From Candidatus Kapaibacterium sp. (GTDB lineage Bacteria > Bacteroidota > Ignavibacteria > Kapaibacteriales > UBA2268), in assembly GCA_963665665.1 (NCBI GenBank), contig OY762428.1:5024001-5088000 (forward strand): a DNA stretch of 64,000 nucleotides, in the 5' to 3' direction. This document shows, piece after piece, positions 1-64,000 of the stretch (position 1 is its first letter; every line of letters begins with the position of its first letter). Both the position numbers and the translations under genes were made by a program. The notes under the pieces were generated by a model. That model was not told where the DNA came from and did not search any database. It saw only the letters and a program-made list of their open reading frames with translations.

Positions 1-96
1 CTTTGTCCTATAAATCAGAAGCAGCAGGGATTTAAACATATAATATTTCTCTGAGAACTACTATGGCTTGATATTTCAATTTCGTGGAAATATATT

Positions 97-112
97 TGGC
101 AGGCATTTTGTA
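97..112 (+). promoter_or_regulatory. Possible sigma-54 (-24/-12) promoter
   Basis: TGGCAGGCATTTTGTA versus consensus TGGCAC-N5-TTGCW; correct spacing but -12 is GT rather than GC; 76 bp upstream of the ORF at 188. Confidence 0.35.
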
Positions 113-187
113 TATTATATTTATGATTTTAGATTTTCATGAAAGATTATTTTTATTTAACAAAATAAATCATTAACAGGTATTGAA

Positions 188-763
188 ATGACTGAAAAAA
201 AATCAAATGTATTAAAAGCAGATGAAAATAATGACAACGAGCACATTATTAATCCGTTTCAGGACGAGTTCGATCCAGCTTCGGTTGTAAATAAAAATGT
301 AATTGATAAAGAGCAGGCAGAAAGTTCGAATATAATTAGCGAGAGTTTAGAAGCTAAAAAAGATGAAGAAGAAATCGAAGAATTACTTTCAGCAGACGAG
401 GAAGAAATAAAAAAGAATGTTTTCGAACCTGGAATTGGTACCGATGAAGATATCGTTGATGATGAGATGGAAATGAAGAAAAATCTTTTCAAGGATTTCC
501 TTGCTGTTCCCAAGATCAGCGGTAAAACAGTAGGTATACCTCACTCCAACCTTATTCCTGAAGAAATACTAAAAAACAGGGGTAAGAAAATTGAAATTAA
601 TGATGACCCGATTGTTGATGATGACGAACATAGCCGCACAACGATCATGATAAATAAAAATGCCGAAGGTGAAATTGAAAGTATCGAAGTTTATTGCGCT
701 TGTGGTGAGCGAACAATGATAAAACTAAATTACGATAATGACGAAGAAACTGAAGAGGAATAA
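188..763 (+). CDS. Hypothetical acidic protein with C-terminal CxCG motif
   Basis: 191-aa ORF, very D/E-rich N-terminus, compact C-terminal segment IESIEVYCACGERTMIKL. Confidence 0.75.
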   Translation: MTEKKSNVLKADENNDNEHIINPFQDEFDPASVVNKNVIDKEQAESSNIISESLEAKKDEEEIEELLSADEEEIKKNVFEPGIGTDEDIVDDEMEMKKNLFKDFLAVPKISGKTVGIPHSNLIPEEILKNRGKKIEINDDPIVDDDEHSRTTIMINKNAEGEIESIEVYCACGERTMIKLNYDNDEETEEE

Positions 764-765
764 AA

Positions 766-1047
766 TTAATACTCGATCTGAGTGTGAAGGCCTATTTCCT
801 CTAATACACCGCTAATTCTAAGGCAATCATTCATTTCACCGTCGAATACGCATGCTTTGCCTTTGGTGTGAACCTCCCATGTAAGGTTTTCTGCTTTATC
901 CCGCCCGCAACCCACAGCTTTGATAATCTGTTCAATAACCTCATCAAAAGTGTGCCAGTCGTCGTTGAATAAAATAACCTTGGATGCCAGAGCCGTATCA
1001 TTCGGAGTTAATACTTCCGGTTCGGCAACAGACTGATTGTCTTCCAT
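766..1047 (-). CDS. clpS: ATP-dependent Clp protease adaptor ClpS
   Basis: KVILFNDDWHTFDEVI and EVHTKGKA match the ClpS signature; start set to the ATG at 1047. Confidence 0.92.
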   Translation of the reverse strand: MEDNQSVAEPEVLTPNDTALASKVILFNDDWHTFDEVIEQIIKAVGCGRDKAENLTWEVHTKGKACVFDGEMNDCLRISGVLEEIGLHTQIEY

Positions 1048-1398
1048 ATATATTGCGCTTATCATCTTATCCCAATGTAACTTTTTTATCCGAGCACAAT
1101 TAAATAAAAATCTCAAAAAAAATCAAGAAAATAATGTCGGTTTATGCGAATTGGCAATATTCCATGATCTGATAAATACGGGAATTGATTCCTTCCTTTT
1201 GATTAGGATGCCCCAAAATAAATCGAGACAGGATGATTGCAGGCTTACAGAACCCGCGACTGATTAATCCATCTTTTTCTTTATGATAGTTCATTAAGAA
1301 CAGACTTTTCGCTTCTTTCAGATTGGCATTGCTTATAATTATTTAAAGATATCTGAGATATTGTTTTTTTGCTGGTTAGCAAGGTTTGGATATAATCA

Positions 1399-1438
1399 AT
1401 AAAAAAACCGGGCAATATATATTTGAAGAATTGCCCGG
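1399..1438 (-). terminator. Intrinsic terminator after the crotonase-family gene
   Basis: ccgggcaat...attgcccgg stem next to an A-run (U-tract on the minus strand). Confidence 0.6.
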
Positions 1439-1521
1439 AAAAACTAAAATTTGAAAATGATCCTGTTTTAATCATTTACTGGATAATCGTACCGATTCGT
1501 ATAAATGATAAGAATGATATA

Positions 1522-2292
1522 TCAAAAACCAATTATCTTTGATTCTAATGCAAAATACCTTTCAAGTTCATCTTTATAATTCGATGTCAACCTTTTGGTA
1601 AGAGCCATAGAGTTATGATTGAAACCACATAATTCGTGTGCCTGGTTGATAGCAGACTGCCTGAAATTTTCAATTGGCAAAACCTCGTGAATCAGGAATT
1701 TTTCTTTAGCTGTATCAACTTTTATTTCGCCCTGGTGGTACAGAAATGCATTAGCTTCACCCTGTCCCATAAATCTTGGTAAAAAGAAAGGTAGTGCCCC
1801 TGCAGGATGCATTCCATATTTGGAGTGAGGCAGGCAGTATTTCATGTCATCGGCAGCAAAGCGAAAGTCAAAGCTCAGGCTAAGCCCGAAGAAAGGCGTA
1901 ACAACTGTATCCTGAAGAGCAATGATTGTAATTTTCCTGAAATCAACCATTTTCAGGATAAAAGTTCTGAAAGTATTCATCTGGCGGGCCCGAATCAGTT
2001 TTTTCTCTGATTCATCCATACGGATTCCGCCATCATCTTCATTATTGAAGAATTTTGTCATGAAGTCATCATAAACCGTATTTCCGAAGGCATCATGGTT
2101 ATTCATAACCATAATAGCATCAATTACAGGATCCTTTTCAACCCAATTAATTAGTTCAATAAGGTTGCCGCCCTTTTCCAGATCGGAAATACTCGAAAAA
2201 AATAAATTTTTAAGTTCGATAAGTGCTATTTTGTTTTCTACGGAAAATGAAAGTTCATCATTTTCAAACCGGAATGTATCTGAATTTTCCAT
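1522..2292 (-). CDS. Enoyl-CoA hydratase/isomerase (crotonase) family protein, divergent
   Basis: KITIIALQD...LSLSFDFRFAADD...LPHSKYGMHPAGALPFFLPRFMG follows the crotonase pattern. Confidence 0.85.
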   Translation of the reverse strand: MENSDTFRFENDELSFSVENKIALIELKNLFFSSISDLEKGGNLIELINWVEKDPVIDAIMVMNNHDAFGNTVYDDFMTKFFNNEDDGGIRMDESEKKLIRARQMNTFRTFILKMVDFRKITIIALQDTVVTPFFGLSLSFDFRFAADDMKYCLPHSKYGMHPAGALPFFLPRFMGQGEANAFLYHQGEIKVDTAKEKFLIHEVLPIENFRQSAINQAHELCGFNHNSMALTKRLTSNYKDELERYFALESKIIGF

Positions 2293-2377
2293 AAATCACC
2301 TGACTAATTTTATTTAAAATATCCGGTAAATCTTTCTTTATTTTAACATTAAATAATATTAAAAGCAAGTAAAAAAT

Positions 2378-2402
2378 AAAAAAAACGGGGCCTGAGCCCC
2401 GT
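2378..2402 (-). terminator. Intrinsic terminator of the efflux operon
   Basis: acggggc-ctga-gccccgt hairpin with an A-run, directly after the RND stop codon. Confidence 0.75.
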
Positions 2403-2406
2403 AAAT

Positions 2407-5400
2407 TTATATTTTCATTTGAGTTTTTCTTCCAATACCTAACATTCTTTTTATCATATTCCATAACAAATCAAAAATATAGACAGAAGCAGGTATTACG
2501 ACAAGTGTTAATAATGTTGATGAAACAAGGCCGCCAATAGATACAACACCCATAGGTTGTCTCATTTCAGCTCCTGCATCACCTATACCAAGAGCCATCG
2601 GAAGCATACCCAGAATCAATGCCAGTGTAGACATCATAATTGGTTTCAACTTTGTAGGACATGCCTGAATTAAAGCATCTTTCATTTTCATACCCTCGTC
2701 ACGAACAAGCTGGTTAGTATAGTCCAGCATCAGGATGGCATTGTTCACCACTATACCAATAAGCATAATAATTGCCATCAATGCTGTAATACCAAGTGCA
2801 ATGTTTGTATAATATAATGAAGTTACAGCTCCAATGAAAGCAAGAGGTAAAGTACTTAAAATGATAATAGGCTGGAAGAAACTCTCAAGTATTGCTGCAA
2901 GTAACATATAAGTGAGAATAACAGCAATAAAGAAAGCAAATCCCATGTCAAGAATCATTTCATTCATCATTTTAGTATTACCACCCCATTCATACCTGTA
3001 GCCCGGAGGGAATTCAATATCAGCCATTTTCTTATCAATAGCAGCAGTAACATCACCAATTGGCACACCCTCTGCATTACCACCTGTTATCTGGATCGCA
3101 ATGTATTTATCCCTGTGAATAATCTTGGTGAATCCCGTAGTAAATTTCACATCGGCAACCTGTGACAGCCTGTATGTACCACCTGGACCTACCAGAGGTA
3201 TATTACCGATTTTTTCAGGGGTATTAGTTGACTCGTCATCGAGTGTAACAATTATGTCATACTCGTTACCAAGTTCGCGATATTTTGTTGATTCGATACC
3301 TTCGATTGCAGAACGAAGGGTCATGGCTATGTCAAAGACTGTCAGGCCCGATTCTGAAAGTTTATCCCTTTTCGGATAAACAGTTATTTCAGGTTTACCG
3401 GCCCTCGAACTATTATCAAGGTTTATAAGGCCGGGGACATCCTTGATAGCTTCCATTGTCTGTTCTTTCAGAACTTCAACCTCTTCCAGGTCCTGTCCTA
3501 ATATAAAGAACTCAACCGGATTCTGGCCAGGGCCTTCATTATCTGCCCTTTTCACTGTAATATTCATATTCGGAATTTTTGCAAGGTCTTCGGTAAACAC
3601 ATCAATAAGCTTACCAAGTCCGATTTCCCTTTCTTTGGCATCCACAAGATTTATATTTATCAAAGCCATATTGGTACCAATATCCATATCGGATTTCTTA
3701 CCAAGGGTTGTAAGAATATCAATTACTTCTTCATGCTTACTTAATTTTTCTTCAATCTCTTTTATTGAATTCGATGTTTCCTTTAAATTATAACCCTGTG
3801 GAAGTTCTACCTCAACCATCAATTTACCATTATCGGAAGCAGGAATGAACTCAAATCCAAGATGAGGACCATAAATCATTAGTGAACCAACAAGAATAAT
3901 ACCTGTTACTATAAGTATTCCAAGAGAAATAATCCAATTCTTCAGTGAAACAGTAAGTATCTTCCTGTAGAAATCGTCCCATTTCCTGTAGAATGCATCG
4001 AATGCTGCACCAATTCTGCCAACTTTTGCAGTTTTTGGAAGGATGAGTGATGCAAGCATCGGCGTAAGTGTAAATGACATGAAAATGGAAAATATCGTTG
4101 CAAATACGGCTGTCAGAGCCAGTTCTTTCATGAACTGCCCCACGAGCGAAGACATGTTGGCAATTGGCAGAAATACAACAAGGTTCGTCATTGTTGAAGC
4201 CAAAACTGCTACTGTTACTTCTTTAGTACCAATATAAGCAGCTTCTTTCGGCATTTTACCCATGTTCCTGTGGCGGAAAATATTTTCAAGAACAACAACC
4301 GAGTTGGCAACAAGCACACCAATTGAAACTGATAGGCCCATCAATGTCATCATGTTCATAGTCAGCCCGGCGGCAGACATAAGCATGAATGTAGATATAA
4401 TAGATGTAGGCATTGACAGAGCAACAATTAATGTAGACCTGAAATTTGCAAGGAAAAGTAAAAGAACAATTGATGTAAAAATAACACCAAGAAGAACATT
4501 GCTCATTGTATCGTCAACAGTTGATCGGGTAAATACAGAATTATCAGAAATAATTTCCAATTTACATCCGGCAGGAAGGGTTTTCTCAATATCCGGAAGT
4601 GTAGCCCTGACTGCCTCTGCAACTTTCACAACATTACCATCTGTACTTTTTACAATACCCAGCCTTACAACATTTTCGTCCCTGAATTTATTTTTCACGT
4701 TGAAATAAACAGCTCTCTGGCGGATTTTTTTACCCCCGTCAACAACTGTGGCAAACTGCTTAATCTTCTTCGGGCCAAATGCGGTTGGAACCCGGAGTTC
4801 TTCAATAGCTTTAGTATCGGGAAATTCTCCGTCGAGCCTTACTGTGTATTCCTGATCGCCTATCTGGAAATAACCACCGGGGATATCACGGTTCTGGTAT
4901 GCCAGTAATTGAAGCATCTGCGGAAGGGAGATTGAATTTTCAAAAGCAACCCTGTTGTTCATTACAACCTGGATTTCTCTTTCCTGGCCGCCGGTTGCGT
5001 CAACCCTTGCCACACCCTGAATCTGTGAGAATCTGTCTTTCAGGGTTTTATCAGCAATATCATATAATTCCCTTGGGTCTATATCACCACTCAGAACAAC
5101 CTGCATAATCGGGAATGCCCTGAAGTCAACTTTCTCAACAATAGGTTTCTCGGCATCAGTTGGCAGGTCGTTTATAATAGCATCAACCTTATCCTTTACT
5201 TCCTGGTTGGCAACATTAACATCCTTGGTCATTTTAAACTGAATAATAACAACAGAAGCTCCGTCAAGTGAATAAGACAGAAGCTGTTCAATTTCACTAA
5301 CAGTAGCAACAGCGTCTTCAATTTTCTTGGAGATCTGCGTCTCAATTTCTTTTGGCCCGGCTCCCGGGTAAACTGTCTGGATAGTAATATATGGTATTTC

Positions 5401-5520
5401 CACGTCCGGCATCTGGTTCAGATTCATTCCGAAATAAGCAATACCGCCAAATATCAGAAATACCAGGATTATCATTGTTGTCATAACCGGCCGGTTTATT
5501 GACATTTTTGCAAGAAACAT
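2407..5520 (-). CDS. RND efflux transporter permease (AcrB/HAE1 family)
   Basis: 1037 aa; SINRPV start, YPGAGPKEIE, GVLVANSVVVLENIFRH, KLKPIMMSTLALILGMLP. Confidence 0.96.
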   Translation of the reverse strand: MFLAKMSINRPVMTTMIILVFLIFGGIAYFGMNLNQMPDVEIPYITIQTVYPGAGPKEIETQISKKIEDAVATVSEIEQLLSYSLDGASVVIIQFKMTKDVNVANQEVKDKVDAIINDLPTDAEKPIVEKVDFRAFPIMQVVLSGDIDPRELYDIADKTLKDRFSQIQGVARVDATGGQEREIQVVMNNRVAFENSISLPQMLQLLAYQNRDIPGGYFQIGDQEYTVRLDGEFPDTKAIEELRVPTAFGPKKIKQFATVVDGGKKIRQRAVYFNVKNKFRDENVVRLGIVKSTDGNVVKVAEAVRATLPDIEKTLPAGCKLEIISDNSVFTRSTVDDTMSNVLLGVIFTSIVLLLFLANFRSTLIVALSMPTSIISTFMLMSAAGLTMNMMTLMGLSVSIGVLVANSVVVLENIFRHRNMGKMPKEAAYIGTKEVTVAVLASTMTNLVVFLPIANMSSLVGQFMKELALTAVFATIFSIFMSFTLTPMLASLILPKTAKVGRIGAAFDAFYRKWDDFYRKILTVSLKNWIISLGILIVTGIILVGSLMIYGPHLGFEFIPASDNGKLMVEVELPQGYNLKETSNSIKEIEEKLSKHEEVIDILTTLGKKSDMDIGTNMALININLVDAKEREIGLGKLIDVFTEDLAKIPNMNITVKRADNEGPGQNPVEFFILGQDLEEVEVLKEQTMEAIKDVPGLINLDNSSRAGKPEITVYPKRDKLSESGLTVFDIAMTLRSAIEGIESTKYRELGNEYDIIVTLDDESTNTPEKIGNIPLVGPGGTYRLSQVADVKFTTGFTKIIHRDKYIAIQITGGNAEGVPIGDVTAAIDKKMADIEFPPGYRYEWGGNTKMMNEMILDMGFAFFIAVILTYMLLAAILESFFQPIIILSTLPLAFIGAVTSLYYTNIALGITALMAIIMLIGIVVNNAILMLDYTNQLVRDEGMKMKDALIQACPTKLKPIMMSTLALILGMLPMALGIGDAGAEMRQPMGVVSIGGLVSSTLLTLVVIPASVYIFDLLWNMIKRMLGIGRKTQMKI

Positions 5521-5559
5521 TTTTCTCGTCCTTAGTTTCTAAATTAATTAATCATTCAA

Positions 5560-6609
5560 TTATTCTACAACCGAGATTTTCTTACCTTCTTCAACCAGGG
5601 CCTGCCCCTGTGTGATAATCATCTCGCTGCCGTCTAATCCGTCGGTTATTTCAATTTCAACGCCACTTTCCTGGCCTGTTTTAACATACTGTTTAACAGC
5701 ATTTCCTTTTAAATCCACATATACAAATTTGCCTTTTTCATCTTTGTTAATCAGATGTCTCTTCAGAACAAATGTTTCAGGATTTGTATAAGTATTGATA
5801 TAAATATCAGTCATAACCCCGGATTTCAACATTCTTGAAGGATTCGGGAAGAGAATTTCCACGCCGAAGGCACGTTTATCTTTGTCCATTGTAAGGGTTA
5901 CTTCCGAAACCCTGCCGCGCAGGGTATCCTTGTCAATCAGAATAAATGAACTCATTCCATTCTTTATAAAAGCAGCTTCTTCTTCTGATGCCCATATTTT
6001 CGCTTTCATTTGTCCAAGCTGGGCAACAGTGAACAAAGGCTTACCCTGTCCTACAATATCGCCAACTTTGTGTTTCATTTCAACAACAGTACCGCTAATC
6101 GGAGATTCAACATTCAATAACTGATTTAGTTGTTCATAATTTCTTTTATTAACGAGATACTGTGTTTCTGCCTGATCAAAATTCTGTTGTGAAGTTTCGC
6201 CCGCTTCAAGAAGAGCTTTCATCCTGTTGTAAGTTTTCTCTGCAATATCAAGGGCTGCTTTTGCCTGATCAAATTGCAATGCCGGATTATCCGTAGGGAA
6301 CTCAATTACAACCTGGTCTTCTTTTACGAAGTCGCCGACTTTTGCATTGATTTTTGCGATCTTATCATTTACCATACCCATAACAGGCGTCTGACGAATT
6401 CCTGAAAGCTGTGCATAGAAAGTCATGGATTTGACAAACTCTTTTTTAACAGGTTTTTCCACTTTCACCGGAACGCCGTCTTCGTTCCTGATCTGTTCCA
6501 TACTTCTTGCTGTTTCCTGCTTTTCCTCGGAGCAGGCAGAAAAAACTATGGCAGCCATAACGGCTAAGGATAAAAGGAAGTTCTTTTGTTTAGTTAATGT
6601 TGTTCTCAT
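5560..6609 (-). CDS. RND periplasmic adaptor (MFP) lipoprotein
   Basis: Lipobox FSAC, lipoyl-like halves (VGDFVKEDQ; SPISGTV), located between TolC and RND. Confidence 0.93.
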   Translation of the reverse strand: MRTTLTKQKNFLLSLAVMAAIVFSACSEEKQETARSMEQIRNEDGVPVKVEKPVKKEFVKSMTFYAQLSGIRQTPVMGMVNDKIAKINAKVGDFVKEDQVVIEFPTDNPALQFDQAKAALDIAEKTYNRMKALLEAGETSQQNFDQAETQYLVNKRNYEQLNQLLNVESPISGTVVEMKHKVGDIVGQGKPLFTVAQLGQMKAKIWASEEEAAFIKNGMSSFILIDKDTLRGRVSEVTLTMDKDKRAFGVEILFPNPSRMLKSGVMTDIYINTYTNPETFVLKRHLINKDEKGKFVYVDLKGNAVKQYVKTGQESGVEIEITDGLDGSEMIITQGQALVEEGKKISVVE

Positions 6610-6633
6610 GATATTTATTACTCCTGATATAAA

Positions 6634-8079
6634 TTATTTATTTTCGTTATTGTAAAGGCCTAATTTAATATATTTCGAATCTACTTTACCGAGAAGCATA
6701 TTAAGGTCTGATTGGGCTTTAAGGTAGTCATATACAGCCTGCAGCCTGTTGGTTTTGGCCTGCCTCAGAGCCATGTCGGCATTCTGGATTTCCAGTTGAT
6801 TCCCAGTGCCTTCCTTGTAGCGGATTTCGGATAGTTCGTAAGCCCTTTGCGCTACGGTAACGGTTCTTTCCCTGGCTTCGATGGTGTTTTTAACCTTTTC
6901 AAGGTTAAGAATAGCCATTCTCACCTGCATTTTAATTGCGTCTTTAAGCTGAAATAGTTGCTCATCTGTCTGCATGACGGCAATTTGTTTCTGCTGAACT
7001 TTCCTGGAAGTACGCAAACCGTTAAACAAGTTGATGGAAAATGAAAGCCCGACAACCGAAGAGTTATAATTCATGAAATTCAAGTCATCGGACTGGCCGC
7101 CAAGGGAATAATTTCCAAAAGCTGCTATGGTAGGATAATAGTCCGATTCATCAATTTGGATGAATGCTTCGTCGAGTTCTCTTTTCATTCTCAAAGTTGA
7201 AAGGTCATAATTATTGGTTAGAGCCTCTGTTATTGACTGGTCGGAATCAGGAACTGATCCACCATTATATTCGAGCGTTCCTTCTATGTTTATTTCTTGC
7301 TTTGGGTCAATACCCATGGTCATTTTCAGTCCGTCAAGGGCATTTTTGTATGCATTTTCTACCTCTATTAACTGAGGGCGAATATTTTCAACCTGAACTT
7401 CAGCCTGCAGCCTGTCAAATTCCGCAACAAGCCCCTGGTCGTAAAGAGCCTTAACATTATTATAGTTATTCCTGGCGTTTTCGAAGCTCTCACTTGTGAT
7501 TTTCACAAATTCACGTGTCAGCAAGACACCGAAAAAAGCATTTTCCACAGAATTGACAATATTGACAACCTTTGCTTTTAGTTGTTCCTGAGCTGTTTCA
7601 TAGTAAACCTGTGAAGCCCCTATTCCCTGGAAAACTGCTGAATTGAACAAAACCTGAGTAACCTGAGCAGTCGCCTCGTAAGAATTGGACTGAACCATAG
7701 AAAGTTCTGATAGTCCCATTGGCAGGAACTTCGAGGAATCACGCGGCAGCACGCCCTCGTCGAAAAGAATTGAATAGCTGGCATTTGTAAGCATAGCATT
7801 GAAATCCGGGAAGAAAATAATCGGCTTCTTCAGGAAATGGCTGAAATTTGCAGTTACATCCAATGATGGATATGCATAACCATATGCTTCGCTTATAGCA
7901 GCATCAGCCTTTTCAACTTCCAAACGTGCAATTTTAGTGTCAGGATTGTTTTTCAGAGCTGTTTCTATTGCTTTGTCGATTGTAAAAACCTGCTGGGAAT
8001 GCAGAGGCAATGACAACGCAACTAATCCTGCCATAATAAAGGCAGCAAACAGCTTTGTTTTTAGGTTCTTAATTTTCAT
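6634..8079 (-). CDS. tolC: TolC family outer-membrane efflux protein
   Basis: AIETALKNNP, YPSLDV, YKEGTGNQLEI duplicated OEP pattern; start trimmed to MKIKN. Confidence 0.92.
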   Translation of the reverse strand: MKIKNLKTKLFAAFIMAGLVALSLPLHSQQVFTIDKAIETALKNNPDTKIARLEVEKADAAISEAYGYAYPSLDVTANFSHFLKKPIIFFPDFNAMLTNASYSILFDEGVLPRDSSKFLPMGLSELSMVQSNSYEATAQVTQVLFNSAVFQGIGASQVYYETAQEQLKAKVVNIVNSVENAFFGVLLTREFVKITSESFENARNNYNNVKALYDQGLVAEFDRLQAEVQVENIRPQLIEVENAYKNALDGLKMTMGIDPKQEINIEGTLEYNGGSVPDSDQSITEALTNNYDLSTLRMKRELDEAFIQIDESDYYPTIAAFGNYSLGGQSDDLNFMNYNSSVVGLSFSINLFNGLRTSRKVQQKQIAVMQTDEQLFQLKDAIKMQVRMAILNLEKVKNTIEARERTVTVAQRAYELSEIRYKEGTGNQLEIQNADMALRQAKTNRLQAVYDYLKAQSDLNMLLGKVDSKYIKLGLYNNENK

Positions 8080-8150
8080 CTTCGATCCGTGGATAAATAT
8101 TTCACAATTATTATTTATTTGCAATTTAAACATCAAATGTTAAGATAAAG

Positions 8151-8780
8151 TTAACCATTGAATACTTTGTTAATCTCTTCTTTAGCTTCTTTTGTTGCTG
8201 CACCGTCAATCAGTACTTCAAATATCTGGTCAATAATTTCTTTTTTTCCAAGATTCATCGGGATTGCAACATCTGGTTTCATCATATTTGTAACAGTAAA
8301 GTAGTGCATATAATATATCACATCAATATTTATACATTCTTTAATAATATTTTTTTCCTTTCCGATTTCCAGAAAACGTCGAAAATCCGATTGGAGCCGT
8401 TCCACCCTGAATTTCTGCATTTTGTCCCAAACTTCGGGAAGGTTCTCCTGAAGATCATCAAAAAATACATCTGAAAGGTGATCAACTATTTTGGGAATCA
8501 TATCCCATATCTCTTTTAATTTTGGAATAAATGTATCGGTGGAACAATCTGAAAGGTCATCCAAAGCTTCGCGAATCAAATCTTTTTGTACGAATACATA
8601 TTTGTCTATCAGGGCATCGAGAATTTCTTTCTTAGATTTGAATGTCTGGTACAAAGTTCTCTTGCTTATTCCCGCTTTTTTTGCTAAACTGTCAGTTGTT
8701 ACTCTTGTATAACCGAACTTTGACATTTCCTCGCGTGCGATTTTTAATATCCTGTCTCTCATTTTTCCTATGGTACTCAA
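8151..8780 (-). CDS. TetR/AcrR family transcriptional regulator
   Basis: N-terminal HTH: GYTRVTTDSLAKKAGISKRTLYQTFKSKKEI; heads the efflux operon. Confidence 0.93.
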   Translation of the reverse strand: MSTIGKMRDRILKIAREEMSKFGYTRVTTDSLAKKAGISKRTLYQTFKSKKEILDALIDKYVFVQKDLIREALDDLSDCSTDTFIPKLKEIWDMIPKIVDHLSDVFFDDLQENLPEVWDKMQKFRVERLQSDFRRFLEIGKEKNIIKECINIDVIYYMHYFTVTNMMKPDVAIPMNLGKKEIIDQIFEVLIDGAATKEAKEEINKVFNG

Positions 8781-8781
8781 T

Positions 8782-8796
8782 AAACTAAAATAGTTT
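8782..8796. promoter_or_regulatory. Possible TetR operator (palindrome AAACTA-aaa-TAGTTT)
   Basis: 6-bp-arm palindrome immediately upstream of the TetR start codon; short and AT-rich. Confidence 0.35.
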
Positions 8797-8993
8797 TCTC
8801 AGTTACAAACATACTGCTATTACGAAAAAAGTCCAAAAATATTATCCAGATTTTTGTTCATTTTGATATTTTTTTTGATGATTTTTTCATAATTATTATA
8901 ATAATATTCCCCGAATAATTTTTTTCACGCCATTGATACGAAAAAAACTTATTTTTGTTTATATTATTTTTACAAAAATTTTACGTGTGAATT

Positions 8994-11240
8994 ATGTCTG
9001 ATATCGTAAAAGATGAACTCTACTCAGAAATCGAAGTGACCAAAGAAACAGCGATCGAGGTTGGGCTAACAGAAGAAGAATACGACAAAGTGCTTGAAAT
9101 AGTCGGCAGAACACCAACTTACACCGAAATAGGTGTTTACGGTGTTATGTGGAGCGAGCACTGCTCATACAAAAATTCAATAAAGCAATTAAAAACTTTA
9201 CCGAGGTCCGGTGGCAGGCTGCTCGTGGAAGCAGGAGAAGAAAATGCCGGGCTGGTTGATATTGGCGACGGATATGCCTGTGCATTTAAAATCGAAAGCC
9301 ATAACCACCCTTCGGCTATTGAACCATTTCAGGGCGCTGCAACAGGTGTAGGGGGAATCTTAAGAGATATATTCACAATGGGAGCCAGGCCGATTGCGGC
9401 TCTTAACTCATTACGTTTCGGCGAACTTGATAATGAAAGAACAAAGTTCCTGCTCCGTGGTGTAGTTGAAGGTATAAGCCATTACGGTAATTCATTCGGT
9501 GTTCCTACAGTTGGCGGTGAAGTTTACTTCCAGCATTGCTATCATGATAATCCCCTGGTTAATGCTATGGCTGTTGGTATTGTGCCGGTTGATAAAACAG
9601 CATCTGCCACTGCTGACGGCCCCGGGAACCCTGTAATGATAGTAGGCAGCAGAACCGGACGCGACGGAATCCATGGCGCATCATTGCTGGCTTCACGTGA
9701 GTTTGACGAGAAAACCGAAGATATGCGGCCCACAGTTCAGGTTGGCGATCCGTTCGCAGAAAAAATGCTTCTCGAAGCAACCCTGGAATTAATTGAAGCC
9801 GGCGTGGTTGTTGGTATTCAGGATATGGGTGCCGCCGGTATTTCATGTTCCACTTCCGAGATGAGTGCGAGAATTGACAAAATCGGTATGGAAGTCGATC
9901 TTGATCTTGTTCCTTTGCGTGAAGATGATATGACTGCCTATGAAATCATGCTTTCGGAATCGCAGGAAAGAATGCTTGCTGTTATTGATAAAGATAAAGT
10001 AGATGAAGCTATTAAAATTTGTGAAAAATGGGATGTTCCCATGAAACAAATCGGACATGTAACTGGTGACGGCTTTATTCACGTTCACAGAAACGGCAGG
10101 AAAGTTTGCAAGCTGAATGCTGAATCCCTCGTTCTTGGAGGAGGAGCCCCGGTTTACGATCCACCGGCAAAAGAACCTGAATATTTAAAGAAAACAAGAG
10201 CTTTCGATTTAAACTCAATCGATAAATCACAGGATTTGAAAGAAGTATTCACAAAGCTTATTTCGTCCCCGACAATTGCATCAAAAAAATGGGTTTACGA
10301 GCAGTATGATTCTCAGGTAAGAACCAACACAGTTACAATTAAAGGCGATGCCGCTATTATGAGGGTAAAAGAACTTCCCGGCAAAGGACTTGCTGTTTGT
10401 ACGGACTGTAACAGCCGTTTCAGCTATCTGAATCCATATCGCGGAGGTTTATCAGCCGTTATGGAATCGGCAAGAAATGTTGTTTGTGTAGGAGCGGAGC
10501 CTGTTGCCATCACTAATTGCCTGAATTTCGGCAACCCTTATGACCCGGAAATTTACTGGCAGTTCAAGGAAGTTATCCGCGGTATGGGCGATGCATGCCG
10601 AGCAATGGACACACCTGTTACCGGCGGTAATGTAAGCTTTCACAATGAATCACAAAACCTTGCTGTGTTCCCGACACCCACAATAGGTATGCTTGGCGTT
10701 ATTGAAGATATGAACAAAACAATGAGCCAAGAATTTAAAAATGAGGGCGATCATATTTACCTTATCGGTAATAACAGGCAGGAACTTGGCGGTTCGGAAT
10801 ACCTTAAAATCATTCACGGTACTGTAAACGGTGAAGCCCCGGAAATCAATATTGATGAAGAGATCAGGCTCCACAAAGTAACACTTAATGCAATTAAAAA
10901 CGGACTTATAAATTCAGCCCATGATTGCAGCGAAGGTGGCATTGCCATAACACTGGCAGAAAAATCTATTGCATCAAAGGGCCTCGGCGCTGATGTTGAA
11001 CTGCCTGCCGGAGCTTCTGTTGACAGTCTGTTCGGCGAATCACAATCCAGGATAATCGTAACGGTCAGCCCGGATAAAGCAGGTGAGTTTGAAGCAATTT
11101 GCAAAGATGGCCGGGTTGAATTATTTAAACTTGGATATGTAATTAAAGACGAATTGAAAATAAAAGATGCTTTTGATATTAAAGTATCAGAGATAAATTC
11201 AATTTATGAAAATGTAATTCCCGGTATTATGGGTGAATAA
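8994..11240 (+). CDS. purL: Phosphoribosylformylglycinamidine synthase subunit PurL
   Basis: MWSEHCSYK, KIESHNHPS, GAATGVGGILRD, QDMGAAG, MLSESQERM. Confidence 0.98.
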   Translation: MSDIVKDELYSEIEVTKETAIEVGLTEEEYDKVLEIVGRTPTYTEIGVYGVMWSEHCSYKNSIKQLKTLPRSGGRLLVEAGEENAGLVDIGDGYACAFKIESHNHPSAIEPFQGAATGVGGILRDIFTMGARPIAALNSLRFGELDNERTKFLLRGVVEGISHYGNSFGVPTVGGEVYFQHCYHDNPLVNAMAVGIVPVDKTASATADGPGNPVMIVGSRTGRDGIHGASLLASREFDEKTEDMRPTVQVGDPFAEKMLLEATLELIEAGVVVGIQDMGAAGISCSTSEMSARIDKIGMEVDLDLVPLREDDMTAYEIMLSESQERMLAVIDKDKVDEAIKICEKWDVPMKQIGHVTGDGFIHVHRNGRKVCKLNAESLVLGGGAPVYDPPAKEPEYLKKTRAFDLNSIDKSQDLKEVFTKLISSPTIASKKWVYEQYDSQVRTNTVTIKGDAAIMRVKELPGKGLAVCTDCNSRFSYLNPYRGGLSAVMESARNVVCVGAEPVAITNCLNFGNPYDPEIYWQFKEVIRGMGDACRAMDTPVTGGNVSFHNESQNLAVFPTPTIGMLGVIEDMNKTMSQEFKNEGDHIYLIGNNRQELGGSEYLKIIHGTVNGEAPEINIDEEIRLHKVTLNAIKNGLINSAHDCSEGGIAITLAEKSIASKGLGADVELPAGASVDSLFGESQSRIIVTVSPDKAGEFEAICKDGRVELFKLGYVIKDELKIKDAFDIKVSEINSIYENVIPGIMGE

Positions 11241-11454
11241 TATTATTTATTTATGGTGATGTCTCATTTATCAAATTTTTTGAGATTTATCCTTTTGAGT
11301 CTGCCTATAAAAGCCGGCTTTTACAATTAGGAAATGACATTTAAAAACTGATCGTCGGGATCTCCGTATCCCGGCGAACAGTGAAAGCTTGGATTTCCCA
11401 ATCCTTTTTACTTTCGTATTGGCCAGCCGAAAAAGCATCGGAATTATTTAAAAA

Positions 11455-11705
11455 AGCTCCGTAGGAGCGACATAATCTTTTGCCAATGTCGCCCCGACGG
11501 GGGTGTCCGAAGGCCGGGGGTGGATTTCCGGAAAATTCCCCTCGTTGAGGGGTGGCGAGCACAGCGAGACGGGGTGGATTCTTTTTCCGATTGAAGTTAT
11601 TATAGTTGGCGGGTGTCATCCTGAGCGAAGCGAAGGATCCATTCTTTATGCATCAGCTACTAAAGAAGATGGATTCTTCTGTCGCTTCGCTCCGTCAGAA
11701 TGACA
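11455..11705. repeat. Cluster of REP-like palindromic elements (left)
   Basis: agctccgtaggagcgacat...atgtcgccccgacgggg doublet; cccctcgttgaggggtggc...gacggggtgg; doublet tgtcatcctgagcgaagcgaaggatcc...ggattcttctgtcgcttcgctccgtcagaatgaca. Confidence 0.8.
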
Positions 11706-11944
11706 ACATAATCGCCTCATGCTTTTGCTCTGTTTACCCGTTCTTCCACCCCAATGAACAGGACGTCGGCCTTAATTCCCTATCCTGTGGTTTCAATGAA
11801 TCGGATAATTTCCTAACTTCAATGCTGTTTTGAACCAGAATCCTGATGTTTGGGCTAAATGCTTTGTTGGCAGAGCTTTAAACTGCCTTGGCCGGTGGTA
11901 TTGAACTACTGTTTGGCCTTAATGTAGTGAAATTTGGCCTCATT

Positions 11945-12280
11945 CCACGCTTGTTTGACCTTATCCCACGCTTGTTTGACCTTATCCCACGCTTGTTTGA
12001 CCTTATCCCACGCTTGTTTGACCTTATCCCACGCTTGTTTGACTTTATCCCACGCTTGTTTGACTTTATTCCACGCTTGTTTGACTTTATCCCACGCTTG
12101 TTTGACTTTATTCCACGCTTGTTTGACTTTATCCCACGCTTGTTTGACTTTATCCCACGCTTGTTTGACTTTATTCCACGCTTGTTTGACTTTATTCCAC
12201 GCTTGTTTGGCCTCATCCCACGCTTGTTTGACTTTATCCCACGCTTGTTTGACTTCATCCCACGCTTGTTTGACATTATT
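11945..12280. repeat. 21-bp tandem array, 16 near-identical copies (ccacgcttgtttgacYttatY)
   Basis: Counted directly; degenerate in-phase units extend left to about 11756. Confidence 0.97.
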
Positions 12281-12290
12281 GAACATGTTC

Positions 12291-12584
12291 TTTGCCTCCG
12301 AACAAGAGTTCAATGCCTTCAAACAAGGCAGCAATATCATCAAACATCGCTGCAATAGTGTCGACCAAGAGTTCATTATCATCAAACATCGCTGCAATAG
12401 CTTCAAACAAGAGTTCATTATCATCAAACATCGGTGCATCGATTTGGAACAAGGCAGCAATGAAGCCAAACATTGCTGCAATAGCTTCAAACAAGAGTTC
12501 ATTATCTTCAAACAAGGCGGCAATGACTCCGAACAAGGCATCAATAACTCCGAACAAGGAAACAATAGAATCAAACATCGGTGC
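12291..12584. repeat. Degenerate 21-bp tandem array, 14 units, inverted relative to 11945-12280
   Basis: Units such as aatagcttcaaacaagagttc / attatcatcaaacatcgctgc with a fixed aaca core; the core is the reverse complement of cttgtttga in the left array. Confidence 0.9.
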
Positions 12585-12600
12585 TTTGCTTTCGACCCTT

Positions 12601-13000
12601 CCTACCTCCCCCCGGCCACATCCTTCGGAAGAAGGGGGAGTTAATTCTATGATATTTAATTTCTTATCCCCTCCTCGGGGAGGAGGGGAATACAGGGGAG
12701 GTTTTCTTTCTTTGCTTCCGACCAGGGCATTATTATCCACAAGCTAAAGCACGTGGCTATCGAATTTGACGATGGTAAGGCTGGGATCTCATTCTGAGCG
12801 CCAGCGAAGAATCCATTCCTAATACATTATCTGGCGAACAAAGATGGATTCTTTTTCGGGCAACCACAAGGGTTGCCCCTACGATGCCCCCTCATTACGA
12901 ACTTGTACTTCGTAATGCAATTTTCATTTGAAGTTATGCTTCTCTATTTCAAAGTAAAACTTTGTGGGAATAATCCTTCCCAGGTACAACCTGGGAAGGA
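12601..13000. repeat. Cluster of REP-like palindromic elements (right)
   Basis: cccctcctcggggaggagggg; ccacaagctaaagcacgtggcta; tcattctgagcgccagcgaagaatcc; cgggcaaccacaagggttgcccctac (GTAG-type on the minus strand); cattacgaa...ttcgtaatg; tccttcccagg...cctgggaagga. Confidence 0.8.
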
Positions 13001-13085
13001 GAGAAATCAGAATGGAATTTAACAGTACTCGTCCGGCTTCTCACGAACCTGTTCCGCCATTTCAATCTTTATTTTTTAATAAATA

Positions 13086-13472
13086 TTAGATCTTTATCTC
13101 GCAAACCGGGCTGATTTCCATGGGGTCATGCCCACGTTTGAATATCCTGGCACCTGTGCTGCCTTTCAACAGCATTTTTTCTCCTTCCACGTGAACCATA
13201 CATCCCTCGCGCAGTCCTATTATTGGCGTTTCGTTGAATACCATGTATTCTTTAAGCCTTGTTTCTCTTGTTTCACCTTTATGGGTTGAGTTCGGGTCCG
13301 GATCCAGGTAGTGTGCATTTATCTGATAGGGAAATACATTAATTGCATTAAAATTATTCAATTGTTTAACGGGCATATCGTTAGTAGTCATTATAGTCGG
13401 GCAGGCCACGTTAGAACCTGCACTTGTTCCGATATACGGCATTCCGTTCTCGATTTTTTCCCTGACAGGCAA
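13086..13472 (-). pseudogene. pepE: Dipeptidase E (peptidase S51), 5'-truncated
   Basis: YIGTSAGSNVA, TTNDMP, QINAHY, HKGETRETRL, IGLREG; roughly the N-terminal 100 aa are missing and replaced by IS sequence. Confidence 0.88.
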
Positions 13473-13776
13473 GATGTATTCCTTCTACTTCACGGAGCGA
13501 TGTACAACCGCTGAGTGTTGCTAGTATCATTATGAATAGATGATCATAGGTTTTAAAAGATTTGTAATAATGATCGCTTTTGTGTTTCTTAGCTGTACGG
13601 TAAATAACCTTATGATCAATATATTTCAGTATTTGTTTTATTACTGGAATTCCGGAAAATTTTGTAGATTTGTTCATGGTTACATTTCTGATGGTTCGCA
13701 AAACTAAATTTCTCAAATGTAATCATTGGGGAGATTTTTTCTCCCCTTTTTTTATTTTTTTTCCCGGACACTGATA
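13455..13776 (-). mobile_element. IS4-family (DUF4372-type) element remnant: left end plus the first ~74 codons of the transposase
   Basis: MNKSTKFSGIPVIKQIL...SDHYYKSFKTYDHL...CTSLREV starting at 13677; terminal IR-like TATCAGTGTCCGGGAAAA begins at 13776; no DDE domain or right end. Confidence 0.85.
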
Positions 13777-13948
13777 ATTTGTAATTAGAAACATATCCCA
13801 CCCGGAAGGATGTGCATTTAAAAGAAAGGGAATACCAGAACAAAAAATACAAATATTCAGGGAATAAAACTGCAAAATTTGCAATATTATTATTGCAAAC
13901 TTGTTAGTAAATTTGGGAAAATGAATAACGCTATGGAATATCGATAAT

Positions 13949-14596
13949 ATGGATGATAAATTAAAAAATTTCCTAAGGAAAAGGCTGAACGAAAAACTTC
14001 CGGGACTTAACGCGCAAAAAATTATGGCCCCGGTTTCGGACAATGAAGATTTCCGCCCGTTCGTACCGAGAGATGATGCTAAGCGATCGGCTGTATTATT
14101 GCTGCTGTGCAGGGTGGATGATGAATTGAAGGTATTGCTGACTCTGCGCTCGGATAAACTTAATAGCCACAGGGGGCAGATCAGCTTTCCGGGCGGCAGA
14201 AAAGAAAACGGGGAAAGGCCCGTGGAAACAGCCCTGAGGGAAACATTCGAGGAAGTAGGAATAGCTCCGGATAAGATTGAAATTCTTGGCAGATTGTCCG
14301 ACTTGTATATTCCTCCGTCCAATTCAATTGTGAGCCCGGTTGTGGGGTATATCGGGAATACTGGAGAACTAAAAATCAACCCGTCGGAAGTTGAAGAAGC
14401 ATTTTATATTGATATTGATTTTCTTGCGAATCCCGGCAATAGGAAAACAGAAACATGGGATTTTGATGGAATAAAAGCAGATATACCACTCTGGGATGCA
14501 GGAAAGAAAGTTCCTTTGTGGGGAGCAACAGCTATGATGCTGTCAGAATTTTTAACAATATATAAAGAATTTGAAGAAGTCGGTATATTAAAGTAA
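13949..14596 (+). CDS. Nudix hydrolase, CoA pyrophosphatase subfamily
   Basis: LLTLRS..LNSHRGQISFPGG, ETALRETFEEVG Nudix box, LWGATA. Confidence 0.94.
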   Translation: MDDKLKNFLRKRLNEKLPGLNAQKIMAPVSDNEDFRPFVPRDDAKRSAVLLLLCRVDDELKVLLTLRSDKLNSHRGQISFPGGRKENGERPVETALRETFEEVGIAPDKIEILGRLSDLYIPPSNSIVSPVVGYIGNTGELKINPSEVEEAFYIDIDFLANPGNRKTETWDFDGIKADIPLWDAGKKVPLWGATAMMLSEFLTIYKEFEEVGILK

Positions 14597-14629
14597 TTTT
14601 GTTCTTTTATGATAAACGGCAAAAAAATA

Positions 14630-15979
14630 ATGAATTTAAAAAAGATACCCTTGTCAATGGATTTTCCCCAGTTCAAATTTCCTGCATATACAAAAGCAAC
14701 AACTGATGCAGGCCATACATTCTATAAATTTCATGATCCTGATTCTGCCCTCGTCTCCGTTAGAATTGGCTTTGCAGGCGGAGCCTATTACGAGCATATT
14801 CCCGGCCTTGCCGGCTTTTCAGCCAAGATGCTTACAAACGGAACAAAAAATCGCCCTGCTGTGGAGATCAGCACGGCAACAGAATCACTCGGAGCCAGCA
14901 TAAATGCCACAGCCCAGTGGGATAAGGCCTATATTGGTGCAACATCCCTCGCAAAATATATTGTGCCGGTTTTGGATATTATGGAAGATTGCTTCCTGAA
15001 TGCTGCTTTCAGCGATGATGAAATCGAAAGGCAGAGAAATATCCATCTTGCGGCTATAAGGGAAGAACAGTCAGAGCCACAGTTCCTTGCCAAATATGCT
15101 TTCAATACGGGAATGTACCGCAATCATCCGTTCGGGCATCCCGTAGCCGGAACAATTAAATCCATATCGTCATTGAAAAGGGAAGATATACTGCAATGGT
15201 ACAGAGACAGAATAATATCAGGGCCTCTGTCTGTTTTTATAAGCGGTAATATAGAAAATTGCGGTATAGATGATAAGATGAATCATATTCTTAAAAATAT
15301 TAGTTCAAAACAGAATAATGATGAATTGATAACTACATCTCATGCCGGCAAAACTTCAAGCTATATCCTGAATAAGTCAGGGGCCGTACAGACAACCCTT
15401 AGGGTTGGAATGAAAACAATTGACGTAGGCGACAAGAATTTTATTCCCTTGCAGATGGCCAACGTTGTTCTCGGCGGATATTTCCAGTCAAGGCTCAACC
15501 AGGTGTTGCGGCAGGAAAAGGGATATACCTACGGCGTGTATTCATCAATTATTACACGCAGAGCAGGATCAGAGCTTTCAATAGGCTGTGATATTAACGA
15601 AGGGGCAACAAATGAATCTGTACGGATAATTTTTGATGAGCTTGACCGCATGAAAACTGAAATTATTCCCTCAGATGAGTTCAATAAAGCAAAGCAGTAT
15701 TTTCTTGGTTCATTTGCCAGGCGGCTTGAAACTCCACAGCAGGTTATTACACTGCTGCAGACCATTGATAATTTTGAACTGGAGGCTGACTATTATGACA
15801 TACTATTTTCCAAAATTTCAAAATTGACTCCCGAAGAAGTCTTCGAAGCCCAAAAGCGAAACTTTGGTTCTGATAATATTATTATTGGTGCAAGCGGAAA
15901 CGTTGAAAAATTAGAGAATGCCCTTAAAGATTATGGGGAAGTGAATGTATTGGATATTGATAAAATTAATAATGCCTGA
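14630..15979 (+). CDS. M16 family peptidase-like protein (non-catalytic type)
   Basis: PGLA..MLTNGTKNR, HPFGHPVAGT, SRLNQVLRQEKGYTYG; HXXEH motif absent. Confidence 0.88.
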   Translation: MNLKKIPLSMDFPQFKFPAYTKATTDAGHTFYKFHDPDSALVSVRIGFAGGAYYEHIPGLAGFSAKMLTNGTKNRPAVEISTATESLGASINATAQWDKAYIGATSLAKYIVPVLDIMEDCFLNAAFSDDEIERQRNIHLAAIREEQSEPQFLAKYAFNTGMYRNHPFGHPVAGTIKSISSLKREDILQWYRDRIISGPLSVFISGNIENCGIDDKMNHILKNISSKQNNDELITTSHAGKTSSYILNKSGAVQTTLRVGMKTIDVGDKNFIPLQMANVVLGGYFQSRLNQVLRQEKGYTYGVYSSIITRRAGSELSIGCDINEGATNESVRIIFDELDRMKTEIIPSDEFNKAKQYFLGSFARRLETPQQVITLLQTIDNFELEADYYDILFSKISKLTPEEVFEAQKRNFGSDNIIIGASGNVEKLENALKDYGEVNVLDIDKINNA

Positions 15980-16104
15980 TTTTCCATTTTCGGTAAAAAT
16001 GGCTAATTTTGTTTTTTGCATCCTGAGGAAATAATCTGCGTATAACTAATACGTCAGAAATTTGGTTTGAATTTAAAATTATTATAAAATATTGAAGAAG
16101 TAAA

Positions 16105-17091
16105 ATGAGCAACGGGAAAGATACAGAGAAACTTAAGGATTTTTCCAAAGCGATTGAAAAAGTTAAAAAAGAGATCGGTAAAGTTATTATCGGGCAGAAT
16201 GAAATTATTGATGAATTACTGATATCATTATTTTCAAAAGGACATTGTCTGCTGATCGGTGTGCCGGGGCTGGCGAAAACTCTGCTGATCAGAACAATAG
16301 CAGAAGCTCTTGACCTGAAATTCAGCCGAATTCAGTTCACTCCGGACCTGATGCCGGGTGATATTACCGGAACCGAAATTATCCAGGAAAATATCACAAC
16401 TCATCGTAAGGATTTCACATTCGTGAAAGGGCCGGTTTTCGCTAATATCGTTCTTGCTGACGAGGTAAACCGTACTCCGCCGAAAACACAGTCGGCCCTG
16501 CTTGAAGCCATGCAGGAAAATGAAGTAACAGCAGCAGGCACTACTTACAAACTGGAACAGCCTTTCTTCGTGCTGGCAACACAGAATCCTATTGAACAGG
16601 AGGGAACCTATCCGCTTCCCGAAGCACAGTTGGACAGGTTTATGTTCAATATCTGGCTGGATTACCCGAGCCTGGATGAAGAAAAAGAAATAGTTAAGTC
16701 AACTACCTCGGAATATGTTCCCAAAGTTGAGAAAGTTCTTACGGGAGCCGAGATCATTGATTTTCAGGAACTGATTCGCAGGATCCCTGTGGCCGACAAT
16801 GTTATTGATTTTGCCGTAAAACTTGTACGCGCCACAAGGCCGAACGGCGACGATTCCAAAGTTATCAAAGATTATATCAGCTATGGCGCCGGCCCGAGAG
16901 CTTCGCAATACCTGATACTTGGCGCAAAAACAAGGGCCGCTGTAAACGGACGATACACGCCTGATATTGACGATGTCAGGGCTGTGGCTCCTTCCGTACT
17001 CAGGCACAGGATCGTTACCAGCTTCAATGCCGAAGCCGATAATGTGAGTGCAAATGAGATTATCTCAAGGCTTCTGAAAGAAGTTAAATAG
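16105..17091 (+). CDS. moxR: MoxR family AAA+ ATPase
   Basis: GVPGLAKT, RIQFTPDLMPGD, LADEVNRTPPKTQSALLEAM, PLPEAQLDRF. Confidence 0.96.
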   Translation: MSNGKDTEKLKDFSKAIEKVKKEIGKVIIGQNEIIDELLISLFSKGHCLLIGVPGLAKTLLIRTIAEALDLKFSRIQFTPDLMPGDITGTEIIQENITTHRKDFTFVKGPVFANIVLADEVNRTPPKTQSALLEAMQENEVTAAGTTYKLEQPFFVLATQNPIEQEGTYPLPEAQLDRFMFNIWLDYPSLDEEKEIVKSTTSEYVPKVEKVLTGAEIIDFQELIRRIPVADNVIDFAVKLVRATRPNGDDSKVIKDYISYGAGPRASQYLILGAKTRAAVNGRYTPDIDDVRAVAPSVLRHRIVTSFNAEADNVSANEIISRLLKEVK

Positions 17092-17116
17092 GGTAGAGGC
17101 TATTATATTTATTATT

Positions 17117-17147
17117 AAATCCGATCGTTATCTGATCGGATTTTTTT
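17117..17147 (+). terminator. Intrinsic terminator after moxR
   Basis: aaatccgatc-7nt-gatcggattt followed by a T-run. Confidence 0.8.
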
Positions 17148-17279
17148 GTAGCTAGCAATAATATAGAATATAGCTCAAAAATAATAAAATCCGAGCTTTA
17201 AATTGATAGGAATTGAGCTTGTATTCAATTGTTATAATTTTTTCATATATTTGTGAATTGAATTATATTTTAATCAGGG

Positions 17280-18236
17280 ATGTCAATGAAAATTAAAATG
17301 ATAATATTATTAATCACTTTTGCTTATGCATCAGGTTTTGCTCTTGAAATTGATAATACAATTCCCCTTTATGCAAATTGGCATATTGGAGACAAGTTTA
17401 AATTCAAGGTTACAAAAATTAAGCAATTATATCAGGGTGAGCAATTGGTTCGTAATGATACTTCCTCATATATAACTAATTTTCTAGTATCAGATTCAAC
17501 AGAAAATGAGTTTACTGTTAATTGGAAATATCAAACATCTTTGTCGAATTATAATATTCCCGAAAGTTTATCTGAAAAGTTTGCCAAGTATAAATTTACA
17601 GAAGTAGTTTATAAAACAGGTTCTTTAGGTGAATTCCTTGGAATTGAAAATTGGAAGGAAATTTCCGAAATGATGACCGGGCTTTTCTCTGATTTAATTG
17701 ATTATATGGCAGATAATGATAAGCCTGGTATGGATAAGGAATCATTAAAAAAATCATTACAACCCTTAAGCCAAATATACAGCACCCGGCAGGGATTGGA
17801 ATTGCTTGTTTTCAAAGAACTTCAGGTTTTTCATTATCCATACGGATTGTCATACTTAGAAGCTGATACGATTGCTTATGAAGAACAATTACCAAATATG
17901 TTTGGGGGAGACCCGATCAGAGGCGATGTGCTTTTGTTTGTAAAAAGTGTGGATAAAGAAAATTCAGAAATTGTTCTTAAACAGGAGATGCGTCTGAATC
18001 CGGACGATGTAAATGATATGATAAATTCTGTGTTACAAAGAATGAACTTACCCGCTGACGAATTAGAAAAATCTTTGAAATCATCAGAACTTGAAATTAC
18101 TGACGATAATTTTTTCAACTTTAACTATGAAAAAGGAATACCAAATTCTATCGTGACAGAAAGAAACATTGTTAGTAATATAAATAATCAAAATGGGAAA
18201 AGGATTGAAATAACAAAAATTGAATTGATTAATTAA
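17280..18236 (+). CDS. Hypothetical exported protein
   Basis: 318-aa ORF with a Sec signal peptide; no family recognised. Confidence 0.8.
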   Translation: MSMKIKMIILLITFAYASGFALEIDNTIPLYANWHIGDKFKFKVTKIKQLYQGEQLVRNDTSSYITNFLVSDSTENEFTVNWKYQTSLSNYNIPESLSEKFAKYKFTEVVYKTGSLGEFLGIENWKEISEMMTGLFSDLIDYMADNDKPGMDKESLKKSLQPLSQIYSTRQGLELLVFKELQVFHYPYGLSYLEADTIAYEEQLPNMFGGDPIRGDVLLFVKSVDKENSEIVLKQEMRLNPDDVNDMINSVLQRMNLPADELEKSLKSSELEITDDNFFNFNYEKGIPNSIVTERNIVSNINNQNGKRIEITKIELIN

Positions 18237-18281
18237 TATCGAGAATTAGATGGATATAGATTTTATTTATTAGCTCGATAA

Positions 18282-18887
18282 TTATATTTTGAATAGATCA
18301 TCGATTTGTTCTCTGAAATGCCGGAAACTTTTTGAATGCGAATCTAAAAATTCCGGATCCCAATTCTCTAATATTTTTGAAACTATCCTGTTTCTTTTAA
18401 TAGCGCCTTTAGCATCTTGATAAATTTTTAATTTTGCTTTTGGCTTTGGTTCTTTTTCCAGTTTTTTCGTATTTGCTTTCGGATCATTTTCCTGCTTCAT
18501 TTTCAAATACCATAGCCAATGCTCAATACATTGTACTGGAATGAATATTATTGTTCGAATATCGATTCTTGCTTCTTCAATTTTATCCCTAAAAAAAGCC
18601 AGGTTTTCATTAAATTTCTTATCTTCAAATCCGTCACAATCGACCCCAATGAACATCAGATCGATATTATACTGAGATTGAGCGATCTTTAACATAGTCA
18701 AAAATTTCTTTTTTACTTCAGTCTTTGAATTGTTTTTATTGCCTATAGCAGATTGAAAAGAAGGATTTGGTTTTAACTCAAATGAAAAATTTTGAAATTC
18801 CTTTATATTTAATCTTTCTATATAACTGTGGACGAAAAGTCTCATCGGGTCGTCTTCGCAATAAATACCATAGGTTTTAGATGTCAT
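18282..18887 (-). CDS. DUF4276/TOPRIM-like protein
   Basis: GIYCEDD (TOPRIM Glu), FIGVDCDG (DxD), IPVQCIEHW; ATG at 18887 overlaps the end of the ATPase gene. Confidence 0.7.
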   Translation of the reverse strand: MTSKTYGIYCEDDPMRLFVHSYIERLNIKEFQNFSFELKPNPSFQSAIGNKNNSKTEVKKKFLTMLKIAQSQYNIDLMFIGVDCDGFEDKKFNENLAFFRDKIEEARIDIRTIIFIPVQCIEHWLWYLKMKQENDPKANTKKLEKEPKPKAKLKIYQDAKGAIKRNRIVSKILENWDPEFLDSHSKSFRHFREQIDDLFKI

Positions 18888-20043
18888 TAGGAACTCCTCC
18901 GAAAAATCCTGATACCCAGTTTTCACCAAGACAATCTAATAGTTCTTCTTCGCTCAGATTGTTGTCTTTGAATTGTTTATTCGCCTTTTCAATAATGTTT
19001 TGCAAATTCTCAACTTTTGTCTCTCCGTCTTTCATTTCAAAGATGTGTACTGATTGTGGAAATTCCCTGAATTCCTGTAAAACAACCGGTGAATGGGTTG
19101 AGATTATAATCGGAATCGTTCTTGATTCGGACAATTCCCAAATAAGCCTGATGATTTCACTAATGCGACGTGGATGGATATTGTTTTCCGGTTCTTCTAT
19201 CATCAGAAATCGGAGCTGCTCTTTCTGATGGATAATGGCAATAATTGCAAGCAGATACAGCACGCCGTCCGAGATAGAATCCGGCCAGATAATTTTATTC
19301 CATTTATTAATCAATCCAATAATTTTATGAGTACTTCCGTTGACTTTTTGGAACCTAACTCCTTTAAATTCCGGAATCAGCCTGTTCAAAGTTTTATTAA
19401 TCTGTTCAATAATTTCAGGATAAGTATCCTGAAAATTATCAATTACAGATACAATATTGGACGCATCAGGGCTGATTCTGTATTCTGCTTCTTTAAGTTC
19501 TCCTGCCTGCCTGACGATGTTTACCAAAGGACGATATATTTCGGATGATGAAAGTTTTATAAAGAAGTTTGTAAGAAATTTATTTTTTGAATGACCTTTA
19601 ATAATTGGAAGTTTATCATTAGTAATCTCAACATTATTATTTGAGAAAAGGCTTGCTTTTTCATCAATACTTATATTATTAATAAAATCAAAAAAATAAG
19701 AGTCAGAAGCTAATCCAGTAATAAAATAAAAATTGATTTCTTGATTGCCATCACCAATATCTTGAATATTGTTAATAACAAAATAGTTATGCAGGTATTC
19801 TTTTCCTTGCTTTTCAATTGCATAGATGCTCATTGGATATTCAACATTAAGTAGATTGCATTTGACATTTTTGAATTTTTCAGAATCGGGATAACTCCCG
19901 CTCAGAATATCCCCCCAGAATTTCAGGGCATTCATTGTATTGGTTTTGCCGGAATTATTAGCTCCGATAAGAACATTTTGATCTTGCAGCTCCAAATCAA
20001 TTTGTTTTATACTTTTAAAGTTGGATATTCTGATTTTAACCAT
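18877..20043 (-). CDS. AAA_15/AAA_21-type ABC ATPase (OLD/AbiEii-like)
   Basis: ISNFKSI, Walker A GANNSGKT, signature ISDG, Walker B LMIEEPE, STHSP. Confidence 0.9.
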   Translation of the reverse strand: MVKIRISNFKSIKQIDLELQDQNVLIGANNSGKTNTMNALKFWGDILSGSYPDSEKFKNVKCNLLNVEYPMSIYAIEKQGKEYLHNYFVINNIQDIGDGNQEINFYFITGLASDSYFFDFINNISIDEKASLFSNNNVEITNDKLPIIKGHSKNKFLTNFFIKLSSSEIYRPLVNIVRQAGELKEAEYRISPDASNIVSVIDNFQDTYPEIIEQINKTLNRLIPEFKGVRFQKVNGSTHKIIGLINKWNKIIWPDSISDGVLYLLAIIAIIHQKEQLRFLMIEEPENNIHPRRISEIIRLIWELSESRTIPIIISTHSPVVLQEFREFPQSVHIFEMKDGETKVENLQNIIEKANKQFKDNNLSEEELLDCLGENWVSGFFGGVPNDI

Positions 20044-20142
20044 CTTGAAACCTGAATTATTATATCAACAATTACTCGTTATTACTTATTCATGTAATTT
20101 AACACAGATAAATTAATTTCAAAATATTATTTCCCTAAAAAT

Positions 20143-20171
20143 AAAAAAAGGCCACAAAAATGCAGCCTTTT
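20143..20171 (-). terminator. Probable intrinsic terminator
   Basis: aaaaaggc...gccttttt inverted repeat just after the stop at 20194. Confidence 0.5.
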
Positions 20172-20193
20172 TAATTCTTTGAGCAAAAGTTAA

Positions 20194-21594
20194 TTATCTT
20201 ACTTTGTTAAGCTTTACTATCTCGGTTTTAAGTCCGTTGGAAACCTTTAGAATATAGTTTCCGGCGCTGATATTCTGATTGTCGAACCAAACAAAGTTGT
20301 GGTCGCCGGCGTTATAATAATCTGCTTTAAAGAATATTTTATTTCCCATCATATCGAACATTTCGAAAGTTATATTTTGCGCTTCGGGAATTGAAAATGT
20401 CAGAGTGAATTTGTCGCTGAAGGGAGTGGGGGAAACGCTTTTAATTTCAAGTTTGTTTGAATTAACAATATTTTCTTCTATCGAAGTGATAATTCTGCCG
20501 GAAATGTAAACTCCGCCGCCCTGAACTCCTGCATAAGCCAGAATACCTTCGTCTGTTGGCTCCCAGTTTGGTATTTCCACATGAGTGCAGAATGCTCCGT
20601 CAGGCAGCCCGTCGTCAAATTTTTCCCAGTAAAATCCAGTATTTGCAGATCCCCAGATACCATCTTCGCCACAGGCAGCAACAAGATATTTCGGATTTGT
20701 CGGGTGCTCTTTTATCTGGTATACGAATGCTCCTTCTGCAGCTGCAAGTTCCCATGTCATTCCTGAGTCCATACTCCTGTAAATTCCCTTGGGTATACTG
20801 TTTCTTTCTCTGTCGAGTGAATCGGCCCCGCAAAGAATTACCCTTGGCGACCTTGAGGATGGCATCACGCATAAAATTCTGAGCCCTTCAATTCCTTCGC
20901 TGCCGCGAATCCATGTCTGTCCGTTATCATGCGATCTGAAAACCCCGCCGTCGAAAATATTATCTCCTGCAAGGTAAACTGTTTTATCATCATAAGTAGG
21001 AACAGCCACATCCCTGGATTGTATATTAAGTCCTGTTCCGTTGCTGCATGTTTCGAATCCATCTGTACTTACAATGAAACCGTCGCTGGTATTTGATGCA
21101 GCACCATAAATATAACCGTCTCCGGCAGATCTGGATTCCAGGTCATAAATCTGATGCAGTTCGTTGCAGTATGAATCATCAACAGCCCACGAATCACCTC
21201 TGTCTGTGGATTTCAACATATAGCCGCGTTTGGCTTTATACACTGAAGCAAACCATACTTCAGGATTTTTTGGATCTTCGATTATACTCATAACAGAGAA
21301 TGAGTCCAGCCTTGTTTCACTCCAGTTTTGTCCTCTGTCTGTACTATATTTGAAACCGCTTCCAACAAAAAAGAACTTAGGAGCTTCTGCACGAATATCC
21401 ACTTCATAAGTGTTTGAGGAAACCACCAGGTAATCGGGGTTGGATTTGGGAGTATAAATGTTTAAAATCGAATGGTTGGCAGTATCAAGTTTTTGCCAGA
21501 ATTGTGCATTTGAAGGTAAATATGCTGCAGTGAATAATAAAAAAATCATTGAGCAGAATATTTTTCTGTTATTCTTTGTAATAGGTCTTTTCAT
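20194..21594 (-). CDS. T9SS-secreted BNR/VPS10-like beta-propeller protein
   Basis: Repeated SxDxGxxW boxes; C-terminal SPTPF...GNYILKV...KLNKVR type A sorting domain. Confidence 0.87.
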   Translation of the reverse strand: MKRPITKNNRKIFCSMIFLLFTAAYLPSNAQFWQKLDTANHSILNIYTPKSNPDYLVVSSNTYEVDIRAEAPKFFFVGSGFKYSTDRGQNWSETRLDSFSVMSIIEDPKNPEVWFASVYKAKRGYMLKSTDRGDSWAVDDSYCNELHQIYDLESRSAGDGYIYGAASNTSDGFIVSTDGFETCSNGTGLNIQSRDVAVPTYDDKTVYLAGDNIFDGGVFRSHDNGQTWIRGSEGIEGLRILCVMPSSRSPRVILCGADSLDRERNSIPKGIYRSMDSGMTWELAAAEGAFVYQIKEHPTNPKYLVAACGEDGIWGSANTGFYWEKFDDGLPDGAFCTHVEIPNWEPTDEGILAYAGVQGGGVYISGRIITSIEENIVNSNKLEIKSVSPTPFSDKFTLTFSIPEAQNITFEMFDMMGNKIFFKADYYNAGDHNFVWFDNQNISAGNYILKVSNGLKTEIVKLNKVR

Positions 21595-21936
21595 AATTAA
21601 TAACCGATATATGATAATAAAAATTTTTAACATCTTTATAATTGTGAATAAATAATTAAACAATTTAAATAAAATTTTAGTCCTATCTAAGTAAGAATTG
21701 CTAATATTTAAAAATTTTTTTCCACAAATATTTACACTTCTGATTCAGAGACGTTAGTTTGATTTTTTATATCTTACAACAAAATAAGAAAATATCCCAA
21801 ATATACCTATACATATCAGAATCAAATTGTCTGATCATTTTAAATAATTGCAATAAGCTGTGGAAAAACTAATCTTGTGCTAAGTCGTCTTTTTTTGTAG
21901 TTTGCATTAGCATGTATCACATTGCAGCTGGTTTTG

Positions 21937-22590
21937 ATGAATATCCCCGAAATATATGAATTGATTGAAAGTGGTGAATCAACAACTGTTGAATTCAAAA
22001 GAAAAGCCAAAACCCCGCTAAAAATTGCGAAGGAGCTTGCTGCATTCGCAAATACTAAAGGTGGATTTTTGTTTGTAGGCATTGATGATGATGCTACTAT
22101 TTATGGAGTAAGAAGCGAGAAATCAGAACTTGATGTTATTGACAAGGCATGCAATTTTTTTATCGACCCTCCGATAAAACCTGAAATTGAGATTGCAGAG
22201 CTCAAGTATAAGGACGTTATAATTGTAAAAATAAGGGAAAGCAAGAACAAACCTCACAGACTGATAAGCGAAGAAGATGATGACAATATGGATAACAGAG
22301 TATATATCCGAATCGGGGAAAAATGTGTTATTGCAAGCCGGGAAATGACCCGCCTTATGAAGCAGCAAACATTGGACAAACCTGTGAAGCTTAGTATTGG
22401 TGATAAGGAGAAAAGGCTGTTTGCCTATCTTGATAAATACGAGAAAGCAACAGTTAAAGAATTTGCAAAACTTGTAAATATATCCACAAGGCGTGCAGAA
22501 AGGCTAATGATAAGATTGGTAAGGGCGGGAGTAATGCAAATAAATAATGATGAATATCATGATTACTTTACACTGATTCAACCGCGCTGA
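21937..22590 (+). CDS. AlbA_2 (Schlafen-like) domain protein with C-terminal HTH
   Basis: GESTTVEFK, AAFANTKGGFLFVGIDD, VYIRIG; C-terminal TVKEFAKLVNISTRRA HTH. Confidence 0.88.
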   Translation: MNIPEIYELIESGESTTVEFKRKAKTPLKIAKELAAFANTKGGFLFVGIDDDATIYGVRSEKSELDVIDKACNFFIDPPIKPEIEIAELKYKDVIIVKIRESKNKPHRLISEEDDDNMDNRVYIRIGEKCVIASREMTRLMKQQTLDKPVKLSIGDKEKRLFAYLDKYEKATVKEFAKLVNISTRRAERLMIRLVRAGVMQINNDEYHDYFTLIQPR

Positions 22591-22746
22591 CAGCACTTTT
22601 TGATGTATCACATTATATATTATATATTGCCTTTTTGTAATATAAACTTTTTGATTTTTCAATAAGTAGAAAAAATTTAATAATTATTATTTTTAAAGTT
22701 ATTATCTTTGTAATCTTTATGTATTGTTTGTTAATACAGAGTCGGT

Positions 22747-24291
22747 ATGAGCTTTAGGAAAAGATTGTTTGATTTTCTTCGCCGTAAGAGCGAAGCCCAC
22801 GAAGGTGGAGGCAAAAAGGCCATTGAAAAGCAGATTTCTATGGGAAAGATGACAGCGCGTCAGAGAGTTGAAGCGCTGCTTGATCCCGGTACTTTTCATG
22901 AATACGACCTCTTCGTGGAACACAAATGTGAAGACTTCGGGATGTCCCAGAAAATTCTTGCCAGCGACGGTGTAATAACCGGTACCGGCAGGATAATGGA
23001 CCACCCGGTTTGCATATACGCACAGGACTTTACAGTTGCAGGCGGTTCTCTCGGGATTATGCATGCCCGGAAAATCACCAAAATAATGGATCACGCATTG
23101 AAACTTGGAATGCCGATCATTGGTATCAATGATTCCGGTGGCGCAAGAATTCAGGAAGGCGTAAACGCACTTGCAGGTTACGGTGAGATTTTCCTCAGGA
23201 ACACAATTGCATCCGGAGTAGTTCCTCAGATATCTGTGATTCTTGGCCCATGTGCCGGTGGTGCGGTATACTCACCAGCCCTTACAGATTTCGTTTTCGT
23301 GGTTGATAAAATTTCAAAAATGTTCATCACGGGTCCTGAAGTTATTAAAACTGTTCTTGGTGAAGAAGTGACTATGGAAGAGCTTGGCGGTGCAAGAACA
23401 CAGGCGGAAATTTCCGGAAATGCACATTTCTTTGCCGAATCGGAAACAGAATGTTTCGATCAGATCAAGAACCTTCTTACATTTATTCCCTGGAATAATC
23501 GTAAGAAAGCAGATCCTTTCAGGCCCAAAAGGCCCAAGCCGGATTATAAGATAGAAGAAATCATTCCGGGATCGCCCAACGAACCTTATGATATTCGGGA
23601 TGTAATGAAATCCATTTCAGATAATTCTGATTTTCTGGAAATACAGGAGCTTTGGGCATCAAATATCGTGATTGGATTTATTCGTGTAAACGGTGAAACA
23701 ATCGGGGTAATTGGAAATCAACCACTGGTTCTGGCTGGTGTTCTTGATGTTGATGCATCAGACAAGGCTGCAAGGTTTATTCGTTTTTGCGATGCTTTCA
23801 ATATTCCTATACTTACATTGGTTGATATTCCCGGGTATTTGCCGGGAGTTGATCAGGAACATGCGGGAGTTATCAGGCACGGAGCAAAAATCCTTTATGC
23901 ATACAGCGAAGCAACAGTTCCCAAAATAACCATTATCCTTCGAAAAGCTTACGGAGGCGGTTATATTGCTATGTGTTCAAGGCATCTTGGCGCTGATTTT
24001 GTTTTTGCCTGGCCTACTGCTGAAATTGCTGTTATGGGGCCCGAAGGTGCTGCAAATATTATTTTCCGCAAGGAAATTACAGGCGCAGCAGACCCGGATT
24101 CTGTAAGGAAAGAAAAAGTTCAGGAATATACAGAAAAATTTGCTAATCCGTATATTGCTGCTGCTAACGGGCATGTTGATGCTGTTATTCAGCCGAATGA
24201 AACCAGGGATCATGTAATTCATTGTATTGGTATTTCAAAATTTAAAGATGATTACATGCCTAAGAAAAAACATGGCATTCCGCCGTTCTAA
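22747..24291 (+). CDS. pccB: Acyl-CoA carboxylase/decarboxylase carboxyltransferase subunit (PccB/MmdA-like)
   Basis: GKMTARQR, QDFTVAGGSLG, NDSGGARIQEG, GPCAGGAVYSPA, RKAYGG, KKHGIPP. Confidence 0.93.
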   Translation: MSFRKRLFDFLRRKSEAHEGGGKKAIEKQISMGKMTARQRVEALLDPGTFHEYDLFVEHKCEDFGMSQKILASDGVITGTGRIMDHPVCIYAQDFTVAGGSLGIMHARKITKIMDHALKLGMPIIGINDSGGARIQEGVNALAGYGEIFLRNTIASGVVPQISVILGPCAGGAVYSPALTDFVFVVDKISKMFITGPEVIKTVLGEEVTMEELGGARTQAEISGNAHFFAESETECFDQIKNLLTFIPWNNRKKADPFRPKRPKPDYKIEEIIPGSPNEPYDIRDVMKSISDNSDFLEIQELWASNIVIGFIRVNGETIGVIGNQPLVLAGVLDVDASDKAARFIRFCDAFNIPILTLVDIPGYLPGVDQEHAGVIRHGAKILYAYSEATVPKITIILRKAYGGGYIAMCSRHLGADFVFAWPTAEIAVMGPEGAANIIFRKEITGAADPDSVRKEKVQEYTEKFANPYIAAANGHVDAVIQPNETRDHVIHCIGISKFKDDYMPKKKHGIPPF

Positions 24292-24323
24292 TATTGAATT
24301 TTTTCATCAATTTCGGGAAACCG

Positions 24324-24638
24324 ATGAGCAATCTTGACTATACAGTTTTAGTTGTTGATGATACAGCATATAAAACTAAACTTACAAAAAAATATCTGAA
24401 CAGGAAGCTGTATAAAAGAGCCAATCCTAAGGAAATTAATTCTTTTATTCCTGCTACTATCGGGCCTGTTTATGTAAAACCCGGAGATTCAGTAACAAAG
24501 GGCCAGGCACTTATGATTTGCGAAGCTATGAAGATGAAAAATGATCTTCAGTCCCCTGATGACGGCGTAATAAAAAACATTTATGTCAAAACAGGTGATA
24601 TTGTAAAAAAGGGGCAGTTGTTACTTGATTTCGAGTAA
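24324..24638 (+). CDS. Biotin carboxyl carrier protein
   Basis: EAMKM biotinylation motif. Confidence 0.92.
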   Translation: MSNLDYTVLVVDDTAYKTKLTKKYLNRKLYKRANPKEINSFIPATIGPVYVKPGDSVTKGQALMICEAMKMKNDLQSPDDGVIKNIYVKTGDIVKKGQLLLDFE

Positions 24639-24659
24639 TTTTATCCGATTTTTTATTCT

Positions 24660-24692
24660 GGCTGCTTTTTTTTAACAGAGCAGCCTTTTTTT
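24660..24692 (+). terminator. Intrinsic terminator after BCCP
   Basis: ggctgct...agcagcc followed by a T-run. Confidence 0.75.
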
Positions 24693-24705
24693 GTTATTTT
24701 TTTCT

Positions 24706-24752
24706 TTGACAAATAAAATTTTATTATTAGATTATTGTGAATTCTTTCACGA
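24706..24752 (+). promoter_or_regulatory. rex promoter (TTGACA...TAGATT) and Rex operator TTGTGAA-TTCT-TTCACGA at 24735-24752
   Basis: One mismatch to the Rex consensus TTGTGAA-N4-TTCACAA, located between the -10 and the rex start. Confidence 0.85.
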
Positions 24753-24770
24753 ACTTTTTGAAACTTTTTT

Positions 24771-25424
24771 ATGGAAAAAATACCACCAAGAACCGTTGCA
24801 AGACTGATTATTTACAGGAAAATATTGAACAGCCTTATTTATGAAGGCGTATCTCATATTTTTTCCAGGAAATTAGCCGAGATGGCAGGATGTACACCGG
24901 AACAGGTAAGAAGAGACCTTATGGCTATCGGCTATCAGGGGTCAACTGTTTCAGGATATGATGTTTCAGAACTTGAATATAGTATCGGTTATGTCATGGA
25001 TGACCCCGAAGGAGTGAAAATAGCTATTGTCGGAGGTGGTCTGTTAGGACGGGCTATACTTGATTATTGCTATTGGCGATATCCAAACTTTTCTACTTTC
25101 CTGTCATTTTCGAATGAAAAAGATATTTCTGATAAAGTATATCATGGTTGCAAATGCTATACCATGAAGCAGATCGAGGAAGTATTGGAAATGGAAACAG
25201 TTGATATCGTTATTCTGGCAATAGAATCCGAACATGTGCAAAATCTTGCAAACAGGCTTGTAAAATCAGGCGTAATAGGAATATTGAACTACACACCCAT
25301 TCATCTTGATCTGCCTTCAGAGGTATTTGTAGAAGATATGGATTTGATGCTTGCAATTGACAAGGCTGCTTTTTTTGTTAAGCACGAAACGCATATTAAA
25401 AAGAAGAAGAAAAAGAAAAAATAA
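24771..25424 (+). CDS. rex: Redox-sensing transcriptional repressor Rex
   Basis: IPPRTVARL..Y, QVRRDL..IG..G..GYDV, Rossmann VGGGLLGRA, GILNYTP. Confidence 0.93.
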   Translation: MEKIPPRTVARLIIYRKILNSLIYEGVSHIFSRKLAEMAGCTPEQVRRDLMAIGYQGSTVSGYDVSELEYSIGYVMDDPEGVKIAIVGGGLLGRAILDYCYWRYPNFSTFLSFSNEKDISDKVYHGCKCYTMKQIEEVLEMETVDIVILAIESEHVQNLANRLVKSGVIGILNYTPIHLDLPSEVFVEDMDLMLAIDKAAFFVKHETHIKKKKKKKK

Positions 25425-25463
25425 TATAATATCTATTGAATGTCCCGAAAAGGCTTCCTGTTA

Positions 25464-26324
25464 TTAGGGAGCCTGGGCTTTGTTTTGATCTTTTGCGAGT
25501 TCATCTTGCATTTTCGCGATGAAAGCCAGAAATTTTTCTCTTTCTTCGTCTGTCAACAGGGTTACTCCCTCTTTTTCTGCTTTTTTCTTCTGAATTTCCT
25601 CCATAAATCCCATACTTAGAATACCAGTGGGAATAGCCACAAGGCCAATTCCGAAAAGTGCGGTAACCGCGGCAATGAACTGTCCCCAACCTGTTACAGG
25701 AAATACGTCGCCATATCCAATGGTAGTAAGTGTTGCTATTGCCCACCAGAAGGTAGCAAAGATATTTGGAAATTTGTCCGGTTGTACGTCATGTTCAAGT
25801 TCGTACATCAGTGAAGCGGACATTAATATCATAATAAGTGCACCGAAAACAGTTATAAGTAATTCGCTTTTTTTGTTGGAAATAACATTACTTACAAGCC
25901 TTAAGGACTGGAAATAGTGTGCAAGTTTGAATATCCTGAGTAAGCGTAGAATTCTTAAAAAACGGAGATCAAGCTTTATAATAAATGGTAAATAAAATGG
26001 CAGTATGGCGACTAAATCAATAATTCCCATTGGAGAAAAAATATATTTCAGTCTTGATTTTACAGGCCCGTATTCTTTGAATTGTATGTCGGCAACCCAT
26101 ATTCTAGCAATGTATTCAGCCGTGAATATTATGACCGAAATATAATCAAATGAATCAAAAAACAGTTTATGGGATTGATACAGATTATGGTAAGATTCAA
26201 GAATGATTGCTATGACATTTAATATTATCAGGCCTGAAATAAAGTAATCGTCTATCATATAGAGCAGACCCTTTTTTTCTTCTTCGGTATGAAGTATTTC
26301 TCCGACAATTTTTTTAAGTTTCAT
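25464..26324 (-). CDS. Voltage-gated potassium channel (6TM ion transporter)
   Basis: S4 LRFLRILRLLRIFK; selectivity filter TLTTIGYGD. Confidence 0.94.
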   Translation of the reverse strand: MKLKKIVGEILHTEEEKKGLLYMIDDYFISGLIILNVIAIILESYHNLYQSHKLFFDSFDYISVIIFTAEYIARIWVADIQFKEYGPVKSRLKYIFSPMGIIDLVAILPFYLPFIIKLDLRFLRILRLLRIFKLAHYFQSLRLVSNVISNKKSELLITVFGALIMILMSASLMYELEHDVQPDKFPNIFATFWWAIATLTTIGYGDVFPVTGWGQFIAAVTALFGIGLVAIPTGILSMGFMEEIQKKKAEKEGVTLLTDEEREKFLAFIAKMQDELAKDQNKAQAP

Positions 26325-26432
26325 TTTACACTATTATTATTTTCAATAAATGCTGAAAATAACGCAAATAATGTGCCGCATATTTTTTGAGCAAATTTTC
26401 TTTGGTAGCTTTTTTAATTTGTAAGTAAATAA

Positions 26433-26867
26433 TTAGTCAAAATCCGAAAATATCTCGGCAGGCCATTTCCCGTCCAATAGGATTGAATAGATTATTATTA
26501 TATTTACAGCCCAGGCTCCGACAGTATTAAAGAACATAGCGAATGCTTTAGGAAATAAAATAAGTGCTATTGTTGATACCATTGCGGATATTTGTGCTGC
26601 AAATGTCCATTCAACAATTTCTATAATATTATAAAAACTGAGAGCTGAGAATATGGCGAACAGTCCTGGAAAAGCATAAACAATGATACAAATAGCTTTG
26701 TTAATAGTATCGCCAAAAGATTTCAGAGCCCATGATTTATAACTGTTGTTCTGCTTAAATTTAACACAGAATCCGGTAATAACCCCCTGAAAGTGCCCGA
26801 TGCCATGAACCAGAAGTACTATGAATACCAATAATTTTATTGTTGTTTTTTCCATGATAAAATTCAC
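26433..26867 (-). CDS. Hypothetical membrane protein
   Basis: About four hydrophobic helices; HGIGH motif in the first helix. Confidence 0.7.
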   Translation of the reverse strand: MNFIMEKTTIKLLVFIVLLVHGIGHFQGVITGFCVKFKQNNSYKSWALKSFGDTINKAICIIVYAFPGLFAIFSALSFYNIIEIVEWTFAAQISAMVSTIALILFPKAFAMFFNTVGAWAVNIIIIYSILLDGKWPAEIFSDFD

Positions 26868-26966
26868 CTTGAAATATTTGAATAATTATAATCGAATTCA
26901 ACAGGTATAATTTAAATTATAAAAATCCAATTATTACGCAAAATTATTTTTTTAAAGGTGAATGAT

Positions 26967-26996
26967 AAAAAAGCCCCGTCCGAAAGACGAGGCTTC
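26967..26996 (-). terminator. Intrinsic terminator after the racemase gene
   Basis: aagccccgtc-cgaaa-gacgaggctt with an A-run. Confidence 0.7.
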
Positions 26997-27018
26997 TATT
27001 GAAGAATTATTTAAAAAA

Positions 27019-28089
27019 TTACACTAATTTTTTTTCAATATATTTTGAATTGATGGCTCGTAGTGTACCCATGTAGTCCATTTTGAATTCCAGCAAGTCG
27101 CCAACCTTGTAATCTTTTCGATTTTTGCCAAGATCCATTACAAGCATATCAGAACTTGCCCCTACAAAACTGACGGATTCATCAGTTGGTTGAAGGTGGC
27201 TATGGTCAACATCTAAAAGCCCTAAATCAATAATCGCACGGCAGGATGTTTTTCCAACTTCTTCATCATTGAAATCATATTCATGGCCTTCAACATTAGT
27301 GCCCATTTCTCCAATTGGAACGATAGGTTTTTCTTCCAGCTCGATTATTTCGCAATAAAGTTTAAATGTATCAGGATGCATATTTTTCAGTGGTTTATTA
27401 TTATAAACATCAGTTCCGAGGAACAATGTTTCTCCGACCCTGAAGTGATTAATACTTTTCGGGAGTAATTTCTGAAATATCAGAGGAATTGTAACAGAAG
27501 ACCCACCGGAAACAAAAGGGATTTGTTTTTGAAATTTTGCTTCAATCAATTGCTCATAAAGTCCAAGCTGTATCAATTTATCATGATTCGGCAAAACGCC
27601 ATAGAGACATGATAAATTTGCTCCTATTCCTACTACTTCAATGTTTTCCAATTCAAAAACATTTGAGTAAAACTCCATAAAATCCTCTCCCATAACACCT
27701 TCGCGTAATTCACCGAGTTCAATCATAATGATTATCTTGTGCTTTTTATTTTGTCTGCCAGCTTCTTCAGATAGCATTTGAATAGTATCAATTGATGTAT
27801 TCATACTAATATCAGCATACTTGACAATTGATTTGATCGATCTCTTCGCCGGTGGCTTTATATACATAGTCTCGATTTCAGGGTCTATGGATTTAATTGC
27901 CTTTAAATTGGTTACTCTTGAATCGCAAATGTGCTTTACATTGAGCTTTAACAACTCATTAAGAAATAATTTATTGCCGCATAGCATTTTAGATACTATG
28001 GACCACTGAATATTATTTTTCTCAAAAAGATTATCCAGATATTTGAAGTTCTCATTGAGCTTATTTATGTCTAATGTGATAAACGCCAT
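27019..28089 (-). CDS. Alanine/ornithine racemase family PLP enzyme
   Basis: IVSKMLCG (PLP Lys), DSR, ELGELREG, SGGSS, HFRVGE, GASSDML. Confidence 0.9.
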   Translation of the reverse strand: MAFITLDINKLNENFKYLDNLFEKNNIQWSIVSKMLCGNKLFLNELLKLNVKHICDSRVTNLKAIKSIDPEIETMYIKPPAKRSIKSIVKYADISMNTSIDTIQMLSEEAGRQNKKHKIIIMIELGELREGVMGEDFMEFYSNVFELENIEVVGIGANLSCLYGVLPNHDKLIQLGLYEQLIEAKFQKQIPFVSGGSSVTIPLIFQKLLPKSINHFRVGETLFLGTDVYNNKPLKNMHPDTFKLYCEIIELEEKPIVPIGEMGTNVEGHEYDFNDEEVGKTSCRAIIDLGLLDVDHSHLQPTDESVSFVGASSDMLVMDLGKNRKDYKVGDLLEFKMDYMGTLRAINSKYIEKKLV

Positions 28090-28097
28090 GACGGCCC

Positions 28098-28541
28098 CTA
28101 TTTAATTAATCTCATTTCAATATATTTACTTGTATAGCCTACTTTTTCATAAAGATGTCTTGCAGGATTGTCCGGCTCAACATGTAAAGCAATATTGCCT
28201 TTTGCTGTTTCGCTGGCTTTATTCATTAATGCTTTGCCAATTCCCTGTCCGCGGTATCCGTGATGAGTAGCAATATAAACAAGAATATTTTCAGGAATGT
28301 AGTCCAGCATACCTGTTTCATTTACAATTACCACGCCTGTAAGCTCATCGTTTTCGGCATGAGAAGTTAATATAAATCCACCAAATGATGGCCTTTCTTT
28401 CAATGCGTAATCTGCACATTTTTCTATGTCGGCACGGGGGTCGCCGTATTGTTCGAGATGTTTGTAGAGGAAATCGATTAATTGTTCTTTTTCTGTTTCT
28501 GTTGGTTTGTTTTCTGAATCAAATGTTTTGATTAAAACCAT
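28098..28541 (-). CDS. GNAT family N-acetyltransferase
   Basis: YRGQGIGKALM, LHVEPDNPARHLYEKVG. Confidence 0.92.
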   Translation of the reverse strand: MVLIKTFDSENKPTETEKEQLIDFLYKHLEQYGDPRADIEKCADYALKERPSFGGFILTSHAENDELTGVVIVNETGMLDYIPENILVYIATHHGYRGQGIGKALMNKASETAKGNIALHVEPDNPARHLYEKVGYTSKYIEMRLIK

Positions 28542-28870
28542 AAAAATCCCAAATAAATAAACATACTATTGCTAATAGAATATATAATCCTATGTGAAAA
28601 AATTATACTGTTCTAATTAGATTTTCTAATATAATAAAATATAATGTGATTACCAAATTTGTATAATATATTATAAATTAACATATATACATTATTTAAC
28701 TAATGTAAATAATTTATTAATGAAGTAGTGTTAACATTAATAATAGTTGGATATTTTTTATTAGTTCTATCTGTATGAGATTTGCAGATTAGACTAAATC
28801 AAAGATAAAACCCGCAAGGCTAAGATTTCTTAACATTCCGGGCTTAACATAATTACATTTATAAATAATT

Positions 28871-29827
28871 CTATTCCTCGATACAAATTTCTTTCTTAAG
28901 CATCAGCCTGAATGTACTAAAAATAAGGTAAGCAATAAGGGATATAAGCATAACTGCCATAGCCGTTGCAATATATTTATAGGCATCGGTTCCGGTTTCG
29001 TGATACATCAGCACAGAAGCCAGGCTGAATGCTGCAATAGGGAAGGAGTATGCCCACCACGACAGGAAAAACTTAATTCGTTTGAACATCCTTATTTGCG
29101 ATAACAGTAATATTACAAGAAACATTGCAAAGAAATATAGAATTTTTCCGAATGCGTCAATCTCTCCCGTCAATTTTACATAAGAGATAAGCCCGACAGC
29201 CGGAGGTGCTATCAATATGAACATCGTTGGCAGAAGCTTATCCGGCAAGGGGCTGTGGAATATTATCCTGTTGAACAGGATAACCAGCAGTATTATCCAG
29301 AAGAAGAACCCAATGCTGAAAAAGAACCACGATATTTCTTCTGGGGCATGGGTTGTACCTGCCACCGGAACCAGTATATTTCCTACTGCCGGAATAAACC
29401 ATGCCGGGTTATTATGAATAATCTTGAATTCAGGATGATGTATCCACCTGCTTATTATTGCTATTGTTAAAATAAAATGCAATACTGTTCCAATATGCCA
29501 CAAAACAGATGACAATTCCATATTTACAGATAGCGTTGCCACTGATAACAAAATGAAACTGATAGAAAATGCCGGAAAGAAGCTTATCTTGATTGGATGG
29601 TGGAATTCCATCTTTATTTCATTAGGATATTTTATCAACTTAATGCCATAAGTTATTGAAAGAACAATAAAAACTGTAATGGTTAATATCAGAAATATCG
29701 TTCCGGATAAGTTCCCCAATGAAAATATTGATTCCAGCTTTTGAGTAATAATCGTTAGGCCGGAAAGTCCAAGAATAACCGAGAAAAATGATATCGGGAA
29801 GAATTTTAAACGTAAGTTTTGATCCAT
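28871..29827 (-). CDS. SLAC1/TehA (TDT) family anion channel
   Basis: FPISFFSVILGLSGL, HPIKISFFPA, NPAWFIP, IAPPAV, SWWAYSFP. Confidence 0.92.
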   Translation of the reverse strand: MDQNLRLKFFPISFFSVILGLSGLTIITQKLESIFSLGNLSGTIFLILTITVFIVLSITYGIKLIKYPNEIKMEFHHPIKISFFPAFSISFILLSVATLSVNMELSSVLWHIGTVLHFILTIAIISRWIHHPEFKIIHNNPAWFIPAVGNILVPVAGTTHAPEEISWFFFSIGFFFWIILLVILFNRIIFHSPLPDKLLPTMFILIAPPAVGLISYVKLTGEIDAFGKILYFFAMFLVILLLSQIRMFKRIKFFLSWWAYSFPIAAFSLASVLMYHETGTDAYKYIATAMAVMLISLIAYLIFSTFRLMLKKEICIEE

Positions 29828-29904
29828 GAATACCCTCATTAAAAAATGTTGTAATACTGATACAATGACGATCAAAAATTAATATTACTGTATCGGTATA
29901 TACT

Positions 29905-29938
29905 AAAAATCCCCCGATTGCGTAGCAATGCAGGGGAT
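29905..29938 (-). terminator. Probable terminator of the pilus-like operon
   Basis: atcccc...ggggat stem with an A-run, downstream of the usher-like stop. Confidence 0.55.
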
Positions 29939-29963
29939 CATCATCCAATACGGAGGTTGATTA

Positions 29964-32900
29964 TTATTTCCTTATAACCTTGATTTCAACACGGCGGTTC
30001 GCACGGCGGCCTTCAGGCGTTGTATTCCTGGAAATCGGGCTTAGTGAACCTTGTCCGCGCGGGAACAATCTATATTTTTCTATACCCTTATTTTGCAGGT
30101 ATTCCGATATTTCATTGGCCCTTTGTTTTGATTTCTCCATCGTGGCATCCAGTGATCCGAAATTATCCGTATGCCCAATAATGGCAAGTTCCGCATCCTG
30201 ATGTATTTTCATATATGCAATCACCATTTCCAGGTATTCCTTCATCTCGTCCGTTATTTTATAATCTTTTGCTTTGTTGTAGAATAGCAACTTTGGTTCA
30301 TTTGGTATAATAATCGCCGCAAGGCTGTCCTCTTTTGCACTCACCTTTACTTCTTCAGGAATATTCTCTTCGTGGCCGCTTTCCTTCTGCTCAATCGAAG
30401 CTTCAACTTCTTCCTTCATCTCATCTTTCAGGCTGTCCGGAACGAAAAGGTCACCCGGTATATCATCATCTTCTTTTTGGGCAACATCATACACTTTGGC
30501 CCCCTTCAGGAATAGGTCAAAGTCAAGGCCTTCCACGAAAGTACCCTCGGTGGTTTTCTCTACCTTGAAGTCCTTAACTTTTTCCGGGTACTCAAGGTCA
30601 AGAATAGCAAGCTGAGTAGAATCAACCCAGGCTGTATATTCCCCCGGAGGCACGCCCATAAAATAGAAGCTGCCATCCGAGAACACCGGTATCTGCTGAT
30701 AGAAGCTGCTGTCGCTCTTCATCACATGCACCTTCACGCCGGCCTGCTCGTATGCCGAATCCTTCACCACTTTAGCCACGCGCCCTTCGATAACCGCCCC
30801 TGCATAGCAGGGAATATCAATCGGCTTATACACATTCGGGTCCGCAATAAACGAGAACTCCGTAAATTCCGGAATCCACAGTGGGTTTTTGATCTGGTCC
30901 GTTCTGATATAAACATTGTACCTGTTATATGGTATCAGGTTGTAAAACTGAAGCATTCCGCCAACAGACCTTCTATTCGCACTTGCTTCAGGGATATACG
31001 CGTTTATTCCTGGTACCAGTTGTTCACCGGAATCATAAACTTCATTACCATTTTCATCAAGAAATACACGTATGTTTGCAGCGCTGCTAGCAACGCTTGA
31101 GCGTATTGATGGATTTGCGATAATAAACTCTCCCTGTGACGGAACAAAACCTAATGTACCTTCAATTTCCTGTGTATAAAATAATTCACCTTCACCGGAA
31201 CCTCGACCGGTTGTTGAAGAGCGAAATTGTGGTAAATTTAATCTTAAGCCAACATTATAACTTATTGGAGCATCTGAATATGTTAAAGACTTACTTAATC
31301 CTCCGGAAAATGATAGCCAATTTGATAATGATTGACCATAATTTAAAGTAAGCATTTGAAATTGGTTATTTGTAATATTGTAACCTGTGCCTAATGATAT
31401 TGAGGCAGGTCCTAGATGTTCGCTTAGTTTATTCATCCATGGGATTGAATACATCAAATTCGTTGAAATCATTTGAAATATATTATCAATCTTGTTTTCT
31501 TTATCCTGAGTAAAACTGATTGTGTAATAACTTGATAAATTGATTGGCCGAAGATTCATAGACATATTAGCTGTTACCATATTCGAACTTATACCAACTG
31601 TTTGATTTCTCGTTGCATTGATAGACAGATTGAAAGGGAGATTGGCTAATCTCGGTAATGTTGTTCTTAATCTAAATTGATGTCTCATACCGGTTTTGTA
31701 GCTTTGCGAGTTGTTAAGATATCTTTTCCATGATATACTATAAGAACCAAATTCTGTAAACCACATATTTGTATTCAGGTCAGTATATTGTTCCGGTACA
31801 AAATTTATGCTGGAAAAAATATTATCAGCAGCTTTGAAAGATAATGAAGTAGCAACATCAATTTTTTTTGAATAAATATTATAAGATATTGAAGATGTAT
31901 TAGACATCCAATGTGTTAGTCCGAAATTTAAAGAGCCACCGGCATATTCGAATAATTCTTTTTCCATAGAGGGCATTTGTCCTGCTCCGATAGCATATCT
32001 GATCTCTCCCGGGCGCAAGAATTGCGTAGGAATATTTATTACTTCCTGTTTAGCTTCATACTCCCCATTCGGCCCGTAATACCTAATTTCAATATTTGAC
32101 TGTCCGTAATCAACGGGTAATATGAATTTGTAATAGCCCTGCTCATCAGCAACCTGATGATCAACAAGTTGGCCGTTCTGATAAAGTTCTACTTCCCAGA
32201 ATGGGTCAATCTGATCTTCAAATGTAAAATCAGAAAAAAATGTCGGTAGTTTGGTTTGTTCGTTTGTAATTTGTATGCCGGTGAAAGCAGGCATACTTAA
32301 ATTTGAAGTCCTGAATCCACCGCCACTTAACTGACCGACATATATTTGAGACAAGTATGGATTATCACTGATGAAATACCTCCATCGGTAATTGTAATTA
32401 TAGTCCGAATTTTTGGTTTCAACGCTATAACTGCCATTTAAATTCAGTGTCATATCTCCACCAAGAATTTCTAATCCGGTAGTTGTTCCATAAGAATAGT
32501 GTCCACCTTTGGAATATTGAAGATTATATTGAAGAACGCCTCCATTTAAAAACATGAAATTTCTGTCGAACATTAATGGCAACTCTTTATCAGCCATTGA
32601 TTTTCTATCCTGGTTTAAAAAGGAATATGTTAATTTCCTTTTAATTTCTGTCAAAATTGGCAGTTCTACCATACTATTCAAATTGATTTTCAGGTTATTC
32701 ATACTTACATCAAAATCAAGGTCAAAAACTTTTTTAAAAACAGATGGAAGAACATAAACATCAAGAGCAGCCATTAAAAACTCATTTTCTTCAAAATAAA
32801 TTAAGCTATCCCGATACTTTGCCTGACCCTTTATAAAATCAATAGTAAAAGTACTATCTTTTTGGATAAAATAACCTTCGTATATTTTATTCTCGAAATC

Positions 32901-33164
32901 GGTTGTATGAAAAATTTTCAATTTTGTAATCAATTCGTCAAATGGCAGATAAATTTCGCCTTTGTAATAATATACAATTATACTACCGCTAATATAATTG
33001 GTGTATCTAAATTCAAATATTGCTTCTTCATGAGTTTGCGCATCTGGTATGACAAAAGGATTATCATCCTGAGCAATACACTCTTTCCCATAGATTAGAA
33101 AAGCAATTACTAACAATAATATTAGTATGCCTGATTTATTTTTTCCCGTATTTCTCATTTTCAA
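29964..33164 (-). CDS. Usher-like outer-membrane protein with C-terminal OmpA peptidoglycan-binding domain
   Basis: Signal peptide; EVELYQNGQLV...YGQSNIEIRYYGPNGE plug-like segment; long beta-rich region; VFLDENGNEVYD SdrD/CarboxypepD-like domains; GHTD...S..RA...NRRVEI OmpA domain. Confidence 0.78.
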   Translation of the reverse strand: MKMRNTGKNKSGILILLLVIAFLIYGKECIAQDDNPFVIPDAQTHEEAIFEFRYTNYISGSIIVYYYKGEIYLPFDELITKLKIFHTTDFENKIYEGYFIQKDSTFTIDFIKGQAKYRDSLIYFEENEFLMAALDVYVLPSVFKKVFDLDFDVSMNNLKINLNSMVELPILTEIKRKLTYSFLNQDRKSMADKELPLMFDRNFMFLNGGVLQYNLQYSKGGHYSYGTTTGLEILGGDMTLNLNGSYSVETKNSDYNYNYRWRYFISDNPYLSQIYVGQLSGGGFRTSNLSMPAFTGIQITNEQTKLPTFFSDFTFEDQIDPFWEVELYQNGQLVDHQVADEQGYYKFILPVDYGQSNIEIRYYGPNGEYEAKQEVINIPTQFLRPGEIRYAIGAGQMPSMEKELFEYAGGSLNFGLTHWMSNTSSISYNIYSKKIDVATSLSFKAADNIFSSINFVPEQYTDLNTNMWFTEFGSYSISWKRYLNNSQSYKTGMRHQFRLRTTLPRLANLPFNLSINATRNQTVGISSNMVTANMSMNLRPINLSSYYTISFTQDKENKIDNIFQMISTNLMYSIPWMNKLSEHLGPASISLGTGYNITNNQFQMLTLNYGQSLSNWLSFSGGLSKSLTYSDAPISYNVGLRLNLPQFRSSTTGRGSGEGELFYTQEIEGTLGFVPSQGEFIIANPSIRSSVASSAANIRVFLDENGNEVYDSGEQLVPGINAYIPEASANRRSVGGMLQFYNLIPYNRYNVYIRTDQIKNPLWIPEFTEFSFIADPNVYKPIDIPCYAGAVIEGRVAKVVKDSAYEQAGVKVHVMKSDSSFYQQIPVFSDGSFYFMGVPPGEYTAWVDSTQLAILDLEYPEKVKDFKVEKTTEGTFVEGLDFDLFLKGAKVYDVAQKEDDDIPGDLFVPDSLKDEMKEEVEASIEQKESGHEENIPEEVKVSAKEDSLAAIIIPNEPKLLFYNKAKDYKITDEMKEYLEMVIAYMKIHQDAELAIIGHTDNFGSLDATMEKSKQRANEISEYLQNKGIEKYRLFPRGQGSLSPISRNTTPEGRRANRRVEIKVIRK

Positions 33165-33988
33165 TTGTCTATTGTAATTTCAAACTCTTTCAATACGGGT
33201 TCAAATTCTATAGTGTTTTCTTTTGGTATATCGTCTCTTTCAGACGATACGAAAATTTTCGTCTTGTATGTTTTACCTTTTTCAAGATTTGTCGAAGGGA
33301 AGTGAAAACTTCTTAAACCACTTTGATATAAAGCTAAATACTCTGTTACTCCTGCGATTAATTCATCATCATCATTATACATTTCAACAGCCATTAACCC
33401 CCAAAACGGGGAATTTCCATTCTTTGTAAAATTTATATCAATTTTTGCGCTTGAAGTATCCATACTAAAACTTTTATATTCGAAATCGCAATTTGCATTG
33501 ATTTTTCCGTTCTGATATATTACAATGCCAACGAGTTCGGTCGCCAGAATTATTCTTGCCGATATCTTTTCTTTTACTGAATCAATCTGTTTTTCAATCG
33601 GTTTGGATGAAGCAACAAATCTTGTCCAGTAAACCTTGTTTTCTAATTTGTTGGCTCCCCTTACCATGAATCTTACAGTTTGCCGTACATTTGGTGGAAG
33701 TACCATTTTCTGTGGGAAAACTTTTATATATGGCTCAAGGTCATATTTACTTTTCCATTCTTCATCATTATAAATTAATTTTGTATGTCCGTTAGAATCG
33801 ATTTCTGAATGAGCAAATTTAAAATATACTTCCATTTCCCGCGGTTCTGAAGAAGTATTAGTTACAGTCATACTGCCCATTCTTGTTGATGGATCGATAA
33901 ATACTGCGGGTGGGTGAACGCTAACCTGAGCAGATAATTTTGTGGTATACAACAATATAAATAGCGAAAATACAAAAATCTTTTTCAT
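33161..33988 (-). CDS. PapD-like periplasmic pilus chaperone
   Basis: VSVHPPAVFI, MTVTNTS, VFPQKMVLPPNVRQTVRF match the chaperone N-domain; stop overlaps the usher-like start (TGA/ATG). Confidence 0.82.
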   Translation of the reverse strand: MKKIFVFSLFILLYTTKLSAQVSVHPPAVFIDPSTRMGSMTVTNTSSEPREMEVYFKFAHSEIDSNGHTKLIYNDEEWKSKYDLEPYIKVFPQKMVLPPNVRQTVRFMVRGANKLENKVYWTRFVASSKPIEKQIDSVKEKISARIILATELVGIVIYQNGKINANCDFEYKSFSMDTSSAKIDINFTKNGNSPFWGLMAVEMYNDDDELIAGVTEYLALYQSGLRSFHFPSTNLEKGKTYKTKIFVSSERDDIPKENTIEFEPVLKEFEITIDN

Positions 33989-34021
33989 TATATAAACCCG
34001 AAAGATAGTTTTACAAATGAT

Positions 34022-34549
34022 TTAAAAATCTCCGTAATCACAGGAGATAGTTACTTTAAATTCAAGAAGAGAACCTGTCTCTGCTTTGTCGTCAATTACA
34101 AGGGAATTTGGATAAACCCTTATATTAATTTCTCCGTCCTGGCCAAGCACCTGGTTGAAGAAATTAATTTTTTTATCTTCATTTCCTGTTGAAAATGGTT
34201 CCATATCCTGCCAGCGGTGGCCGTCCCAATATTGCCATTTTATACCTTCAAGGCTGGCATCTTTAGATTCGGTAAATATATTACCCTCTAAAAGAATCCC
34301 TTTGCCCGGTTGGCCGGAAATTTTGAAGTTCATACTGTTTATCGGACCCTCGTATTTAATCGTAGATCCCGGTACTAAGGTTCCCAAATCTACATAACTT
34401 TGCATTTCTTCAACTTGTAGCTTACTTGTAATTTTTGCTGTAAAAGTGGACGTTGCCGAAGCGCCCTGGGTTTGTTTTTGTAATTCAAGTTGAGCATGTG
34501 CCGTATTCGTTAAAAATAGAATATTTAATATTATTATTGAAATTTTCAT
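34022..34549 (-). CDS. Pilin-like subunit (DUF4402/Csu-like)
   Basis: Signal AHA|Q, alternating N-terminal strand ASATSTFTAKI, VDLG, C-terminal AETG..EFKVTISCDY. Confidence 0.68.
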   Translation of the reverse strand: MKISIIILNILFLTNTAHAQLELQKQTQGASATSTFTAKITSKLQVEEMQSYVDLGTLVPGSTIKYEGPINSMNFKISGQPGKGILLEGNIFTESKDASLEGIKWQYWDGHRWQDMEPFSTGNEDKKINFFNQVLGQDGEINIRVYPNSLVIDDKAETGSLLEFKVTISCDYGDF

Positions 34550-35205
34550 TAAAAGTTTGCCGTAGCTGTAATTGTAATATTTATTTGATAGTTGCTTGGA
34601 GCTGCTTCCGGTGAAATGTAAAGCTCATCTAAAGTAATCCTGAAATAAGCTTTATCTTCTTTTGGTCCTGTGCAACTTTGGCCTTCAATTGGAATCATAT
34701 CGTCAATCAGTAAGTCTGCATTGTTAAATGTTGCCAGTCCGGTACCTGTTAGTGCTTCCCAGTGCCATTTTCTTATCTCAATATATCCTCTTCCTGCATC
34801 TATCCTGTTTTCAATATTGCCGGTTATAGTGTAGGTTGGGCTTTGGTATTGATTAGCTCCAAACCTCCATCGAAGTCCACCCGGCCCTTCCTCATCCCAA
34901 CCGTTTCCCCATCTGTATCTGTGATGTTCGTCAAAAGATAACATCGTGAAGGTTATTTGGTTTGTGTTCCCCAGATAACCAGGGAGATCCGAATAGGCCG
35001 AACCATTGAAAAAGACACCAAGGTATGCAAAGCAGACATCCGAAAAGAAATAAATCTTTGGCTGGCACGGGTTGGGATTCGGGCAGCAACAGCTAATATT
35101 GTTTGCTGTACCGAAGCTGCCAAAATCAAAATCATTTCCGGAAGAATAGTGGAATGAAATTATAATGACTATTAATGTAATAAATATTTTTTGTGTTATT
35201 TTCAT
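34549..35205 (-). CDS. Pilin-like subunit, Cys-rich N-terminus
   Basis: Signal peptide, AYLGVF, C-terminal AAPSNYQINITITATANF. Confidence 0.62.
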   Translation of the reverse strand: MKITQKIFITLIVIIISFHYSSGNDFDFGSFGTANNISCCCPNPNPCQPKIYFFSDVCFAYLGVFFNGSAYSDLPGYLGNTNQITFTMLSFDEHHRYRWGNGWDEEGPGGLRWRFGANQYQSPTYTITGNIENRIDAGRGYIEIRKWHWEALTGTGLATFNNADLLIDDMIPIEGQSCTGPKEDKAYFRITLDELYISPEAAPSNYQINITITATANF

Positions 35206-35231
35206 TGCCTGGCCCCAAAATTAAAAACACA

Positions 35232-35260
35232 TGAAAGCCGGGAATTTTTCCCGGCTTTCA
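35232..35260. terminator. Intra-operon hairpin between pilin genes
   Basis: tgaaagccgggaa-ttt-ttcccggctttca perfect stem. Confidence 0.65.
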
Positions 35261-35270
35261 AACCGATCAA

Positions 35271-35921
35271 TTATAAATCTGTTGCAATGTTTGTACTAAG
35301 CCTTTGGACGAAAGTATATCCGCCAGGAGCAAGTTCAGAGTCTGCTGTAATTTTAAGTACTTCGCATTTGAATAGTGCAAATGAACTACATGGCTCACCA
35401 CTTACGGGAATAAGTTGAACAATATTATCCTCAAAAAAAGGTGTTCCATCATTCTGATCCCAGTTATCAGGCTCATTATATACTGTTCCATATACGATAT
35501 TGTTTTCAGTTGAATTATTAGCATCAGCTTTTAGCCATCTGATTTCAATCGAAACACGGTTATGGTCATCATCCTCATCATAAAGAGTAGTTGTACTTGT
35601 CCACACTTTATATTCAAGCTGTAGCGGATTATTTAGAACCGGATTGTAGCCAGTTCCGTAATCATAGGCTTGCCCGTATAATCCGAATTCAATAAATGGA
35701 CGATCTTCTTGGTTTACCCATTCATGAGTACTTCCAGCAAAAACATCACCTAGAATTACAGTTTGATCTAAAGGCAAGAGTGAATGAACACATACAACAT
35801 CTAAAGTAAAGGAACCATTAGCATTTTTCGGTGTAGTATTCAATGTAACTCCGCTTTGAGAGTATAGATTTACACTTCCAAACATTGCAAATATTATTAT
35901 ATATATTATGTATTTATACAT
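35271..35921 (-). CDS. Pilin-like subunit
   Basis: Signal LYS|Q, NGSFTLDVVC, ILGDVFAG, C-terminal LAPGGYTFVQRLSTN; paralog of 35974-36663. Confidence 0.68.
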   Translation of the reverse strand: MYKYIIYIIIFAMFGSVNLYSQSGVTLNTTPKNANGSFTLDVVCVHSLLPLDQTVILGDVFAGSTHEWVNQEDRPFIEFGLYGQAYDYGTGYNPVLNNPLQLEYKVWTSTTTLYDEDDDHNRVSIEIRWLKADANNSTENNIVYGTVYNEPDNWDQNDGTPFFEDNIVQLIPVSGEPCSSFALFKCEVLKITADSELAPGGYTFVQRLSTNIATDL

Positions 35922-35973
35922 TTTAAACCTTGATTTTTTTAGTATATTAACTAAAATAATGGATTTTTTTCAA

Positions 35974-36663
35974 TTAAAAGTTCTGAAGTGTTGCTGTAGC
36001 TATAAATGTCCATGTCTTGTCGCCTGGAATTGCATCACCTTTTGCACCAACTTCTGTAGCAATAACTTTGAAATGAGCAAGATGACCGCAGGCATGATTA
36101 TTGCCAGAATTTGTAGGAGGAACAATTCCATTACATGTATAATAATCAGCGCCTGTAGATGTTTCATTATGTTCTTCATAGAGAGTTGTACTACCAGTAC
36201 TTACAGCATCAGTTGTTAAAGAAACTGCTATATAAGTATCATGGTCAGTATCATCTTCAAAGAATTTTGTTCCTGTTTTTGTTCCAGTAAAAGCAGGATC
36301 ACTTGCAATATCTGGGGTTTCAATTTTTATGTCATATTTGGCCCATCCACCACCAACTGTTCCAGCTTCTTTATTTCCTGATGTTTCACCAGATGGCATT
36401 ATTTTATTGCCTTTTAAAATGAAGTCAATTTCTGAATCAACTGATGAAAGAGAATTCCATTGTCCATTTGCATAGATGTCGCCAAGTACGATATCTGCAA
36501 TTGATGCTTGATAGTCATCGCCAATACCAAAGTTCCAATCACACCAAACTTCAACATCGAAAGCACCTTGTGAAGATTTTGTCTGATTAGGAAGTGTTAA
36601 CTGTGCGAATGCGTTTGCTGTAAAAAGTACTGCGAAAAGTGCGATAGCGATAAGCTTTTTCAT
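35974..36663 (-). CDS. Pilin-like subunit (candidate major pilin)
   Basis: GGAG RBS, signal AFA|Q, QGAFDVEVWC, VLGDIYANG, C-terminal AIPGDKTWTFIATAT; first gene of the cluster. Confidence 0.7.
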   Translation of the reverse strand: MKKLIAIALFAVLFTANAFAQLTLPNQTKSSQGAFDVEVWCDWNFGIGDDYQASIADIVLGDIYANGQWNSLSSVDSEIDFILKGNKIMPSGETSGNKEAGTVGGGWAKYDIKIETPDIASDPAFTGTKTGTKFFEDDTDHDTYIAVSLTTDAVSTGSTTLYEEHNETSTGADYYTCNGIVPPTNSGNNHACGHLAHFKVIATEVGAKGDAIPGDKTWTFIATATLQNF

Positions 36664-36779
36664 TGTAAACTCCATAAAAAATTTGTAAAAAAACATTAAA
36701 AAGTATTAAGTATGAGAACAAAAATTGTTTCTCGAGTTTTGGCTGCCGTGCCCCCGGAATGGGGGGCGGGCCTCCTCTG

Positions 36780-39700
36780 TTACCTGTTCAAAAGAACTTT
36801 TCCTGATGTCGTGAAGTTCTCGCCTGTTACGCGGAATACGTAAGCGCCGTTGGCAAGGCCTTCGCCGTCGATGTATATGTCGTGCATACCCTGGCCGAGT
36901 TCCCCGCTGAAAACGTCAAGGACTTTCGCGCCGCGGCTGTCGAATAATTCAACAGTTACGCGCTGCCCCTGTGACAGGCTCAGACCAAAGCTTGTGCGGG
37001 AGACAAAGGGGTTGGGGTAAGCATCAGAAATCTGATTTTCGCCTTCACGCAGGCTGGAATGTTCGTAAATTTTCCAATCACCGCGTTTTAGGGAGTTTCC
37101 TGGGTATGTAAATCCACCATTACCGAATCCGGAATAACGCTGGTTTAGGAAGGCATATACTTCCTGAGTTCCGGCAGTATTCCAAACTGCGTCGTAAATC
37201 ATAATGTCAGCTAATTTACCGTTATAATTATCAGAGTATGTTTCGCCAGTGTTATAATCGTGATAACATGTGCGTGCGGCACCGCCAACACCGGATGCAT
37301 CATCGCGTGTAACGTCATTGGTGAAGTCTCTGCTGATACCAGCGAAATCAACCCAGTCTGAAACCACAGTAGAATGACCATTATCGTTAACACTTATAAT
37401 TCCACGAAAGCGATTATTGGTGTTATCATATTCAAGGTGAGCCAGATATACTTTGTCATGTTCATATATATCGTCATTACCTGGGTAGAATCTAATAAAT
37501 TTCTCCTGGAACCTGTTCCACATTCCGAAAACCAAGTCACCATTTTCCTGGTAAATATTATATCCTGATAATGGGCCACCAGCTTCAAACAAGCACATAC
37601 GTTCATCGGAATAATAAGGTGTTGATGGTTCTGAGTAATTAGTTTCCAAGGGTTGGAATACAACAAAAAGGTTTTTAGCTTTTGTATTGTCAGGATTCCA
37701 CTTGTCATCTTCACCTGTTGTTATTTCATCATGGGGTGAAGAATTTCCGATACCAGTAGTATGGTCGTTGGGAGAAACCATTATATCAGAATTACCATAG
37801 CCAGTATTAGTATAATCTGTTGTGAATTTTACAGCCGGGAAGCCTTCGATACCACCTGTACCAACAGCGTAGCTTAATATTGGTTTTTTCCTTGAGTCCG
37901 GAGTAACTGCATCTTCTTTGATCTGAGTATCATCAGGCCAAACTGTTACTGGAAGGAATTTCCCTGAACTAATTAGAAGTGGATTCAACCATAGAACCAA
38001 ATCATTTTCATTAGGCGGACAATAAGGATCAGTCCAGAAGAATTTTCCAGGGCCACAATTAGTCCAAGTACCACCATCACCATCAGAAAAATGATGACCG
38101 TCGCGAATTTCCGGTTCCAAAGATAGGCAGGTTGAAAATGTTTCTATAAATGACTCAGGAAATTCATATGCCATATAGTCATCACTAGCCCTATGGAATG
38201 TACATTCCTGGAATACTGTGTTCCCCTGATAACCACTGGGTACACCACTGGGTACATAACCAATATTTCCATGATCTTCTCCTCTGACAACAAATACCAT
38301 ATTTTGAAGGAAACTCTGGTCGGGTGTTGCACATGTAACAAGTGCCCCATTTCCCCAAATAACTGCGTTTTCATGATTATTAGTTGATAAGGCCGGACCA
38401 TTAAGAGTTACACCTTTACTTATTGTAAATGGTTCATATAATCCGGCTGTCAAATGGATGATACTATTTGATACATAATCAATCGCCTCGTCAATTCTTG
38501 AACCACTTATCTGATCACTTCCAGATGAAACTCCAACAACATCTTTGTTAATTTGGAATCCTGATTCTTCCGTATCTTCATCACTCGATGAATGAAGCCA
38601 AGGGGTGAAGTCCGTTTTACCATTAGTATTAGCAAATTCAATTGTATTCCTAACATCAGTATAACCAGTAAATCCCCAATAATTTTTTGAGCAATCAAGA
38701 TCATTACCGGTATTGTCAATAAGGTTTTTGCCATTATCGTTAAGATAATTTTCCAAAATGACAGCTTCTGTATTATCACCTTCACCATAACCGACATATA
38801 TACCAGTTGAATTGTGATGTATGATATTATTTTTAATCTCAACGTCTGTACCAAGCCCGTAATAATCTGTTGCTAAGATACCGGCAGATGTTGATCCATC
38901 AACATCTGCAATGCCGTAGCAATTTGTTAAAGTATTATTTGATGCGCTTCCTGTTGCACAAGCTCCAAATTCGATGCCATAATCAAGCCAATCACCATTT
39001 CCTTTACCTGTATAATTATTTCCAATCAAATTAATATTATTGGGAGCAGAAGAAAAAGTGTAAGATCCAAAATTGTCATATCCTTTTCTTACATGCATAC
39101 CGATTCTTTGAATATTGTTGAAGACACAATTTTCTACATTAATATCGTGTCCAAATATTACTATTGCTCTACCATAATATGTACCGGCTTTAATATTTTT
39201 GAACTTACAGTTCTTAATAAAACCATAACCCATGTGACAAATACACCAGTCTGTTATCTGACCTGGAGCCTGTCCATCAAATTCTAAGTCTTTTATTTTA
39301 ACATTGTTGCCTGGTTCAATTAAAAACCAAACATCAGAAGGTTTGTAATTTGCTGCTGTTGTATTTCCAGTATGAACAACTTTGCTGGTATTAGCATCAA
39401 ATCCGTATAATTTGATACTTTTATCAATCACGATCTGATTTGGTTCATTTACAGTACCATGTACATTAAGTTCATCACCAGCACTTGCTTCATCAATTGC
39501 AGGTTGAATGTTGTTGTACCATAAATTTTGGGTAACATTGTGTACTTTTTTAGTTAGCCATGGATCAAAGTCTGTTACACCAGTAGAGGCATCAACAACC
39601 CATTCACCGGCAGAAGTACTAGCATAGCTTGGCCCGTCATTTGAATTCCACCAGCAGTTTTCTGCATCAATGTTTTGGGTAGTAATGTTTTCAATACCCC

Positions 39701-40751
39701 GGGTATTTCCCCCAAAATTGCAAGAATTTATGCTGACTAAAGAAGGACTTTGATTATTTTTTCCAACTTCTCCTACCCTGAAAGCAACTCTGTTGTCAAC
39801 AAAATTGCAATCAGAAACACTAACATTTGACAGTGTAGCAGGATATGATAAATAACTTGTATCGTCAGAACTGGATCCACGAGCTTTGAACATCAGGGCT
39901 GCTCCATTAGTAGCCATCGAAGCCGTACCATTATTTTCATATGTGCAACTTATGATTGATATATTCTGATAAGTTCCTGCTTTTAGATTGAAATCAAATC
40001 CGCACAGCCAAGGGAGAAAATAAGTACATGCACCGCTCCATCCAATTACTCCATTGTCATATATTTCGCAATTTGTAAATGATGCATTTTCTAATTTTTC
40101 AACATACAATGCTTTGGAAACATTACTATAGAACTTTGAATTTGATACAAGTACATTTGTTACAGTACTTGCATCGGTACTAAAATCTTTGTGAAAATAC
40201 CATCCATATATTAATTCTTTGAATTCGCAATTATTAATATTTAGATTCGATAGAGATGATGTTTTGTCAACATAAATACCTCTTTCCTGTTCGCCACATC
40301 CTGTTGCTGGGCTTGTGCCATCAACAATAATGTTTTCAAGTGTAATATACTCAATATTCTGTGAAGTAGCTTCTGAAAATCTGCCAACAGATATACCAGC
40401 CAAGCCATTAACTTCAATACTTAAATCTTGAATCAATATCTGATTTGATGATGTGCCCGAAGCAGATAACTGAACAACACCAATTTTTGGATCACCTGCA
40501 CCTGCCGCTGTTTGTGTTATTACTGTACTTCCACTACCAGCGCCAATCAGGCTGATTCTTCTGTCTATATTGATATTTTCAGTATAAACACCAGCTGCAA
40601 CCTGAATAACATCGCCCGGAGATGCTGCATTGATCGCTGCCTGGATGGTAGCATGATCAGCCGGAACATTTATGGTTGCCCCGAAGCTAACACCCGCGCC
40701 GAGTATGCACAGCATGATGGCGGCAAGCATTATTTGTACTTTTCTTTTCAT
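36780..40751 (-). CDS. Large T9SS-secreted protein: parallel beta-helix repeats + LamG-like domain + type A CTD
   Basis: AGGAGG RBS; VPADHATIQAAINAA..GDVIQVAAGVYTE and IQPAIDEA..GD beta-helix caps; YPNPF...NGAYVFRV...GKVLLNR. Confidence 0.88.
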   Translation of the reverse strand: MKRKVQIMLAAIMLCILGAGVSFGATINVPADHATIQAAINAASPGDVIQVAAGVYTENINIDRRISLIGAGSGSTVITQTAAGAGDPKIGVVQLSASGTSSNQILIQDLSIEVNGLAGISVGRFSEATSQNIEYITLENIIVDGTSPATGCGEQERGIYVDKTSSLSNLNINNCEFKELIYGWYFHKDFSTDASTVTNVLVSNSKFYSNVSKALYVEKLENASFTNCEIYDNGVIGWSGACTYFLPWLCGFDFNLKAGTYQNISIISCTYENNGTASMATNGAALMFKARGSSSDDTSYLSYPATLSNVSVSDCNFVDNRVAFRVGEVGKNNQSPSLVSINSCNFGGNTRGIENITTQNIDAENCWWNSNDGPSYASTSAGEWVVDASTGVTDFDPWLTKKVHNVTQNLWYNNIQPAIDEASAGDELNVHGTVNEPNQIVIDKSIKLYGFDANTSKVVHTGNTTAANYKPSDVWFLIEPGNNVKIKDLEFDGQAPGQITDWCICHMGYGFIKNCKFKNIKAGTYYGRAIVIFGHDINVENCVFNNIQRIGMHVRKGYDNFGSYTFSSAPNNINLIGNNYTGKGNGDWLDYGIEFGACATGSASNNTLTNCYGIADVDGSTSAGILATDYYGLGTDVEIKNNIIHHNSTGIYVGYGEGDNTEAVILENYLNDNGKNLIDNTGNDLDCSKNYWGFTGYTDVRNTIEFANTNGKTDFTPWLHSSSDEDTEESGFQINKDVVGVSSGSDQISGSRIDEAIDYVSNSIIHLTAGLYEPFTISKGVTLNGPALSTNNHENAVIWGNGALVTCATPDQSFLQNMVFVVRGEDHGNIGYVPSGVPSGYQGNTVFQECTFHRASDDYMAYEFPESFIETFSTCLSLEPEIRDGHHFSDGDGGTWTNCGPGKFFWTDPYCPPNENDLVLWLNPLLISSGKFLPVTVWPDDTQIKEDAVTPDSRKKPILSYAVGTGGIEGFPAVKFTTDYTNTGYGNSDIMVSPNDHTTGIGNSSPHDEITTGEDDKWNPDNTKAKNLFVVFQPLETNYSEPSTPYYSDERMCLFEAGGPLSGYNIYQENGDLVFGMWNRFQEKFIRFYPGNDDIYEHDKVYLAHLEYDNTNNRFRGIISVNDNGHSTVVSDWVDFAGISRDFTNDVTRDDASGVGGAARTCYHDYNTGETYSDNYNGKLADIMIYDAVWNTAGTQEVYAFLNQRYSGFGNGGFTYPGNSLKRGDWKIYEHSSLREGENQISDAYPNPFVSRTSFGLSLSQGQRVTVELFDSRGAKVLDVFSGELGQGMHDIYIDGEGLANGAYVFRVTGENFTTSGKVLLNR

Positions 40752-40904
40752 CGGCCTCCTCCTGTTATTTAATTTGTTAGTTGTCATTTTTTTACTCTTC
40801 AGAGAAATTTCAATTAAAAAATTTTGGCTTTGGTCATTGCCCGGGATTTTATTCCCTTATGTTTTCACTGGTACAAACATAATGAAGTGCAAACAGAAAG
40901 TAAA

Positions 40905-40986
40905 TACCTGAAAACACGTAATTTATAAAAATCCCGAAAACTACGTATTTTGCATCCGTGTTTCTACGTAGTGGCTTTCTACGTAG
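40905..40986 (-). promoter_or_regulatory. Three (plus one partial) 16-bp TACS-N8-SGTA boxes upstream of the T9SS gene
   Basis: Boxes at 40905, 40932 and 40955; adjacent on the minus strand to TTTACT-N17-TATGTTTG; homologous to 43878-43942. Confidence 0.75.
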
Positions 40987-41052
40987 TTCTCGGTATATGA
41001 GTTTGTATTTATTTTTATCGTTTTTCATTCTAATTTATCTGATTACATATAT

Positions 41053-43731
41053 TTAGCGGATTACAACGATTTTCTGCACTTCTGTACGCCCCCCGAATTC
41101 AAGGCGCAAATAAAAAATTCCGGGATTAAGATTTTCCGTATCAATCCGGTATGTTTGGCTCCCTTTGGCCTGATTTCCGTTGAAAATATCCATTACTTTT
41201 TTTCCGGAAACATCAAAAAGGCTCAGTGAAATTGCTCCACTTTCATCTAAACTGATATTTACATTGCAAATATCACGGCAGGGATTTGGCGACGGCAACC
41301 CGAGGCTTTGGTTGAAATCCCTTGAAACCGGGTCAAGGCTTTTAATAATTTCACTTGCCATAGCCGGGCGTTTCCCGTATTCGCCGCCCATGAAATATTT
41401 CTGGAGCAGGTAAGCTGTTACCCAGTCATTTTGCTGCATGGTTTCGGGCCTGTAGCCGGGGTATGGTTCCTCCTGGTATGATTCGTCAGGAACCCATATA
41501 GTGTGTTCTGTATCCCCGTTATTAAGCAGGATTACATCTCCAATCACGCCGCTGAAGTGATTTGAATATGTCTCGCCGGTATTGTAGTCGTGGTAGCAGG
41601 TACGGGCAGCCCCACCGATGGCAGAAAAGTCCATACCGTCCTGCGAGAAACCGTCGAAGCCAAATCCTGAATTTTGAATGGGAAAATATATAAACTGCTC
41701 AATATTGTCAATGCCGATACCTATTCTGAGTTCATCAGTCTCAGGGCTGTATCCTACATGCAGCAGATATGTAAACGTAGATTCCAGTGGGGATAGATAT
41801 TCCAGCCAGGGGAAAGAACCCAACAGTTCCGGATCGCTTATTCCGAGGGCATAGAACTTGGACTGATACCTGTTCCAGAACCCAAAGCATAGCTGGTTGT
41901 TATAATAATACAGGTTCATACCGCTCATAGGGCCGCCAATTTCGAACAGTGTCTGCCTGCCGTCCGAGTAATATGGAATATCTCCTTCAAGCGGGGTCTG
42001 TGGTTTAAAAACAATAAAGAAGTCCTTTGCTGCCGGATCCGGCATCCAGAGATTATCCATACCCGTTGTTACTTCATGGCTATAATGGCTTATCATAATA
42101 TCAGACTGTCCGTAACTGCCATGCCCGATATCTCCATCGAAGTGCACACCCGGCAGATCGGGAGACGGGAAATTAACAAATATTCCAGGTTCAGCTGAAC
42201 TTTCAACATATCTTGGCCTGCGTGCCTCTAAATCCATGTAGGCTTCCTCGTGTACCCATTTTGGCGAACAGTCGTCCCAGTAGCGTATATGGTCGCCATC
42301 TTCGTGATGAGTGAGAGATTGGGGATTGAACCACAGGGCAATATCCGGGGCGGGTGCGTCAGGCATTATCTGTATTTCCGTTTCCCCGAGTTTTTCGCCG
42401 GGAATAAATCCCACAGGATTCCCGGGGTCTTCAACAGCTTCGAATATTTCGAAAATAATGGTATTATTGAGGCCAAGTATTGGTATTTCGGGATTTGTAT
42501 TGAATTCGAACTCGAGTATTGTCCATTCCGAGCCAAGATCGGGAGGATCAATGGGAGCTTCCGGAACCCAGTGTGAACCGGGGCCAAGATCAATTTTTGT
42601 AAATACGTCAAAGAATGAGTCAACCCACCAGTCGGACGACGTTTTCTTTAGTTTGGGTTTCACAAGTATTTTCTTCGCAACGCTTGAACGATTTCTCAGG
42701 AAAACCTGTGCTTTTGTTAGAATACCGGCTTTAATCCTTATATCCCTGCCGGATTTAACTTCAATACCGGGGCCGGGGCCTCCGGGAGCGCCGGGCCAGG
42801 GGGGAGGCATGAAATGAATCCACCAGTTCGGTGCAATGAATACTATAGTGTCCTTGGGAGGATCGATAATTACAGTACGTGTTTCAAGTGAATCAAGTAT
42901 TGGCGGCATTGGCGGTGTTCCTATTGGGCCGGAAACATCATCCGGATTGTTCGGATCAGCAGAACCGCGGTAGAATACCCATTCATATACTTCATTATCA
43001 ATAGCGTCCTCTCCGTAAATACTGAAGCTGTTATTAAATCCGTAGGCCCCGAAAGCCCCATAAAATGCCGACCAGTTCCATCCCGGATCGCCGGGTTCTG
43101 CCATACCGGGGAACCAGTGTACATCTGTTGAAGGATCATCGTTGTAGCGGACAATGAAGCCAACATCGGTAATTAAATTGTTATTTGAATGGTCTCCATC
43201 CTCAGGGATTAGATGGCTGAACTGCAGGCCGTCAGAGAAATTTATCCATCCGCTATCATCGGTTTTGTCGTCATTGCCGAGTATCCAGCATTTAACTTTA
43301 ACACCTGCTATGTATGTTTCAGCCACGTTCCAGTCGTTATTTTCCTGTTGCCTGAAAGCCAGCAGCGGATCATTTGACTGCCCTTCAATATCATGAGCAA
43401 TAAAAAAAGCAGTTCCGGGATAGAACGTTATACTACTTGAAGAACTCGTGGCAGTCCAGCCGTTCCTGTGCTCATACCAGAAGAATCCTGCATTGCAGTA
43501 TTGGTGCATCGGGTCGGCGAACCAATCGGGATATTTGCTTGCATAGTACCATTCTTCAGGGAATGATAATGATACCTGCCCGTCAACCTGCGGGTGTATT
43601 GGGCTAACTCCGTCGAACATTGTGTAGGGCGTGATGTTGGTACTGTTTCCCCGCATTGGTTCCAGGGAGTATGCCCTGAAACTGATGCACAGGAACAGTA
43701 ACATAAGGAATGTTGTAATAGATTTCTTCAT
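41053..43731 (-). CDS. T9SS-secreted protein: unknown N-domain, Pro-rich linker, LamG-like domain, type A CTD
   Basis: AAGGAG RBS, signal peptide, PSPNP...PGIFYLRL...QKIVVIR; shares a C-terminal module with 36780-40751. Confidence 0.87.
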   Translation of the reverse strand: MKKSITTFLMLLFLCISFRAYSLEPMRGNSTNITPYTMFDGVSPIHPQVDGQVSLSFPEEWYYASKYPDWFADPMHQYCNAGFFWYEHRNGWTATSSSSSITFYPGTAFFIAHDIEGQSNDPLLAFRQQENNDWNVAETYIAGVKVKCWILGNDDKTDDSGWINFSDGLQFSHLIPEDGDHSNNNLITDVGFIVRYNDDPSTDVHWFPGMAEPGDPGWNWSAFYGAFGAYGFNNSFSIYGEDAIDNEVYEWVFYRGSADPNNPDDVSGPIGTPPMPPILDSLETRTVIIDPPKDTIVFIAPNWWIHFMPPPWPGAPGGPGPGIEVKSGRDIRIKAGILTKAQVFLRNRSSVAKKILVKPKLKKTSSDWWVDSFFDVFTKIDLGPGSHWVPEAPIDPPDLGSEWTILEFEFNTNPEIPILGLNNTIIFEIFEAVEDPGNPVGFIPGEKLGETEIQIMPDAPAPDIALWFNPQSLTHHEDGDHIRYWDDCSPKWVHEEAYMDLEARRPRYVESSAEPGIFVNFPSPDLPGVHFDGDIGHGSYGQSDIMISHYSHEVTTGMDNLWMPDPAAKDFFIVFKPQTPLEGDIPYYSDGRQTLFEIGGPMSGMNLYYYNNQLCFGFWNRYQSKFYALGISDPELLGSFPWLEYLSPLESTFTYLLHVGYSPETDELRIGIGIDNIEQFIYFPIQNSGFGFDGFSQDGMDFSAIGGAARTCYHDYNTGETYSNHFSGVIGDVILLNNGDTEHTIWVPDESYQEEPYPGYRPETMQQNDWVTAYLLQKYFMGGEYGKRPAMASEIIKSLDPVSRDFNQSLGLPSPNPCRDICNVNISLDESGAISLSLFDVSGKKVMDIFNGNQAKGSQTYRIDTENLNPGIFYLRLEFGGRTEVQKIVVIR

Positions 43732-43877
43732 GATATCTCCTTGTATATAAATGTTGAAATTAGTTTCAAATTCAGTGTACAGATAGCATTCATGCGGATA
43801 TATAAGAAATAATCAATATCGTTTCTTTATGCTATCCGTCTTAATTTCAACTTATTACAAAGAGTTGTAAAAGTAAA

Positions 43878-43942
43878 TACCATGAACATGGTATTTTATA
43901 TAAATACCGTGAAATACGTATTTTCATCCGTATTTATACGTA
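43878..43942 (-). promoter_or_regulatory. Three 16-bp TACS-N8-SGTA boxes upstream of the T9SS gene
   Basis: Boxes at 43878 (taccatgaacatggta), 43905 and 43927; spacing 27/22 versus 27/23 in the other copy. Confidence 0.75.
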
Positions 43943-43961
43943 GAAGGTGTGAAAATAATAA

Positions 43962-43989
43962 ATGCCCGATGCGCTTTTGCACCGGGCAT
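43962..43989 (-). terminator. Probable terminator
   Basis: atgcccg.tgc...gca.cgggcat stem just after the stop at 44019. Confidence 0.55.
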
Positions 43990-44018
43990 ATTATACTGGA
44001 ATTATAATGTTAAGGAAA

Positions 44019-45815
44019 TTAACGCCTGACTATAAAACCGGTAGAGAATTGGCTTTTTCTGTTTGTTACTATTAATATATAAGCTCCATTTGGAAGGCTC
44101 TGCAGGTCAATTTTTTCTGAATTTTTATCGCGGAAAACAATTGTTGAATTCATATCAATAATTTTAATTTCATATTCTGAAAATTCAGGAACCGATATGT
44201 TCAGATAATCGCTTGCCGGATTGGGATATATTTCAATATTTCCGTCTGTCAGGTCATCAGTAACAGAAAGATATCCAAGAACGCGTATGGATATAAAACC
44301 CTGAGCCGGCTGGTATCCATCCTGCTCAAATTGAATTTTGATATAATAATTGCCTTTCTCTAAACTGTCGGGAATAATAACAGTGTAATGAATTTTGCCG
44401 CTGCCGTCTGTTGTCATACTACTGTCAATATTGCTTATCGGATCATTCAGAATAAGATCAGTATTTGGTATCGGATTTTGATTCTCGTCAAGAAGAGTTA
44501 TTTCAAATTCCCGGCTCTGTTCCCAATACATATCCTGTAATTCTTCGGGAGAGACATGGAAGTAAGTTTCGATAATATGATTTACGTTGATTACTTTTTC
44601 AACATTCATTCCTTTTGCATATCCGTCTTTTTCAGTTTCAATGCTAATTGTATAATTACCGTTGGATATATCATCAGGGACTGTAATATTGATTATTGCT
44701 TCACCGTTTTCATCTGTTGTATAAGTATCGCTTGAAGAATCCATAGAATTTGAAATCTTTACTTCTACACCCGGAATAACATTGCCGGTTTCGTCACTAA
44801 CTGTTACGGTGAATGATACAGGTTCGCCAATATCAGCACTTGTCGTATCTTCAGGCGAAATGTGATTAATCAGAACAGACTGATCCACAGGATACATGGA
44901 ATGATACAATCCCATGTTGGTAGCAAGATAAAGCCTTTTATTGTCGTCAGCGGCCATATCAAGGATCGTAATTGGTTCGGGCATATTAGCGTTTAATTTT
45001 GTCCAGTTAATTCCATTATCAGAGGAACGGTAAATTCCTCCGTTTGCTGTTCCTGCAAAAATATAATCGCCACATGCAAAAAGGCTTCTGATACTTTTAA
45101 TTTCGAGCCCCTTGTTCGATTTTTTCCAACTGTTGCCATCGTCGTCAGTGTAATAGATACCATCGCTGACGGCGGCCACAATTCTGCCGTCGGCTGCTTC
45201 AACGAAGTCATAAGTAGTTACATTATAGAAGAAACCGCTTTCAGTCCAGCTTTCACCGTTATCAGATGAATAAAAAGTACCATTATGATGAGTACCTGCG
45301 TATAGATCGCCGGATTTTGTACAATATACGGCGTGGACATCGTTATCTTTAACTCCTATCCTTTTCCATTCTTCATTTGATTTATCATATTTATAAACAC
45401 CACCGTAAAACCACATTCCTGCAATCAGATTTCCATTTTTATCAGATGAAAGACATAATGCATTATTATTATCAAGTGAGTTGTTGTATTCATTCCAGTT
45501 TAGCCCATTGTCTCCGGAAAAATAAATTCCTCCGCCGTTAGTGGCTGTATATATATTGCTTCCTTCAACATGAAAATCCCTGATAAGTTTATTAGCAGGT
45601 GCCTGATCAGGGTAGGCCCAATTCTTAAGATCAGTTGAAAACAGAATGCCCTTTCCCTCGATACCAGTCAGGATAGTAGATGAATTAATTACTTCAACAG
45701 CTTGAACAACACCTGTTTCGGGAAGATCAATTTTTTCCCAATATGCATTTAAAGAGTAATTTAGAGAAAAGATAATCAGAAATGATAAGCCGATTAGAAT
45801 TTTGAAGTTAACCAC
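44019..45815 (-). CDS. T9SS-secreted beta-propeller + two Ig-like domains
   Basis: GGIYFSGDNGLNW / GGIYRSSDNGINW repeats, YTTDENGEA and TTDGSGKI Ig-like motifs, IYPNPA...NGAYILIV CTD. Confidence 0.87.
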   Translation of the reverse strand: MVNFKILIGLSFLIIFSLNYSLNAYWEKIDLPETGVVQAVEVINSSTILTGIEGKGILFSTDLKNWAYPDQAPANKLIRDFHVEGSNIYTATNGGGIYFSGDNGLNWNEYNNSLDNNNALCLSSDKNGNLIAGMWFYGGVYKYDKSNEEWKRIGVKDNDVHAVYCTKSGDLYAGTHHNGTFYSSDNGESWTESGFFYNVTTYDFVEAADGRIVAAVSDGIYYTDDDGNSWKKSNKGLEIKSIRSLFACGDYIFAGTANGGIYRSSDNGINWTKLNANMPEPITILDMAADDNKRLYLATNMGLYHSMYPVDQSVLINHISPEDTTSADIGEPVSFTVTVSDETGNVIPGVEVKISNSMDSSSDTYTTDENGEAIINITVPDDISNGNYTISIETEKDGYAKGMNVEKVINVNHIIETYFHVSPEELQDMYWEQSREFEITLLDENQNPIPNTDLILNDPISNIDSSMTTDGSGKIHYTVIIPDSLEKGNYYIKIQFEQDGYQPAQGFISIRVLGYLSVTDDLTDGNIEIYPNPASDYLNISVPEFSEYEIKIIDMNSTIVFRDKNSEKIDLQSLPNGAYILIVTNRKSQFSTGFIVRR

Positions 45816-46078
45816 TGTATTACCTCGTGTAAAAATTAGTAAAACCCGAAATTAAGGAGAATGCCGATTTCTCCGGAAAACACGAGAAAATAAACTCCGA
45901 AAATATTATTCGCAGGCAATGACCATTTTTAATTTAATGGAAAATGAATGAATCAACAAATTAATTTTTTTTAAGGATAATCAGATTACAAATAGTAGTA
46001 TAAATTTTGTATTAATATTGATAAACAAAATGTTTGTATATTTGTAACTTGATTTTATAGTAATTTAAAAGATTATTT

Positions 46079-49000
46079 ATGGCTAAAAGAGTTAAAAAAG
46101 CAAACGATACTGAAAATCGTGATACAAAGATTACCCCTGATTCAGAAAAAAATGAAGTTGATAATAAGTCAGAATCTAAAGTGAAAAGAAAACCCGGCAG
46201 GCCGAAGAAATCAACTGCTAAGAAAACAACGGAAAAACCGGCAGAAGTAAAATCGGAAGTAAAAGAGACAGCAACTCCAACGAAAGAAGTTGAAGCAAAA
46301 GTTGTGAAACCGTCTGCTGATACTAAGTCCGAACAGCCAAAGCCAGCACGCAAGCGTCCGGGAAGGCCGAAGAAAGCAACTGCTAAGAAAACAACGGCAA
46401 AACCGGCAGAAGTAAAATCGGAAGTAAAAGAGACAGCAACTCCAACGAAAGAAGTTGAAGCAAAAGCTGTGAAACCGTCTGCTGATACTAAGTCCGAACA
46501 GCCAAAGCCAACACGTAAACGTCCGGGCAGGACGAGAAAATCAACTGCAAAGAAAACAACGGGAAAACCGGCAGAAGTAAAATCGGAAGTAAAAGAGACA
46601 ACAACTCCTGCAAAAGAAGTTGAAGCAAAAGCTGTTGCTAATGCTAAACCTGATACCGCTAAAACGTCAGAAGAAATAAAAACCGTGAAGCCAAAGCCAG
46701 CACGTAAACGTCCGGGCAGGCCGAAGAAAGCTACTGCAAAGAAAACAACGGAAAAACCGGCAGAAGTAAAATCGGTAGCAAAAGAGACAACAACTCCCGC
46801 ACAAGAAGTTGAAGCAAAAGCTGTGAAACCGTCTGCTGATACTAAGTCCGAACAGCCAAAGCCAGCACGCAAGCGTCCGGGAAGGCCGAAGAAAGCAACT
46901 GCAAAGAAAACAACGGCAAAACCGGCAGAAGTAAAATCGGAAGTAAAAGAGACAACAACTCCAACGAAAGAAGTTGAAGCAAAAGCTGTGAAACCGTCTG
47001 CTGATACTAAGTCCGAACAGCCAAAGCCAGCACGCAAGCGTCCGGGCAGTCCGAGAAAGACAGTGGCAAAGAAAACAACGGCAAAGAAAACAACGGCAAA
47101 GAAAACAACGGCAAAGAAAACAACGGCAAAGAAAACAACGGCAAAACCGGCAGAAGTAAAATCGGAAGTAAAAGAGACAACAACTCCAACGAAAGAAGTT
47201 GAAGCAAAAGCTGTGAAACCGTCTGCTGATACTAAGTCCGAACAGCCAAAGCCAACACGTAAACGTCCGGGCAGGACGAGAAAATCAACTGCAAAGAAAA
47301 CAACGGGAAAACCGGCAGAAGTAAAATCGGAAGTAAAAGAGACAACAACTCCTGCACAAGAAGTTGAAGCAAAAGCTGTTGCTAATGCTAAACCTGATAC
47401 CGCTAAAACGTCAGAAGAAATAAAAACCGTGAAGCCAAAGCCAGCACGCAAGCGTCCGGGAAGGCCGAAAAGGTCAGCTGACAGGCAGCCAATATCAAAT
47501 GATAATGAATCGAAGGAAACAGTAACAGGCCTTAAAACAACTGATACTCAATCCGTTAAGACGGAGACAAAACCTGGTCAGCAGAAAACAACCCGTAAAC
47601 GTCCGGGAAGGTCGAAAAAAACTACTTCAATGAATACGGCGACAAAACCCGACGGGAAAAAAGAAACCACTAAAACTGAAATACCGGATGCTAAACCGGA
47701 AGAACAAAAAAAACAACAGCATAAACGGCACGGTGGTGGCGGACAAAGAAGATCGGCAAAGAAACCAGAAGAACAGCAAAGGGCAAATAGAAGAAATATT
47801 ACTCAGGCAATTGAAAAAGCCAAAATTGAAGATAATGATAATAATTCTCAGGTTGCTGACTCTCCGGTTAGTAAATCAAATGATAAAAAAGGGCCGGGAA
47901 GAATTGCACCGCAAAAAAATAAGAATGCACATCCCCAAAAGGATAGTAAAAGCCCAAACCAGCAACAGAAGCAAAGAAGACAGCCCGATAATCAACAATT
48001 AAGGCAAAATAAAGGACATCAGGACAAGAAAATTTCCGGGAAATACCAACAGAAATCGAAATTTCAGCAAGAAAAGCCAAACCTGGCAATGATTCAGGAG
48101 AGAAAGGAAAAAGAAAAAACACACTACCAGGAATTACTGAAGAAATTAGGATTGATTGAAAAAGATAATATCCTGATGGATAAAATTCCCAAGAAGAGTA
48201 TATTTTCGAGAAGAAGGTCCGCTCCGGTGAAAAAGGATTCAATTCTTACTAAAGAGCAAAGATCTGACCTGTTCCTTAGAATGTTTCATTCCGAAGTTGA
48301 AAAATATCTGAAGAACAAATTGTTTGTTGAACCCGGTTCCGAGATAGTCGTTGCAGTAAGCGGCGGAGTCGATTCCGTTGTTTTACTGGATACTCTTGTT
48401 GTTTTGGCAGAGAAGAATTATTACCGGCTTATTGTAGCTCATTATAATCATAATTTACGTGCTGAGGAATCCGATAAGGATGAGGAATTTGTTAAAGCCC
48501 TTGCAAAATCCTATGGGCTGACATTCCATTGTTCCCAGGGCAGGGTTAAGCAATATGCCGAGAAAAAATCTTTAAGTATTGAAGAATCCGCAAGAATATT
48601 GCGATATATGTTCCTTGAAAGGGTTGCCAGAAATGTACGTTCTACTCTCGTTGCTACTGCTCACAGCAAAGATGATTCAGCTGAAACATTTCTTATAAAT
48701 CTCCTGAGGGGTTCCGGACTGACCGGCCTGAGTGGTATTCCTTCGCAAAGAGCTCTCGGAAAAAATGTTACTCTTGTCAGGCCATTGCTGGCTATGAGTA
48801 AATCCCAGTTTAAGAAATATGCAGAAAAACGAAATCTTCAGTGGCGTGAAGATGAATCCAACGAATTTACCAATTATACCAGAAACAAAGTTCGCTTGGA
48901 CCTGATTCCTGAATTAGTCAACGAGTACAACCCAAAAATAATGGACGTGCTTAATAGAACTGCAAAACTGATCAATGGTGCAGATGAATTTATATCCGAG

Positions 49001-49666
49001 TATATCAGGAATATTCTTGACGATGTGATTGGTGAGAAAAATTCCGATCGCTTCGCTATAAAAACATCCTTATTAAATACTTTTTCCAGGTTTATACAGG
49101 GCGAAATCATACAGGCCGCTATGTTTAAGCATTTCCAGCTTCAGTCACAATCTTTGAAAACTATCGACAGAATATTGGCTTTGTGCAACAAAGCTGTTGG
49201 AAGCATTTGTGAAATATCAAGGCAAATTATTGTTCTGCGCGACAGGGAAAACCTGATATTTGTAAGGAAACCTTCTGAAGAGAAAGTAAATCAGGAAATT
49301 AATAAAACAGGATTTTACAAAACTCCTGCCTACACGATAAAACTTGAAGAAGTAAGAGAAAAAGATGTTGATTTTACATTGGCTCCACAAGTTGAGTTCT
49401 TTGACTTCGACCTTATACCCCTGAAAATGACCCTGCGTTCCTGGCAGCCGGGAGATAAATTTCAGCCTCTCGGTATGAAGGGCGAAATGAAACTTAGTGA
49501 CTTTCTAACAAACTCGAAAGTTCCTTTGATCGACAAATCAGGAATTCTTGTCCTTACAACAGGAAAAAATGACATTGTCTGGGTTTGCGGAATGAGAATA
49601 AACGATAAGTTTAAAATTTCATCAACAACCAAGAAGTATCTGAAAGTAAGTTACAACGCTACATAA
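46079..49666 (+). CDS. tilS: tRNA(Ile)-lysidine synthetase with a ~730-aa repetitive basic N-terminal extension
   Basis: AVSGGVDS, HYNHNLR, AR..RY, TAH..DD.AET.L.NL.RG.G..GL, EDESN..YTRNKVR, C-terminal RSWQPGD...IVWVCG; followed by hpt. Confidence 0.95.
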   Translation: MAKRVKKANDTENRDTKITPDSEKNEVDNKSESKVKRKPGRPKKSTAKKTTEKPAEVKSEVKETATPTKEVEAKVVKPSADTKSEQPKPARKRPGRPKKATAKKTTAKPAEVKSEVKETATPTKEVEAKAVKPSADTKSEQPKPTRKRPGRTRKSTAKKTTGKPAEVKSEVKETTTPAKEVEAKAVANAKPDTAKTSEEIKTVKPKPARKRPGRPKKATAKKTTEKPAEVKSVAKETTTPAQEVEAKAVKPSADTKSEQPKPARKRPGRPKKATAKKTTAKPAEVKSEVKETTTPTKEVEAKAVKPSADTKSEQPKPARKRPGSPRKTVAKKTTAKKTTAKKTTAKKTTAKKTTAKPAEVKSEVKETTTPTKEVEAKAVKPSADTKSEQPKPTRKRPGRTRKSTAKKTTGKPAEVKSEVKETTTPAQEVEAKAVANAKPDTAKTSEEIKTVKPKPARKRPGRPKRSADRQPISNDNESKETVTGLKTTDTQSVKTETKPGQQKTTRKRPGRSKKTTSMNTATKPDGKKETTKTEIPDAKPEEQKKQQHKRHGGGGQRRSAKKPEEQQRANRRNITQAIEKAKIEDNDNNSQVADSPVSKSNDKKGPGRIAPQKNKNAHPQKDSKSPNQQQKQRRQPDNQQLRQNKGHQDKKISGKYQQKSKFQQEKPNLAMIQERKEKEKTHYQELLKKLGLIEKDNILMDKIPKKSIFSRRRSAPVKKDSILTKEQRSDLFLRMFHSEVEKYLKNKLFVEPGSEIVVAVSGGVDSVVLLDTLVVLAEKNYYRLIVAHYNHNLRAEESDKDEEFVKALAKSYGLTFHCSQGRVKQYAEKKSLSIEESARILRYMFLERVARNVRSTLVATAHSKDDSAETFLINLLRGSGLTGLSGIPSQRALGKNVTLVRPLLAMSKSQFKKYAEKRNLQWREDESNEFTNYTRNKVRLDLIPELVNEYNPKIMDVLNRTAKLINGADEFISEYIRNILDDVIGEKNSDRFAIKTSLLNTFSRFIQGEIIQAAMFKHFQLQSQSLKTIDRILALCNKAVGSICEISRQIIVLRDRENLIFVRKPSEEKVNQEINKTGFYKTPAYTIKLEEVREKDVDFTLAPQVEFFDFDLIPLKMTLRSWQPGDKFQPLGMKGEMKLSDFLTNSKVPLIDKSGILVLTTGKNDIVWVCGMRINDKFKISSTTKKYLKVSYNAT
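46190..47470 (+). repeat. Intragenic tandem repeat: 7 units of 165/165/189/165/165/225/189 bp; nested 15-bp x5 repeat (AKKTT) at about 47066-47140
   Basis: PG(R/S) motif starts at 46193, 46358, 46523, 46712, 46877, 47042, 47267 and 47456; units are near-identical at DNA level. Confidence 0.95.
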
Positions 49667-49704
49667 ATTATGTTTAATAATTTTGAAAATAACGATTTAT
49701 ATTT

Positions 49705-50247
49705 ATGAAAGCATTCAGGATCGGCGAATATAATTTCGGCCTTTACAAATCAGCAGAGGAGTTGCATGAAATTGTAAAAGGCCTTGCAAACCGGATAAAT
49801 AATGATTATGAAGGCAGAAAGCCGGTGTTCCTTATTGTGATGAAGGGGGCTTTTATTTTTGCCGCCGACCTGATAAGGCAAATAAACCTTAACTTGTCCG
49901 TTGAATTGATCAGGGCAAAGAGCTATGGCTCGTCCATGACAAGTTCCGGGAAGGTACAGCTTCAGCATTATGGAATTGATATCAAAGGCAGGGATGTTAT
50001 AATTGTTGAGGATATTGTAGATTCAGGCCTGACAATGGAATACCTGATGGCAAAAGTTCGGGATATGGGGGCTTCCAGCGTAGAAGCTGCTGCCCTGATT
50101 TCAAAAACCGAGATGAGGAAGACTAATGTAGATGTGAAATATACAGGAATGGATATTCCGCCTTTGTTCGTTATCGGTTACGGACTTGACTACGATGAGC
50201 AGGGGAGACATCTGCCCGACCTGTATATGCTTAATGAGGAGAAATAA
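49705..50247 (+). CDS. hpt: Hypoxanthine phosphoribosyltransferase
   Basis: VMKGAFIFAADL, VIIVEDIVDSGLT, FVIGYGLDY; conserved tilS-hpt order. Confidence 0.96.
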   Translation: MKAFRIGEYNFGLYKSAEELHEIVKGLANRINNDYEGRKPVFLIVMKGAFIFAADLIRQINLNLSVELIRAKSYGSSMTSSGKVQLQHYGIDIKGRDVIIVEDIVDSGLTMEYLMAKVRDMGASSVEAAALISKTEMRKTNVDVKYTGMDIPPLFVIGYGLDYDEQGRHLPDLYMLNEEK

Positions 50248-51561
50248 TTATTTAAACTAAAGCGGAACATTTGTAGGAATATTCTTTAGCTGTTGATTAT
50301 TTCTTCGAATTATTTGAACAAAACTATCCCTTGATTAACGCTTAACCAATCCTGTTTTTGGGAATTATCCCGGAATAATGCAGAATCTCCCGTCTTTAAT
50401 TATCAAAAAATTCCCCGATATGTGCTTTCGATACTGATGCAATTGTATCTAAAAATCAAAAATATTGATATTCTGTGTTAAAGCAGCCTGACCCCGGCTG
50501 CAAAACCCTATTACCTGCCGGTGAAGCTGATATATATAATTTGGATAAAACTATAACTGATTAAAATTATTCAATTACATATTTAAATTAATATATTATC
50601 AGTAGTTATTATAATTTAATCAATCTGTTTTACCCTTGATATAGTTCATCTAACTAAATTATTTATACATCTAATAAAATTATAAATATGTTTTAATATA
50701 TTAATTATATAAATAACATATTTTACGATTCATCTTATTATTTAATTAATTCAAATTATGATTTACATAGTATATCTTTATTCTTAGATAAACTAAATAT
50801 ATTATAAATTATACTGTTAATATTCTAAATCAAATAGTTAATTTATTAATTCATATAAATAAAATTATAATATCAGAATATTAAATCATTTGATTATTCA
50901 GGAATATTCTAAAATTTGTAATTAACATGATAATTTGTAATCATAATTTTATTATTTGACTTTATAATTTTATAAGAAGGTTGTTTAAAACAATGATATA
51001 TATATTGTATTCAATATTTATACCTTAGGAATCAGTTTATATATAGTAATTGATGGAAGAATAAGCTGAACCAAAGGCTGTACGAGAAAAATTTTGAAAG
51101 AGAAGCCTAACCGTATCGATATATTTCATCAAATAAAATACTTACCCGCAAGTATAATCATGATGTCAGGGCTGATGAAAATTAATATACTCCGGTACTG
51201 AGCTTCTTTCAGGCATAAAATGATCCCTGTTTATCGGACAAATAATGATACATGGAATACAGTCGTATTATTTAAATAAATTGATTTGTTAATTATAAAA
51301 CAATTTCCTATTTTATTTCAGGTTGAATTTGATCTTACCCTGAAAAAGTCTCTTATGATTTTTGATTTTTCCTGAAAGGAACATTTGAAAACTTGTTGTT
51401 AAGAAGTTGAAATTTCATTTGTATAAAATGGAATTGCTTTGGGAAAATTGATTGGATATATGGCATTAAATGATATAAGAGAAGAATAGCATTAGAATAA
51501 ATTGACTTATGGTCAGGAAAAAATAACACGCGCTTTTGATGATTAACAAAAAGGGAAAGTC

Positions 51562-52296
51562 ATGAAGAAAACATTACTAACGTTTTTAACTTTTATATTC
51601 TTAGCAATCAGTGTGCACGCTGAGGAAGAATCCGATAATTCATATTTTGGAATTCAAATGGGACAGGATCCTGTTTTTGGCTTTTATCCGGTTGCCTATG
51701 GCGGTTGGGAAATCGGGGAGAGTTTATATTTTACTTACTATGGTGTATTCTGGACACAGGATTTGCTCGGTGGTGGCGACGGAACAAATTTATATACTGA
51801 ATTTGGCGTCGGGGTAAGCTATACAACTGGTAACCTGACAATTAACCCAAGCCTTGGAATTCTCGGTGGCAATTTTCATTCCGGCGGCGATAGGGCTGTA
51901 ATCGGTGACGGTATCGTTCCGGCTCTTTACCTGATTTATGCCCTGCCCTCAGGATCGGTAGCTCTTAGTGCTATATATTGGAAAGGATTAAGAGAAGAAG
52001 TTCATAACGGTACTTTTTATGATCTGTTTGAATATATTGTGAAACCGGAATTTACAATATCAAAACATTTCGACATTGGATTATATTATGACCACCTGAT
52101 AACTAATACCAGAATCGGAGATAAATCTGACAATGAATCTTCATATTTATGGTTAGGTCCATCAATCAAGATTAAATCATCAAAGGGAGCCAGCCTATGG
52201 TTCTCGACCGGGGTTGATCTTGTTGATTATACTTTGGACGTTGATGAAGAAAAAATCAAAGATTATTACAAACTTTTATTAACAATTGATTTATAA
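51562..52296 (+). CDS. Outer-membrane beta-barrel-like protein (resembles DUF6733)
   Basis: Signal VHA|E, QDPVFGFYP, FTYYGVFWT, TEFGVG, INPSLG..GGNF..GDGIVP. Confidence 0.65.
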   Translation: MKKTLLTFLTFIFLAISVHAEEESDNSYFGIQMGQDPVFGFYPVAYGGWEIGESLYFTYYGVFWTQDLLGGGDGTNLYTEFGVGVSYTTGNLTINPSLGILGGNFHSGGDRAVIGDGIVPALYLIYALPSGSVALSAIYWKGLREEVHNGTFYDLFEYIVKPEFTISKHFDIGLYYDHLITNTRIGDKSDNESSYLWLGPSIKIKSSKGASLWFSTGVDLVDYTLDVDEEKIKDYYKLLLTIDL

Positions 52297-52412
52297 GAAT
52301 CAATAACCAGGAAATTATTTTAAACAAATCAGTGAACCATTTACGAAATGGTTTTCGGGTTGAATGTTTTTGATCAATTTTTAATTATTATTTATTGAAA
52401 ATAAGGTGTTTT

Positions 52413-55400
52413 ATGTTTAACAATCTGAATATCAGGAAAAAACTAATAGTATTTATTTTGTCAGTTACCGTTCTTGGTATAGTGGCTCTTTCAGGTTTTC
52501 TATACAATAATTCAGCAAATATGCAAACCGATTCAGCTCTTGAGCTGGGTGAATCCATTGCTGCCGAACATTCCATGGCGGTAAAAGCTTTTATGGAAAA
52601 ACCATTTGTTTCAGCAAGGGCATTGGCAGAAGTTATCAAAAAAAGGGAGACTATTGATATTTCTGACCGAAGATCTGCTTTGAATGGAATATTAAAAGGA
52701 TTTTTAGAAGATAATGAGAATTTTGTTGGTGTTTGGGTATGTATGGAACCTAATGTATTTGACGGATTGGATGACAATTATAGAAATACATCCGGTACTG
52801 ATGCCTCGGGAAGATTTATTCCCTACTGGAACCGTGGTTCTGGAAGCATTATTATTGAACCTTTGGTGGATTATGATAAACCCGGTACAGGTGATTATTA
52901 CCAGATACCACTTAAAACCGGCAAAGAAGCATTGATAGATCCATATTCTTACAATATTGGCGGAAAGGATATGCTGATAACAACAATTTCTTATCCCATC
53001 AAAGAAAACGGAAAAGTGATAGGTGTTGTAGGTATCGACCTTTCCCTGAATGTATTGCAGGAAATGGTATCGAAGATAAAACCCTACGGAACTGGTGTTG
53101 CAGCAATATTCAGTAATGCCGGAATTGTTACGGCTCATTTCGATCCTTCAAGGCTCGGGAAGAATATGAGTGAAACAGAACGCAATATGAGCGGCGATAG
53201 AACAGACAGCCTGGTGGCTGCTATAAAAGCAGGGAATAAATATTCTTATCAAGTGTATTCTCCGCAAATGGAAACCGATATTTATATTGTTACTGAACCC
53301 ATGGAGATAGGTAATACAAAAACTCCCTGGGGTTTTGCTGTTGGCATACCTATGAATAAAGTTCTTGAACCTGTAAGAACATTGCTTAATTTTACGATAG
53401 TAATTGGAATAGTTGTTCTGGCGGCAATGTTCATTGCAATTTTCTGGATTTCCGGCAAAATTTCCAAACCGGTAATTGAATGCATGGAAGCAGCCGATAA
53501 GATTGCTTCAGGGGAAATTAATATTAAGCTTGATTCAGAATCAAATGATGAAACCGGCAAACTTATGAAATCAATGAAAAAAATGTCCGGAAGTATCGCA
53601 AATATCATTAATGACCTGAATAATTTGGCAAATGATTGCAGTAACGGTAAACTGGACAGAAGGGTGGATGCTGATGATTTTGAAGGAGAGTATGCTGTAC
53701 TTGCCGGAAATGTAAATAATATTGTTGATAGTATTGTTGCTCCGTTGAACGTTACTGCCGAATACGTTGACAGAATCAGCAAGGGTGATATTCCTTCGAA
53801 AATTGAAGATGAATACAAAGGAGATTTCAATGAGATCAAGAATAATATAAACCTTCTGATTGATACACTGAATACCTTTATATCGGAAATGAAGAAAATG
53901 TCTGAGCAGCAGAGTATGGGAGATATAGAATACAATATTGATTCATCAAAATTTGCCGGAGTATATAATACCATGTCAGACGGCTTCAACGATACTGTAA
54001 ATGAAATAAACGGGGCAATTCTGATGATTCTGAATACGATAAAAAAATATTCCGAGGGAGATTTTTCCGAACAAATGGAAAAAATGGCAGGTAAGCGGGT
54101 TGTGGCCAATGAAATGATTGATGAGCTGCGTGATAACCTTGTTAATGTTAATTCTGAAATTCATAAACTTATCAACGCCACTGAAAAAGGCGATCTGAGA
54201 GTAAGGGCAGATGTCTCGGGGTTCAGGGGTTCTTATCAGGATATGGTTTCAGGTTTGAATAAAACTCTTGATCTTGTATTGAATCCTATTGCCGAAGCAG
54301 TTAAAACCCTACAGCAAATGGCAGAAGGCAACCTTTCAGTGGAAATGACCGGTGATTTTAAAGGCGATCATGCTATTCTGAAAAATTCTATCAACGAAAC
54401 GATTCGACTTATGCCTTTCCGGCAGGCTATAAATACTCTTGAAACAATAGCCGACGGCAATTTATCCGAATATATGGATGGCGATTTTAAGGGAGACAGT
54501 TTACGGCTGAAACAAGCTTTGAATAAAACTATCGATTCAATGAACGAAATTATGTCCCAGGTAGTGGTAACGGTAGATGAAGTTAACCGTGGGGCTGTTC
54601 AGGTTTCAGATGCCAGTACATCTCTTTCGCAAGGTGCAACCGAACAGGCGGCAAGCCTTGAAGAAATAACCAGTTCAATGTCCGAAATAGGCGGACAGAC
54701 AAGGCTTAATGCAGAAAATGCCAATATGGCCAAAACACTAACTGATGAATCCCGCGATTCCGCTGAAAAAGGAAATTCAGAGATGGAGAACCTGAATATG
54801 GCAATGAGCGAAATATCGGAATCAAGCTCGAATATTTCAAAAATTATAAAAGTTATTGACGAGATTGCATTCCAGACTAACCTGCTGGCATTAAATGCTG
54901 CCGTTGAAGCAGCAAGGGCGGGCCGACACGGAAAAGGTTTTGCCGTGGTAGCAGAGGAAGTTCGTAACCTTGCCGCACGTAGTGCCACTGCTGCCAAGGA
55001 AACTGCCGAACTGATCGAAGGCAGTATCAAAGTTGTTGAAAATGGTTCTATGCTTGCTATCAGAACCTCTGAAGTATTGAAGGAAATAACAAATTCATCA
55101 ATTAAATCAGCTGATATCGTTGGTGAAATCGCAACATTATCCAATGAGCAGGCTCAGGCTATTGCTCAGATAAACGAAGGCCTTACACAAATCGATAAAG
55201 TTACACAAACCAATACTGCAAGCGCCGAGCAAAGTGCGTCGGCAAGTGAGGAGCTTTCAGGCCAGGCCAATAATCTTAAGAGTATGATTTCCAGGTTTAC
55301 TTTAAAAGCCGGTGATTATTCCGTTGAAGATAATATTTCGAAAACAAACATATTGAATTCCGGCAGGTATAGTAAGCAGTTGCCCGAATCATTAGATGAT

Positions 55401-55463
55401 GAGATTATTGAGAATCCGGATGACATTATCAAACTGGATGATGAAGATTTCGGAAAGTATTGA
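52413..55463 (+). CDS. Methyl-accepting chemotaxis protein (dCache sensor, poly-HAMP)
   Basis: Two TM helices, RFIPYW...YYQIP...DPY dCache, repeated HAMP units, [20 protein letters not shown]. Confidence 0.96.
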
Positions 55464-55544
55464 TAATATTTTATAATTTTATAGTAGAAATTAACACGTT
55501 AATAACATTATTTTGTTATATTAAAATACTAAGATTATTGATTA

Positions 55545-55588
55545 GGGGTACTGAAATTATACTAAAATTTAGTACCCCGCGTTTTTTT
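55545..55588 (+). terminator. Hairpin/terminator between the MCP and kinase genes
   Basis: ggggtact.aaatt...aattt.agtacccc followed by gcgtttttt. Confidence 0.6.
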
Positions 55589-55618
55589 GATTGTTAGTTA
55601 TTGACAGAAAATTATTGA

Positions 55619-57589
55619 TTGGAAGCTGTGAATATTTATTTTAAGAAATCGAAGGAAATTGTAAAATCTGTCATCATTTTGATTTTACTGCTTGTATTTG
55701 CAGGCCAATCATTTTCAAATACTATCGACAGCCTGAAAAACCAACTAAGCCACGCAAAAAATGATACTAATAAAGTTAACTTATTAAACAGGCTGGCTTT
55801 TTCAACAATGGTTTCCGATTTTGATAAGAGTATAGAATATGCAAATATTGCAAGCAGGCTTTCTGACTCATTGAATTTTAAAAGAGGGAAGGCTCTTGCT
55901 TTGAAATATATGGGGACAGGTAAATGGAACCAGGGAAATTATGCTGAAGCTAAGGATATGTTCTATCAAAGCCTGAAAATTTATGAGAGCCTGAATGATA
56001 TTGACGGACTTTCCAGATTGTGGAATAATATCGGGCTGATCAATATCACGCAGGATGAATACCTGACAGCCAGTGATAATTTCAACAAAAGCATTGAATT
56101 AAGTAAAAAAATCAATAACAATTTTATGCTCGGAACAGCAAAACTCAATCTCGGTATTAATCATCATTATTTAAAAAATTACGACAGCTCGAATTACTAT
56201 CTGAAAAAAAGCATTATTTATGCAAAAAAAATTAATGACAACAACCTGATTGCAACTGACCTGTCATTTATCGGGATAAACGAAACTCTGCTAAGAAATT
56301 TTGATTCCGCTAAATCATGTCTTGATCGTGCTTTAGAAATATTTGTTAGCCTGAACAATATTCGCGAACAGGTACGTACAAAAATTGCTATTGCAAAATA
56401 TTATTCTGCCACTGGTGATTTTTCCGGCTCGATAAATATTGCTAAGGATGCCCTGCAACATGCAAAGAAATTAAATTCAAAATTCAATATTTTCGAAGCA
56501 AGTTTTCATTTAAGTGAGACTTACAAAAAATTGAAAGATTATAAGAAAGCCTACAAATTCCTGGCTTTGTCAAAGAAATATGGCGATACTCTGCACAGTG
56601 AAGAAAGTAAGCGAAATATTGCCAACCTTACTGCCGAATACAATTACGAAAAGAAATTAAGAAAAATTGAGATTGAAAAAGAACGGGAAAAGCAACATAT
56701 TGACAGGGAATTGAGACAAAGGAACTATATTATTCTGATAATTAGTATCAGTTTGTTTTTAACTATAATATTTTCAATTATTCTATATAGAATTAACCTA
56801 AGCAGAAAATTGAAAAATAAAATCCTGGTTAATCAGAATATAGAGATTGAAAAAAATCACAAGATGCTTGAAGAAATGAATAATGACCTGAACTTGCTAA
56901 ATGCTACTAAGGATAAATTCTTTTCAATTATCGCTCATGATCTTAGGAATCCTATTGGTGGGCTGAATTCAATCACTCAGTTAATGTCGTCAGAATTCAA
57001 AGATATGAACGATGACGAGAAATTGGAATTTATTGAATTGATGAACGAATCAACAACTCATGTAAGCTCATTACTTGAAAATTTACTGACCTGGTCACGG
57101 TCGCAAAGAAATACAATTGATTTTAATCCTGTACCGGCTAATTTAAAACAAGTTGTCGAGCCGACTATTCAGGGGGTTAAGTTATCTGCTGCAAATAAAA
57201 ATATTGATTTAAGTTACGATTTGGATGACAAATATGAGGTCTTTGCAGATGCAAATATGCTTACAACAATTGTAAGGAATATTTTGAATAATGCAGTAAA
57301 ATTTACCCCGATGAACGGATCTATTAAAGTTGAAGCAACAGAAAATGGAAACAATATTGATATTTCAATAAAAGATTCAGGTGTAGGAATACCCGAAGAT
57401 AAAATTGACATCCTATTCGATATCGGTACAAACGTAACAACTCCGGGTACTGAAAATGAAAAAGGAACCGGTCTTGGGCTGATAATATGCAAGGAATTTG
57501 CTGAAAAGAACGGCGGGGATATTGAAGTTAAAAGTGAAAAGGGAAATGGCTCGGAATTTATTATTAGTATACCGAAATCAGATAAATAG
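55619..57589 (+). CDS. TPR-containing membrane sensor histidine kinase
   Basis: Periplasmic TPRs, TM helix, FSIIAHDLRNP H-box, RNILNNAVKFT, DSGVG, GTGLGL. Confidence 0.94.
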   Translation: MEAVNIYFKKSKEIVKSVIILILLLVFAGQSFSNTIDSLKNQLSHAKNDTNKVNLLNRLAFSTMVSDFDKSIEYANIASRLSDSLNFKRGKALALKYMGTGKWNQGNYAEAKDMFYQSLKIYESLNDIDGLSRLWNNIGLINITQDEYLTASDNFNKSIELSKKINNNFMLGTAKLNLGINHHYLKNYDSSNYYLKKSIIYAKKINDNNLIATDLSFIGINETLLRNFDSAKSCLDRALEIFVSLNNIREQVRTKIAIAKYYSATGDFSGSINIAKDALQHAKKLNSKFNIFEASFHLSETYKKLKDYKKAYKFLALSKKYGDTLHSEESKRNIANLTAEYNYEKKLRKIEIEKEREKQHIDRELRQRNYIILIISISLFLTIIFSIILYRINLSRKLKNKILVNQNIEIEKNHKMLEEMNNDLNLLNATKDKFFSIIAHDLRNPIGGLNSITQLMSSEFKDMNDDEKLEFIELMNESTTHVSSLLENLLTWSRSQRNTIDFNPVPANLKQVVEPTIQGVKLSAANKNIDLSYDLDDKYEVFADANMLTTIVRNILNNAVKFTPMNGSIKVEATENGNNIDISIKDSGVGIPEDKIDILFDIGTNVTTPGTENEKGTGLGLIICKEFAEKNGGDIEVKSEKGNGSEFIISIPKSDK

Positions 57590-57791
57590 CAAATCATAAA
57601 TGCGATAATCCTGAGTTATAACATTATAAAAACAGGAAATTAAATGCCCGAAAGTAGCTGTTCCGGCAGATAATACGGTTTGCCGGGTATATAGTATGTT
57701 GTGCCAGGAATCGTATGAATAATAATTTGACAACGGGTTCACATTATTATGAGCCCATATTCTGATGTATAATAATGAAGTAATATCATCG

Positions 57792-57834
57792 ACTTTATGC
57801 TATTTCGGATATCATATCTGAAATAGCATAAAGT
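57792..57834. terminator. Long hairpin between convergent genes
   Basis: actttatgctatttc-ggatatcatatct-gaaatagcataaagt. Confidence 0.65.
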
Positions 57835-57876
57835 ATATTTCTTATGTTTTCTGCAAAACTGAGGGTTTGTTATAAT

Positions 57877-60800
57877 CTACATTCCGCGCCTGTACTTGCC
57901 GCCAATTTCATAAAGAGCCCTTGTTATTTCACCCATAGAGACATGCTCGACAGTATTTAACAGTTCTTCGAATATATTGCCCTGCGTAAGGGCTGTTTCG
58001 CGCAGGCGGCGCAGAGCTTCTGCTTTAGTGTCTGCATGTTTTTCGTCGAATGTTTTAAGCCTTGTCAGAATTGTCTGCTTTTCTTCGGTGGTGGCGCGTG
58101 TTATTTCCATATTATCATAAGGGCTTTCCGCATTCTCGTTCAGGTATGTGTTAACACCAATTATCGGGTATTCTCCGCTTTGCTTCTGAGCCTCGTATAT
58201 CATTGATTCTTCCTGGATCTTCGAACGCTGATACTGTGTTTCCATAGCCCCGAGAACGCCGCCGCGACGTGAAATCCTTCTGAATTCTTCAAGAACAGCG
58301 TCTTCCACTAAATCAGTAAGATATTCCATAAGGAATGAACCCTGGTTGGGGTTTTCATTCTTCAGGAGCCCGAATTCTTTTGAAAGGATAAGCTGAATAG
58401 CCATGGAGCGCCTTACTGATTCTTCAGTAGGCGTGGTAACAGCCTCGTCATAAGAATTTGTATGTAGCGAGTTGCAGTTGTCGTTGAAAGCAATGAGTCC
58501 CTGCAATGTTGTGCGGATATCATTGAAATCAATTTCCTGAGCGTGAAGCGATCGCCCGGAAGTCTGAATATGATATTTCAGTTTTTGGCTTTTAGGATTA
58601 GCGCCATATTTATCGCGCATGGCAACAGCCCATATACGGCGGGCAACACGCCCGAGAACTGAATATTCCGGATCCATTCCGTTCGAGAAGAAGAAGGACA
58701 GGTTGGGTGCAAAGTCGTCAACATCAAGGCCACGGTTAAGGAAGTATTCTACGTATGTGAAGCCATTGGCAAGAGTGAAAGCAAGCTGGCTGATAGGATT
58801 TGCTCCGGCCTCGGCAATGTGGTAACCGCTGATACTCAGTGAGTAATAGTTCCTGATATTATTATTGGATAAGTATTCCTGGAGGTCTCCGATAAGCTTC
58901 ATAGCAAAATCAATCGAGAAGATGCAGGTATTCTGTCCCTGGTCTTCTTTCAGCATATCAGCCTGTACTGTGCCTCGTATCCTTCGGAATGTATTAAGTT
59001 TTAAATCCTGCTTTTCCTGGTCGGAAAGTTTATTACCGCCGGCTTCAGCTTTTCCAAGTTCGCGCTTATATGCCGTCATGAAATAAAATGCCACCATTAT
59101 TGGCGCGGGTGCGTTTATAGTCATTGAAACGGATGTGAACGGGTCAGTCAGGTCGAATCCGTCCATGAGCATGTCCATGTCTTCTATGGTGCAAATCGAT
59201 ACGCCGCTTTCGCCGATCTTTCCGTATATATCCGGACTAAGGGCCGGGTCTTCGCCATAAAGTGTTATCCCGTCGAATGCAACCGAAAGGCGTTTGAATT
59301 TATCACCCTTTGTCAGGTAGTGGAACCTTCTGTTTGTTCTTTCAGCAGGGCCCTCGCCTGCAAATTGTCTTTTCGGGTCTTCGGTTGTACGCTTGAATGG
59401 AAAAACTCCGGCAGTATAGGGGAAATCTCCGGGGAAGTTCTCGCGATAGTAATATTTCACCAGGTCTTTCCAGTTTTCGAATTGAGGCGGAAGAACTTTG
59501 GGTATTCGTGAACCGGAGAGGGATTTATTATATAATTTAATTGAGTATTCTTTATCCTGTATCTTATAATTTAATTCCTCGTCAAAACATTTGTTTTTCT
59601 TTTCATCCCATGAAGAAAGGAAATCCTTGACTTTATCATCAAGTTTGTCCCATTTTTCCGAGAAAACATTTTTTACGCCTTTCATTATATCAGAATCAGA
59701 AATCTGCTTCATTGCTTGCTTCAATGCAAAAATATCCCCGGCAAGTTCTGCCTGTTTGTTCCCGGCTTCGTGATATTTTTTTACTGTCTCGGCAATCTCT
59801 GAAAGATAGTTTACCCTGCTGTTACTTATTAGTCCGAAATCCCTTGTCAAATCAGTTGGCAGGAGGGCGATCATTTCACTATTAGCTTTATAATCGCCGG
59901 ACTTTTCATTATTAAGTAAATCAAGTAAATCTTTGAAAAGTCTGTTTACTCCGTGGTTGTTAAATTGATTGCTGCTGCAAGCATAAACCGGCAAGCCAAG
60001 GTCTTCAAGTTGTTTACCTGCTTCCGGCCTGATATTATGTGTGCGTATATAATTTATTATAACTTCGCGAAGTGCATCTTCCGAGCCTATTTTTTCGAAC
60101 TTATTAATTGCTATATAGTTGGCAACATCAAGCATATCAATTTTTTCAAGCTGCGTCGGGGCGCCGAATTCGGCTGTCATCACATACATAGAGTGATCGC
60201 TAATATCAGCTACGGCGCTATTTCCCTGGCCTATACCACTGGTTTCAACTATTATAATATCAAATCCTGCCGATTTCAAGGCGGCTATAGCAGCGGTAAT
60301 AGAATCACTTATTTCTGAAACACTGGAGCGCGTGGCAAAGCTCCTTAGGAAAACCCTGTTGTTATAAATATTATTATATCTTATTCTGTCGCCAAGAAGC
60401 GCGCCGCCTGTTTTACTTTTTGAAGGATCAACAGCCAGGACGCCGATCTTAACATTTTCAGTAAATGCTATAAAACGTCCTATGATTTCATCAATCAGCG
60501 AGCTTTTTCCTGAACCGCCGGTTCCGGTTACACCAAGGACTATTGATTTATTTTTATCAAATTTCGAATACAGATCAATATAAGATTCAGGTTCGGGGCT
60601 GTATTCAAGAGCTGTTAACTGCCTTGCAAGTTTTATATGGTTTTCGGTATTATTCTCTCTTACAGTATCTTCACCCAGGTCACATGGTTTCCTGTTTTCT
60701 TTTTTATACTCGGTTACCCGTTCAATTATATCGTCAGCTATGCCGTCAATGCCGATCTTCTGTCCGTCAGTAGCGTGATAAAGCCTCATTACACCATAAT

Positions 60801-61116
60801 TTTCGAGGGCAGTTATCTCTGAAGGAAGTATAACACCACCGCCACCGCCAAACACAAGAATATCCCCGGCTCCTTTTTCTTTAAGCAAATCAACAAGGTA
60901 TTTGAAATATTCATTATGGCCACCCTGGTAGGAACTTATCAAAACAGCGTCAACATCCTCCTGGACTGCAACGGTAACAACTTCTTCAACTGACCTGTTA
61001 TGGCCAAGGTGAATTACTTCGGCTCCTCGTTTTTGTAATAATCTGCGGAAAAGATTAATCGAAACATCATGACCATCAAATAATGCTGCTGCTGTCAGAA
61101 CACGAATATTATTCAT
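57877..61116 (-). CDS. icmF: Fused isobutyryl-CoA mutase/MeaI GTPase
   Basis: N-terminal FDGHD B12-binding domain, GTGGSGKSS, ETSGIGQ, FPYTAGVFPFKR, YHIAEAGANP, HIQTSGRSLHAQE; 1079 aa. Confidence 0.95.
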   Translation of the reverse strand: MNNIRVLTAAALFDGHDVSINLFRRLLQKRGAEVIHLGHNRSVEEVVTVAVQEDVDAVLISSYQGGHNEYFKYLVDLLKEKGAGDILVFGGGGGVILPSEITALENYGVMRLYHATDGQKIGIDGIADDIIERVTEYKKENRKPCDLGEDTVRENNTENHIKLARQLTALEYSPEPESYIDLYSKFDKNKSIVLGVTGTGGSGKSSLIDEIIGRFIAFTENVKIGVLAVDPSKSKTGGALLGDRIRYNNIYNNRVFLRSFATRSSVSEISDSITAAIAALKSAGFDIIIVETSGIGQGNSAVADISDHSMYVMTAEFGAPTQLEKIDMLDVANYIAINKFEKIGSEDALREVIINYIRTHNIRPEAGKQLEDLGLPVYACSSNQFNNHGVNRLFKDLLDLLNNEKSGDYKANSEMIALLPTDLTRDFGLISNSRVNYLSEIAETVKKYHEAGNKQAELAGDIFALKQAMKQISDSDIMKGVKNVFSEKWDKLDDKVKDFLSSWDEKKNKCFDEELNYKIQDKEYSIKLYNKSLSGSRIPKVLPPQFENWKDLVKYYYRENFPGDFPYTAGVFPFKRTTEDPKRQFAGEGPAERTNRRFHYLTKGDKFKRLSVAFDGITLYGEDPALSPDIYGKIGESGVSICTIEDMDMLMDGFDLTDPFTSVSMTINAPAPIMVAFYFMTAYKRELGKAEAGGNKLSDQEKQDLKLNTFRRIRGTVQADMLKEDQGQNTCIFSIDFAMKLIGDLQEYLSNNNIRNYYSLSISGYHIAEAGANPISQLAFTLANGFTYVEYFLNRGLDVDDFAPNLSFFFSNGMDPEYSVLGRVARRIWAVAMRDKYGANPKSQKLKYHIQTSGRSLHAQEIDFNDIRTTLQGLIAFNDNCNSLHTNSYDEAVTTPTEESVRRSMAIQLILSKEFGLLKNENPNQGSFLMEYLTDLVEDAVLEEFRRISRRGGVLGAMETQYQRSKIQEESMIYEAQKQSGEYPIIGVNTYLNENAESPYDNMEITRATTEEKQTILTRLKTFDEKHADTKAEALRRLRETALTQGNIFEELLNTVEHVSMGEITRALYEIGGKYRRGM

Positions 61117-61277
61117 ATTCTCTCCGGATTTGTTTTGGAAACATACTATACTTTCCGGTTTTTCCGGTCATTCGTTATTTTTCTTGCGGAGGGTATCTTA
61201 CCGGTATTAAATCATTATTCTATTACATCAATTTAAAATGACTGTTTTTAATCATTTTTATTTTTCAAGATAATAAA

Positions 61278-61973
61278 TCAAAAGAAAATTCCAAGCAGAA
61301 AACTTACTGTATGGAATTTAGGGTTGGGATTTGAAAAATTATTCAGCTCTTTATCATTGATGATAGGAGATAGAGAGTACTGGTATCTTAAGTCGAAAAG
61401 ATATCTGAATTTATCAGTTAAAATTGTGAATTCAGCCCCGCCTATCAGATTTGCAAAACTTTCCCTGATGAACTCCGGCTCGGAATTATCCTTTACACGG
61501 ATAACTTCACCGGATTCAATGTTATCAATTGAACTAAAATAAGAAGCTCTGGACCGGAATGCCACGGACATTCCGCCAAAAAAATGCAGCGCTTTTCGGT
61601 CCATTTCGTGGTTTGCCATAAAGAGCAGTGGTACTTCAATAAAATCAACAGAAAGTTCCTCAATCCTGAAGAGTTTGTTTTGGCCTGAAAGATTATATGA
61701 GCGGTGATAATAAGTTTTTGAGTTATATAATAATTCACACTGAATCGAAAATTTTTCAAGAATTTGAGCATTCATGAAAAATCCTCCAATAAAACTGTAG
61801 CCAGAATTTCTTTCTGTTTCAGACGCAGACTGAATAAGAACCGGATCATCTGTATTAATAAATGTTCTGTTTAGCCCGGATAAGTATCCGAAGTTAACAA
61901 AAAGTTCCTTTTCTTCTGCAAATACAGATAGAGGAAAAAATAGAAATATGAGAAGAAGTTTTTTCATGTTCAT
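61278..61973 (-). CDS. Outer-membrane beta-barrel (porin family) protein
   Basis: Signal peptide, SIQCELLY, FIEVPLL, FDLRYQYSL, C-terminal Phe. Confidence 0.8.
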   Translation of the reverse strand: MNMKKLLLIFLFFPLSVFAEEKELFVNFGYLSGLNRTFINTDDPVLIQSASETERNSGYSFIGGFFMNAQILEKFSIQCELLYNSKTYYHRSYNLSGQNKLFRIEELSVDFIEVPLLFMANHEMDRKALHFFGGMSVAFRSRASYFSSIDNIESGEVIRVKDNSEPEFIRESFANLIGGAEFTILTDKFRYLFDLRYQYSLSPIINDKELNNFSNPNPKFHTVSFLLGIFF

Positions 61974-61985
61974 TAATTGAAAAAA

Positions 61986-62996
61986 TTATACAGATTCTAT
62001 CATCTTCCCGGCAGCTTTCAGTATCATTTTTACTCCTGAGTCAAAATCAATATCATAAAGCCTGGCACCTGCGGCATGGAAATGCCCGCCACCACCAAAT
62101 TGTGTTGCAACATCTCGAACGGAATATTCATCCTTGGACCTTAAAGATACTCTGAGAAAATTACTATCCGGCGATTGCCGGATGAAAATTCCTACTTTAA
62201 CTCCTGCAACTGACATAATTCTTTCAACTATGTTTTCTGTATCCGATTGTTTTGCTCCGAGTTTATCAAAATCTTCCGATTCAATGCCTATAAATCCCAG
62301 CTTACCACCGAAGTGAAGATCAAGTCTGCTCATTGCCAGGCCCGACAGTTTGAAAGCAGTATCAGAAACGTTGTTGTAAATAAATTCAAACATATCCTCG
62401 GGCTTCGCACCACAGTCAATTAATTCGGCAATAATCCTGTGAACCTCACCGTCTGTTCTCGGGAACCTGAAACTGCCGGTATCTGTCATTATTGCGACGT
62501 AAAGAGCTTCCGCAGCTGCTCTGCTGGTTTGGTAATTTTTATCTTTGTCTGTTATTTTCCAGATTAATTGTCCGCATGAAGCAGCTTCTGTATCAACATA
62601 ATAATAATCAGCAAAATCATCAGGTTCAATGTGGTGGTCAATCACAAGTTTTTCAGCAGAAGACTTTGTTAAAGAATCGCCAATAGCGCCTGTACGAGAT
62701 GTATCGTTAACATCAGTTACAATAATCAGATCAGCTTCTGCAATTAGTTCATCATGTTCTTCTGGTTTATAAAGAAAAAATTTATCGCTACCCTGAAGAA
62801 AAATAAGATTTTCTGGAACCGGGTCGCTGTTCAAAAGGAACACTTTTTTGTTGATAGACTTAAGATAGTAAAACAGGCCAAGCTGAGATCCGAGACAGTC
62901 TCCGTCGGGGCTGTGATGCCCGGATATAACAATTTTATTTTTCTCTCCGAGTAATTTAATTATCTGTTGTTCTGTTAAATAATTTAGTTTATTCAT
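61986..62996 (-). CDS. nrnA: DHH/DHHA1 phosphoesterase (NrnA-like)
   Basis: H.SPDGD, IDHH, TDTGSFRF, SLRS, GGGGHFHAAG. Confidence 0.92.
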   Translation of the reverse strand: MNKLNYLTEQQIIKLLGEKNKIVISGHHSPDGDCLGSQLGLFYYLKSINKKVFLLNSDPVPENLIFLQGSDKFFLYKPEEHDELIAEADLIIVTDVNDTSRTGAIGDSLTKSSAEKLVIDHHIEPDDFADYYYVDTEAASCGQLIWKITDKDKNYQTSRAAAEALYVAIMTDTGSFRFPRTDGEVHRIIAELIDCGAKPEDMFEFIYNNVSDTAFKLSGLAMSRLDLHFGGKLGFIGIESEDFDKLGAKQSDTENIVERIMSVAGVKVGIFIRQSPDSNFLRVSLRSKDEYSVRDVATQFGGGGHFHAAGARLYDIDFDSGVKMILKAAGKMIESV

Positions 62997-63117
62997 AATT
63001 CCATTAATAATCTGTTACAAATTCAAAGCCATATTACAAAACATTTAATATTGACTCCACAAAATTAATCAAATATTTGTATTTTTGTTAATGTAATAAT
63101 TAATCTTGAAAATCAAA

Positions 63118-63939
63118 ATGACAGAAGAAGAATTACAACAACTAAAAGATGAATTGAAAAAAGAACCTGTTAAGGAAAAGAAAGTCCGGCAGAAGAGATC
63201 ACCAAAGGGATTTATGCCTTATTTTTTAGTATTTGTCAGTTTATCCTTATCGATTATTCTATTATATTTTATTCTGGACAAATTGTTGATGCCATCATTT
63301 GTCAGCGATAGGGAAATTGTAGAAATGCCTCTTGTTCAGGGCCTGAATATTGAAGATGCCAAAATGAAATTGCTTAAAAAGAATCTGCATGTATCTGTTT
63401 CCGGGCGAGAAATAAATTCCGAGTTTCCGGCGGATATAATTCTAAGGCAAACACCAAAACAGGGAAAAATGGTTAAATCAGGAAGAACTGTATTCCTGAC
63501 TTTAAGTAAAGGCCCGGATTCGATCAAAGTTCCTTACCTGATTGGACATGATATAAGGCGGGCTAGTGTTCTTCTTATGAGGCGCGGACTTGAATTGGGT
63601 GATACTTTGCATGAATACAGTATGGAATATAAAGCAAAAGCCATTATTCAGCAAAGCCTTAAACCGGGTAGTATGGTTCCGTATGGTTCTGAAGTTGATA
63701 TTATTGTTAGCAATGGCCCTGAAGATTATATCGAAGTACCACAACTGATCGGGGTGGAATTAAATGATCTCAGGAAATTACTTAACGAGTCAGGACTTGA
63801 AATGGGCTCGGTTTCTTACATTGAAGATGAAACATACCTGCCTTTCACGGTTGGCGCTCAAAACCCAAAAGCAGGAGAGAGAGTACCTGCAGGTACGCTA
63901 ATAAATGTATCTGTTTATATTGAGCCTCCAAAATTTTAA
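63118..63939 (+). CDS. Membrane-anchored protein with three PASTA domains
   Basis: Single TM helix, then MPLVQG / VPYLIG / VPQLIG repeats, each with Q.P..G..V. Confidence 0.9.
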   Translation: MTEEELQQLKDELKKEPVKEKKVRQKRSPKGFMPYFLVFVSLSLSIILLYFILDKLLMPSFVSDREIVEMPLVQGLNIEDAKMKLLKKNLHVSVSGREINSEFPADIILRQTPKQGKMVKSGRTVFLTLSKGPDSIKVPYLIGHDIRRASVLLMRRGLELGDTLHEYSMEYKAKAIIQQSLKPGSMVPYGSEVDIIVSNGPEDYIEVPQLIGVELNDLRKLLNESGLEMGSVSYIEDETYLPFTVGAQNPKAGERVPAGTLINVSVYIEPPKF

Positions 63940-64000
63940 ATATTTTTGATTTGATAAAGATTTACATTGACTTTGTAATCATTTTCTTTTTTATTTGTTA

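What the first reader, a model, noticed from the sequence alone, without database searches (positions are those of the whole stretch)
46079..49666. TilS fused to a ~730-aa histone-H1-like, AT-hook-like repeat extension
Seen: one uninterrupted 1195-aa ORF. The N-terminal part is K/A/T/E/P-rich with nine (K/R)PG(R/S) motifs (five are PGRPK), followed by a Q/K/N-rich tract; the TilS core starts near aa 735. Known: TilS is normally about 320-460 aa; AT-hooks have a GRP core flanked by K/R; the disordered insertion of Bacteroides Rho drives phase separation. Inference: an essential tRNA-modifying enzyme tethered to the nucleoid or to RNA condensates.
Basis: partly seen in the sequence, partly recalled or inferred. 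Interest (0 to 1): 0.74.

Follow-up and report, generated by a model that had tools for sequence, protein, structure and literature searches.

The report
TilS with a giant basic tail
The only gene in this genome for the enzyme that lets bacteria read the AUA codon carries a roughly 700-residue floppy, positively charged front end, a little-noticed trait shared in ever-changing form by many relatives.

Summary
Window 46079..49666 (+) is one stop-free 1195-aa ORF. Residues ~735-1195 are a complete type-I TilS: PP-loop domain 8.6e-53, TilS_C 7e-8, TIGR02432 at 193.5 bits against a 93.6 cut-off, and PDB 3a2k at 4.7e-41. Residues 1-667 are predicted disordered (AlphaFold2 pLDDT <50, no secondary structure). 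They are polycationic (pI 10.3, net +101). They hold nine [KR]PG[RS] motifs in recently expanded 55-75-aa tandem units.

This protein is not a one-off. 21 of 39 relatives in the same order, and 142 database proteins of 657 aa or more (source labels Kapabacteria/Ignavibacteria), have long, non-homologous, mostly net-positive extensions. 24 outgroup TilS genes have only 23-61 aa before the PP-loop, median 25. 16 of the 21 long relatives have no ATG near the canonical start, and a conserved motif lies upstream of Met735. The extension is therefore translated.

Best reading, by inference: a disordered polycationic nucleic-acid-binding tail that concentrates TilS on RNA or the nucleoid. The AT-hook-like motifs are specific to this lineage. 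Verdict: new variant of a known kind, moderate interest. I found no paper on it.

The parts
46079..49666 (+). Whole gene: 1195-aa TilS with N-terminal extension (stop codon included)
   Evidence: the only TilS match in the 5.46-Mb genome
45816..46078 (.). AT-rich (25-30% GC) intergenic region between the divergent T9SS-tail surface-protein gene and the tilS start; presumed promoter region
   Evidence: the sigma-70-type consensus hits are weak and not evidence of function
46079..48079 (+). Disordered polycationic extension, aa 1-667 (pI 10.3, K+R 185, D+E 84, 2 aromatic residues)
   Evidence: AlphaFold2 pLDDT <50 with no secondary structure; composition; 0 in-frame stops against 33 and 74 in the other frames
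46190..47452 (+). Seven tandem units of 55-75 aa (aa 38-458), each opening with an (R/K)PG(R/S) AT-hook-like motif; higher-order copies are 91-93% identical
   Evidence: TRF periods 165, 354 and 225 nt; unit listing; motif positions
47065..47145 (+). 15-nt microrepeat, 5.4 copies, 100% identical, encoding AKKTT repeats inside unit U6
   Evidence: the same AKKTT-type repeat occurs in the tail of a DksA/TraR-type protein elsewhere in the genome
47453..48079 (+). Non-repetitive T/K/Q/N-rich part of the extension (aa 459-667), holding the last two hook-like motifs (aa 459, 508)
   Evidence: a second study's contig carries 3 nonsynonymous changes here, plus 1 synonymous change at codon 729 just downstream of this part, and no indel
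48083..48145 (+). Predicted lone helix, aa 669-689 (pLDDT ~72); not conserved in relatives
48212..48280 (+). Junction segment, aa 712-734 (..ILTKEQRSDLFLR), matching the clade motif LLTxxQ(R/K)xDPFFxNF directly upstream of the canonical TilS start
   Evidence: junction alignment of 40 loci and junction strings of 120 long proteins; short helices at aa 719-721 and 725-729, where pLDDT rises from ~63 to ~87
48281..48283 (+). In-frame ATG (Met735) at the position of the canonical TilS start; possible but unproven secondary start
   Evidence: the aligned residue is not Met in the relatives
48344..48895 (+). TilS N-terminal PP-loop ATP-pyrophosphatase domain (aa 756-939), with SGGVDS at aa 761-766 (48359-48376)
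   Evidence: PF01171 8.6e-53; TIGR02432 193.5 bits against a 93.6 cut-off; invariant S761 G762 G763 D765 S766 in 36 sequences
49430..49633 (+). TilS C-terminal substrate-binding domain (aa 1118-1185)
   Evidence: PF11734 7e-8; TIGR02433 7.1e-8; PDB 3a2k aligned to aa 1192
49705..50247 (+). Downstream phosphoribosyltransferase (hpt-like) gene, 38 nt after the tilS stop
   Evidence: PF00156 1.7e-24

Best explanation
The gene encodes one polypeptide, translated from the ATG at 46079. A ~667-aa intrinsically disordered, strongly polycationic N-terminal tail is joined through a short clade-conserved junction motif to a complete, catalytically intact type-I tRNA(Ile)-lysidine synthetase. This is the cell's only TilS. 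The tail most likely acts in cis as a non-specific polyanion binder (RNA, tRNA, possibly DNA) that raises the enzyme's local concentration on nucleic acid. That would help it capture its rare substrate, tRNA-Ile2(CAU), before MetRS can mischarge it. The working model is the lysine-rich appended tails of eukaryotic aminoacyl-tRNA synthetases. The nine AT-hook-like RKRPGRPKK motifs are this lineage's own version of a property that the clade conserves only as composition: disordered, hydrophilic, net positive. The sequence itself turns over quickly through tandem-repeat expansion. Shown: the ORF, the domains, predicted disorder, charge, clade distribution, and comparative evidence that the extension is translated. 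Inferred: nucleic-acid binding and any kinetic or localisation benefit.
For: One open frame: 0 stops against 33 and 74 in the other frames, and shuffles never gave fewer than 18. Complete TilS core, folded with pLDDT >85 from aa ~725. It is the only TilS match in the genome. The genome has three tRNA-CAU genes, two Ile-GAU and no Ile-UAU, so AUA decoding should need lysidine. Disorder: pLDDT <50 and no secondary structure for aa 1-667. Charge: K+R 185 against D+E 84, pI 10.3, only 2 aromatic residues. It is by far the largest basic low-complexity segment in the genome: 680 residues flagged, next largest 250 in IF-2. Clade trait: 21 of 39 relatives have more than 150 aa before the PP-loop, up to 924. 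In 19 of 22 long forms the first ATG lies within 20 codons of the upstream stop. 16 of 21 long relatives have no ATG, and 6 of 21 no ATG/GTG/TTG, between -70 and -20 codons from the PP-loop. 142 proteins of 657 aa or more match the core at E<=1e-20. Of the 120 listed (this protein included), the median extension is 401 aa and 114 are net positive. Outgroup control: 24 loci have 23-61 aa before the PP-loop, median 25. A conserved junction motif lies upstream of Met735 and Met735 itself is not conserved. Independent contigs cross 47440-49700 without indels. Precedent: lysine-rich extensions of aaRSs are reported as important for tRNA binding (PMC8319005, Discussion passage read). Unmodified tRNA-Ile(CAU) is charged by MetRS (PMC11301382, Table 4 passage read).
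Against: There is no direct evidence of nucleic-acid binding, expression or translation start, and no RNA run holds the locus. Extensions of relatives share no sequence. A few are near-neutral polyampholytes: R/D/E-rich, net +9 to +13 over 549-580 aa in L014 and L023. 5 of 120 are net negative and 1 is neutral. So 'polycation' is a tendency, not a rule. The long state needs at least 4, and most parsimoniously 9, changes on a quick tree, and 9 family members are truly short, so the tail is dispensable in close kin. Differences between repeat units are spread over all codon positions: 24 synonymous against 33 nonsynonymous codon differences across 7 unit pairs. The second strain shows 3 nonsynonymous changes against 1 synonymous in the extension and none in the core. 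Both point to weak sequence constraint. The repeat module has no relatives: only 4 weak low-complexity hits in 1.84 billion representatives. This genome does have ATGs at the canonical position (Met735) and at Met700, so a short isoform could carry the essential activity.
Confidence: 0.45

Rival explanations
1. Nucleoid tether: the regularly spaced AT-hook-like motifs and the H1-like K/A/T/P tracts bind AT-rich DNA and hold TilS on the chromosome.
For: Nine (R/K)PG(R/S) motifs spaced 49-75 aa apart, five with a GRP core flanked by K/R. The AT-hook is defined as a GRP core flanked by basic residues (PMC4615771, abstract seen). The genome is 38.6% GC. One relative (L026, G003) independently carries six RRGRPPK motifs. 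The best weak hit of the extension is a protein with repeated RRRPGRPRG motifs.
Against: The residue before Gly is Pro, not Arg, so there is no RGR. I recall that RGR is the part of HMGA hooks that contacts the minor groove; I did not check this. 4 of 9 copies have lost GRP, and the motif is no better conserved than the rest of the unit. No Pfam family, AT_hook included, matches at E<=1. Only 7 of 120 long TilS proteins have 2 or more such motifs. AT-hooks also bind RNA (PMC4615771, abstract seen), so the motif does not point specifically to DNA.
Confidence: 0.15
2. Largely neutral low-complexity expansion: replication slippage keeps generating in-frame repeats at a permissive N-terminus. The tail is tolerated, not used, at most acting as a solubility or entropic spacer.
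For: Hypervariable, non-homologous extensions ranging from 28 to 924 aa (first ATG to PP-loop) among genera. Multiple gains or losses on the tree. Very recent repeats: 91-100% identity. Orphan sequence. Weak synonymous excess among units and between strains. Short forms occur in the same family.
Against: Frames of several hundred codons, up to ~900, are kept open in more than 100 lineages, with the ATG just after the upstream stop. Canonical-position start codons are missing in most long forms, so a stop in the tail would be lethal, which is a cost a neutral tail would have to bear. Net charge is positive in 114 of 120. Nothing comparable occurs in 24 outgroup TilS genes. It is the largest basic IDR in this proteome.
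Confidence: 0.25
3. Internal initiation: the functional enzyme starts at Met735 (or Met700), and the upstream 734 codons are untranslated, or form a separate or alternative product.
For: An ATG lies at the canonical TilS start: codon 735, which is -26 from the PP-loop serine, while short relatives start at -25 to -37. A second ATG is at codon 700.
Against: There is no stop between the start and Met735, and the frame is open far beyond chance. Met735 aligns with non-Met residues in relatives, and a conserved peptide motif lies upstream of it. 16 of 21 long relatives have no ATG there. Base composition in the 150 nt before Met735 is coding-like (37-38% GC), against 25-30% GC upstream of 46079.
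Confidence: 0.07
4. Condensate scaffold: like the disordered insertion of Bacteroides thetaiotaomicron Rho, the tail drives regulated phase separation that changes enzyme activity.
For: A long IDR on an essential RNA-handling enzyme in the same phylum. BtRho condensates raise its activity (PMC13269538 and PMC10284900, abstracts seen in the listing).
Against: Net charge per residue is +0.15 and there are only 2 aromatic residues in 667. By general polymer physics (inference), such a chain should repel itself and could only coacervate with a polyanion. That case merges with the best explanation. There is no sequence similarity to any Rho insertion.
Confidence: 0.08

Closest known systems
Canonical type-I TilS (Geobacillus kaustophilus TilS-tRNA complex, PDB 3a2k; E. 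coli MesJ/TilS, PDB 1ni5)
   Same: PP-loop N-terminal domain plus C-terminal domains. Aa 743-1192 align with residues 8-459 of 3a2k at E 4.7e-41. TIGR02432 and TIGR02433 score above their cut-offs.
   Different: Carries ~734 extra N-terminal residues (61% of the protein), including a clade-specific junction motif. Outgroup TilS genes have 23-61 aa before the PP-loop, median 25.
Long TilS proteins of Kapabacteria/Ignavibacteria metagenome-assembled genomes, deposited as 'tRNA lysidine(34) synthetase TilS', 657-1442 aa
   Same: Same architecture, same junction motif, 40-53% core identity. This protein is one of them.
   Different: The extension sequence is unique. It has the highest net charge of the 120 compared (+108, next +77). 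Among those 120, one other (P0007) matches its count of hook-like motifs, 6 by the narrower pattern used. I found no publication describing any of them.
Lysine-rich appended N-terminal extensions of eukaryotic aminoacyl-tRNA synthetases
   Same: A basic, flexible tail attached in cis to a tRNA-handling enzyme, reported as important for tRNA binding (PMC8319005, Discussion passage).
   Different: Those tails are tens of residues long, on synthetases, in eukaryotes. This one is ~700 residues, repetitive, bacterial and on a modification enzyme. There is no homology.
Disordered insertion of Bacteroides thetaiotaomicron Rho
   Same: A lineage-specific IDR on an essential RNA-handling enzyme in Bacteroidota (abstracts seen).
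   Different: That region is an internal insertion with shown phase separation. Here the region is an N-terminal polycation with almost no aromatic residues, and nothing has been shown.
AT-hook and extended AT-hook motifs (HMGA-type)
   Same: GRP core flanked by K/R in 5 of 9 motifs. The definition and the RNA binding of AT-hooks come from PMC4615771 (abstract seen).
   Different: PGRP in place of RGRP. 4 of 9 cores are degenerate. No profile match.
[quoted passage not shown]
   Same: A long, basic, disordered N-terminal extension on a conserved bacterial housekeeping protein (PMC13277299, start of abstract seen in the listing).
   Different: A different protein, phylum and proposed role (chromosome segregation). 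That extension is described as conserved, whereas this one is hypervariable.

Membership tests
TilS (tRNA(Ile)-lysidine synthetase) | PP-loop ATP-binding motif SGGxDS in an N-type ATP-pyrophosphatase domain | tested here: met
   SGGVDS at aa 761-766, invariant in 36 aligned sequences; PF01171 8.6e-53
TilS (tRNA(Ile)-lysidine synthetase) | Score above the curated cut-off of the TilS-specific N-domain model | tested here: met
   TIGR02432 at 193.5 bits against a 93.6 cut-off. The full-length E. coli-type model NF007942 scores 131 against a 606 cut-off, which is not met, as expected for a distant phylum.
TilS (tRNA(Ile)-lysidine synthetase) | C-terminal tRNA-binding domain of type-I TilS | tested here: met
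   PF11734 at 32.2 bits against 22; TIGR02433 at 31.8 against 20.2; alignment to 3a2k through residue 459 of 464
TilS (tRNA(Ile)-lysidine synthetase) | The genome needs it: a candidate tRNA-Ile2(CAU) is present and there is no tRNA-Ile(UAU) | tested here: inconclusive
   ARAGORN finds 3 CAU tRNAs, 2 Ile-GAU and no UAU. Which CAU tRNA is Ile2 was not determined.
TilS (tRNA(Ile)-lysidine synthetase) | Lysidine-forming activity on C34 | not testable with these tools
   Needs an enzyme assay or complementation.
AT-hook | GRP tripeptide core flanked by basic residues | tested here: inconclusive
   5 of 9 motifs read (R/K)PGRPK(K/R); 4 of 9 read GRT, GSP or GRS
AT-hook | Arg before the Gly (an RGR core). 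This feature is recalled, not checked in a paper here. | tested here: not met
   All nine have Pro before Gly
AT-hook | Match to the curated profile (Pfam AT_hook) | tested here: not met
   0 families at E<=1 for aa 1-730. The model is very short, so this is a weak test.
AT-hook | Minor-groove binding to AT-rich DNA | not testable with these tools
   Needs EMSA or footprinting.
Histone H1 / bacterial Hc1-Hc2-like nucleoid proteins | Match to linker-histone or HC1/HC2 profiles | tested here: not met
   No Pfam match for the extension at E<=1. The resemblance is in composition only. A different protein of this genome (L076) gives HC2 at 1.5e-4, below the cut-off.
Phase-separating IDR (Rho-type) | Condensate formation that depends on the IDR | not testable with these tools
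   Only composition is available: net charge per residue +0.15, fraction of charged residues 0.40, 2 aromatic residues in 667

The most novel reading that the evidence does not exclude
In the Kapabacteria/Ignavibacteria group, TilS has acquired a fast-evolving polycationic disordered tail that recruits the enzyme to the site of tRNA synthesis, either nucleoid-associated nascent RNA or RNA-driven coacervates. Lysidine would then be installed on precursor tRNA-Ile2 before MetRS can see it. This would be a spatial fidelity mechanism for the genetic code, not known for any bacterial tRNA-modifying enzyme. That TilS acts on precursor tRNA is recalled from the 2009 TilS-tRNA structure paper and was not checked here.
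Probability: 0.12. Interest if true: 0.75.

Novelty: new variant of a known kind. Interest (0 to 1): 0.5.

Why it matters
TilS is essential in most bacteria and defines the AUA/AUG boundary of the genetic code. It has been treated as a compact enzyme of 320-460 aa. Here a whole bacterial clade attaches hundreds of disordered, mostly basic residues to it: 61% of this protein, and the largest basic IDR in its proteome. The reading frame stays open while the sequence changes freely. That makes it a clean natural system for asking what long IDRs do on bacterial housekeeping enzymes, with many independent sequence 'solutions' and short-form controls in the same family. If the tail improves capture of a rare tRNA, or places the enzyme on the nucleoid, it would extend the logic of eukaryotic aaRS appended domains, and possibly condensate biology, to bacterial tRNA modification. 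If it proves neutral, it is a notable example of tolerated repeat expansion in an essential gene.

Tried and rejected
Homology of the extension: a word-based search of aa 1-730 among proteins of 657-2092 aa found only the protein itself. An exhaustive phmmer of aa 1-524 against 1.84 billion representatives gave 4 weak low-complexity hits, E 3e-6 to 6e-4. The ESM Atlas gave no usable hit. Pfam gave 0 families at E<=1. A PDB hit of aa 264-372 to the low-complexity region of a SigA chain (8dy7_F, 1.1e-5) was set aside as compositional.

Gene-fusion origin: in 9 truly short-form relatives the upstream gene is an ordinary protein, in most a same-strand gene whose C-terminus looks like a T9SS sorting tail (judged by eye, not tested), and not a histone-like gene. 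Fusion with a conserved neighbour was rejected. L007 and L029, and probably L015, are 'short' only because of masked N stretches or a contig end.

Antisense ORF 46012..47451 (-), 479 aa: a hydrophobic low-complexity mirror image of the purine-rich repeats. Not pursued as a gene. The nine terminator-like hairpins on the minus strand between 46272 and 47366 are one repeat-borne hairpin counted in each unit.

Promoter scan: the sigma-70 consensus hits (14 against 8.0 +/- 2.8 in shuffles) do not discriminate between the two possible starts, and the promoter type of this phylum may not be covered.

Expression: no RNA holder is listed for the locus, so nothing can be said about transcription.

Repeat copy number: short-read contigs do not span 46250-47440, so it is not independently verified.

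Selection on repeats: the counts are too small to be decisive.

The careful tree did not finish in time, so only the quick tree is reported.

Literature: searches for TilS with 'N-terminal extension' and 'disordered', 'lysidine synthetase' with 'low complexity', and 'lysidine' with 'TilS' and 'intrinsically disordered' found no paper on extended TilS.

Full report
OBSERVATION. Window 46079..49666 (+) is a single ATG-initiated ORF of 1195 codons. Across the first 730 codons the reading frame has no stop. The other two forward frames have 33 and 74 stops. 2000 shuffles of the same bases gave a mean of 37 and never fewer than 18 in that frame. The region is purine-rich and T-poor (A 45%, T 13%), with clear three-base periodicity in composition. 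Tandem Repeats Finder reports periods of 165, 354, 225 and 15 nt, all multiples of three.

The nine [KR]PG[RS] motifs sit at aa 38, 93, 148, 211, 266, 321, 396, 459 and 508, and five of them read PGRPK. A composition shuffle expects 0.08 such motifs. The motifs are copies within seven tandem units of 55-75 aa and so are not independent events.

THE ENZYME PART. These results define the core:
- Pfam finds the PP-loop domain at aa 756-939 (8.6e-53) and TilS_C at aa 1118-1185 (7e-8).
- NCBIfam's TilS N-domain equivalog scores 193.5 bits against a 93.6 cut-off.
- The best solved relative is the Geobacillus TilS-tRNA complex 3a2k (4.7e-41). Query aa 743-1192 align with chain residues 8-459, so the canonical protein would begin at about aa 736.
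- SGGVDS and about 30 other residues are invariant in 36 aligned clade members.
- AlphaFold2, run on that alignment, folds aa ~725-1195 with block pLDDT of 81-96, mostly above 85.

This is the only TilS match in the 5.46-Mb single-contig genome. The genome has three CAU tRNAs, two Ile-GAU and no Ile-UAU, so the gene should be needed. A phosphoribosyltransferase (hpt-like) gene follows 38 nt downstream. A T9SS-sorted surface-protein gene lies divergently upstream, across a 263-nt region of 25-30% GC.

THE EXTENSION. AlphaFold2 gives pLDDT <50 and no secondary structure for aa 1-667. A lone helix follows at aa 669-689 (pLDDT ~72), then a short low-confidence linker, then the core. Residues 1-667 hold 185 K+R against 84 D+E, with pI 10.3, net charge per residue +0.15 and only two aromatic residues.

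A scan of all 4996 ORFs of 120 aa or more in the genome flags 680 residues of this protein as basic and low-hydrophobicity. The next largest is 250 residues, in IF-2. Further down the list are a DksA/TraR-type protein with an AKKTT-repeat tail and a TP_methylase-domain protein with an R/D/G-rich tail.

The extension has no relatives:
- only the protein itself in a word-based search;
- four weak low-complexity hits in an exhaustive phmmer against 1.84 billion representatives;
- no Pfam family at E<=1;
- nothing usable in the ESM Atlas.

IT IS A CLADE TRAIT. TilS was found in 41 of 41 genomes, the window's own plus 40 relatives of its family and order. I could evaluate 39 relatives. In 21 of them the distance from the first ATG to the PP-loop exceeds 150 aa and reaches 924 aa. 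Long forms occur in 7 of the 11 families of the order in that sample (f1, f3, f6, f7, f8, f9, f11). An eighth, f10, has open frames of 883-1206 aa in the class sample.

The extensions are all low-complexity but unrelated to each other: K/A/E/P-rich, Q/S/K-rich, N-rich or R/D/E-rich. One relative (L026) independently carries six RRGRPPK motifs.

A database search restricted to proteins of 657-2092 aa found 142 TilS proteins at E<=1e-20. Source names, where given, are 'Candidatus Kapabacteria', 'Kapaibacterium' or 'Ignavibacteria', and in two cases 'Bacteroidota' and 'Patescibacteria group'. This places the window's organism in that part of Bacteroidota. Among the 120 listed (this protein included), the median extension is 401 aa and 114 are net positive. 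Only 7 have two or more hook-like motifs. This protein has the highest net charge, +108 against +77 for the next.

As a control, 24 of the 33 loci fetched from other lineages (mostly other Bacteroidota, plus a few Bacillota, Verrucomicrobiota and others) could be evaluated. They have 23-61 aa before the PP-loop, median 25. In the class-wide sample of 301 genomes, most families outside the window's order have open frames of about 450-550 aa. The exceptions are mainly one family, f14, with frames of up to 1000 aa.

A quick maximum-likelihood tree of the cores needs 9 changes of the long/short state, at least 4 of them forced by well-supported branches. All long forms fall inside one 36-row group that excludes families f2 and f5. 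Three of the 'short' rows are artefacts of masked bases or contig ends.

IS THE EXTENSION TRANSLATED? Comparative evidence says yes.
- In 19 of 22 long forms the first ATG lies within 20 codons of the upstream in-frame stop. Of the 22, 8 begin MAK, 4 MP(K/R) and 3 MK(K/E).
- 16 of 21 long relatives have no ATG, and 6 of 21 have no ATG, GTG or TTG, between 70 and 20 codons upstream of the PP-loop serine. Their only possible start is the distant one.
- A conserved peptide motif, roughly LLTxxQ(R/K)xDPFFxNF, lies just upstream of the canonical start in long forms, and also in some short forms such as L018 (clear) and L019 (looser). In the window protein it reads ILTKEQRSDLFLR, at aa 720-733, just before Met735.
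- Met735 aligns with non-Met residues in the relatives.

Sequencing data agree. Contigs from runs of two studies cover 47440-49700 with no insertion or deletion. The second study's contig differs by four substitutions: V482L, A521V, I535K and a synonymous change at codon 729. All four are in the extension, none is in the core and none makes a stop. The repeat block is covered only by pieces of 62-126 nt, most of them identical (one X5 contig carries T>C at 46590, V171A), so copy number is unverified.

This genome does have ATGs at codons 700 and 735. An additional short isoform cannot be excluded, and no RNA data exist for the locus.

HOW IT MOST LIKELY WORKS. Shown so far: an intact, sole-copy TilS is preceded by a translated, disordered, polycationic tail, and the clade preserves the presence and general character of that tail but not its sequence.

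Inferred: such a chain binds polyanions. On a tRNA enzyme the nearest functional precedent is the lysine-rich appended tails of aminoacyl-tRNA synthetases, reported as important for tRNA binding (PMC8319005, Discussion passage read). TilS works on a rare tRNA that MetRS will mischarge while it is unmodified (PMC11301382, Table 4 passage read). A tail that raises encounter rates with RNA, or keeps the enzyme where tRNA is made, could therefore pay for itself.

The AT-hook-like motifs fit the published definition, a GRP core flanked by basic residues, and AT-hooks can bind RNA as well as DNA (PMC4615771, abstract seen). But here they read PGRP and not RGRP, four of nine cores are degenerate, and the motif is rare among relatives. 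I therefore rank specific nucleoid tethering below generic polyanion binding.

Self-driven phase separation of the BtRho kind (abstracts seen) is unlikely for a chain this charged and this poor in aromatic residues. Coacervation with RNA remains possible and would be a special case of the main reading.

The strongest rival is that the tail is a tolerated product of repeat slippage. Several results speak for that: its turnover, repeated losses, orphan status, and the weak synonymous excess (24 synonymous against 33 nonsynonymous codon differences among units; 1 against 3 between strains). Several speak against it: the long-term maintenance of frames several hundred codons long, up to ~900, with no fallback start codon, the charge bias, and the absence of anything similar in the outgroup TilS genes examined.

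COMPARISON AND NOVELTY. The core is a member of the TilS family; the defining features I could test are met. The extension is not a member of any curated family. 'AT-hook-like' and 'H1-like' describe its composition and are not family assignments.

Long TilS proteins from this clade are already in public databases under the plain name TilS. Three literature searches found no paper that describes or studies the extension. Supplements were closed. I file it as a new variant of a known kind: a canonical enzyme with a lineage-specific IDR. Precedents for bacterial housekeeping IDRs are Rho and mycobacterial FtsK (PMC13277299, abstract start seen).

VERDICT. Interest is moderate (0.5). The feature is real, large, clade-wide and experimentally tractable, but its function is only inferred and a near-neutral origin remains a serious rival.

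Noticed in passing
Genomes G044, G067, G057, G114, G141 (families f15 and f26 of the same class); no window coordinates: In the class-wide sample the TilS core query found nothing in family f15 (0 of 15) or f26 (0 of 23). A TIGR02432 family search in five of these 99-100% complete genomes gave 0 of 5 over the cut-off, best 23 bits against 93.6. These may be TilS-less lineages that decode AUA another way.
   Followed up: partly
Own genome G000:C1:1124397-1125164 (-), locus L076: A DksA/TraR-type zinc-finger protein (zf-dskA_traR 7e-7) with a ~130-aa N-terminal AKKTT/AKKST-repeat tail, the same pentapeptide flavour as the TilS microrepeat. Pfam HC2 scores 1.5e-4, below its cut-off.
   Followed up: partly
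Own genome G000:C1:2204845-2206017 (+), locus L075: A TP_methylase-domain protein, which I take to be RsmI-like (not tested), with a ~140-aa C-terminal R/D/G/K-rich low-complexity tail. This would be a second RNA-modifying enzyme with a basic tail.
   Followed up: partly
Own genome, e.g. G000:C1:4357809-4358654, 2870686-2871114, 3269488-3269904, 3994216-3994695, 461449-461823, 4735987-4736352, 235930-236295, 3968012-3968389: At least eight dispersed loci whose longest ORFs read as 'ARGNARKARGNARKA...' or 'TKAKMTRTNVKTAHPNAK' repeats. This is probably a dispersed short-period DNA repeat element and not a set of genes.
   Followed up: no
window 50500-51100: An extremely AT-rich stretch (GC 12-18% in 300-nt windows) between the hpt-like gene and a DUF6733 gene.
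   Followed up: no
window 46272-47366, minus strand: Each repeat unit carries the same 7-8-bp hairpin followed by a T-rich run on the minus strand. The terminator scan scores it nine times. It is probably a by-product of the repeat.
   Followed up: no
Class sample, family f14 (e.g. G104, G122, G131, G149, G219): A family in a different order of the same class also has TilS open frames of 803-1000 aa, while its sister genera have ~480 aa. This may be an independent or shared origin of the extension.
   Followed up: no
window 52395-55463 and 55619-57589: A methyl-accepting chemotaxis protein with a dCache domain and multiple HAMP domains, followed by a TPR-containing histidine kinase. This is ordinary context.
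   Followed up: no
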